A stretch of DNA of 55,785 bases, the filler included, from Dimargaris cristalligena (taxonomy: Eukaryota), in the NCBI GenBank assembly GCA_003614675.1. It is 3 parts of 3 records of this genome, joined end to end, with 100 filler letters (N's around TTAATTAATTAA, not from the genome) between each part and the next. Parts side by side here need not be neighbours in the genome. Positions count along the whole stretch, not along the records: positions 1 to 18,564 come from ML002762.1; 2 more parts are not named here. The stretch is one strand, 5' to 3'. Positions 1 to 55,785 of this stretch are shown one piece after another (the first letter of the stretch is position 1; every line of letters begins with the position of its first letter). Position numbers and translations under genes: made by a program. The notes beneath the pieces are model-generated. The model saw only the letters and a program-made list of their open reading frames with translations, searched no databases and was not told the origin of the DNA.

Positions 1-1000
1 ATTCCTGCTCGACTCCCCTTTTAATTCATACTACCCAATTTATAGAACCGGCCCATTAGTACCCGTGTTAAGCCCCCCCTCCCATCCCCTTGAATAGGCA
101 TAGAGTGCCCCATTCACTTTTACTTCTGTTGTCCTCGCCGGTCTAATTGTACGCTGGTATTTTACTAACCAGCCTCCCCTCGGTAGTTAGCCACGTCGAA
201 TTTTACGTGTGCTCAATTTAAACGAGATAATATTGCGGACTACAGGCTAGGTGCATTTTTAATTTAGTTAACTAGTATATATTCCTTCTTGTGACACCCC
301 ATGGCCTTGTTGAATTATATGACTAAGTTGGCATTGTACCATAGCTTCCTTTAATGGCTACTTTTTGAAGTCCAGACTGTTGGCAACAAGCTTGGCCCAT
401 GATGGGCGAAGTGCCACTACATTTTGCATTATGTTTATGATTAGTACCATCTGACCTGCCTGTCCGAATGACGGTCTACCCTCGAGGCCTGTATGCTCGG
501 GAGATGTATCCGGCTTACATGTTCCGTTGGACCCCTTCCCTTCAAGTCTGGCGGTGAATACGAAGCCCGAGAAATCCTAATGTAGCCCGTAAGTCGAGTA
601 GGGTTACCAACGACGATAGTATTGAACAGGTACTTTTTAGATGTACGCTTACTAGCTTATGAATATGACAGGGAAGCCCTGGAGGCGTACTCTTGCCAGT
701 GGGCTCAGGCGACCGCCCGGATTTTGGGCAATCATCCTCGCCCCGCCGTTGTCATAGTTTGGTGGGTTAGCTGTGGCGTGTTTGTGGCCAAATAAAACCC
801 AACCACCTGTCAACAGTACTGATAAGCAATATACCACATTGGGTGGACTGAATGTCAAATCTTGCACTGTAACAGAGCTAGCAATTAGTGGTCGAGTGAA
901 TTGGTGTGGGACTATTGACTGGATGTCTGGGATGCGTCAAAACAAAGTAATTGGTTTAGGTTTCCCGCTAATCCCGTCAACTTGAATTTAGTGGTGTAGG

Positions 1001-1142
1001 ATATGGCAGAAGTTCATCCAGGCTGTATAATGAATAATCCATTTGATGAGGTAACTATTACTTGTCAAAAGGTATTCTCCCATGTTATCCCATACACATA
1101 TTGTGTAAAATCTTATACAGTTGGGTTGAAGTTCACCCATAT
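1001..1142. mobile_element. ~142-bp MITE-like element, copy 1 (opposite orientation to copies 2 and 3)
   Basis: Imperfect ~30-bp terminal inverted repeats (atatggcagaagttcatccaggctgtataa ... ttatacagttgggttgaagttcacccatat). Aligns end to end with the reverse complement of 6404-6545. Confidence 0.7.
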
Positions 1143-1745
1143 GCTTTAATGAATAAACAGGTGAGCTGGCGTTTGGAGAAGGGGAGGGAGGGGAAATAGA
1201 AGCGGACAAACTGAAGTCCGTTTGGTGGGGGGTATATAGTCTATAAAGAAAGTGCGTGGAAGAGAGGCCAAGAACGTATGGGCAAATTCGGGAGTTTGAA
1301 AAATAGAGAGACGTAAGCAAATGGACAGGGTACGGAGTGGGGCTAGTCCGTCAACCCATCATTTGGTGTGTGTGTGTGTAGGTAGGGGAGGTAAACGGCG
1401 TCAATGACATGATTGCAATAGGAAACTTATCGAATGTGCACTTTCGGGTATCAAGTCAATATCGAAAGAACAAAAATTGAAAAGATGAAAAGCCTGGAAT
1501 TCGCTCAACCTAAAAATGCCGACTACGAGTATAATATTAATGATAACGTTAGTGGGATTTATGTCTCCCTCATAAGCATCAAAATGAACAGTCGGGAAGT
1601 GACGATGCGGCTTCAATTCACCTCCCCCGGTGGTAAGCTTAGTCGTCGGGGGGATATAGTAGAGTAAGACGCGAAATGGGGGCAGTGACGCGAAAGTGCA
1701 GATGGTAATAATAATAATAATACGAATAATGACGATTGTGGGTAT

Positions 1746-2852
1746 TTAATTATACCGCTCGGTCAACACTAATTCCTTTTGCATATCGCGAAGCATTCTC
1801 AAGGCGACGTCTTCCTCGTTATCCTCGTCTATGGTCACATTCAGTTGGTTATCCTTGGTCAACGTCTGGAGCGACTGAGCCGCGGCGGCAGCGGCAGCCA
1901 CTCGATGGGGGTCGTTAAAAGTTTGGATGACTTCCGAGGGCAGTTCGAGTTCCTCCAGGCTATTGACGACGGGCACCGATACCGACGAGGTACGGCGGAG
2001 CGAGGGGGTGGGGTTAAGGGCCTGGTGCTCACCGACCAAAACGGACGGGGACACGGTGGAGGAGAAGGAGGGAGGGGGGGAGGGGGACGAATCCATGGAC
2101 ACCCGGGATGAGAGGATCTGGTAGTACGAAGTCGGACTGGCCTTCAGCGACGGTTCGGCAAACTCGTCCACCCCACCGGCCACGTAAGAGTCACTCGACT
2201 GGTCGGTAATGGTACGCTCCATGGCCATGGCCACGGGGGCGTTGTCCAGGGGTAGAGCGGAGGCATGGCGGTTGAGCGGCGGGGAGAATTCGGGCGAGGC
2301 CGGCGTGTTACCCAGCTGCTTTTCCTCCTCCACCAACTCGGGCAAAGGGCTCATGGGTACCGGTGGCTCGGGCTCTGGGTTGGACTCGGGTTCCACAACC
2401 GGTGACTTTTCCAACACTTCTTCTACCTGCACTGGTTTTTTTTCTTCTTCTTTTTTGATTTCCGGCACGGGAGCAGAAGGGGCGGGGACAGGAAGAGCCG
2501 CCGGGGAGGCCACCACCGGTTGGGGCCTGAGCTTAGCCGGCGGCGGCGAAACAGCACGGGCGGGGGGAGGAGGGGAGGACGCCCGCGTAAAGGCCGAACT
2601 AGCGGCGACAGTCGTCGGAGTGAGGTTACGACTGTGTCCGGGGCTGCTATGGTCAGACACGGACAGGGAGCGGGCCTTATTAGCCACCTCGCCCTCAGGC
2701 TCAACACCCAGTTTATTGAAGCGACTGATGAGGTCGCTGGCCCTGCTGGACTGTTTGTTAATGACCTCACGGGCCCGGCGGGTTACTTCATTTTCTTTGC
2801 GGTCGGGCGACTTGGAGAAACGGTCGACCAGGGCGGAGACTTTTCCAGGCAT
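1746..2852 (-). CDS. Hypothetical 368-aa Pro/Ser/Glu-rich, probably disordered protein
   Basis: Single uninterrupted ORF with ATG in a CA-rich context (accactATG) and coding-like GC. PxxP-rich; no recognisable folded domain. Confidence 0.8.
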   Translation of the reverse strand: MPGKVSALVDRFSKSPDRKENEVTRRAREVINKQSSRASDLISRFNKLGVEPEGEVANKARSLSVSDHSSPGHSRNLTPTTVAASSAFTRASSPPPPARAVSPPPAKLRPQPVVASPAALPVPAPSAPVPEIKKEEEKKPVQVEEVLEKSPVVEPESNPEPEPPVPMSPLPELVEEEKQLGNTPASPEFSPPLNRHASALPLDNAPVAMAMERTITDQSSDSYVAGGVDEFAEPSLKASPTSYYQILSSRVSMDSSPSPPPSFSSTVSPSVLVGEHQALNPTPSLRRTSSVSVPVVNSLEELELPSEVIQTFNDPHRVAAAAAAAQSLQTLTKDNQLNVTIDEDNEEDVALRMLRDMQKELVLTERYN

Positions 2853-4345
2853 AGTGGTGGTGGTGAATGGGCTTGGGTGAGGTAGAAGAAGCTACGGAAA
2901 GTGGGATATGGGATAGACACAGGAGTACGAAAAGTCAAGGGTGACGGGAGGTCGTTATAAGGGAAACCAGGCCGAGATGGGCAGCTATTTGGGGAAAGAC
3001 GGGCGGAGTTTCGTTAGGCGTAATGGTCGAATAGAGAGGAACAATCAAGAAAAATATGCAGGGTGAAGTTAAGACTTGGGAACATTTTATAAAGAGAACG
3101 AGTGCATACGCCGGGCAGGTGGGAGAGTCTTGGGAGAGAGGTGGCTGGGCAAATGCTATATCCGGACAGCGGAGAGAGTGGTAAAGTAAAGGAGCCCCCG
3201 CCAGTCGGAATTCTAGAAAGCCCTCCCCTCCCTCCTCCTTCCCCGTCTAATGGTCAAGTGGGAATGATCCGGTGGGGGTCCGTTCCACCCAGCTGCCAAG
3301 CAAGCCCCCTTCCCGCAACCCCGTGCCCGTATACCTGCCTGACCGTGCGTCGGCTCCCCGATACGGCCATGATAGTAGTGGGGGGTGTATCCGATAGCGC
3401 GGAATTAAACAGTAGAGTATCTATCTAGTGGATGAGGAGGTGCCGCTTACCTGAATATTCGGAAAAAGCATAAACCCTATGTATTTCGAATAAACCCATT
3501 AAAAAGTAGTACTTAATAAACCAAAGTCGGCCAACGGGCGATGCACTCCCAGCATTATAAGTACTAGTGGAGTGGGTGTATTTGGGAATAAATAGGCAAG
3601 TGTCAGTGATGCCTTGATAATGGAGAAAAGGGGAAGATCCCCTCAACTCCACTGACTGTCCGTTGCTGGGGTTAGGGTAGAGCAGGCTCCCTTTCTCATT
3701 GACCCATTCCTCCCCCCTTTATTTGAACACACCACCCCCCTGCTGACACCCACTGTCCTTACCAAGTGGCTTTTCATGAGTCCGAATGAATAGCTTAGGA
3801 ATGAAGGTGCCATTCTTACATGGGTCGGCATAATATGGTCTATAAATAATCCCCAAGGTCTGGGCTCCATCGCACCCTTATACCACATAGCCTTAGGGCA
3901 AGGGAGGGGATACATTGAGCCAGTGCATCCATCCTAATGTGGAGCTGTATCGTAAATGAAGCTCCCTTTAGGCACCTTCCTAGCGCATTTCATACAATAC
4001 CTATCTGGTATGCTCCCTGTTCCTATTATATCGCTCATAACCAATATCCCAGACCCAAAGAACTCGAGCAGCCTCCGCGAAACCGTGGAGCTGCAGGTCG
4101 CAGCTCAATGTCTCGTCAAACCTGGGCGGTAGATTGGTGTAGCCTGGCTCGCTGCCATCCACTTCGCATCTCCTTGTACCCAACTCCTCGGTAGTCTACA
4201 ACATAAAACCATGCCTAAATAATTGAATACATCATTATTATTATTGATAATATGACTACAATTTACACCACCTATCCATACCAACTCTATAAATTATAAC
4301 ACTTCCACCGCCACTTCGCCTTGCTATCATTAATCCCATATTAGC

Positions 4346-6203
4346 CTACTCCCCCCTCCCATGGGTATCTAAGGTAAAGCCCTTGAGGTTTCCCCCGTTT
4401 GAAAGCCGCGCCAATTGATGATCTGCCGGTTCGATTAAGATGTTGTCGGCTTTAATATGACCGCCCAGGACCTGCTGGTGGATAACTGCCTCGGTGTAGG
4501 CCGACCTTGGACCATGTAGCTTACCCGAATTCTCGTCTGGCCCGCTCTTCGAGATGAATTGCCGAAGCCAGGTCGAGTAGAATTCGGCAAACCAGGGGTT
4601 ACGTCGGGCCACTCGGGCGGGTACAAAGGGCCCGTGATCCAGCAGCCATAGCCTTTGTTCGGAGGAGGGACGTGCTGGTCCGGTGGAAACCGAGACCGTC
4701 TTCGGGCCCTTGTCTAGTATGGGTCGAAGGTAGTGGTCGATTAAGAACCGACTAAGCTGACCTGCCGCCTCCAATCCCAGGGGTCTCCTTAGCCCCGTAT
4801 ATGTGCTACTATTAGTAGGTGCAGTAGCAGGTGTCCACCAGAGAAGGGCCAGTATATATTGCTATATAAAGAATAGAATACATATAGCCATAATATGTCC
4901 GTAAAAAGTTGATAAGTATCTTATTACCACATTATATTGGGATAGAAGGTATTTTACAGACCTATTTCGAAACATGTCCATAGAGCAAAAACCAAAAAAA
5001 AAAAAAAAAAGACATGACCTACCTGTCCGGTTGAATCCATGGGGCGCACCAGTGCGTCAATATAGCCAACTATAAACTGATTTGCACGACTATAGTCGCT
5101 AAAATCGCCCATTGAATCTATGTATTTATGTTGCAACCCGGCGGCCATTGCCTGGGTCACCAGCAATGCAATATCCCATTGATTTTTGGCAGCCAACGAC
5201 TCACCTGAAATATTCGGATTTTCTGAGGTTGTAAATCGGCAAATAGAATATGGCAAAATCTTTAGGGATGATTGATTGTAATTGTATGTGAATATATATG
5301 GGTGGAATTCAGTGCAGATGTATAAGGTTTTGGATACTACGCGTATGGGAAAGTATACGAGAGATCCATTATTAACCAGTGGTTTTTGCCTCATCCAACG
5401 GATTTATCGTTATACAGTCTGGTTGAACCTTTCCCATATATATATATATATACGGATATTACATTTTTACTTTGATCGAAAACCGCCCACAAAAACTCAT
5501 GGACTTGTGGACTGCTTAGTCACCATAAACAACACATACCTTCGTCGGGCAGGCTGTCATCCACTACTATTGTACTTTGATCGGTATCCAGATCTTCCAC
5601 CATTTGACTTACAATATCAAGGACCGAAGCACTTTGCCCGCCGTCCCACCTATCGGCTGCTTCTGAATCAGAGAAACCCAACAATCGGGGATTACCTGGG
5701 TGGGATACTGAACCAAAATTATTAGTATCGCCTATCGAGCTAGTGGTGCAGGTAGTCGTCTCCCCAGAGGGTTTCCCATTACCATTACCATTACAATGAC
5801 ATAATATACCAGGAAAGGCCTGTATAATTTGGATATAAATGTCCGCGGAAATATACACATTGGATAGCAAGGTCGACAAAAACGAAGTCCCCGCCTGTCG
5901 GAGTTGGTCTAGCGAGGGCAACGCGGCCTTCGGATAGGCGGTAGTTAGGTCGACGGTATTACTGTCCCTATTATCTAAGGGATCATTAAGGACGGGTTCC
6001 CCAGTAAGATAATGGTATAGGTCTTGTTGTTGAGCCCCCGTGGTAGTAGTGGTGGTGGTGAAGGTCTGGGCTACATGACGGCAGGTCGCTTCGAATCGGC
6101 GGATGTCGTGCATCGACCAATGCCGGGCTTGGCTGGTGCGGGCTTGGGTTAGTAGGTCCAATACATCGGCGAGCTGGGCTACCAAGGGGTCGGGTGAGGC
6201 CAT
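4346..6203 (-). CDS. Spliced ~453-aa protein, FANCF-like (Fanconi anaemia group F); 3' end uncertain
   Basis: Exons 6203-5540, 5204-5023 and 4861-4346 join in frame via GT-AG introns (gtatgt..ttcag; gtaggt..tatag). The N-terminal LVAQLADVLDLLTQARTSQARHWSMHDIRR, the segment LPSLDQLRQAGTSFLSTLLSN and the later ARVARRNPWFAEFYSTWL resemble FANCF motifs as recalled from memory. Alternative donors near 4524 or 4349 could splice to an acceptor at ~4196. Confidence 0.6.
5296..5439. mobile_element. ~144-bp MITE-like element, copy 2 (in intron 1 of the FANCF-like gene)
   Basis: atatgggtggaattcagtgcagatgtataa ... ttatacagtctggttgaacctttcccatat. Colinear with 6404-6545 and flanked by (TA)n. Confidence 0.7.
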
Positions 6204-6403
6204 GGCAAAGCAAGGGAAAACAATTAGAGAACGCGGTGTAGTGGCAACGCCGCAATAAAGAATGGGACAAGGTAAAATTGGTCGAGGTTGGTCACTACTG
6301 AAAGAACCGGGAGGAAAGTAGATGCGACAGGGGCAGGCAATGGGTGCCACACGGAATCGAAAGCCAAAGGAATGGCGGACATGTGATAAAAAGGGAAAGT
6401 TGA

Positions 6404-6545
6404 ATATGGGTGAAATTCGGCCCAGCTGTATAAGGTTTTAAATGATGTGTATGGGATAATGTATGGGAGATTTATTTTCAACCAGTAATATTTGCTTCAT
6501 CCAATGGATTTTTCGCTATACAGCTCGGTTGAACCTCTCCCATAT
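6404..6545. mobile_element. ~142-bp MITE-like element, copy 3 (upstream of the FANCF-like gene)
   Basis: TIRs atatgggtgaaattcggcccagctgtata / tatacagctcggttgaacctctcccatat, with 23 of 29 positions Watson-Crick paired by hand count. Confidence 0.72.
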
Positions 6546-6891
6546 GGTTCTGGGTGTTTTTTTTTTACAGTTCCATATTATCTCAGTGGTTTCTACCCTT
6601 TTTTTGTAGTGAGCTCGGTCGGCATATACCTCTCTCTCTCTCTCCCCGACAATTCCTAAGGACTATTGTCTATTTTTACATTTTCCATGTAGCACTATAT
6701 AACGCACCATACAAACACAATAGCCAAAAATGGCCAACAAATCGGGTATTTATTAAATAAATAATAAGAGCAGGCGCGCTTTATATTATTGGATTAGTAG
6801 ACCCTTTGTGGATCATAAAAATATAGCCGTAGCCAAGTAAAGGTGGCGCGTTGGATGAGTGGAAACAAATAAACAAAATAAAAAATAGGTA

Positions 6892-8037
6892 TTAAGTACG
6901 TTTGTAATTTGTGTCTTTATCCTGTCCCAGATTGCCGGCCACGCTAGCGGCCACTTCCACCGTCCGTGCCAGAGTGGAGCGAATTTTCCCGTCTTCCATA
7001 GTCAGCAGCCCCGCGATGGTACACCCCGCCGGAGTGGTTACCAGGTCCTTTAAAGCGGCGGGATGGATGGCCGTTTGCAGGGCCATGCGAGCGGTGCCCT
7101 GGAGGACTTGGGCGGCGAGTTCATACGCTACGTCGCGCGGCAACCCCATCATGACACCACCATCGGCCAATGATTCGAGAATCACGCAAATAAAGGCGGG
7201 GCCGCTAGCCGCCAAACCCGTGGCGGCATTGATGTGTTTCTCTTCCAAGGCCCGGCACCGACCGAGAATGGTAAAGACCTGGGTGGCAAAGTCAGTGTAA
7301 GTGGAGGGCGTATCGGGGTTCCAGCAGAGGATGGTCATGCCTTCGCGGATCTGGCAGGGGGTATTGGGCATGGCCCGGATTACATTGGTGCCAGAAGGGA
7401 CCCAGCCGTGGAGCTGCTTCAGAGTGACTCCAGCACAAACACTGATAAGTAGTTTGGGACTAGAGGCCAGAGCGGCAGCCACTCCGGGCGACTCGAGCAC
7501 TTCACGGGCCTTTTGGGGTTTACAGCTACAATGTCGGGATCGGATAATAACATGATGAGAGATGGCCAGGTATTATTAATAGGAAAGCGATGGTCAGCTC
7601 CAAACACACTGATCTGGTCCAGCATGTGATTATACGTATTAGGATATCCGCTATTTGAAAGCCATGCTAGTCCAGGGTAGTGTAGTTACCCTCAAGTAGA
7701 GATCGATTATAAGATTCGATTGCATCGTAAGGGGAGTGTGGCCGGAGAACGGGGGTTCCTACCATAAAAAGATCACGTCTGCTTCCTTGATTACGCTGGC
7801 GTTGTTAACGTGTGACACAACCTTGACTTTGCTGCCATAGCAAGTTTTGAGGCGCTGGACTGACTCTTCTCGAATGACCGTGGCCCAGACCTCTGCTGGA
7901 CGGGGTAGAGTATCGCCGGGGATGGGCTTCTCCGGCAACTCGGCCAGACGAGCAAAGAGCCCATCAATGATGACTCGGCCCATAGTGCCACAGCCGATAA
8001 AGGCCAGTTTCGGGGCGTTTAGAAGCCCGCGGGTCAT
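6892..8037 (-). CDS. PRO3: Pyrroline-5-carboxylate reductase (302 aa, 2 exons)
   Basis: Exons 8037-7763 and 7525-6892. Rossmann motif AFIGCGTMG; VIFLCCKPQ across the splice junction; ISVCAGV, RAMPNTP, ASGPAF and LKDLVTTPAGCTIAGL motifs. Confidence 0.96.
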
Positions 8038-9566
8038 GGCCGAAGAGTAGTGGAGGGGGTAAAGTAAGTAAAGAGGCGGGGTGAGGGAGGGCCAGGAATC
8101 GCGGTGGATACTAAAAAGAGAGAAGCAGGAGGGAAAGAGAAGGGGCAGGTTGGGCGAGAAAGCCAGTAGGTATATATAGCTGGAGGTGGTGGTGAATCAT
8201 TTGTCGAAAGAGCATACATTTGTGTGTGACCGGGAGGAGAGATGTGGGACATTGATTACATGCGCCTTACTATGTTATCTAGATGGCAATAATGCCAAAC
8301 TGCAGTCACGGTGATTCGATGGCAGTGATTAGAAAGGTGGATCAGCGCCTCTTTTGTAGTTAGGGTTAACCCACTGCATACATGTTGGTAGAGTCACAAA
8401 TCTATTGGACACGTGGACACCCCCCACTCGCCCATTGTTTATAGGACTAACTGCTACCCCTTGGAATGGTTGCGGAGCATTAGGGAATAAGCTAATATGA
8501 TATATATGGCCAGAGTGCAGCGAACACGGGTTTCTCCCCTGACGAAAAGTTAATATTTTGTCCCATTTACTCCCACCGGGAATAATAGACTGGTAGAGTA
8601 GTGCTCTGGTCGCTGGTTCGATACAGGCAGAATACCCTCCTCTTCTTAGCGTCAGCCAAGCCCTGCCGCTGCCTTTTTACTATGCCAGCCTATACTAAAC
8701 TAAGCGGCATTCCCTTGGTCAGCGGCACTTCCATCCATACAGCAAGCAAGTGAGTGACAGCCCAAAGAAAGAACCCATCTACGCATGGTTGAACACATTA
8801 CTCTCTATTTACCCTCAACAGCATTAGTCCACATTTTCTTATAGTGAGCGAGACCCTTCAACTTCTTTATTCCATTCCATTTCTTCCCATACACTATTGT
8901 CTAGTTCTTGTACACCCTTTCCTTATTCCCGTACAGAGTTTCTGAGTCCTTTTCGCCTCACTACCCGTGTTCCCCGCCTGGTTGGCCACTTACTTAGTTT
9001 TGCCCCCACCCTTTCCGGACACGCTCTCCCTTCTCTTTCTTGCTTCGCCGACGCGTTTTTCGCACCGTGTTTGCTCCCGTCACCCAGCCCCTGCGTGACC
9101 CAGTACGTGACGCACTGTTTTTTCCAGTTTCTTTGCGCCTCGTACCAAACCCTCGTTTCGGGCCCACATCATCGCACATTGATCCTTATTTCTTCTTTTC
9201 CTTCTACTTCTTGTTTTACCTAATAGCTGTTGTTATTCTCTTCTATATTTCGCATCCTCTATATATTTGAACCCCGCCTGTATAATAGACAAGTTGCACA
9301 CTGAACCCCACTTCGTCACCTCATCGTCACACCCACCAGCCACTTAGCTACGCGCATTGTTTTGGCCTTTATCCGATTGAACCACTCTTTTTAGTGGGCT
9401 TGCATCCAGCGACTATAATCAACCGCCATTGGCTAGACTTGACAGCCCCCCCTAACTCCGTAATATCTAGAACCTTCCTTCTATAGGTTATAATTCCCAG
9501 AGACCACCTCCCCATTGCCCAATAATAGTAGTCGCCTACCCGGTGTGCGTCTCTTTTCCCCCACGC

Positions 9567-12500
9567 ATGTCCCCCGTCAACGGAAGTGCTAGCCGTCCCC
9601 GTCGGGGTCCAGCCCCAGACATGCAGACGCCGACCCGTCCCCAACGCCAAGCCGCCGCCGCTGCTTCAGCTTCCGCCCCCTCCCAATTCATGGCCTCCTC
9701 GGACTTGGACGATTCCGATTCCCTGAGTGACAACGACCCGGGGTCCCCATCGGACACCTCCCCCACGTCTAGCGACCATGAGGATGGGGAGAAACCGACC
9801 CGCCGTACCACCCAACTAGCCGGTCGCCGCGCCCCGGCCGCCAAACGGCAGATGGCGAAAATCCCCACACCTACTAAAGCGGCCGTCCAGTCGCGTGCCC
9901 GACCCAGCCGGGGCGGTCCCAAAGACCACGGCGGCGAAAGTGATGCGGCCGCATCTACGACGACCCCCTTGGCGAAGCGCGCCCGCATGGATCGCACCGA
10001 AACCACCCCCCGCTATAATAGTCCATCCGCTACCAGTGGCGGAAGCCGGGATCCCCACCGATTCAATAAAAACACCCCCGCCGGTCGGGCAGGTATTCAG
10101 GCCCGGGAAGCCCTTCATACTTGGTGCCGCCTGACCTTCCGGGAGGTTCGGTACTACAAAGATTCCACGTAAGTAGCTAATTACTGAAATACGGCTCTGA
10201 TTGCCAATCTATACCGGGTGGTCTTCAGCCTATTGCTTCCCCCTTCCTTCTTCACCATTCAATGATACCTTAATGCCAGCTTGCGGCCGTTTTGGTCCAA
10301 ATACAGTGTACCTAATTCCGGATTGCCCACTGTATTGGATTATTTTTTGACCTCCCTACCACCACTCACCTGGCACGCGTCATGACAGAGGGCGGCTTGT
10401 ATCCAAAATGTTCCACGATCTTCCAGACGCCAAAGAATACCCGGATTACTACCAAGCCATAAAGACCCCCGCTTCCTTTTCCTGTGTGCGGGAGCGGATC
10501 GATGATCGACTGTATAACAATGCCGCCGAATTCATGACTGATATGGAATTGATCTTCGAAAATGCTAAATTCTATAACGAAAAGGGGTCGCAGATCCACG
10601 ACGACGCAGCCCTTCTGCAGGTAACTTACATTGATTCAGTCTTAGTTTATAAACTCGTTGCAAGCCTACGTGAATCTATTTCTTATTCCGGTTATTGCTC
10701 TTATTACCCTCTTCCCCTTCAGCGCAATGAGTACTCGTATTAATTCATTATTCTATTGTTGTGCCCCTTGTATGGTGATACCTTCACCACCCCCGTGTTA
10801 TCACATTGCCCGCTTTTGTTTCCGCTATGATCCAGAAACTGTACCACAAATCCCTAAAAACCTCACCCCCTCCATTCGAGGAGAGCTTAGACGAGCGCGT
10901 GGCCACTTTTGAACGGACCGGGCGATCCCTAGACCCACCCGTCACCAAGCATCGGCCAAAGTCGGCCGCGAGCACCCCCGGGGGTGGACCTCCCCACCAC
11001 TCCGGTTCTACCGCCAATTCCGAATCGGGGCAACCGGAATCCCTGCGGAGTCGACCCCTCATTACCGCCGACGAAACCGCGGACCTGTTGCGGGCCATTG
11101 AAACCGCCGACTACGACATTGCCTTTGACATTCTGGGCCGCGTCCGGCTCGACCCAGCCGCGCTCTACGATACCCACCAGGACGGCCTCGATTTCACCTG
11201 GAGTTTCCTGCACGCAGCGGGCTTTTTCGGCCGGTTCAAGATCCTACCCGCCCTGATGGAACAGGGTATCGACGTCAACATCAAGGATACGCTGTATGAG
11301 GGAACCCCTTTGGCCTGGGCGGCGTACGGCACGCATAAACGGATCGCCCGGGCGTTGGTGGAACGGTACGGGGCGGACGTGTACGCGAAGAATATCCATG
11401 ACCAAATTCCACTGGATTTGGTGCCTGAGGAGGAAGTTGATGAGTGGCGGCTGATTCTAACGGATAAGAAACATAATCCGGCGCATTCAACCGGGGCCGC
11501 CAGTAGCACCTCCGGTGTAGGGGGGGCGGCAGCGGCTCGGGCCACCCCTGAAGCCCGACCGGCCATACCCACCGTGACCCGTGAACAACTGGTCGCACCC
11601 ATGACCGAAGTTGTCGAACAGCTCAAAGAACTGACCGCGGATGACGAAGAAGAGGATGAAGATGAAGACGAGGAGGGCCCCCGGCAATTAGCCGAAATGT
11701 TTTTGGAACTTCCCTCCGCTAGTGAATACCCCGAGTATTTCGAAGTCATCAATCAACCCCGGGCCTTCGAAACCATTGAACAGCGAATCGCCCAGACCGC
11801 CGACGGATCATCCACCGGCGGGGGGTACCAGACGTGGGCGGAATTCCAGGCCGACTTTCAACTCATTTTCGACAATGCCCGGTTCTTCAATGAAAAAGGG
11901 TCCCAAATTTACGAGGACGCCAATACCCTCGAACAGAAATTTGCGGAACTCCAAACAAAAGTTCTCAATGCCCACCAGTTGGGGTTCTTAGCTACGGCGA
12001 CCGGATCTGCAACTTCGGCTTCGGGCCAAGCCATTCAACAGCCGTTCACCCAGATTGTGCAGCGATACGTATGGAACCAAATTCCCTACCAGACTAACGA
12101 CTTCGTGTTTTATCGGCATGCGGACGACCCCCAAATCACCGTGGCGTTTATTCGGACCTTAATGGTCAACGAAAAGTAAGTTTGCTGGTTCGATGTGTAG
12201 TTGTATACCTGTGAATCGGCTTTTATTACAGCGTGGAATGGGTGTCGCCGAATGGGCCAAATGCGTTGGTTTCCGGTATGCATGCAGTTATGCTCTACCG
12301 GATACCCCTTGCCATTCGTTGCATGAGTACTGTTTAGTGCCTTGTTCTTGCTGATCTTTCGTTAGATATGGCTTAGCAAGATTTACCGAATACTTACCAC
12401 ACCTTGCTTCTACTTTTCAATTATATATAATATGTGTATGTCCTTGACGGCAAACACTGCCACTTCCCACCTATCTGCTACACTAGATCTGAACCACTAT

Positions 12501-15500
12501 TCTCCGGCGTCTGGTTCTATCGGCCCGATCAAGTAAGTTATAAAGGATCAGGACCACCTCCCCTCCCCCTATTACCAGGCCTCTTCCGCCCTATCTGTTT
12601 CTGGATACAAAGAAGGCCATACCTGGCAATTTTCCCACCAGGCTTTTTAATGCTAGCACCCGGAAACGCAGTATCAGCCACCCTCTCCACCCGCTAGCTC
12701 CCCTGTCTAATGATATAACTTGGCTATATAACCCGCGGACGTTCTAACCTTTACTCTTCCCCTTGTTTTGTTTTGTACTTGTCTATATTACTCCGCTTCT
12801 GAACAGACCTACCACTCTGCCACCCGTACTTTCTATTCCAACGAACTATTTCTCGCCTCGAACGCCGATAAGATCCCCCTATCCGGTGTTCAAGGCAAAT
12901 GCTTTGTCATGCCCCTTAAGGAATACCTAGTCAGCCATCCCGAAGGTGTACCCCCCGACCGACTCTTTCTGTGCGAATCCCGGTATATCGAAAAGAACAA
13001 GCAGTTTCAGCCACTCAAGGATTGGAAGAAGCAGCTCGGTGTCGACGTTGCTCCGACATTGCCCTTGGTGCCCCGGCCCACCCCACTGAAACTGGCCAAA
13101 ATCCCGTCCCCCTTGGCTAACCCAATGACCACCACGCCCCGTAAAAAGGCCCCGTCGTCCGAGCCTAGTGCCACCACGCCCGCATCAGCGAGTCGATCGG
13201 GTCGACCCCGTCAGGCCCCTAAATCGTATGCCGAGGAAAATGACGACGATGATGATGATGACGGCGATGAAGAAGAGGATGAGGACGATGGCGAAGACGG
13301 GGATGGTAAGGATAGCACCTGGGGGGGTGGAAGCAAAACCGCGCCTGGTACCGCCGCCGCGCGTAATGCGGCTCGACCACCTAACAATGGTATGTCTGGA
13401 GGCATGGCCTCACCCGGTGGTATGATGATGCCGGGGGCTAATCCATTCATGAACCAAATGGCCGTGATGCAACAGCAACAACAACAACAACAACAGATGA
13501 ATGGTATGCCAATGTCGCTTCCTCCCAACGCCATGTACAACAACTCAGCCATGGCAGCAGCCGCGGCTTCGGGTATGTTACCGGCGGGCCATCCCATGTA
13601 CGCCATGATGGCGGCGGCAGGGGGGCAATTCCCACCCGGCGGTATGATGCCCCCCGGAATGCCCGGCGCCAACTATCCCGGCGGCATGCCCAACATGCCC
13701 TTTAATCCGACCGCGGCTGGTATTCGACCAACGCCCACCCCGGGTTTCCCGGGCATGGGCGGACAGGCTAGCTCATTGCCCTTACATATGCAGTTACAAC
13801 TCCAACAGTTCCAAAATAATCAGCAGCTACAGGCGATGAATAATCCGGCGTTTCAACAGCAGATGTACTTACAGATGATGCAGAATCAGCAGCTCCTTCA
13901 ACAGCAACAGCAACAACAGCAGCAGCAGCACTACCAGCAACAGCAGGCCATGGCCAAAGCCGCGTCCACCGCGGCAGGTGGCTCACCTAATCGAGGCAAT
14001 TTCGGTTTCCCAGGTTCACCCAATGCCAACTTCCCGGGCAGTCCGGCGATGATGGCAATGATGGGCGGATTCCCCGCTAATAATCCGATGGCTAATATGG
14101 CCGCCATGCAACAACAGGGCGCCATGTATCCCTCCATGTCGGCGGGCGGCGCTCATTCCAACCGTAGTTCTATATCGGGCACATCTTCGGTATCGGCATC
14201 ACCTAACCCCAATGCTGCTCTTAATATCGGTGGTGGTGGTATGGCCACTGGAACTCCACGGCGACTGTCTTCGGCAGCAGAGCAGCAACAACAGGCCCTT
14301 CGATCGGCTAAAGCCAAGAAAATGGGGGCTCCGAATGCGCCATCGGCCGCTAAGGATGGCACACCCATGTCTCCGACCGCTAACCGTTCGACCATGTCGG
14401 TAGACTCCCCGAGCCTTCAGTCGGTGGGGACAGGTGGTGGAGCCCCGTCGTCAGTATCGTCCAACTCCGCGTCCTCGGGTATATCCCCTGCCCAACTGGC
14501 CGAACTGAACAACACGTTGCCTCCCCAGCCCTGGCAGAGGCGCACTTTAACCGCCACTGCCCCGCCGAAAACTACGACGCTGTTGTACAGACTGCAAGTG
14601 GCCACCAGTGACCGGAAGTTTTTTATTACCTTGGATTTGGACGATGCGGCGTATAGTTTCCATTTACACGAGTCGGCCCCGTCACTCATGATTAAACCAG
14701 TCGCTTATCACGCTTACCGGTCCATTTCCAACGGCACCGCCCCCGCTACGCCAGGCTTGGGCCCGGGTTCGGGTAACCCAACTGTTGAGGCGGGTGCCGA
14801 CGGTTCAACCAACGGCTCCCAACAACAGCCGGCGTGGGTGAACCACCTCCATGTTGGCCCCGTCTTTTTCACGCTCCGCCAAAATAGACGGCCCTTCCCG
14901 CCTACATCCTATGTCGACGTGAACAGTAAATTCCATCCGACCGCTGCGTTTCCCTTGGGCGTCCCTATTTCGGCTCTGGTGCAGCCCGGCGGGTGTCCTA
15001 ACCCAAGCTCACCCACCCTAGTTATGCCTAGCCACAAGTCGGGTCAAAGCGGCGCTACAGCCCAACTGAGTTCCACGGGTTCCCCGGGCTCTGTAACTAG
15101 TGGAAGTGGAAATGGATCAGCAGGGTCAGGCATGGCCAACACGAACGGGAATGCAGCCACCGCGAATGGCAACGGAGGAGGCGATGCGGTAACGTCGCCA
15201 GTGCCGGGAAGTTCACCGAGCTTGGTCCAGTCCCCTCAGCTACCGGGCTCTAATGACCCACCGCAACCCACACTTGGTACGCCTACCCTCCAACAACCAT
15301 CATCATCGCCGGCGTTGGCCACCCACCCCACCGCCCCGACCACCGTCCCCAATCGGACTTCCACGCTCCCCGGCCTACCCCTCCAAGGTATCCCCCCCAC
15401 CCTGGCTGCCGCGACCCAGTTCGCTTCGCCTATTTACGATATCCCGCTGCAGTCCGGATTAAATGCCCTGGAACTCTGGACCTCCAATTTCCCGCCCGCC

Positions 15501-15614
15501 GATAGTTCAAATATTGTACACACTGCCATTGCTAAATTACCCCCCGCCGCGCTGCGGGCATTAGAAACGGCGCCGAAATTCGAACAAGTATTAAAAATCT
15601 TCATTACTAAATAG
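9567..15614 (+). CDS. Rsc1/Rsc2-polybromo-like chromatin-remodelling subunit: bromodomain, ankyrin repeats, bromodomain, BAH, Q/M/G-rich region, C-terminal domain (~1675 aa)
   Basis: Exons 9567-10168, 10389-10620, 10836-12175, 12487-12532 and 12807-15614 join in frame with GT-AG sites. BD1: FHDLPDAKEYPDYYQAIKTP...LIFENAKFYNEKGS. BD2: FLELPSASEYPEYFEVINQP...LIFDNARFFNEKGS. BAH: GVWFYRPDQ|TYHSATRTFYSNELF...GKCFVM...FLCESRY. Ankyrin: SFLHAA, GTPLAWAA, IPLDL. The start codon is the least certain part. Confidence 0.88.
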
Positions 15615-16325
15615 ACGGGCTATTTCATACGACGTTCTTTTTTTTATTTTTACTATTCTTTACTTTTACTTTTACATTAGTCAAGCCCCATTCCACCCCC
15701 ACCCCCCAGTTTTTTAAAATGATGTTTACACTGCGCTTCCGCCTCCTCTTTCCGCGACCAGTTTTTTTTTTCATTGTCGTTATATACAGATATTTCTATA
15801 TCACTATATGTGTCCGTACTTCGTTTATTATTATTTTATGCAATCTTTTTTTGTTCGCATCCTGCCGTTTGTCTATATCGCTTATTATATACATATTTAG
15901 TTATTTATTGCTCACCCATCAATAATATATATTAATCACAATTGCTAAAATGTATTTTTTTATATGAATATATACGTCATTACTTTCAGAGCAAACGATG
16001 GTCAAGATGGAAGGTGGAAAAATATTGAGTATATCGAGGTATTTCTCTAGATACATCTGGGTTATAAAACGTGCACACGTTCGCCTAATGGCATGGGGGA
16101 TAGGTGGACGACTGACTGCTGTCCCAACAGTGTGTCCGTTAAAAGATGTGTTACCAATAGAGAGAGCAACGAGAGGCATAGCCAATTTGGAGAGGTCGGA
16201 AGTCGTGTAATTAGTATTCAATTTTGTGTCTGAAGTTAGCTTTTCCTCCCGTTGAGTTACATTCATTCCTTAGCTCATCCCCTCCCTTTATCACTGTAGC
16301 CTTCTAATTCACTTTGCCTCACCCC

Positions 16326-17340
16326 ATGTCGACGTCGGCAGACCTAACTGACCTCATTGAGGCCATCGCCTTACTCTACCAGGCCCCGGAACTCCAGACC
16401 GCCTATCTACAGCTATTCAAACAAAGAGCCGCAGGAGGGGGAGCCCTTCATGCTCCAGCTCCATTTCGGGACTGCCGACATGAAGCCAATTCAACCGGGA
16501 CACCCCATGTGGCTATCCCGGACGGAGTTTTAAAAGTAGGTGTATTATACTAGCTATCTCCCCATACTCTTTTGGACTTTTTTCTTATTTGGACCTTCCT
16601 GGCTAATCCTCTCTTTAAATTAATAGTAAGCCGCGTCAATTACAGCTTGGCTTACCGGTGGAGCCAGTACTTAGGGCCTGTTTCCAGACGTACTTATGCT
16701 GTGCTTTAAACCGTTGTTTCCACCATCCCTTATGGCTAGGTGATGCGGGCCCTGGAGGAGCTGAAAATACGCCGGATTACCCAATTTTATGTAGTGGATC
16801 CCGACTATTACGACTGGACGTTACAAGCGCGTGTGTAAGTGGATTATTTAATATTCTTGCTTGGGGATACTCAGCCAATACACCGTTATTCCCGAATCCT
16901 TACTGATTCCACAAAATGCCCTTGCGAAGTCCACCAGGTTGTAGCTTGGAATGGGCCTGGTCTGCAAGTGTAATTGTGTCAACTAAGCGGACTATGCCCA
17001 ATACTAAGTGTGCACCATCTCGGTTGGTATGGCCATTTGTTTAATAATTTAATGCCGGTGGCAGTTTCCGGTTAACGGCTCCATCGGTGGCTCATCTTTG
17101 TAAATGTGTGGTGATGGAGAACACGCGCTCGTCCCACCAACGGTACGACTCGGTGGCCGATTCCCGCTATTACTGTATCGTGGTTCAGGTAAGTTATGCT
17201 GGTATTCCAATCGTACCTGGTAGCGAAGTACTTCGTTTACCACAGTATTTCTTTAGCGGCGAAATATTCCGTTCAGTCATTTTTATTAATGAATTACTAC
17301 CTCTGGTTCACTGATTATATTCACCTCCAATTGCTGCACA

Positions 17341-17375
<35 letters not shown>

Positions 17376-17937
17376 CCATCATACAGTATATATCGTCCAT
17401 TGACACCGCCAGATTGACCGAATTTGTTCGGCAGCAAGATGGTTATACCAAGGGCAAAAAAAAGTACAATTTCCGATTAGTTGATTCGGATATGTCTTTA
17501 GCTCTCACGGGTTACTCCAACAATGCCGTGAGCCCATTCGGTCTAAACCACCCCATCCCGATTATCCTGGATAAATCAATTGACCGGTTAAGCGTGAGTG
17601 AACTATTTATGCACATATATATATGGCTTATTAGAACTGCCAACAGATACTAAGCATCGTTGACATGCTGCACTGTTAGAATTCAACTTATATACTACAT
17701 TGGCTGCGATTAGAAGGTAATATGCTTTTAATTCCTAGGACCGTGAGCACCAAATCTTTGGAGTACTGACTTTTTATTCTCATTTTCTGTATCCTACAAT
17801 GGATTACTTGAAAGCCCCCTGTATTGTACCTTGGGGCTGGCCACGCCGACTGGAAACTAGCCCTCCCGATAACTGAGTTTAAACGGGCCACTGGTTGTTC
17901 CGTCGTTGACCTCTCCCCATCCCAGAACGAAAGTTGA
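16326..17937 (+). CDS. YbaK/aminoacyl-tRNA editing-domain family protein (~252 aa, 5 exons)
   Basis: Exons 16326-16535, 16740-16834, 17065-17188, 17387-17593 and 17815-17937 join in frame. Motifs DYYDWTLQAR, HLCKCVVMENT, YYCIVVQY, KKKYNFRL, LTGYSNNAVSPFG and LYLGAGHADWKL. Confidence 0.88.
17343..17375. repeat. (CT)n microsatellite forming the polypyrimidine tract of a YbaK-gene intron
   Basis: Direct reading of ctctctct... just upstream of the acceptor AG at 17385-17386. Confidence 0.9.
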
Positions 17938-18564
17938 GTTATGAAGTTTTAAGAGCACGATTAAGTGTCGCGTTTGTAACGACAGATCCTAGTGGACAGG
18001 TACAGTCGCAGACTATATTAATTGACTTGGAAGCCGGCAATCTCGACTGGCAGTTCGATTTCTATTGCTCGAACATAAATGCCTCGAGGGAAGGCTGTAA
18101 TTCGGACAAGCAGGTTGGACGAGAATGATAACGAAACAGTACGTAAAAGGCTGTGGCGATACACTACAACCCCGGCCCGTTGCTAATTATCTGGTCTAAT
18201 AAAATAACCATTAGAATAAACTATGGTACCGTATCAAGTTAGCCCCGTGAACCATTGAGGCTGCGAGGTGCTTCAAGAGGGAATACATACTAGCCGACAC
18301 AAACATATAAGCCCCCAGCTTGTAGTCTAGGACACCATCTCGCTAAAATTGAGCAAGCATAAATTCCGACGTGGTTAACTACTGAAGGGAAGCTGGTTAA
18401 TGAAATACCAGCGTACGATTAAGCCGGCGAGGACAACATAAGTAAAAGTGAATGGGGCACCCTATGCCTATTCAAGGGGATGGGAGGGGGGGCTTGGCAC
18501 GGGTACTAGTGGGCCGGTTCTATAAATTGGGTAGTATGAATTAAAAGGGGAGTCGAGCAGGAAT

Positions 18565-18664
18565 NNNNNNNNNNNNNNNNNNNNNNNNNNNNNNNNNNNN
18601 NNNNNNNNTTAATTAATTAANNNNNNNNNNNNNNNNNNNNNNNNNNNNNNNNNNNNNNNNNNNN
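18565..18664. other. Artificial contig linker (N44-TTAATTAATTAA-N44)
   Basis: Exactly 100 bp with a central six-frame stop spacer; identical to 37187-37286. Confidence 0.97.
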
Positions 18665-20081
18665 GCTCGGAATCGGGCTTATCGGAAGAGACGGGCCGCA
18701 GATTGGAGCTTTTGAACAGGTTGATATCCATGTCGTCGTCTTGGTAGTTGTTTTCGAGGTGCGTGTCCTCGGCCTCCTCCAGGGGGTACAGGGAACTCTC
18801 GGAGCGGGGTCCCACTTTGGGGTTCAACTGGGGGTGCGAGGCGCTGGCGAGGAGGGGGGGTCGAGTGGCCGGAGGAGGGGGTCCGGCGGTAGTCGGGGAG
18901 GTGGTAGAAGCTAGCCCGAGGTTATCATTAGTGGGGGCGAGGGAAAAGGCATTGACGGTGGTTAGACGCCGGGACCGGCTGAAGAACATGGTGGCGGGCC
19001 GACTCACCATGGTCGAGAAGGAGCGCATGCTGCTCTTGGACGGTTTGCGCGAGAGAGTGTCGGCGCTTAGGGACATACGCCGACCCGGGCGTCTAGGAGG
19101 GGTTAGGCTGAGGTGGTGGAGGATTTCATCGAGGGACTCCTCGAGGGGGGGCGGGTTGGTGGGCCACAGGGGCGCCGAAAGCTTTTTGCGACGAACGTCG
19201 GTCATGCGTCGTTCCAAAGGGGACATGGGTGGAGTAGTGGTTTGGAGGGTCATGGAGGTGGAGTGCCGGGGGAAGGTCACCGCGGTCGCTGACGAAGCGG
19301 TACTGCACAGGGATAGGTTGTTGGGAGTCTGGGGCGTGCGCAGGGGCTCGCAAGTGTCTTTGTCACAGACCGAGTTCACCTCGGTCAATGTGGGACTACG
19401 TACAGCCAGGGTCGGCGCCAACACCGGGGCGTAGTGGCGCTTCCGACGAATCCCCCGGCGGCAGACCTGGGCGGACCGGATACTGTTGGACCGGGTTGGG
19501 GCGGGAAAGAGCTGACTCTTGGGTGCGGTGTATTGGCCAAAGGAGAAGTGTTGGTTAAATAAATGGTAGTCGACTACCTGGGGCAAACCCATGGGTTCGA
19601 CCGGCGAGTCGGGGGACTGGGATAGTTCGCCATTGAAAAGAGCAGTGGAGGTAGTATCAACAGTGAGCCCAGGCGAAGCAGGGGATCGGGGTTCCGTAGC
19701 GGGCATGAAACCCACATGGACGCCGGTTTGATTGGTGGTAAGTTCGCTCTCGCTGTCGCTTTCACTTTCGGCCTCCAGAAACCAGGCAGAGTTTGTAATA
19801 GGAGTCGGCTCCCAAGGGCCGCTCTGGCGGGAGTGCAGCAGACCCCATACCGAGGTTGGTGGCCGCTGGTGTGATCGACGGGGGCGGCTTTTGGTGGGAA
19901 AGGTCAGCAGGGTAAGGGAGAGAGGCAGGCTGAAGAAAACAGGGGGCTGCTCCGCCAGGGGAGAGCCAAGGCAGCGGCGGAGTTTTTTGACGGGGAAATA
20001 GCCGCCGGGTCGCAGACCTTCGAGTGGCCGGTGCCGCTGGATGGTTACCAGCATGGTAAGGGATTTGCGCGGCTGGCCCAT
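18665..20081 (-). CDS. Hypothetical Ser/Thr/Pro/Arg-rich protein, 3'-truncated at the contig end
   Basis: ORF of more than 470 codons open to the gap, with coding-like GC and several RRxS/T motifs (RRMT, RRMS, RRLT). No recognisable domain. Confidence 0.75.
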
Positions 20082-20762
20082 GGTGCAGGGCGTGTCAATA
20101 GGAAGGGGGGGTAGTGATATGCACTACACTAGGATGCGGAAGGGGGGCTGGGCTATGTGTACGGGTGAGCAAACAAAAAATAGATATATAAAACCTAGGA
20201 GGACACGGGGTGGTGAAGAGGGGTGCGGCTAGCGCAGGGGGGTTCAAACGGGTGGCAGGTTTCGTCTAATGCCGAAGTAAAACATATAAATAAATAAATA
20301 GGAGCGTTGGGTACGGTAGGCGGTGAGCTGCGGGTACTGGTGAATTGGGGCCCGATAGTCGTCACCAGAACAGTCGCCAGGTGCAGTGAAACGGGGGAGT
20401 GGGGGAGATAAGTAAAAGGGTGGATTTAAACATTAAACATAAAAGTGAGAATGGGGAAGCGAAGAGAGCAGCTCCAAATTGATACGTTGGGGCTCGCTTG
20501 ATGAATTGCGAATCGATAACTAGAGTGCGTGGAGAGCAGCCAGGCTTGTCGACATTGAAGCATGTGGGAGAGCCGGATTATAGGTGGAAGGGTACGGCTG
20601 AGGTGAAGAGTGGCATGACCAGTCAGGCCTAGCAAAGATAATAGAAGAACTGTGAGGAGCTCAGTGGTCCAAGGGATGTGCGTCAGGGTTGGGTGGAAGT
20701 GGTGATGATTATGATGATGAACAAGACGGTCAGTAGGAATGGCTGGTATACTTTGTATATTG

Positions 20763-20972
20763 TATATATATATATATATATATATTGTATAATTAAATAG
20801 CCGCTATAGATACGGTGGCCAGTAGAAACAACGGAGGCGAAGCTAGGTAGGTAGGTAGGTAGGCGTAAAAGGACTGAGGAGGTAGAGTGCAAAAGGTGGG
20901 CCATCTGAACATGGGGGGATAAGAGCGCGCGGCTGGGCAAATGGCCAGTATATATATATATATATATATATA
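20763..20972. repeat. Microsatellite cluster: two (TA)n tracts and one (GTAG)n tract
   Basis: Direct reading at about 20763-20784, 20846-20863 and 20949-20972. Confidence 0.85.
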
Positions 20973-23900
20973 GGCCGTGAAGTGTGGCTTTAATAGGCCA
21001 GTCCGACCCCACGTAATTCGACCAGACAACGAGGGCGTGGTGAGCGAATAGGGAGGAGCTGGATTCTAAAGGCAGGGAGATCCTCGGCCAACTTTGGACC
21101 CCAGTAGCCAACCAGACTTACGGCGGACAATCCTAGTTGGGTGGGGTGTGGGAGCGAGAGCAGGCGAGCGAGAAATAGCGAGAGAGACAGAGACAGAGAA
21201 GGAGCCCATCACCACTTTTGCATCGTTGTTCAAGTCGGCTGCTCTTGTTCCGCACTGCCCGTTTGGCTGCACTCTGAGCCCCCGCACTGTAGTCCGAGAC
21301 CCCGTCTCTTCCCCCCTCCTTCACTCTCCCTACCGCCTGGTGCTTAGGGGCTTGATCTCCCTATCCATGCAGCACTACGACTGTGCGGTGTGTTAGGAAC
21401 CACTCTGCCCGACAAGGGTGCCCTGGCCCAGACTGCACTCACTTCATCCCCACTTCGCCCGCCTGCTCTACCAGGGTGGGTCGGTCGACTTCTCTCTCCA
21501 TGGATGGTGCCCTCTCGTAATAACCACATAAGTGTGCTTTTCTAATCGTCACCATGAAATGGGGGAGATGATGCGGCTGCATATGAGGCGACCTCCCTCC
21601 TTCTCCCTGGCCGAACCTAATGGAATACTAAGGGGAGGGGGATGATGAACCGGCTCGACCATTAAATGCTAATGCGGCGGTGCTTCGTAGGGAGTGATGT
21701 AGAATGGTTCGGAAAGTTGCCGCTTCTTATGACACATGCCCTTCAGCAGTATAGCCAACCCTCTAACCGTAGCCACTCCACTTTGGGTATCCCTCACAGC
21801 TGGGCGGGGTGTAGACCTCATCCCCGTAACGGCAGTCGTAAACGGACACGGGCGATAAATACGGTGGTTACCTGTGTGCGTATCGATAAATCGCTCTACT
21901 GTTCGCACTACTATGGGCGGATCGGACCCCGTGGTCCGGGTAGGGCTGTTTCAATGGCGCCGGGGCCCATATTTTATTTTCCGTGAATTGCGGCGGACTA
22001 TGGCCAAATTCGCCTGGGGTTATTCTACAAAAAATATTCCTATGCGGTATTTCGCGCCGACTCACACACACATACACACCCAAAAAAACAACAACAGGCG
22101 GCTGGCTTATTTCGCCAGCCCCCTATCTTCTCGACCACTTTCCTCCCACTCTAGTGAATGATTGATTGATTGAATTACACACTCCAGATAAACCGCTTCA
22201 GGTATGGAGAGGCTAGGGACAATTGGTGGGTGGGGTTTTACAGCCACTTTCACCTCAATGGTGCGCCATGACACTCTTACTTCCGGATAACATTAACCCC
22301 CACTATGCAGGGGAAGCCGCAATTCGAAGAGGGGGTGGTAGGTAGGTAGGTAAGTAGTTCGCAAAAGCTGAGCCACAACAGTAACGGGCTAACGGGAAAA
22401 TGAGACGCCGAGTTAGCCCCCCCTCCCAGCTACTACATGGTCAATCAATGGTATTCTGGTGAACAAAGCCAGCTGCCACTGACCCGTTGGGATTGAAGAT
22501 CTAATTTTAGATTTTAGCTGCTGCGTTGTCCTCGCCTAACGGGGGATTCATCGATGCCTTCTTTGTTAAAGTGTATGGATACTGCTCTCCCTTCCCTTTC
22601 CGCCCCACCCGTCTCCAGACCCTCCGCAAGAAACAATTAACGAGGCTACTTGTGGTGAGGTTGGAAATGGAGGAACTCCATCTAACACCTCCACCGAATG
22701 ACCGGGTCATTTAGGCAAATGAATTCATTCCCGCTCACGCCTATCTAATAATTCATGAAATTAATTCCCCCCTCTTGTAATTATGGGGCGAGTGAGGGGC
22801 CTGGGAAACATCAATCTGCATAGTGATCGGAATGAAAAAATAATAACAATGAGTACTAGTGGGACCAGTTTCGGGTGTTGCGCCCACTGGTCCTGGGAAG
22901 ACATATATGGGCCAATTCACCAGCCATTGCAGTAGGCTGCACTGTGACGACCGTAATCCATCTCCCGGGTTATAACGGCGAGCCCGGCTGGTCCCACGAA
23001 GGCCGAAATGTCGTGGAGAAGTAATGAACCAATATCCCGTTACTTCTATAAATGTATTATACCCCCAGCACCAAGCACGGTCAATTTAGTCTCATTGCCA
23101 CACCGTGGGCCATTCCATGCTGAATTTAAGGAGCGATAATAACGAACTAGGGAGGAAGAGGGTAGTAGAGTAATGGGTCACCATTGGCGATTCAGGACTG
23201 AGTTCAAATTCATCGGCGTGTAGTTCACATGTACGCCAGCCACAAATGGCCACTGTGTCGGCCGCTTAAGGATGCCGCATTTTTTGCATGCTGTCTCTTC
23301 CCACCCAGGGCGATTGTACGAAGTCCAAGGCCAAATGGAGGTGTCTATTCACCCATAATTCCCTCGAGCCCCTCGACTTTACTGTCGTGGTAAGCATCGC
23401 GACCCCCCGACGGATGCAAAAGTTATGCCGCAGATGTAGCTACGCCCCACCACCCACCACCCCCCTCCATCCCTCCCTCCCTCAATTCACAAATATATTC
23501 TGCATGTGGTCCTGATATTCATGTACTATAGTGGAATGGGGTGTGGCGGTGGTTCGTCCGCAACGAAGTGCATGGTTCCCGAGGCTTGGTGCAGCTGGAC
23601 TAACCGGGGCAACATAGGGTGTAATGTCGATTGGCCGTGGACCAACATCCCGCATGGCGGCGACCCACCATGAACTATTCCTAATATCCAGCCGGGCCGG
23701 GCGAATGGGCCATGCGGGTTCCGGCCTCCCAAAAAACTATCAAACGTGAAGAGGTCTTATTCAAACGTCCGTCACTGGACCTGTTGCTGGCCACTGTTAC
23801 CCAAGCGAGCGCCTAGACCAAAGGGGAAGCTTGAAGAAACCTAAAGATAATTTAGACTTGCCTCCGCTGAGGCGAAAATTTCCGAGCACCACAGTACCGG

Positions 23901-26900
23901 CTTTCCTGAAAACACGAACTAGGAAAGAGGTTCGGGGGGACTGGGGTATCTTCTCACGTCCCGTTGGTATTTTGGTGAGGCCGGGGTGACATAAATAAGG
24001 GTCCACGAAGTGCTCAATAACCCTGACGATAATATTAAAATGGTTAAGTGTGTGTGTGTGTAAAGTGGCCGATGGGTATTGGTCCCAACTGGGTAAAAGG
24101 AGTCTCCCGTTAATGCGCCATCTCGGTTGGCTTGCAAATCCGTTTCGCTTTGAAGTCTGACTGGTTTCAATTTAAAAGGGTTATTAGGAGGCCCTTGCGT
24201 TTATCCCCACATCCACCTCGGATAGTGTCAGGTCGGTGTTTACATTATATTTGCATTAGCCGATTTCCGTATACTCATGACCAGTAGTGGGTCAGGAATA
24301 GGAAGATTTTACCTAGTTTCACATACGAGTCCCTAAAAGATTCTCAAATCCTCTATAAACACTCTGAGCCTGAAGGGCCAATCCTGCGAAAATCCAAATG
24401 GGTAGTATCAAAAAAAAAGGGGGGGAGGGAAAGAAGAAGGGAACTGACTAGCAAATGGCCACTTGCCATCTCACTCCCCATTAAAAGAGCCCAAGATATT
24501 CAACAAGGAGCATCCTTTTCCCTTTCGCTTGACGCTCCCGTGATCCACACAGGGGTTTTTTTTGGTGGTAAAAACATACAAAGCGCCAACTCAACATCAA
24601 GGAGAGGCCTCCGTCATCAAAAATAACCGGAAAAGTACGATCAATTTGGGTTCTGAATTGTGCAAGTCCACCGGGAGCTGGAATTGGGCTAGCAGAGTTC
24701 CGACTAGTCCAACCAATGTGACATCTTCTCCTTCCGTTTTCCTAATGCCTACTGCGAATGGTATTATAATACGTCCTATTAAGTACACCCATAAGCATTG
24801 GGGGTTAGGTACAAAGGGCTGCCCGCGCTCTTTCTGTAGAACTTTTCGGTAACGACCAGCTCATCCAGATTGGTCATTGCCAAAGTGCATGCGATAGTAT
24901 AACCCATGTGCATTGGCCAGGATAAGCCTTTATGGCATGATCACGTTTTTACCAGTGACGGTCCAGTATCTTCGTAAACATTGGCCTAGGGATTCACATC
25001 ATTTGTGCCTTGCAAAATTAGTGGTGTAATAGCCCGCCCATCTTACTAACTATTACTTAACCCAGTGATTCCACGGAATTGCATCATACATTACCTATAT
25101 ACCTGGTCGAACCTTGATCTATTCATGATTTACTTTTACTATGTTTGATTTTTTCTTTACAGTTTTTATAATATTTATGAGCAAGGTATTCAGAACTTCC
25201 TAGGTGGATCGCTAGCGGACAGTGGTGCCAAGAGGGGAAAACAACTTCCTAACATATCTTTTAGCACAGTCTGCTGGTGTGATTGGCAGGTTGTTGCTTT
25301 TTTTTTGCCTATTAGGGGGCTGGGTTTGGAGGTACATTGAGAACAGCCCGGTCATTTGAACATGCATAAAAGTCTTCTAAATTAGCTTGGTGATGGACCA
25401 CTTGCCCGCGACTGAATAGTCAGTAGCCAGGAATAGAGATAGCATTGTCATTTGTGCCAGGTATATATCGTTCACACTCCAGTCATCTCCCATGGAGCAC
25501 CGAAAATATAACACTACCCGTTGACGAAGAAGGATATCAGTGGTAATACGGGTAAGGGGGGGGGGGGGGTGGTGGGGATTTTCCAGGCACTGTGGTTCTC
25601 CTGCTGATATCCGTGTGAATAGCTCCTAGAAATGGGTGGGTGAGCACTCCAGGCCTCAACTGATAGAGGTGAGTTACTGACAGGATGCAGATCAGATAGC
25701 TTCCTATAGCCCAGTAAACCTTATACATAATTGATTCGATACGGAAATGCGCTGCTTTATGGGCAGGATATCGTAGGTATTGTTGCGGAGATTTGGCAGT
25801 GTTACGTATATGGAAATGAAGGCAAGCCATTGTCGTTGTACTATCCTCAACACCTACGATTACAGATAAATTTTAATTAATAGATACATTGAAGTCACCT
25901 GGTGAAAAATAGAGATAATTTATGGGATAAAAGGAGGGTCAAATTTGGAATCCAGCAAGTGTAAATAAAGGACCAAATATTATTTAAATACCAATAGAAA
26001 AGATTGGAGACAGTGGAGATACTATAAGCAAGAGAATAGCAGCATTACAGCCCTAATATATTCACAGTCAAAAATCCGAAAAATATTATGTTTGTTTGGA
26101 CTGTGGCCAAAAAGCACCCCTTCCCATATCCGGGAACTCAGATATAGCAGATTCTGTCATATTCCACCTCCTATATAGCATCAGCATTAACACTTACTTA
26201 GCCTTTATCTCTTACCTAGTATTTCTATAAATATCCAATCTTAAGGACATCCGTAATCTTTACCTTTTTTTTTAAACCAGCCTAGTATCCAGTATCAATT
26301 AGTGTACAGTTTTGGCTGGGTTCTATACACAGGTTTATTCTCTTCTGTCACATTTGCATTATACTAACTTTGATGGGCGCCTCTACCCTAAGCATCTATT
26401 AATTTAATATTTCTAAAAGAAAACATACACCCTCCTATTGTTTTTGGCATATAGAGATTGTAAATGATCAAACCTAATTATTAAAATGAAGTAATGCCTA
26501 ATTTTTAGTTTACTACACCCAGAGTTATGTATAAATCTTTAGACTAATTAGTGCACGAAACCGAATAATACCTATCAGTCACATTTGTTGAAAATTGCAT
26601 CCATTAGCATCTCTTGTTATTTGTATACGGGCATAAATTTACCGAAGAGTCACATATTTATCAATGTCCCTTTACTATAAACATTCACGGTGGCCAAATA
26701 AAACCTATCTTTCGGCTTGATTCTCGCACTATCCTTTTAGCATACCTGTTTACATCTGGTTAATAACCAGCATATTATTTTGTCAATAACTGCTGTGTCC
26801 AAGCCGCCTCAAATTTTTTACAATCCCCTAAGGCTTTAGTCGTCGGCTTCATCATAAATAATGAGCTTTCCACTTTTAACTTGTCCGACAGACCCCCCAG

Positions 26901-28383
26901 TCCTTGCTATTTCTCAAGGAATTGTTTTCCTACCATAATAGTTGTCGTATATATGAAAGAGGCTTAGTCCACCTGTTTGATGAACATGCTGCTTGGAAAG
27001 ACCTTGGTTTTTTTTTTCACTGGGTATAATCCATGAATTGCATCCATTTATCATTGTATGTTCACCTAGGCTGTATACAACAGCACTGGACTTCACCCTC
27101 CCGTAAACCAGGACTATAATACAACTGTATTCTAATAACCTGAAATCGAGTTACGCTAAAGTATCACGCCATCTTAAATCGCTGCCAATTTGCCGGGGCT
27201 ATGCTATCGGCTTCGTTTAAAAGGTCTAATGGGGCATTTAGTTTTCATATTGGGTACCTGTTGTGGTATAGTAATATATATATATTTATTTATATATATT
27301 GGACTATGGGAGGTGAGGTGACTGTCAAAAGCGTACTGACCATCAAACTACCCGGCCGATATCACCTGAATATTGACTCATTAACTTGCTCTCAGGCAAG
27401 GGAAAGAGATGAGACAGGGCAGAATATGGCTAGAGTCGGTGTACATTATGTGAAGCACATTAGCTTCGTCACAATTGTTATTTTTTGATGCACCATTTTA
27501 CTCTAAAGGCCTCCCATTTTTTTAAAAAAATAAAACGTGCCTGTAGTGGTAGGTATACTCGTGGCTGCACATGGGGGGGGGGTCGAGATGGGGTGGCACA
27601 GTACTACAAACGAAGGGGAGCAGAGAACACATGCATGTACCAATTCTATTAGCCAGCCCCATATACAATAAGTTAGGAAAAATTCATAAAAACGGATACC
27701 TGCACTTTCTCTTTATAGCTAGTTTCCATGGACGACATTCTCCCGTTTTATAAAGCCAATAGCCGGTTTGGTTCACAGAAGACCCTTTGTTGCACACCCA
27801 GCAAATTAAAAGGAAGCAAGGAAAGGAAAACTGCACTAAAATACCCACCGTTGGCTCGGCAATGGCACCTCTGTAGTCCCTGCCTAAACCATTTGATATG
27901 GATGGCGACTCGCTCGTCCATTATAAAGAGGCCGTTTTATCGAATATATTCGGTGGCTAGTGAAAAATAGTTTACTTTTCCATAAAAAAATTGGTAAGCC
28001 ATAGTCGAACTTCGAAGTCCCATGGTGGGTACTATTGGCCCAAGTCTGGATTTGGTAGGGCTGTTTACTCCTGCTGTGTAACCAACTACATTTAGCCCCA
28101 CCACATTCGACAGAGAATGTTTGTTTTCCAAAATAACTAGCCAGTCAAGAGGTTTCACTCCATTCCTGCCATAAGCTACCAATATTCTCCCCCCTCGTTA
28201 CTCGGCCACGCTTAGCTAAAACCTACTACAGTTTAGTGTTAACGGTATGAAGCCAACTAGGATAGGAGGATGCAGTCAGCGGCATTATAGATACACCTAC
28301 TAGACCTCCTTTTCCTTCCTTAACCACGAATTGCCCTTTCCTTCCCAACCGCTATCCTACTCTCTATTACCAAGCTAAGTATC

Positions 28384-29969
28384 ATGGAGTATTTTAACAC
28401 AGCCATGTCGCTGGTTAGCTCCAGCGGTGTGCCAAAACTTCCCAGTATGAACTTTGGCCATTTCAACTCAAAAAAATTAACCTATGCGCCAGAAATACCG
28501 TCCGAAAAACCGGGTTCCTATATTATCAGCCAATTCGTTGAGACGGACAATAAAAGCTGGGGAAAGAAAGTGAAGCGTACGCCCCTTTAGTAAGTTTCTA
28601 CTTCCACTAGGGGATCATAACATTCACCTCGAATCTAAGTTACTTAGCGGCTGCTCCATACTGGCATTTTTCCGTTGAGAGTGAAAGTAGCCACATCGAA
28701 ATAAATTATTTTGAATATGCGCATTTGTTTGTGTTCGTGCCATCGGGCGCTTCCTTAACTTAGTTGGCATTGCCGATATTAGGACCCGACTGGTCAACTC
28801 CACTGTAGCTAAATTGCATATCCACGCCTATGTATTTTACATCACCTAAATAAATCTAGATCGAGGGTGTGGCTGAATGCGTCGATGAAATGATAAGTGA
28901 AGACCCCAATATAGCCAATTTCGCCATCTACAAAAAGGAAGAGCGTAGTACCTCCCATCAAGACAGGGCCTGCAAACGCAAAGATATTAAGTCCTACTGG
29001 GACGTCCTTTTCAAGCAGGAAACCGAAACCAGGCTCGTGGCCACTTACTTTGCCATGAAAGAGAAGAATGTGGGGCGATTTGCGAAGGCGCAGGGGCTCT
29101 CCCAAAGCATGGAAGCAAGCATGGAATCATACGTTGCACTTGAAATGGACCTACTCTCCGATCGTGGTGCGTGTCTCAACTTTCCGATACTCGCTTTGGT
29201 CGATAAATGGACCGCCGAAAGAATGGCCTTATTCCTGCCGACGCTTTTCGACACATCTTCGGCCAAAGGTATAGCCAAGCTCCTTTCGACTGGCGCTCAT
29301 ACAAATACCAAACATGACACTGCCATCATGGTGGAAGCCTTGCCTCGCATCTACAGCAACCCTATCTACCTAATGATATGGTATCTCAACACATTCAACA
29401 GCTTAGACCATTTGGAGGGTTATTTCAACACTATCATTTCCAAAGAATCACTTTGGCGTCCAGACCATAAATACCAGGGAGTAGAAATAGGGCGTATGGG
29501 CCTGGATTTGGCTGTTTCCGAGTACGAGAGATTCAAATCCCGCGAAGAAAAAGGGAAGGCCCTTGCTATCAAAGATCAAGAACATCACGACAAGCACTTG
29601 GATGAGCTCATAGCGAAAATAAGTTTCCTTTCGAGTCGGGCCGGCTGGGGGAATATGGCTTATCATCGTAATGAGACTCCCAAAGAGATGTTGGCCCACT
29701 TCATCGAATGCCTGAACAACCGCGGAATGAAAGATACTGCAAAATACCTGACCAAGGATGAGCATAATATCGTTCAGTTCTTCAGAGAATTGAGAGAAAC
29801 CCCTTACAAACGGGGCGCTGACGAGGTCACGGCAGCGCCGTGCTCATGCAACGACATCATGTGGGAACTTGACATACTGGATCATTCTAGAAAGAATCTC
29901 ATCTTTGGAGCAAACAAAAATCTTTTGATGCTGAGCAAAGCCGAACAAAACACGAGTGCAGGTAGATAG
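28384..29969 (+). CDS. Hypothetical protein (orphan); 5' exon structure uncertain
   Basis: A 366-codon ORF (28869-29969) is preceded by an in-frame acceptor (tctag|ATC at 28860). An upstream ATG exon 28384-28589 ends at gtaagt. A direct join creates a stop, so a middle exon near 28640-28730 is required. Confidence 0.65.
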
Positions 29970-31053
29970 AAACGTTAGTACCTAGAGTTCGAGGGCCGGG
30001 GATGACGTGCGTTGAACTGAAATCCCATAGAATTGGGATTAAGGGTGTTCTATTTAGTTTTCGTGTTAGCTAGCGTTTTAGTACCATTTCATTCCTTCGG
30101 CGTTCACTAGGCCTTATATATTTCTTAACATTTTCTTTTATTATCTAGTCTTTAGTATAGTTTATTTATAAAGTCTGCTTTCGAATCCAGTTGAGTCTCA
30201 TGCCGCGGTCCTAAGTAACAAACCTATAGCACAGGTTTAAAAGCCGCATACTTAACCATGTAATTTGAGAAAAGTGCAGGAGGAAAAGTGGGGCACGGAC
30301 AAGTTCCATTTGGTAACTGTATGATTCCGCGATAATAGCTCTGTTCTCATTTTAAGCCAATACCGGACTATAAGGAAGACCCGTGCTGGCCCCAGAGGTA
30401 ACTAATCTATATAGCGATTGTTAATATTGTTAATAAACTACACGGAGGAGTTGCCTGACTATGAGTGCGCGCATTAGATTGTACAGTATAGTCGGGCGAC
30501 TGGCCACGGGCACGGGAAGCAATGTAAATTACATTGAGTGCCTGTGTCGGCACTATAATTGACATTGGTAAAGCCCAAAGGTTGAAAACTGGGTTGCCAG
30601 TTCTAAATGGAATGGTTGGTTTTTGGACCTCGCCCTTGTTCCCCAGTATCATTGATTTTGTCATTCTAAAGTGCACGTAATCTACATTGGCTATGCATTA
30701 GACGGCCAGCTAGTTATTCAGTAGAAGCAACCGAAAATATAGCATCAACAGTAGTTAGCACGGTATCTAAAGTCGGACCAGCTTCTCCTCTCTACCACCA
30801 AACATAAAAATGTAACTAATTTTATTATAATAAAACGGACATGGTACAGTCTAGCAATAGAATATATAATTGAATGAGTGAACTCCGCCTGGGGAAGAGA
30901 CGAAGGGGCAACCGAGCTAGGTCACTGATGCGATGGTGCGATGGCGCATAGTACCTGACGAAGTAGCGAAACGGTCACCCTCTTTTTGCTTATTTTTGGC
31001 CGAATGCGGTAGGCTGAAAGACGGGCAGTTAATCGTCGGACAGGCTGTGGGCA

Positions 31054-31161
31054 TTAATCGACCGGGTGGCCGGCTTGGCCATCATGCGAAGTAGAGCCCA
31101 AATTGATACAGTGGGGGCAGCGGCATTCGCGGGTGTTTACGAAAACCTTGAAGGCTAGCAT
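31054..31161 (-). CDS. Candidate 35-aa small ORF MLAFKVFVNTRECRCPHCINLGSTSHDGQAGHPVD
   Basis: ATG in a catcaccATG context, CA-rich leader, TTATAA box about 85 nt upstream (31246-31251) and a CxCxxC motif. Confidence 0.35.
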   Translation of the reverse strand: MLAFKVFVNTRECRCPHCINLGSTSHDGQAGHPVD

Positions 31162-34100
31162 GGTGATGTTGTAATAGTTGCTGGGCGAGTAAGTGTAGGG
31201 TAATGTGTATGAATGGAGGCTGATAAGCGGCGACCGACGATGTGCTTATAAGGTGTGGAAGACAATGGTATTGCTGATGAGGGTAATAAAATACATTAAA
31301 TGTGGAGGACCCGAAGTATTTATACTCGTTAGCATTAAAAGGACAGCCACGCCAGCAAAACTCCCTTTAGGGGATTCCACCCATTCGCTGCTCGCCGTGC
31401 CCATCCCCGCTACCCACGAATACTTGGGCCCTATACCCACACGCCCACCGCGATTTTCCCACATAGGAAACGGAAATAGTGGTAAAGGGGTGATGGCTGA
31501 TTTGGAAAAAAATCCTTCCCCGCCCTTGGCCAGTAATTGGTCTGCCGTTTGGATAGGGCTTTTGGACTCTGACTCCACAGTGGCAGCCGCTTCCTGGGAG
31601 TAAAAGGACCAGGGATCAATATGCGAAAGGTGTGCGTGTGCGTGTGTGTATGTAGTAGGGAGAGTAGGAAGAGGTCATTCAAGTGAAGGTGCGATTTTGA
31701 ATCATAAAAATACTAGTATTCCATTTGACTAATTTGGGGATGCAAATCGGGTGAAGAAGCCGACCACCCCTTTTGGCGTAGGCTTCACAGTTTCGTTGGG
31801 TATATTTTATTTAGTTTAGTTTATATAAAGTTTGACTGAGCTGGATTCCTAAAACTCGTTCCACCTTTGATTGTTTTACAACTCGGCCAAGGTGCCAGCA
31901 GAGCCAGCCGATTGTGTAATATGATTTAGGCTTAGCGTGCTAACTCGGGCAGCACAAAAAGAGAGAATACGCCGGTTCGGTTTTGGCTAAACCTAATGAC
32001 GGGGAAGGTATACTATTTGTGATGAAACTCCCAATGTAAATATTGCTGGTTGATTTAGTCCTCGGATCATAACAGTGATATTTCAAGCATAACCACTTTA
32101 TCCTCTCTCTATCTATAAGGTATTTAATGAATACCACCGGCGAAACCAAACTTATCACTTTTAACCATGGCTATTGTCTAATATGACAGGCATAGGACAT
32201 GCTGTAATATATAATTTATATATCCAAGTGAAGGCCTTCCTTAACTATCCGTCATGGCGTGACTCACTTCCCTCCCAATAGATTTTTACATCACGAATTA
32301 TATCGAAAATATCGAACATAATGAATAACTGCCTTGAATCACTAAGTGATAGTTTATATATTGTTTCAGCCCCATATTCGGCAGGTACATATTCCAGTTC
32401 CCGACAGAATATCTAGCTTTATATCAATGCCGGTGGTTGAGTAGATTAAAATGGCCCTTTATTTGTCCAATGTGACACGGGTCCGCCGGCGCAAAGCGAT
32501 ACGGAGTCGCTATAATTGGGATAGAATTACCATGTAACATAGCCAAGTTGGTAGACGCTGTTTCATTGGAGTATATTATAGCGAGTCCACTGCTGGACAG
32601 TTCTAGTTGGTTTGTCCAGAGACATTTCCAGCATTAAAATTGAATATGTCCTCAGCCTACTCCATCCCGAGTGATTGATTTGTCAACAAAACTGGCATAT
32701 GGAACTCACCTTGGCATCATCCATCTTGGACGCAGTGAAAAGGAAATGATGGCCATACATGTAGAGAAAATATGATGATCTAAATACAGGGTGCTGGGGT
32801 TTCCCAGGCACTAGTATTATGCCGGTACCCCCGAAAAGAAATGTATTTTAATCAACGGCTGCTTGACTCCCGTTAGGTTGACTGAGGTTACTTTGGACAT
32901 TCATCCAAATTACTCCCGATAGATTGTATAGCATGCAGCAGAATCGGAGGGGAAGTAGTCGGGTTGGGGATTCTCTGGAAATGTCTTCACTTGACTTCAC
33001 TTCAATTCTATTTATCACCCTATAAAAACATATAACCGGATCCTTATTTTGGAAGGGAAAAGGAATCTATTGATGCCAAATATTGTACTGCTACTGACCA
33101 GTATATTTAACAGAGGTATACTATTTGCTAGGAGATTGGCAGCTGCCGCCTTCTCCTTTGATGGTGATACGGATTACTGACAATGTGGTAAAGGGTAGAC
33201 ATTGGCGGCGAAAGTACGTTAGATCCCAAGGAAGTCATTACGCAAGGCGGTTTACAGCTACTGCATGGCTTTAATAGTTGGAACTACCTAATTAATCATA
33301 GACGATGACAGCGTAACTGTACCTTCCGAATCCATTCAGCCTTATCGATTACTGGAGGAAGGGAGCACCATTTTCATTTTTTCCATCAGAGTCAGAAACC
33401 GGGGCATGGAATGCAATGCCCGAATAAATACCCTCCGCAGACTCTAAAGCCCAATGGTTCTGTAATAGAACAGGTTTCCGCCGATAGGAGCTCATGCATA
33501 ACAATCCGTCCGAGTCGAGCAGGACCGACAATAGACCCAAGTGGCAACTAAGGGTATGGGGGCGGATGCCCTCGAACTCAATTGCGCTGAAGCAATTGTA
33601 ATATACCCCGTTTATATACAGTGATATACCCCTGGTAAAATAGGGTGAGGGTAGTACCTAATAAGGAAGACCCTTTATTACGGCGGTGACCAACAGTCGG
33701 GCGACTGAATCGGCTGGTTCCCGGCGGTTTTACTCAATTTAGGCGACTTGGAAGCCCATCCCGGGGGTTTTGGAGGATGCGTTAGGGGGTATTGGCTTCC
33801 GTCATGACAATGTTGCCCTCCAGGTGGTCACTTTTAGTGACAGGGGGTGCCTCTGGTTTTTTGGTGATGGACCAAGCTACCCCTCCCCATAAAATAAACG
33901 CACTTCTTACAAAGGATGTCCAATGGCCAAGAATGACATCTCTTCCGTACTTCGCTCCACCAGTTCTTCCGTGGTCGTGAAATAATCCGCGCCTGTACAA
34001 ATTTCCGAACACCGGTAGAGGTTGTAACAGCCGTTGCAGTAATACCAACGAGGGGATAGTGGAGGGGAAAAATGTTTAGTAAACACGCTTTCTATAGGAA

Positions 34101-36581
34101 TTCGGAGGTGATTGACTTGGGATTAAAGTTGGGAATACATTGGTTTCCATAACGATTCGGAAGCTACTCGGCTAGTACTATGGGCGTTTGGCATGAAATA
34201 GGGACGGATTAATTTCAGAATGACCTCCGCCTGCGGATTAGTGTTCCAGAACTAACCCATATCACCCATTTCCATTGCCGAGTGGTACCCAATATCCGAG
34301 CCGATAATTACAGCAATGTTATAGGGGAATTATGAGTAGAGAATATCGCATCACCCACGGTGGTTTTATCCGGGAAATAATAAATGGGGATTTAAATCCT
34401 TTGGTTTATAGCCTGACCACCACCACCCATTTGATAATTAAACAGTGATGGTGGGAATTATTATTTAGTTGTCTTCCAATTTACCGTAAATAGGGAAGGT
34501 TCACCGGATTGCGCAGGGCCCTCCTGTTGAGCTAGGAATCCCCATGAAGCAAGGTCGCACATTACACCAAAGGCAGTAGGTCTTCGGCCCCTCTTACTTT
34601 TTTGCATCACCTACGATTGATTGCCATTGTATCAAGCGGTGGGAAAATGGGGGCTCGGGTGTTCATTACAGCTGTATATCCCGTGGGATAGATAGACGAC
34701 GAGCAGATGAGAGAGCTCAGGCGCTCGCTCGTCTATTTCGGGCGTGGGAGATGGACATTATCTGTACGGATCTACACTGAAGCGAATCCTGAAAAATTGG
34801 GCTTAGTGTGGCTCACTATTGCAAAAAACAGGCTACTGGAAAGTATTTGGCTTCTCTACAACTCAGTCGTAATACAACATGTACATCGAGATTTTAAGGA
34901 TTCACTACGACTAGTGCTGAATAATTTCCGATGGGGGTCTATCAACCATGGAGCATGGTAGAGCTTACGCTGGTATTGGGCACAGCATTTAGGGATATGT
35001 GGTCGTTATTATATATATATATATATATATAAAATGCTGCGAGGTGGTGGGGGTATCGGGAAGTCGACCTGACGACGATGGTACTTCCAGCTCAGGAGAC
35101 AAAGCCAGCTGATAGCGGAATGATGAAGAGAGAGAGAGAGGTCAGACGATCAGGTCACATGACAAGTGGAGCAGCCACTCATCGCTCTAGGCTATGAAAA
35201 GGCCAACCGATGCGGGACCAATCACAGATGGCCGGGAAGACGAGCACTGTGCTATGGATGATGATGAGTCAAGCACACCATTAAGCATGGCTGTCAAACT
35301 AATCAATCTCTCTTCAAGAGCCGCCATTACTGCGTATCTCTTTCGTTAGATGGAAAACGCAAACTATGAGGAAGTATGAATTTTAGAATCGCGTATTGGA
35401 TTTAATAGTGATGGACAGTCTCATTCCCCTAAGGCTATATATAATACCGCGTATAGGGTAGAAGAGCTGTCCGTCACGCGGAGAATTACCGCCGCCCCTT
35501 GAGTTCGCACATCTTTCGCTTGTGGCGACAGTCCCTATGGTAGGAGGCCTACCATTCACATTATAGTCAATTTCGTATTTAATCGTCCCCAAATCACCCA
35601 CCATCCGTTTACTACAGTATGCACACCTTCGTCCTCTTCCCCTCCCTCCCCTATATCTCGAGCCAGAATTCCGGAATCACTGCTTCATTTAATTTGGACT
35701 CTCCAGCCCCCCCTCTGGTCAAGTAGTCCTTTGTCGTTATTATAAATAGATTGCCACTCTCTTTAATTTCACACTTATTATATATTTATATTAATATTTA
35801 TGTGGGCCATTGATTCCCCCCCAGTTTACTCATTTACCATTATTATTACTTGTGACTATTAGTAATCCTTACTGACCTTGCTGCTGCTGCTCAACCCGAC
35901 GGGTATTGCAGGCTTGCGTCTCCATTAAATTTGATTGAAAGAGGGCGGTGAGGACTGTAAGCCACAGTTTCCCTTGACCAACAACCGGCACTTAGCTGTT
36001 TCTTGGAGAGGGTTTGCCTGACTGACACTATTACTACTACTTACTATACTATCCCCCCATTGCTCTCCACCTAAAACGGCCTAAAGATCGCCTCGACTTT
36101 TCCCCCCATTCCTAGCTCCTTTCCCCCTCCTACGTTAGGCTTCCTTCTGACCCATTTGTGTGTGTGTGTCTCTCTCTATGCAGTAGTAGTAGTAGTAGGC
36201 GTGTATATCTTACTGCCGCCCCTCTCAACTCCTGATTCATTTAGATCGTTGTTTCCCTCTCTTCCTTCTTTATCCGACTTCTAGTCTATTTCATTACCAA
36301 CTGGGTTCGAACCACTATTTGTGAGTGAGCGTGTGTGTCTATATGTGTATGCATGGGAATTATAGGTCTTGTGCCCTCTCCACCCAATAATCCACTCGTT
36401 TCTCATTTCGTTGGAATCCCCCCGTCCTCTTCCACTCCTCCCTTTCTCTCACTCTTTATAAATTCTCACTTTCCCCACTTCTCGAATATATATATATATA
36501 TCGTGAAACACGGCCCCACTCCTTCCTCTCGTTCTGTTCGATCACTTCCATTTATTAAGATTCCTTCACCCTTCCTCGGCC

Positions 36582-37186
36582 ATGGTGAATTTGCTCGTTT
36601 CAGGTCATGCCCTGAAACAGTCCGTGAGTAAGACTTGCTCGCTACGCCGCGCCCACCCTTGGTCCGGTCTACTGGCTGCTACCCGTACCTACTCCTCCTC
36701 TTCGTCTTCCTCCTCCTCTTCTTCGTCGAATCGCTCCAAAGGTGGTAACGGTAAAGCCCCCCTCGCCTTCACTTACACCGTTCACATTGTGCCCCGTGAG
36801 TTTGCCAACTCCTCCTTCTTCGCCCAACACCGACCCTTGCTGGATCTCCGGCCCCTTTCCCAGGCCCAGAGTGTGACCTTCACAATGGGTCGTGGCAGTA
36901 ACGGTAGTGGTAATGGTAGAATGGGTGAACCCAACACCCGTTCCCGTTCGCTTGGCCCGGCGAAGGTTCAGGTTTCAATCATTGAAGATTCCACCCCCCG
37001 TTCGACCCGGGCTATGGCCCAAGGGGCTACCGTCTCGGAAACTGCGCCGGCAGCAGCAGCAGCAACAACGGCCGTCGACGAGGCCCACTGGACGGGCGAA
37101 AAACCCTTCCAACACTTGGATAGTCTGGCCCCTTTCCAGGTCGACCCGCACGTCCGGGACCTGGCCCAACACTTGGCCCGTTTGTT
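36582..37186 (+). CDS. Probable mitochondrial small-subunit protein mS38/Cox24-like, 3'-truncated at the contig end
   Basis: Basic, Ser-rich presequence ending RTYSSSS, followed by SFFAQHRPLL, which resembles the FFxxHRP motif of fungal Cox24-family N-termini. The diagnostic basic C-terminal DUF1713 segment would lie beyond the gap. Confidence 0.6.
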
Positions 37187-37286
37187 NNNNNNNNNNNNNN
37201 NNNNNNNNNNNNNNNNNNNNNNNNNNNNNNTTAATTAATTAANNNNNNNNNNNNNNNNNNNNNNNNNNNNNNNNNNNNNNNNNNNN
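37187..37286. other. Artificial contig linker (N44-TTAATTAATTAA-N44)
   Basis: Exactly 100 bp; identical to 18565-18664. Confidence 0.97.
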
Positions 37287-37695
37287 GTTTTGGTGAAATT
37301 TAGGGCCTGAGTTCGCTGTGGAACCCACCTGATCGCACCTGTCACCCCTAGCCTCCGCCACAGGCCGTAAATACCATCCGTCTACGACGCTGGCTGCCCG
37401 TCACATTGTTTTGATTGGGGGGAATTTTTTTTACAATTGGGCTCAGGGTCCGTCGTGCAATAAAACCGGCCCTCCGCCCTGTAACCCCGTTCCCATATCA
37501 GGACAATCCGCTGCCCTTCTCTATGCCTTTCTAGTTACTTCCTTCTTTCCCTTAGACTTTCGTTCATGGCCATATTCCCGCCAACTCATTACACCAGATC
37601 CCTTCCCTCTTGTTAACCATCACCCTTTCGTAAGTTTGATTTTCGATTTCCTCTCCCTCTTTAAACCGCACGGCTCCAGTTATACAATATTGACC

Positions 37696-38277
37696 ATGAC
37701 CCAACACCTTGCCCTTATGTTGGCCGCGACCGCCTTCCTTGCCAGCGCCCATGCCAACTCGCCCATCCAGGCCAGCGGCTGGAATATCACCAATTTGCCC
37801 GTGGGTGAACGCGTGGCCCTCTGTGCCATGCAGATCCAGGTCTGCCAAACCACCTGCGGAGGTCCCGATCTCGCCCCCAAGGCCTTTTGTAATGACACCA
37901 CGATGGGCTGGGGCTGTGGTTGCAAAGGGCACAGCCCTGAGTACGATGTCTACAACCTGCCCATCCCAGGCCGCGACTGCGAAGGATTTGCGAAGGACTG
38001 TGTCGACCGGTGCAAGTTCAACGTTGATTGTGTGGAGAAATGCCGGTCCGATTGGCCTTGCCACACGCCGGAAGCCCCGGAATCCTATCTAGAAGTAAAC
38101 CGTTCCAATGAAATGCCCGCCTACAAATTCGTCGATAAATCGGAAAAGGGGCGGAAGGCTGAAGCCGATGGGGAAGCCAAGAGCTCGGCGGGCCAAGGTC
38201 CGACGGCGGCTTCCCTTTTCCAAACCCTGCTCATCGCGGCTCCTGCCACCCTTTTGGTGGCCACTATGTTCGTGTAA
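37696..38277 (+). CDS. Secreted Cys-rich, probably GPI-anchored cell-surface protein (193 aa)
   Basis: Signal peptide MTQHLALMLAATAFLASAHA, a 12-Cys domain (CxxQxxxCxxxC...C...CxC...C...CxxxC...CxxxC...C), candidate omega site SSA and hydrophobic tail LLIAAPATLLVATMFV. Confidence 0.85.
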   Translation: MTQHLALMLAATAFLASAHANSPIQASGWNITNLPVGERVALCAMQIQVCQTTCGGPDLAPKAFCNDTTMGWGCGCKGHSPEYDVYNLPIPGRDCEGFAKDCVDRCKFNVDCVEKCRSDWPCHTPEAPESYLEVNRSNEMPAYKFVDKSEKGRKAEADGEAKSSAGQGPTAASLFQTLLIAAPATLLVATMFV

Positions 38278-39161
38278 GTAGGTGGGTCTAGGCCCGGTTA
38301 CTAGAATATTTGATTATGCACATCTGCTAATACTTAATATATTTCACCATTAAACTAATTAATCATAATTTACCTGGCGGGATTAAAACGACAGGGCACC
38401 TTGTGGTTATCCAACCAATGTATTAGTGGTGACGGCGATGTGTTATTTTTAACCATACAGTATAGCCGTCTATCCGCAGGACTTGCCCCTGCCTGGTTGT
38501 TGGTTAATTTTATTGTTAAAACTCAGGGACCAAGCATGGAAATAGCCTCAACCCTGTTGTTGTTCTGTATATTAAGTGGCGGCGAGGGGGTTCGATTAAT
38601 TATAATCACATGATCTTTATTCGCCCCCAGATTGCCTCCTAAAAAGGAATAGGAGGAGAGAAGGGCAAGTTTTCTCACCCACTAATAACGGGCCTTTTTT
38701 TGGGGCTAACTTTGCCCCTTTTATTGGCCTAATCTGTTCGCCAATCAAGTTCCCCAATGGTAATCCTTAACCCCCCTCCTCCCCCCGAATTATTATTATT
38801 GTTGGTTTTTTTTCGTCCACGAGAAGTAAAACTGGCGGAAGGAAAGGAGGGGGAGAGGTACGTACATTAGTAAGTGGTGCTGGCCCATAGCTAATCGTCG
38901 ACCTCGACTTAAGAATCTCCCTCCCCCTCGCCTAGTCCTCGTAGCATTAGGCTCCATTACCATACACTGACGAACATTGTATTTTATCAGCTTGGTGTCC
39001 ATACCCTCTCCACCACGTTTTATTCATTCCTTTATAATCAACTTCTTGGCCTTGACAACTTTACGAAACCCTCGTCTGTTCGTCCCTATAACAGCGCGTT
39101 TACCTACGCCCCATAGACTCATACATTCACACACACACATACACACACACACATAACCACC

Positions 39162-39533
39162 ATGGCCCACGAATCCGTCCAACCTCCCCCGCAAGCCGCC
39201 CCCTTGGCGGAAGTGGAACCCAAGGTCAAAATCCTCCCAGGCATGTCCAGTGACATGACGGCCGCCACCTTTGTGATTGACCAAGAGGACCACACTCTGG
39301 GTAACACCCTGCGCCACTGCATCATGCAAAACCCCGAGGTCGAATTCTGCGGTTACTCGATACCCCACCCGTCCAACCTCAACATCCACATTCGCATTCA
39401 AACGACCCCCAACACCACGGCCCTGGAGGCGCTTAGCCAGGGTTTGAAGGACCTCTACACCATGTGTGACCACACCCTCAAGAAATTTAACGAGGAAATA
39501 ACCAAGGGTGACTACGAAATCGTTAGCTCGTAG
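39162..39533 (+). CDS. RPC19: RNA polymerase I/III shared subunit AC19 (RPAC2/POLR1D)
   Basis: Intronless 123 aa with the RPB11/AC19 signature TFVIDQEDHTLGNTLRHCIMQNPEVEFCGYSIPHPS...IRIQT. Confidence 0.96.
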   Translation: MAHESVQPPPQAAPLAEVEPKVKILPGMSSDMTAATFVIDQEDHTLGNTLRHCIMQNPEVEFCGYSIPHPSNLNIHIRIQTTPNTTALEALSQGLKDLYTMCDHTLKKFNEEITKGDYEIVSS

Positions 39534-39982
39534 GCTTTGTTTTAGTTTGTTTGTGACCTCTCTCCCCCCCTAACGCTCAAGCGCCCTCTCCCTTTACCCC
39601 CCCTCGACTGTGTTTCCTATCCTTTATCTTTCATTTCTTCGATGGTTATTGTATCACATTGGACTCCCCTCCCCCCTTATTCCTGTGGTAGATAGACGTT
39701 GGTGTTTTTCTTTTGTTCTTTTCTTTGCATATATAAGTCTATAATAAAAGCTCAGTCAGCTTGACGGACCATTGCTTCTCTACCCTTTTAATTATAAACT
39801 CCTGACCGGTAAAGGCTTTATGTATACTTTACCCGGACTACATCCTTGGTTAAAGCTACCCACTTTTCAGTTGACTACTTCGTCCCTGGTTGACTGGGCG
39901 CCTCCTAAGCTCTCCAAAGCAATGTGCCACTGGTGTCCAAACGGGGTAATAAATCACTCCACGCAGCCAATTTGGCATCAGC

Positions 39983-40560
39983 CTGCCGAGTTGTATAAGC
40001 CACTTTTTTTTTTGTTTAACTGACTATAGTCGGCTTTCATGGTTAGCGTCTCTAGCTGCCAAAGCTATGGGCCACACCGACTACGAGTCCACTAGTTGTT
40101 AATAAATAGATACATTGTTATTTTATACCGAAGAAGGTTGGGTTAGTTCAGCGTATTGTTATCCCGAAAGAAGGGGGGGAGCTGCCACCGTTTCAATAGT
40201 AAAAATCTACATGCTCGATAGCCGTGGTCCTGATGCGGCAGGTCCTGTAAATACCTACAGTCTATCCACTGGGTCTCTCGATCAACTTCGAATCGGGTAA
40301 TATATTTTTTTTAGGCGGTCAAGAATTCCCATGTTTAGATTTGGCCGGATAATAGAACCCGTTAGAAAAGGCCTATTGCAGGTCGAGATTCCACAGCCCA
40401 ATAGAAAACTAACTACCTGACTAAAACTAACTAACTAACTAACTAACCAACTAAAACTAACTAACTAACTAACGGTCACGACCGGAGGGTGCTCAGCCGA
40501 ATAGTAGCCAGCTTGCCTTTTCACAAAAATAAAAAGCCGACTTTACAAAGCTCATGGCAG
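39983..40560. mobile_element. Possible degenerate ~580-bp non-autonomous TIR element
   Basis: The left end ctgccgagttgtataagccacttttttttttgt...ctgactatagtcggct aligns with gaps to the reverse complement of the right end (ctgccatgagctttgtaaagtcggctttttatttttgt...ctggctactattcggct). Confidence 0.35.
40407..40473. repeat. Imperfect (CTAA)n microsatellite
   Basis: Direct reading: aactaactacctgactaaaactaactaactaactaactaaccaactaaaactaactaactaactaac. Confidence 0.9.
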
Positions 40561-42394
40561 TCATCGAGTAGGGTGAATGGGGTGAATAGATAATGGTGTC
40601 TATCCACAAGGGCGCTGGCGTAGTCTAGATTGTAATGGATCATTGGTGGCGGTGGCTTATTCGGTGCGAGGATCTCAAAACTTTAGTGGCGCTGAAGTTT
40701 TTCACCTAACCTCACTCTCCTCGCAACCTCAAGTTGTACGATTCGATGCGCAGAGAGGGGGTTATACCTATTTTTGGACTCACTCAGAACCGGCGAATAA
40801 AGGGACAGTCTGCGCTTTGGTAGCCATGAAGAATCGACGTGGCTTTTTAGTAGCAAAATAATAATACTAATTGCGGATAGTTCTATCGAAGACTCCCTTT
40901 ATTACGACCAACACCCCCTATCCTCTTCGTTTGTCCTACTTGATTCCATCCCATGGTAACCTTGATACCAAAAAACTCAACCGGTGTCAAGATCCAATAG
41001 GCCCAGTCTGCCTGCCACACGGGGGGCATTGCTATCATCAAAGCAAGCCTTAGGTTACTAAGTGCGCCAATTAGACCTCTGTAAGTGTAACGGTGGGCGG
41101 AATGAGCCATAGCTATCCGCCCATTTTGTATGGCAAGAGCCCTGCCACTATTGTAGAATATACAGGCTAATGTGGTCTACCCTTATTAGTTCATCACCGC
41201 ACACACCCTTCTGCCCCGAAAAAATTAAATCCGGCGCAGCTGGACTATCCCACACGATGCCTATACTCTCCAACTACCGCCGCTTCCAAGGCAGACGAAG
41301 CAAACCAGTTAGTTACAGACCGGCCCTTTTATATATATATATTATTTTATTCATTTAGCGTGTTATACCAGTGGCATTGGGGGCTGGACGGCCCACCTTG
41401 TTCTATTGCCAACACGTTTATAATATTAGTAGGAATGCGAGAAGAGGGGAGCATGAAGTTGGGGGGTGATTGGTGCCATCAATGCGAGGGGAAAGTGTGG
41501 TCGCACAAACGTATCTGACTTCAATAGGTTCCCTTCTTGGAACGCCCCAGTGCCGTCCAACTTAAAGTCCCCGCATATCAAGTATAGGGAATTGCTATTG
41601 GCCCACGCGCTGGCATGGCAGGTTTACGGATAGGGAGTACGCTAATAAACTATACATTCTAGTGAATCAACATCTATTCTAAGTTTCGGAAAAATCCATT
41701 GAGCTCAAGGACATGGCCCAACCATAAAATTACTCTGCCACTGCTCTAATGAATGGTCAGTTCTGGGCAACCTCATCCCTCCTCATTCCAATATATTTAA
41801 TGACCATGGCCTTTGGAGAGTCCCTTCCCTGTATATTGGCACTGGCTTGTCTATTAAACGCATGAATGTTTCCCATCTTTGTATCGCCCGCCAATGAATG
41901 TTCATTAGTTGGCGTATACCACTTAGTCTCTCGCGTTGTTTCCCGTGGATTGAATTCGCTTCAGCTTAGCGCTCCCCCTCAAAACTGTATTCCGTTTGTG
42001 TAATATAATGTATCACCTTCCACTTTCGGTGCAGTCGAAAAAAAGCCCCCCCACGACCCCTGCACTATTCCGCGGCAAGGTGATCGATCAGCCCCGCCCA
42101 TCTGCACGAATACCTTACCCATCTACCTATCAACACACATATATATACACCCATACGTCGCCCATATGGTTACTCTCCAGTCAATAGCTATTCGCACCAT
42201 CCGTTCATAAATTTTTGTTCTTGTCTTTTACCACACTTGATCTATACAGGCGTGTTTATATTATTAAACCGACGCCCGATTCTGACGCTCATTTGATTTG
42301 CTATTATCTTGTTAGCCAATCCTTTTTACCTTTGGCTATTGAAACCTTACACCAAAGTCCATTTTATACGGTTACCTTCGATTGTATTTTAAAT

Positions 42395-43407
42395 ATGAGG
42401 ATCACCAAACTTAACTTAGGAGTGGTCGGATTTTGGGCGGTTGTTCTTTTGGCCTCCAATACCCAAGCGCAACCCAGTCCGTATAACCCCCTCCGCAAAA
42501 TCATAGACTGGCGTCGTACGCCAAATGACCAAGCCGATCAAATGCCAGGTGGTTATACGGATAGTCCCAACCCCGCTCATTTACCTCCTCAACACGGGGA
42601 TAGTGTGCAGAAGGTGCGTTTTCTCAGAAGATTGCGCCAGAAGCTGTCTCCTTTCAGCAGCTCACGCAGATCCAAGAGCGCCGCCGGCGTATCGGCTCCC
42701 GTCGAGTCGGAGGGCATCGAATTGAGTGATTTATCCGAAGTGGAACCGAACCCCTCACCTAGCTCGATTAATGATTTAGACCACGCTAGTCTCTTGACCG
42801 GTTCGGATCGTAGGACGACCCAGGTACCCACCGATTTGATCGTACCGGAAATTCCCCTGCGGCAGCAGGAACCCGCGTCAATTGCGCTGGGATCAGCGAG
42901 TTCCACCGCCCCGCTTCCCATCGTTCACGCCGATACCTCCCCCGTGAACTCAGGTTCTGCCCTTCTTGCAATTATGGCTAATGATATTCCCTTCAGCGAG
43001 GGCGAAGTTCGGGGGGGAGAGTCATATTCCCTACCTTATGAATACAATATCTCCGATGAGTCCACCGTCGTATTCCCCCATCCCCCTACTATGGCTGAAC
43101 GACTTGCCCTGCCCCCCCTGGCTAATGGTAGGTCTAATTTGGCCAGTGGAGAGTACCCAGCGGACTCTGAAATCGATGATGACAATGATGCATCCCAAAT
43201 CAACTGGAGCGACGACGAAAGAGACCTGGAGCAGTATATGGCCGATACGAACGAGAGGCGGAGAGGCGAATTTGGTCTCCCCGCTTACATTACGGGTCAA
43301 CTGATGGGCTATCTTAGTTCCGAGTCTCCATTTGACTCCTTTTTCGCGAATCATGGGCCTCCCCAAGCAACCCAGCCAGGCGGAACCAATGTGGATGATG
43401 ATGATGG

Positions 43408-43449
<42 letters not shown>

Positions 43450-43612
43450 CAGGGACCGGAATGAGGCGGGTCCCTCCGAATTATTTGTGCCGTTGGCTAT
43501 CCCTAATGAGTACACCCAAACCAACCGGAGGGTTCAGCATACTATGGAGGGAAGCACCTGGCTCACTCTTGGTGAAAACGACCCAACAACGATGGATGAA
43601 CTACGCCGCTAG
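42395..43612 (+). CDS. Hypothetical secreted acidic, low-complexity protein (405 aa)
   Basis: Signal peptide MRITKLNLGVVGFWAVVLLASNTQA; single exon; poly-Asp tract encoded by a (GAT)n repeat at 43394-43450. Confidence 0.8.
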
Positions 43613-44715
43613 GGTTATCGAGTCGGCTCGTTATACCACTAATCCCACTGATTTTTAAAATTTCCTAGCCCTAAAAGGAACCTTTGTCGTTGCACGCTAT
43701 TCGGGTGGGGGTGGTTGGTATACACCCTCCCCCTCTCTCCTTGACCTTACTTCAGAACAAGCCGGTGCGCTTTTTCACCCGTATGAGTCAGCGGCCCTTT
43801 TTTCCACTATCCATTACTATTTAGTCCTTAGACAACCTAGATTAATTATTTTTATATTACTTAGAAATCCCCCGCATGTGGGGGTACCTCATGCCTTGCG
43901 AAGATTCCTATGTTTAGACCACTTATGAAGAGAGGGATACATTGCAAGGCGATTTATAGTTATACATCTTTCTACCCCAATGCAATAAATCCACTCAGCT
44001 TGTTTCATCCCGCTCTGGTCTATCCCAGCTGAACATGGGCCTCGGGTTTGCGGAATTAAACGTGCCCACCCGTATAGTCATTTAATAGACGCCTTCCATT
44101 AGTAGTTAGTAAGCCGAATTGATGGCCAAGAGAGTGTTTCGGCACCCACCAATGCCTGAGTTGACGCGAAAGTAGCGCTGTAATAATTAATACACCTTGA
44201 GTTCCTAATGGGAGGGGGGATTGGCCTCTGGAAATATGGGAGCACTATATATAGGCTGCATGTGCAAGAAATTTTCTGATATAAGTATAGCCTGCTTGGA
44301 TGGGCTTTGTTCTAGGGGTGAGGGAGGCAATAGTTCTATTTAGAAAGGCAGTATAAGTCAGTTAGCAGTAGTTAGTAGTTGTCAGCTATTAAAACCACCA
44401 CCACATACAATGTAAATGGCCAGGCTTTGTTGGCGCAGCCAACCAGCCAGGCGCTTCCCTCCTGTTTTCTCCACGCCTCCTCCTCCTCCTACCCTTAGGG
44501 AGGCTGTCCCTCTTCATATAGCCCCCCTTTCTCTCCTCCTTCACACTCAAGTACTTCGCATTCCACTTTCCACCATTTGTTACCCTTTTTTGCACTTCCA
44601 TTTACCTGCCATTCGACCGACCCCGTTTCCCGCGTTATCCCCTTTCCCCGCCTGTTCAGTTTCGAGTCCCCACGTCATTCAAAGCTAACCCCCCCCCCCT
44701 CAAGTCAACTTCACT

Positions 44716-47015
44716 ATGTGCCGTCAAGCCTCGCACGCTGGAAGCTGGTACTCCAATGACCGTAAGCCCGACCTATTGCATGCCAGCCTTGGCTGTTCCC
44801 AAGCCGTCTGTATATACCTTGTCGCATTGCTTAGACCTCCACCCCCTCCCCTGACCCCCCCAACCTTCAGGCGGTGTTTAATACTGGCTTACCACCTAGT
44901 ATCGGTGAGGCCAGGGGTATTGTGGACCACTTGAAAAGGCCCGAGCCATTATTCATGGATATATATATATATATATATATAGCTAACACTTCCTTTTTTA
45001 TGACTGTTCGTTGAATATTCAACTAGGTGCGACCCTGGATAGGCAATTGTCCCAGTGGTTGGACACTGTCGCCCAGACGGCCGGACCCGGTGAAATTCCC
45101 GACCACGGTGTGCGGGCGATTATTTCGCCGTAAGTATTATATACGGGCGAACATCGACTTATTTAGTCCATCAGCCATTTGTCCGTGTATATAGCGCCTG
45201 CCCAGCTGGGTTGCCCATTTTTCTTCATTGGATTCTACGCTCGAATGCAAAAGACAGGCTACCATCACTATGAATCCTGGCCCATTTGACTGATTCACTG
45301 CCGAGTTAACCCCTATCCCCCATCCCTTTTGCCTTGGATACTCCGCTCTATTTTGACCCATACACACCAGTCATGCCGGATATGCCTATAGTGGCCAAGC
45401 CGCCGCGTACGCCTTCCAATGTCTCGGCAATAATGATATGTATGTTGAAATGGAAAGCCAACTTCCGTAAACACCGACTTCCCACCATCGGTCGGCGCTA
45501 TTGAGATATTTATATTATGGCCAGCCTCGGAAGCCCAGTTTCCTAAACAGATTCACACGTCACCCAATTCCGGGTATTGGTAGAGAGTGTCTGATTATGT
45601 ATATAACTTGTCTCGTTGGACTAACCCCGGTGCTGCTTTTGTTTTTTTTTTAAACCTTTACATTTTCCAGCAAGCGGGTATTCATTCTCGGGCCATCCCA
45701 CCACGTTTACCTCAAGCACTGTGCCCTTTCGAACTGCAAAGAGTACGAAACTCCGCTGGGAAATCTAATCCTGGATACTGATGGTTAGTCACCTGTCAAT
45801 ATTGCCTGACTACCTTAACTTTCCTAGGGAGGCGGAACGGGCCCGCGCCGTCTCTCCTTAACGTAAATTAGGCCCATTGTTAAATCCCCTGATTATCCCA
45901 CCTCTTGTCCAACTCATAACTCATTATCCCGACTGTATAGTTGCCGATTGACCTGGTTAATCTGCTCCAATATTATTATCTTGCTGGTTTAGTCATTGCT
46001 GATCTCAAGAAAACCAATGTATTTGGTACCATGAGCCGTAATGTTGACGAGGACGAGCACAGTATCGAGATGCAGCTCCCCTACCTGTATAAGATGTTGG
46101 AAAGGTAAACCATTATTCGTTTAGGGAATATTCCCGGATTAAAACCTTGTAAACTGCTCTCCTTCATCAATAGTAGCACCGTCTCAGTCCTTAGCTACTA
46201 CACTACTATATACTGACTGTTATCTTATTATGCCAAATGCTCCATTAACCCACCCGTCCTATTATCAACTGTTCACAATGGTCCCAAACCCAATCTCATT
46301 CGGGGGATCCAGACATGGAAAAGAAAAAACGGTGAAGGTTATCCCGGTCCTTGTGGGGAACTTGGACCAAGACAGTGAGCAGGAATACGGTCAGGTTTTC
46401 GCCAAGTACTTGGCTAATAAGGCCAATTTCTTTATTATATCCTCGGATTTCTGTCATTGGTAAGCATAAATTTATTATTCGATTACAACGTATGCGGTTG
46501 ATACATTGCTGGTTATCCAACTGCCATGGGGCTTGGCTAAAGAAATTACATCGGCTAATCTCCGGTTATTTGATGTATATATATATATATGTGTGTGTGT
46601 GTATCCCCTTCAATCACGCATTACCAGGGGCACCCGGTTTCGGTATACCTTTTACTCGCCGGACGACCTGCCAAGCAGCTCCCCCGGTTTGGTCGAGGAT
46701 TATAAGGACCTCCATCTACCCATCTACCGGTCCATTGAAAACCTCGACCGCGAGGGTATGAAGCTGCTGGAAACTTTGGTTTCGGCCAAGTTCTACGAGT
46801 ACTTGGAGAAGACCGAGAACACCATTTGCGGCCGCCATCCCATCGGGATTTTACTCCAGGCGATTGAGCAACTCCCCACCACCGATGAAGGGGACCAGGT
46901 TACCAAGTGCCAGGTACAGCTCAAATTCGTTTATTACGCCCAGTCGAGTGAGGTGCACTCGCCGCGGGATAGCTCCGTGAGCTATGCCTCGGCCTATGTG
47001 ACCATTGATTCCTAA
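44716..47015 (+). CDS. MEMO1: MEMO1/Mho1 family protein (325 aa, 7 exons)
   Basis: Exons 44716-44761, 45027-45129, 45371-45439, 45671-45783, 45993-46104, 46313-46459 and 46628-47015 join in frame. Motifs [51 protein letters not shown] and SVSYAS. Confidence 0.95.
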
Positions 47016-50000
47016 GGGGAGAGAGAGAGAGAGAGGGCGGTGTATTTTATTTTTTGTATTTTGCGTGTATCATCCATGGTTGGCATGGTATTCTGTGACT
47101 CCATTTTAGGCATCGCCTCTCCCTCTTCCCCGAGGCCACTGCCAACAAGGTCTCTTTTATTCAATCCAATCCCTTTTCGTATTTCTATTTTTACTTACGC
47201 GTGGATCCTACCATTCACTCCTGAAATAGGTAGCCTGTATCCCTTCTGACTTAATCCGTATTTTTTCTCATAAACTGATCGGTTCAAACCATACCCTTGC
47301 CATCATTGAAACCGGCTATCATTAGTTTGGCCCTAATTTCTCACACACGTTAAACAACCACTTACAGTGTAACTTGTCACCTCCAATTCCCCATCTACGG
47401 AACGGTTAGGCGGCAGATGTTATCGTTTAACGAGCTAATAATAAGTAGCAAGAACAGCCACGATAGTGACACACACCACCTTGGCCGCCTGGCCCGCGGG
47501 GACTGGCCAAGGGAGTGAGGGATCGCCCATCCCAAATCATCATGGACTGGATCTCACTATTCAGGGGTTTCCCAAACGCCGGTTACGAGTGTGGAGAGGA
47601 AGAGGGCGGTAGGGGACTCTATGTCATCGTGTGACATTCTAAAAATGGCTGAGGCCAGAACAATAGAATCTGCAAGTGCCGACAAACTAGGCCAACAACC
47701 CCCTTCTTTCCTCCTGTCCATTATTTACTCCACCAACCCATAATTGGCCTGCCAACCTGACCAAGTAGCATGTCACTACTACGTACGGCCAGGGCGCCTC
47801 TTTCAGTTGGTTGTAACTGGTACGAAAATGGGAACCACTGATATGGGCAATCATGCCCTCTAAACCTTCCTCCGGTTCCGACACCAACGGTTCCTTTTCA
47901 CATTGGCTAGCCACCGTCGATTTCCCACCTCAAGTAATAAATACTTACGTTTAATCATAAGGTAGGTTAGGTTGGGGACAAACAAGAAGAGGTTCGGTGG
48001 TAGGCGCCACTATAAAATTGTAATAGTAGTAGAAGTCGAATGCTAAAAATAGAGTCCGCGAGAAATGATTAACCAACTAAAAGGGCCTCTAGTGGCTTTT
48101 TTTAACTCGGGCTGACGTTCTACCCTGGGATTAGCCCGAAGCACTCTCATACACATACATATACACACCTGTACACTTGGTGAATCCATCACCACCTCCC
48201 CATTACCCTTACTTTTCCTAATCCCAGGTGATTCAGGAATAACGAGGTCGTTTGTAGGCTGTAAAAATGGGAAGGTGCCTAAGGGCGACACCCAGAATAC
48301 GTTACTCGTCGGGGCTGGTTCGGGGTTAGGATTTAGTAGGCTAAACTAAGCCCTATAACGTGGTGGCGAGTGAGTTTAAAGAAAGGGTCAATCAATGGAC
48401 CTGCGCGGCTGGCGAATGAAATGCACTTCCATTGAGGTAAACTAAAAACGCCCTGTTTCCCAAACCCCGGCCGCGCACAGGGCGGTAAACTAAGGTACCC
48501 TGCGGATATGTCCGCAGGACTTTGCTGTAGTGGCTGAATCAGAGAACTGCAGTAGGATACGGTGCCGACTTCAACCTGAAGAGGGAAAGGGAGGGGAGTG
48601 AGGGGGGGGGACAATGGCCACCTGGCCCATCCCTCAAGTTCGTCGATTATGGTATACGGTAGCCCATAGGTAGACCAGAGACTGGGTGTGAAAAAAATAA
48701 TACTTTTATTAGGGGTTGGCAATGACCCCCCCCCTCAAATACAGACTCTGTAGTAAGGGCGGTCAGGTCACTGGTAAGCCCACGTCAACATTCGATTTCC
48801 GTCTCTCTCCCCCCAACAGATCAATCCTATTCATCCGATGGGAAATGCAAGTAAATACTTTGGAATAATGTTTGGTGTATGCCAGGGAGTTTACTGGAAC
48901 ATGCAACCGATATTATGATGGACGGGGTTGATGGGGATGGCTGGATATGGCTATATGGAGCGAACAAAGAGAAGGTCAAAAAAACTGCCGACGTGTGGCG
49001 GGACCAAACATAGTTGGGAATTGTAATGCCAGAACTTATGGTGGAAGAAGGTAGGAGGGACGCGGGTGGGGTTCATTGCGGGGACCTCCTAACTAACCCT
49101 ATAGCCGCCCGGTAAACGTAAGTCCGATGAGCCTGGTCTCGATCCCCTTAACCAATTACTCTTCAATCGAAACAGGCGGTGTGAAAAGTCTAGTTGAGTC
49201 GGGGTTAGGCTAGTGACGTCTCCAGTTTCGATTTAGCAGTGCCAATATAGCGGGTTAGCTTCAATGGCCCAGCCCGCCAAGTCTTTTCTAAATCTAGCAT
49301 GCGGAGTGCGTATTCAAGGCTGACGGACGGGATCGTCGTTCGTAGATTCATGCTATAATTTCGCCCGTCATACTGCCGGTTTGTTGAATAAGATAGACAC
49401 TACCACCGAGAATTTTTATCAGAAGCTATATAGGGAGATTGGCCCAATATACACTGGGACTGGAGACCATTGCCCACCTCCCCCCCCTTTTTCCTGCACC
49501 TGTGGGATGCAGTGGGGTACCTCTCTATTACGCACTCTAGGTAGGATTAGACGACCAGCGACCGCATGGATATATGTTTTATTTCCGCAGGGTGGCCGAA
49601 ACACGGTGACCCTGGAGTAGATGACGATTGACCGGCACTTAAACTAAACTGCACAGATAAAATAAATAGGCTGAGGATAAATGGCGGAATCGGATGACCT
49701 GCATCCCTCAGTCTATTTTAAGAAATATTATCATCCCCCTCCTAACCCCCCTTATCCTACACCCACTCCCATATACACAAATGGACATGTAAACCTTTAA
49801 TGTTTTCTTCGAGTCGCCCAGACTAACGTCCATGTGCATAAATTGGGACGTGCCGTAAGGGCAAGGTGAACTTAGCTGCTGGGAAATGCCAAGCAAAGCG
49901 TGGGGCATGTGAATAATAGTGGGCCGCAACACTAGCGGTGGAGGTTGTGCAGCGTGGGCTGCAAAAATATAATTACGAGCGGTCCTAGAGTCTCAATATT

Positions 50001-50757
50001 GGTGAATTGCGGCTGTTCAGCCCCCTTTACTATCATTACTATTGCGGCCATCTAATTGAGCCGCGGACCCCATTTGCCTACACCAGTCAGTGGTCATTTC
50101 CCGCCACAAATGATACCACAAGGCCAAATATATATATATAGTAGAAGAAGACTTAGAAACAGGAAGAGGCAAAAAGGGCCTCGTGCGAACCTGATCGCTA
50201 AACAATCAATCACCGTCGGAATCCTTATTTTGGGATGGGATTCGTCGATAAAAATAGGTGTTTCCTATCAACTTAATAGGAAGAGGCCCGTAAATATCCG
50301 CATCGGCGGAAACAGACCTACCTGGCTGGCCACAGCTGGAAAGGTGACGAGGCGGAGAAAAGTAAAAATAAATAACACTAGGTTGAACTATTGGTTCCCG
50401 AAACGGAGTGATGGAATTCTGACGGACTCCCCCATAGGCAACTTTCGCATAGGAGTGCGGATAGTAGCAGAGGTACGTGTCGGTGGGGGAAGTAAAGTAC
50501 CCAAGTTTTGGCCGTTCTAATCTCTATATTCCGCAGGCGTACACTGATGGAGACTGTTAAGGCAGAGGGCACTGTATACTTCCCCTCCTCTAAACCGAAG
50601 TCACAGGGCCAAAAATATTCCCCATGGGAAAGTACGGCACAGTTAGTAGTGCCGAGCCCAAATAATCCCAATCCAGTCTGTCATAGACGCAGCCAAGACG
50701 CCCATGACCCACAGTTGGCTAACATTAACTGGTAGGATCATAGGGGGGATGCCGGCA

Positions 50758-50764
50758 TATAAAA
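50758..50764 (+). promoter_or_regulatory. Probable TATA box of the hevein-repeat gene
   Basis: TATAAAA about 185 nt upstream of ATG 50944, followed by a pyrimidine/CA-rich leader. Confidence 0.55.
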
Positions 50765-50943
50765 GCCCGTGGCCGCGCCCTTCTCGTTTCACCATCATCA
50801 ACATCATCATCACTTCCTCTCTCTCCCAACAGCATTCACCTGTTAGCCTTACCCAACCTTCTTCGCTTAGATTTCGGACACTTCGGCCAATTTCAACTCC
50901 CCTTAACCTTTTACTCTCACTCCCCATTTCCCCAACTATCACA

Positions 50944-52229
50944 ATGGTTCGCTTCGTTACTGCTCTGACCCTCATGGCCCTCGCGGCTCCCCTTCTCGTT
51001 TTGGCCCAAGGCTCGCTTCCCGGCGGTGGTAAGTAATATACATAGCCATTCTCTGCTTGTACCCAAACCAGCTCTTCGCTGCCCAACTTCAGATCCGATC
51101 CAAGTGGATCATTGTTGTCAGAAACCGCGTCACCAGTGTTACGAAGTAATATATTTTTAAATACTTACCCCGATGCCAATCCGGTTTATCTATTGTAAAT
51201 TGATTATATTCGACGATTTTAGGATGCGATGCCACTCACCCTTGTGCGGCCGGCCAATGCTGTAGCCAGTGGGGCTGGTGTGGTACCGGAAGCGCCTTCT
51301 GCGGTAGCAGCCCTCAGCCCTCCAACACCTCGGCTCCCCCCACCAACCCCACCAATGTTTCCACTGACGGTTCTTGTGATGCTAACAAGACTTGCCCCGG
51401 CAGCCAGTGCTGCAGCAAATGGGGCTATTGTGGTGCTGGCGATAGTTTCTGCGGAGCTGGTTGCCAAAACGGCCCTTGCTCCGGCGGTGGCAACCCCCAG
51501 CCCACCAACACCTCGGCTCCCCCCACCAATCCTACCAACGTTTCCACCGACGGCACTTGTGGTGCTAACAAATCCTGCCCCGGTAGCCAATGCTGTAGCC
51601 AGTGGGGCTGGTGCGGTGTAGGTGACGGCTTCTGCGGTACCGGTTGCCAGAACGGCCCTTGCTCCGGCGGCAGCAACCCTCAGCCCACGAACACTGCTAC
51701 TTCCGTGCCTCCCACCAACCCGACCAACGTTTCCACCGATGGTACTTGCGGTGCTAACAAATCCTGCCCTAATAGCCAGTGCTGTAGCCAGTGGGGCTGG
51801 TGCGGTGTAGGTGACGGCTTCTGCGGTACCGGTTGCCAAAACGGCCCCTGCTCGGGCGGTGGCAACCCCCAACCCACCAACACCGCCACTTCGGTGCCTC
51901 CTACGAACCCCACCGATGTCTCGACCGATGGTTCTTGCGGTGCTAACAAGACCTGCCCGGGTAGCCAGTGCTGTAGCAAGTGGGGATATTGCGGTGTTGG
52001 CGATGGTTTCTGCGGAACTGGTTGCCAGAACGGTCCTTGCTCCGGCGGTAGCAACCCCCAGCCCACCAACACCTCCGCTCCTCCTACCAACCCCACTCCT
52101 ACCCCCACCCCGACTAACGGCGGTAGCGGCTCCTCCGACGGTTCTTGCAGCGCCACTAAGCCCTGCCCGGCCGGCCAGTGCTGCAGCAAATGGGGCTGGT
52201 GTGGTACCGGTGCTTCCTTCTGCTCTTAA
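50944..52229 (+). CDS. Secreted chitin-binding protein with six hevein (CBM18) domains (363 aa, 2 exons)
   Basis: Exons 50944-51028 and 51223-52229. Signal peptide MVRFVTALTLMALAAPLLVLA; six CxxxxxCxxx(x)CCSxWG(W/Y)CGxGxxFC modules separated by P/T/N-rich linkers; no catalytic domain. Confidence 0.95.
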
Positions 52230-53372
52230 ATAGATGCACCACCCTTTCTTAGCTGTATTAGAAAGGAATCTCGTTGTCACCCTTCGTCTGCTATGTTGGC
52301 GATCGGTGTACCTTCTACTTCCTGCTGATCATCAGGATTCACCCCACTTTACATATTTCTTAAATGATCACATTGCCCTACCATACTTTAGTAACCTTTA
52401 ATACTCCTATTGGGCTTTGCTAATAGATGTTTCTATACGCCACCGAAGCGTTTTGTGTCCATTCGTGTTTATATCCCCCGTCTGTCCGTATGTTTATATG
52501 TCCATAGCCTACCTAGTTTTTTTTTTCAGTTTTTAGTTATCACTGCCAATATTCGGCGTCTTTTTGATTTTTCTATATACTACACCTTAGCGCTCTGTTC
52601 TATAGCATTCATTATATCATAACAAACTCCCAGTAAATATTGCTTATCAAAAATTGGCCCGAGAGATACATGTTGACCATAGGAAGTAGTTTTGATGTTT
52701 TTTTCTGACCATATTGCTAAATGGCTTCTATGGTCATTGGTAGGCCCATTTAATTAGAAAAGTGGCAGGCATTTGGTGCATATAACTCATGAAAAGCAGA
52801 AAGGGAATGAGGCGGGAGTGGCGCAGTTGACAGAAGGAATGCGAATGTTCTATTATTCACAACACCCTTTTTACACAGTCAAATGACACCAATGGGGGAT
52901 TTCCATATGTCTAGTAGAGTACAACAGCGTCATTATAAGTGGCTGGTTTGAACTTATTTGGCCCTAGTTATGATATTAGTTTACGGTTGGCCAAAGGCCC
53001 GCAGCGAATCGAGAATATCAAATGACCTAAGCCTTCCTTCCTTTTATAATACAGTCCTCCAGGTGGGGCGAAGAAGGAGGGGGATACGAGTGGACAGTAG
53101 CGGGGCACTGCTTCTGTTTGTAGACATTAATTTGGTGGGTGGGTAAAGTAACAGACTAAACTGACTGGAAAGCCCATTATTCCAGGCCAGCCTAAAAGGT
53201 ATTTTATGTATACGCCATTCGAGAATAGTCGTATAGTGTAGTAGTAGTAGTCATCAAGGGGGTTGTTATATTACAGGACAGGGGAGGGCTGGGGCTTCTT
53301 CCCCTCGTGCGCCTTGGGCTGAAACCGGGGCCACAGTGTATAAGGTGGATGATGGAAGCTACTAGATCAACC

Positions 53373-53378
53373 TATAAA
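53373..53378 (+). promoter_or_regulatory. Possible TATA box of the p23/SBA1 gene
   Basis: TATAAA about 240 nt upstream of ATG 53612, followed by a CT-rich leader. Confidence 0.4.
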
Positions 53379-53611
53379 TTCCCCCACCTCTCCCTTACCT
53401 ATGGCCAAGGTTCCAAACCGCCTCTTCCCACCAGCGCAAACCACGTCGATCTGCTTACTTTCTCGATCCCCTTCCTCTTCTCTCCCCGGCTCGCCTGCAC
53501 AAAACTAACTATATATTCTCGCCTGCATTTATTCCTTTGGCTGAAGTCAGTGTATCTTAACTCCGCTCATCCCTCCTTTATTGCCATTCCTTTTTGAGTT
53601 CCTTATAAACA

Positions 53612-54560
53612 ATGGCCACTTCCACTACGTAAGTAACCCTTAATCTACGAGATTACCCTGCTTGGCCCGAAAGCCCCTTCTTCCATTACTGATCGACTTA
53701 CTCTGCTTAGGTGCAAAGGTCCGACTTCTCTTCCTGTATGCTCCGCCCCATGCATTGATATGCCGTGGGTTTCTCAGGACGGGTAAAACTGGCTGTAGCC
53801 CCCACCTTCCCAAACCATGGTGTGTGCCTCCCGGCACTAAAGGTTACACCCCCTAACTCCTTTTCTACAACCGGCCTTTTTTCTTTTAAAATTTACCACT
53901 AATATTTATATTTTTAAATTTACATTTCTACCTACCTACTCCCTGTGTGATCCGTCTTTCCGTTCGAGTAGCCGTCACCCCGAAGTCCTCTGGGCCCAGC
54001 GCTCCGATGTCATCTATCTGACCATCAACCAGCCTGACGTCAGCGTCAAAGTCCTGGAAATCACCCCCACTAACATCAAATTCGAAGGCGTCAACGACCA
54101 GACCACCTATTCCTTTGACTTAGATTTTTTCGCCGAAATCGACCCCGAGGCCTCCAAGAAATCCGTAAGCGCCCGGTCCATCTTCTTGATCCTCGCCAAG
54201 AAGGACCAGGAAGAGCCTTACTGGCCCCGTCTGCAGAAGGTCAAGGGTAAGCTCAGCTACCTCAAGACCGATTTCGGCAAGTGGAAGGATGAAGATGACG
54301 ACGATGAGGAAGAGGCTGGCGCCGGCGGTGCTGGCGGTATGCCCAACTTCGACGGTATGGATTTTTCGTCCATGGCCGGCGGTGCGGGCGGTATGCCCGA
54401 TTTCAGCTCGATGGCCGGTATGGGCGGCCTGGGTGGTATGGGCGGTATGCCAGGTATGCCCGACTTTAGCAACATGGGCGGCGATATGGGCGACGACTTG
54501 TCCGACAGCGATGGCAACGACGATGTCGAAGAAGCCGAAGAGATCAAGAAGGCCGACTAA
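53612..54560 (+). CDS. SBA1: Hsp90 co-chaperone p23 (Sba1/Wos2), 201 aa, 2 exons
   Basis: Exons 53612-53628 and 53972-54560. RHPEVLWAQR, YWPRL and LKTDFGKWKDEDD motifs; Gly/Met-rich then acidic tail. Confidence 0.95.
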
Positions 54561-54886
54561 AGGTTGCCATCTCCTCCTACCGCGTATTCAAATGTACTGT
54601 GGTCCTCGGCGATTTTGAGCCGTTTATTTAGCCTTCTTCCCCAAACTGGAGGTACTCCACTCTATTAATGTACTCCTCCCCCTCACCTACCCCATATGAA
54701 CTCCCTGTGGTTTCCTTGCTTAATATTCTCTATCTCCCAATAAAGTCCGATCGACCCTGGTAAATAGTGTAGGGTCTTTGTGGATGGATATTGTTGGGTA
54801 ACTGCCCACCAGGATCATTTAGTTGACTAGGTTTTTATTACTATGCTAAGTCACCTCTTCTGCTAGACTTTCGAACTTGAGCTCCG

Positions 54887-55397
54887 TCATGTTGACTTGG
54901 AGGCCCCCTTCAATAATTCCAGCAGGCGTGGTTGATCAATCCGATGCTGCATCACGAATTTATCGTTGATATAGAGCACAGGTATATCGAATACGTATTT
55001 TTGGCAACGCGCCTGGTTCTGGGGTTGGTGAATATCAACTTCCGTCAATTCAAACGGGACCTTATAGAATAGTCCACCGCCACACCAGATATAGTAGGAA
55101 AGGTTGATAGTGGGTTTGTTAAGTAGGCGGTTAGTTAGTAGTCCACCATATATCGGGTGGGCCGAAAATAAGTAGTCGCTGGTGGGATTCCAGTATTATG
55201 GCGAAAAGGGAAGTGGGGGGCGGCGAGGCTTTCCCTCCATTTCCAGGGTTTCCTCCTTCCACGCCCCAGGGGGAGGGGGGAATTCTTTTTAGACTTACCA
55301 CTTTGCGGATCTCGAGTAAGCTGCGCTTGGCTTCTGAGCAGAGGGAACACGTTGTGGACGTAAATAGCGTCAATAGAAGTTTCCGACTTGAAGCCAT
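54887..55397 (-). CDS. Glutaredoxin-like protein (DUF836 / YDR286C / C5orf63 family), 90 aa, 2 exons
   Basis: Exons 55397-55299 and 55060-54887. LTLFTSTTCSLCSEAK (CxxC), then VPFELTEVDI, KYVFDIPVL and MQHRID. Confidence 0.9.
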
Positions 55398-55785
55398 GTT
55401 GAATGGGAATGTCGAGGCAGGGAGGTGAAGATCTTGGGGAGCGGGAGAGGTATTGTTTAGGGAAGTGGGAATGTGGACCCTGGTGGTGAAATGAGGAGGG
55501 TTGCTTTGTGGGGCTGTAGGAAACTGGAAATCAGCGGAACTTTTATCTACATGGAGACGTAGGGGTTATTCCACTTTGGGAAGTTGATAAGCTTGGTGTG
55601 TGTGTGTGTATTGGGGGAGGGTTAGCGTGCAAGGGTCAAATGGGCCCACAACTATTTGCTGCCTCCTAAGTGGTATGTGGCCCTAGGGGGGGGGGAAGGG
55701 TCATAGGTGACAGTCATTTAGTGATTGTATTGCAACCGGGGGAGGCATCCACCACTCATGGGCGAGAGGTCAGTCCTCCCCACAG

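What the first reader, a model, noticed from the sequence alone, without database searches (positions are those of the whole stretch)
4346..6203. Candidate fungal FANCF (Fanconi anaemia core-complex subunit) hidden across three exons
Seen: three ORF fragments from the track splice in frame into a ~453-aa helical protein. Recalled from memory: human FANCF begins MESLLQHLDRFSELLAVSSTTYVSTWDPATVRRALQWA, continues ...LANFQALGHCDVLLSLRLLEN and later has LVTSRHPALSPVYLGLLTDW. This protein has three segments in the same order: LVAQLADVLDLLTQARTSQARHWSMHDIRRFEATC, LPSLDQLRQAGTSFLSTLLSN and ARVARRNPWFAEFYSTWLRQF. Established: model yeasts lack the FA core complex. Inference: this fungus may keep an FA-core (FANCC-E-F type) interstrand-crosslink repair module.
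Basis: partly seen in the sequence, partly recalled or inferred. Interest (0 to 1): 0.78.

Follow-up and report, generated by a model that had tools for sequence, protein, structure and literature searches.

The report
Possible hidden FANCF gene in a fungus
A three-exon gene of the mould parasite Dimargaris cristalligena encodes a protein whose front end weakly but specifically resembles FANCF, a DNA-crosslink-repair adaptor that a published survey says all fungi lack; the match is suggestive, not proven.

Summary
On the minus strand, three reading frames (6203-5540, 5204-5023, 4861-4346) join in frame through canonical GT..AG introns of 335 and 161 nt, giving a 453-aa protein. All three quoted segments are present, in order. 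Protein matches of 100% identity name the organism as Dimargaris cristalligena.

The FANCF reading is partly supported, by one line of evidence. The exon-1 protein has Pfam FANCF (PF11107) as its best hit. Residues 6-131 align with profile positions 3-114 of 346, at E 2.6e-4 to 5.8e-4 and 19.5-20.6 bits. That is below Pfam's 24-bit cut-off. Twenty other reading frames from the window gave no FANCF hit, and their best noise E-value was 0.042.

- No relative exists in any protein or metagenome collection searched.
- Single-sequence AlphaFold models were unusable (pLDDT 36 and 40).
- No genome or RNA data were available, so other Fanconi genes and the splice junctions are untested.

Both deposited gene models delete part of the FANCF-like region and lose the hit. 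This could explain why proteome surveys report no fungal FANCF. I put about 50% on a true, very divergent FANCF.

The parts
5540..6203 (-). Exon 1 (ATG at 6203; residues 1-221 plus the first base of codon 222)
   Evidence: Frame 5520..6437 is open. Translation. Donor GTATGT starts at 5539. Codon score is +0.32, +0.14 and +0.23 over its three parts.
5811..6188 (-). FANCF-like N-terminal region (residues 6-131)
   Evidence: Pfam PF11107 gives E 4.5e-4 on all of exon 1, 2.6e-4 on residues 1-140 and 5.8e-4 on residues 6-131. The match covers profile positions 3-114 of 346.
5541..5810 (-). Low-complexity, probably disordered linker (residues 132-221: Asn/Gly run, Thr/Ser-rich stretch, acidic stretch)
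   Evidence: Translation. No Pfam family except a weak low-complexity YjbE hit. Codon score is about 0 for 5694-5825.
5696..5962 (-). 267-nt in-frame stretch that both deposited models remove as an intron (GTAATA..CAG); treated here as coding
   Evidence: Junction 5963|5695 reconstructed. GC is 0.48 over 5694-5957. Codon score is +0.28 for 5826-5957. Removing it abolishes the FANCF hit.
5205..5539 (-). Intron 1, 335 nt, GTATGT..CAG; contains one copy of a 144-bp repeat (5296-5439)
   Evidence: GC is 0.34-0.36. Codon score is negative in all three frames.
5023..5204 (-). Exon 2 (residues 222-282)
   Evidence: Joins in frame. GC is 0.47-0.48. Codon score is +0.28 and +0.11 in frame against -0.39 to -0.71 out of frame. 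Model P0004 instead uses a 55-nt micro-exon (5259-5205, GC 0.34 over 5205-5260) and skips 5204-5090.
4862..5022 (-). Intron 2, 161 nt, GTAGGT..TAG, with a poly(A) run
   Evidence: GC is 0.28. This junction is shared with deposited model P0004.
4346..4861 (-). Exon 3 (residues 283-453; stop codon at 4348-4346); the true 3' end is uncertain
   Evidence: Open frame and translation. Model P0005 ends at the same stop. Model P0004 leaves the frame about 4523 and adds 4195-4004. Codon score is about 0.

Best explanation
This is a real, mis-annotated three-exon gene of Dimargaris cristalligena. It most likely encodes a very divergent FANCF-type adaptor. Residues 6-131 would form the FANCF N-terminal helical domain. 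A long low-complexity linker (about residues 132-221) follows, then a second helical region (about residues 222-400) that has diverged beyond recognition.

By analogy (inferred, not shown), the N-terminal domain would dock a FANCM MM1-type helix and bind a FANCC-FANCE pair. That would couple a FANCL ubiquitin ligase to FANCD2-FANCI at stalled forks, or limit meiotic crossovers as the module does in Arabidopsis.

Shown here: the gene structure from sequence signals, and a sub-threshold but specific profile match. Inferred: homology, and every functional step.
For: - **Profile match.** PF11107 is the top Pfam family of 24,736 for the exon-1 protein: E 4.5e-4 at 19.8 bits, 2.6e-4 at 20.6 bits on residues 1-140, and 5.8e-4 on residues 6-131.
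- **Both halves contribute.** Residues 1-82 alone score 13.3 bits against profile 3-53, and adding residues 83-131 extends the match to profile position 112.
- **Anchoring.** The match is co-linear and N-terminally anchored (query residue 6 to profile position 3). The next-best family is at E 0.2.
- **Controls.** Of 20 other reading-frame translations from the window scanned at E <= 10, 0 hit FANCF. The best hit not attributable to a real domain was E 0.042.
- **Key residues.** A review (PMC3364535, passages read) reports that human FANCF Leu5, Leu8 and Leu15 are needed for FANCC-FANCE binding. At the +3 offset implied by the Pfam coordinates, this protein has Val8, Leu11 and Leu18.
- **Which domain is kept.** The N-terminal domain is also where FANCM MM1 binds (PMC12263834, passages). 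The recognisable part is therefore the part whose partners are reported in some early-diverging fungi: FANCE, FANCL and FANCM in PMC11061109, and FANCE and FANCC in Rhizopus in PMC10085685.
- **Architecture.** Two predicted helical regions are split by a linker. This agrees with the two-part FANCF described in PMC3364535, whose crystallised C-terminal part is residues 156-357.
Against: - The score is below Pfam's curated cut-off (24 bits) and is the only positive result.
- Exon 2 and exon 3 give no FANCF hit even at E <= 10.
- phmmer against all PDB chains finds no FANCF with exon 1, residues 1-140 or exon 3. All hits have E >= 0.38.
- phmmer of exon 1 against 1.84 billion representatives finds only the two deposited models of this gene and one tandem-repeat artefact. 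No intermediate sequence bridges to FANCF.
- The ESM Atlas gave no usable hit.
- The matched region is Leu/Ala-rich amphipathic helix, a type of sequence for which HMM E-values can be optimistic.
- The Val8/Leu11/Leu18 correspondence assumes that profile numbering equals human numbering, which I could not check. It is also a common helix spacing.
- It is unknown whether this genome holds FANCL, FANCD2, FANCI, FANCE or FANCC.
- A survey of 183 fungal proteomes reports that all fungi lack FANCF (PMC11061109, abstract).
Confidence: 0.5

Rival explanations
1. It is a lineage-specific (orphan) helical protein of Dimargaris with no evolutionary link to FANCF. The N-terminal profile match would be a chance resemblance between Leu-rich amphipathic helices.
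For: No relative was found in 1.84 billion representative proteins, in two word-based searches of 5.8 billion proteins or in two metagenome scans. The Pfam score is under the curated cut-off. The C-terminal 230 residues match nothing. A published survey found no fungal FANCF.
Against: The nominal E-value of 2.6e-4 to 5.8e-4 is for the whole Pfam library. It is at least about 70 times lower than the best noise hit among 20 control frames. The match is long (about 125 residues), anchored at both N-termini, and draws score from two separate stretches. No other helical family appears even at E <= 10.
Confidence: 0.38
2. It is not one functional gene. The frames would belong to a decaying pseudogene or to two separate genes, and the 453-aa product would never be made.
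For: No RNA run was listed. The two deposited models disagree with each other and with model A. Exon 3 has a codon score near 0. There are no orthologues to show purifying selection.
Against: Open frames of 305 and 171 codons, canonical donor and acceptor sites that restore the frame twice, a sharp exon/intron GC contrast, and positive codon scores in exons 1 and 2. Two independent annotation projects called a gene starting at the same ATG.
Confidence: 0.07
3. It shares only a FANCF-type N-terminal domain and works outside any Fanconi pathway, for example as an adaptor for the FANCM/Mph1-type helicase alone.
For: Only the N-terminal domain is recognisable, and that domain is the FANCM MM1 docking site in humans. 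FANCM homologues are widespread in fungi, whereas core-complex subunits are patchy (PMC11061109).
Against: No direct evidence. This cannot be told apart from the main reading with the data at hand.
Confidence: 0.05

Closest known systems
Vertebrate FANCF (Pfam PF11107; human FANCF, 374 aa)
   Same: The N-terminal region of about 110 profile positions aligns co-linearly from the first residues. Hydrophobic residues sit at the spacing of Leu5/Leu8/Leu15. The layout is two helical parts joined by a linker.
   Different: The score is below the family cut-off. There is no detectable match to profile positions 115-346, which correspond to the crystallised helical-repeat domain and the FANCG-binding tail. 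The protein is 453 aa, with a linker of about 90 low-complexity residues. The gene has two introns. That human FANCF is intronless is my recollection, not a tool result.
Arabidopsis FANCF (AT5G44010) within the plant FANCC-FANCE-FANCF module
   Same: It is a precedent for a FANCF recognisable only by weak sequence similarity outside animals, acting with FANCC and FANCE, there as a limiter of meiotic crossovers (PMC10085685, passages).
   Different: The plant protein is backed by genetics, pull-downs and a modelled complex. The Dimargaris protein has none of these, and I could not compare it directly with the plant sequence.
FANCE and FANCC homologues of Rhizopus azygosporus (RCH90546.1, RCH79564.1)
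   Same: They show that some early-diverging fungi keep parts of the C-E-F module, detectable only by PSI-BLAST and HHpred (PMC10085685).
   Different: They are different subunits in a different phylum (Mucoromycota). The passages I read report no fungal FANCF.

Membership tests
FANCF (Pfam PF11107) | Profile score at or above Pfam's gathering cut-off (24 bits) | tested here: not met
   19.8 bits on exon 1, 20.6 bits on residues 1-140 and 19.5 bits on residues 6-131; E 2.6e-4 to 5.8e-4. The spliced 453-aa protein could not be submitted as one sequence.
FANCF (Pfam PF11107) | Co-linear match of the N-terminal domain, the FANCC-FANCE and FANCM MM1 binding part | tested here: met
   Query residues 6-131 align with profile positions 3-114 of 346, with score from both residues 6-53 and 83-131. 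The match is sub-threshold but is the top family, and no control frame hits it (0 of 20).
FANCF (Pfam PF11107) | C-terminal helical-repeat domain (human residues 156-357) | tested here: not met
   Exon 2 and exon 3 translations have 0 Pfam families at E <= 10. Exon 3 has no FANCF chain among PDB hits at E <= 10. Helices are predicted there, but only in a model with pLDDT 40.
FANCF (Pfam PF11107) | Fold similarity to solved FANCF structures | tested here: inconclusive
   AlphaFold2 without an alignment gave mean pLDDT 36.1 for exon 1 and 40.1 for exon 3. No fold search was run, because such models give meaningless matches.
FANCF (Pfam PF11107) | N-terminal hydrophobic residues needed for FANCC-FANCE binding (human Leu5, Leu8, Leu15) | tested here: inconclusive
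   Val8, Leu11 and Leu18 lie at the +3 offset implied by the Pfam coordinates. The mapping of profile positions to human numbering is assumed.
FANCF (Pfam PF11107) | Partners (FANCC, FANCE, FANCL, FANCM MM1, FANCD2-FANCI) encoded in the same genome | not testable with these tools
   No whole genome is held for this window. None of the long reading frames of the window that I scanned belongs to a Fanconi family.
FANCF (Pfam PF11107) | Physical binding to FANCC-FANCE and FANCM | not tested
   Partner sequences from this organism could not be obtained.

The most novel reading that the evidence does not exclude
This is the first FANCF found in a fungus. It was hidden because both deposited gene models splice out part of its N-terminal domain. 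If so, Kickxellomycotina (Zoopagomycota) would keep the FANCM-docking FANCC-E-F module, and the published statement that all fungi lack FANCF would reflect gene-model and search sensitivity limits rather than true loss.
Probability: 0.45. Interest if true: 0.6.

Novelty: new member of a known kind. Interest (0 to 1): 0.45.

Why it matters
FANCF links FANCM, which recognises damaged DNA, to the ubiquitin ligase core of the Fanconi pathway (PMC12263834). [quoted passage not shown] It used BLASTp at 1e-5 on deposited proteomes (Methods section).

A real FANCF in a zygomycete-grade fungus would push the loss of the C-E-F module later in fungal evolution. It would fit the FANCE and FANCC homologues seen in Rhizopus (PMC10085685). 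It would also show that mis-called introns can hide fast-evolving repair adaptors.

The practical lesson holds whatever the homology turns out to be. The two deposited models (351 and 254 aa) both lose the only recognisable domain.

Tried and rejected
- **RNA support.** No RNA holder was listed for 4300-6300, so the junctions remain untested.
- **Whole genome.** None is held, so FANCL, FANCD2, FANCI, FANCE, FANCC and UBE2T could not be sought.
- **Relatives.**
  - A word-based search with exon 3 (proteins of 299-2000 aa) scored 983 candidates and found only P0004.
  - The same search with P0004 (193-615 aa) scored 3439 candidates and found only P0004 and P0005.
  - Full phmmer of exon 1 against 1.84 billion representatives found those two plus P0006. 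P0006 is a chain of roughly 62-residue tandem repeats in which one 23-residue, 10/23-identity match is counted 8 times, so I rejected it as an artefact.
  - Metagenome scans gave 139 pattern matches for exon 1 and 598 for exon 3. None was confirmed.
  - The third word-based search was left unused. Its candidates must share exact 5-residue words with the query, which relatives this distant are unlikely to do.
- **ESM Atlas.** No usable hit for exon 1 or for its residues 1-135.
- **PDB by sequence.** Only noise: phospholipase A2, a phage protein, Ara h 1 and flagellins, all with E >= 0.38. The Ara h 1 (cupin) match to the C-terminal tail, at E 0.38, was rejected as chance.
- **AlphaFold2.** Exon 1 and exon 3 without alignments gave pLDDT 36.1 and 40.1. 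No fold search was run.
- **Full-length protein.** The spliced 453-aa sequence could not be handed to Pfam, PDB or structure tools as one sequence. All such tests ran on single exons or on the deposited models.
- **3' junction of P0004.** I could not rebuild it (…DENSG|GTTEEL…) as a simple two-exon join (no solution).
- **Earlier notes of this scan.** Nothing relevant.
- **Literature.** 'Dimargaris' plus 'Fanconi' returned 0 papers. FANCF with fungal phylum names returned only PMC11061109 as relevant.
- **Supplements.** Supplementary tables and Fig. 2 of PMC11061109 could not be seen. I therefore do not know whether Dimargaris or any Kickxellomycotina was among its 183 proteomes, or which FA genes they hold.

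Full report
**What is there.**
- The finding lies on the minus strand. Three stop-free frames (5520..6437, 4954..5403 and 4346..4861) can be joined as 6203..5540, 5204..5023 and 4861..4346.
- The introns are 335 nt (GTATGT..CAG) and 161 nt (GTAGGT..TAG). The result is 1362 nt, which is 453 codons plus a stop.
- The three quoted segments are at residues 7-41, 95-115 and 364-384.
- The ATG at 6203 is the first in its frame, with an in-frame stop upstream.
- Exons have GC 0.47-0.57 and introns 0.28-0.36.
- I trained a codon-usage log-odds score on 10 other long frames of the window.
  - Exon 1 scores +0.32 (residues 1-82), +0.14 (the stretch the deposited models remove; +0.28 for 5826-5957 and about 0 for 5694-5825) and +0.23 (its last part) bits per codon in frame.
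  - Exon 2 scores +0.28 and +0.11.
  - Both introns are negative in all frames.
  - Exon 3 is only about 0, although its frame is still the best of three.
- No RNA run was listed, so the junctions rest on sequence signals.

**Organism and deposited models.**
- Two database proteins match at 100% identity and name Dimargaris cristalligena. They are BJ085DRAFT_29280 (P0004, 351 aa) and H4R33_001347 (P0005, 254 aa).
- Both start at the same ATG. Both remove 5962..5696 as an in-frame 267-nt intron (GTAATA..CAG).
- P0004 further uses a 55-nt micro-exon (5259-5205) and skips 5204-5090. It leaves exon 3 near 4523 for a last exon at 4195-4004.
The skipped stretch has GC 0.48 (5095-5204) and scores +0.28 per codon in frame (5095-5202), against GC 0.34 for the micro-exon region (5205-5260).
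- The 3' end remains open.

**Is it FANCF?**
- The exon-1 protein (P0001, 221 aa) has PF11107 (FANCF) as its best Pfam family. E is 4.5e-4 at 19.8 bits, with residues 6-131 aligned to profile positions 3-114 of 346. The next family is at E 0.2.
- The hit is stable to trimming: 20.6 bits on residues 1-140 and 19.5 bits on residues 6-131. Both halves contribute. Residues 1-82 alone give 13.3 bits against profile 3-53, and the next 50 residues extend the match to position 112.
- As a small control I scanned 20 other frame translations from the window at E <= 10. They comprised 9 frames that overlap longer frames on the opposite strand, 9 frames that are probably or certainly genes, and 2 other frames from this locus.
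  - None hit FANCF.
  - The best hit not explained by a true domain had E 0.042.
- The hit is therefore specific, N-terminally anchored and long. It is still under Pfam's curated 24-bit cut-off, and it is the only positive evidence.

**What failed to support it.**
- Exons 2 and 3 match no Pfam family at E <= 10.
- The deposited models give no FANCF hit.
- phmmer against PDB chains gave only noise.
- phmmer of exon 1 against 1.84 billion representatives found only the two deposited models plus a tandem-repeat artefact.
- Word-based searches, the ESM Atlas and two metagenome scans found no relative.
- Without relatives, AlphaFold2 ran on single sequences and gave pLDDT 36.1 and 40.1. I did not search folds with such models. 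Their secondary structure is mostly helical outside the linker.
- The spliced protein could not be submitted whole, so a summed full-length score is unknown.

**Context from papers.**
- PMC11061109 (abstract, Methods, first part of the Discussion, passages) surveyed 183 fungal proteomes by BLASTp at 1e-5 followed by clustering and domain scans (NCBI CDD, PfamScan).
  - It reports that early-diverging fungi keep FANCL, FANCD2, FANCI, UBE2T, FANCE and FANCM. Entomophthora muscae, for example, is listed with FANCD2, FANCL and UBE2T.
  - Its per-taxon figure and supplements were not visible to me.
- PMC10085685 (passages) found FANCE and FANCC in Rhizopus azygosporus by PSI-BLAST and HHpred. It established the plant C-E-F module and mentions no fungal FANCF.
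- PMC3364535 (passages) reports that the first 15 residues of human FANCF, and Leu5/Leu8/Leu15 in particular, are needed for FANCC-FANCE binding. It also reports that residues 1-158 are needed for FANCM binding.
- PMC12263834 (passages) places the FANCM MM1 helices on FANCF's N-terminal domain.
- In the Dimargaris protein, the +3 offset implied by the Pfam coordinates puts Val8, Leu11 and Leu18 at those three positions. This is consistent but weak. The numbering equivalence is assumed, and the spacing is that of any amphipathic helix.

**Reading.**
- I give about 50% to a true, very divergent FANCF-type adaptor whose N-terminal partner-binding domain alone remains recognisable.
- About 38% goes to an unrelated orphan helical protein with a chance match.
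- The rest goes to a non-functional or mis-joined locus, or to a protein that shares only the domain.
- The observation that only the N-terminal domain is kept would fit a lineage without FANCG, the partner of the human C-terminal tail. PMC11061109 reports FANCG as absent from fungi. That remains an inference.
- Because the curated cut-off and the C-terminal domain test were not met, I do not file the protein as a FANCF family member. It is a candidate.

**Surroundings.** The neighbours give no pathway clue:
- a pyrroline-5-carboxylate reductase fragment (6895-7572, minus strand);
- an ankyrin-bromodomain protein (10779-12176);
- a BAH-domain protein (12732-15611);
- a DUF7707 protein (37333-38274);
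- a six-repeat chitin-binding protein (51204-52226).

Noticed in passing
window 5296-5439 and 6404-6545: A 144-bp repeat in the same orientation at 78% identity. One copy lies inside intron 1 of the gene and the other just upstream of its start codon. These are the only two copies in the window. It may be a small mobile element.
   Followed up: partly
window 5696-5962, 5090-5259, 4004-4523: The two deposited protein models of this gene (351 aa and 254 aa) disagree with each other. Both remove an in-frame, stop-free, exon-like 267-nt stretch. I could not rebuild the 3' junction of the 351-aa model as a simple splice.
   Followed up: yes
window 18565 onward: A run of N begins at 18565, and the window holds 176 N in all. 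The first 18,564 bases equal the contig length listed for the deposited protein. The window therefore spans an assembly gap or a join of contigs.
   Followed up: no
window 51204-52226 (+): A reading frame with six Chitin_bind_1 repeats (E 2.7e-47). A 369-aa stop-free frame also runs on the opposite strand.
   Followed up: no
window 6895-7572 (-), 10779-12176 (+), 12732-15611 (+), 37333-38274 (+): Neighbouring frames carry a P5C reductase dimerisation domain, ankyrin repeats plus a bromodomain, a BAH domain and DUF7707. None belongs to a Fanconi family.
   Followed up: no
window 1749-2891 (-), 18612-20123 (-), 28860-29966 (+), 42188-43609 (+): Four long frames (369-504 aa) have no Pfam family at E <= 0.001. 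At E <= 10 the first three still have none, and 42188-43609 has only noise-level hits (E 1.8 and 4.9). This genome seems rich in proteins with no recognisable family, which lowers the weight of 'orphan' as an argument either way.
   Followed up: no
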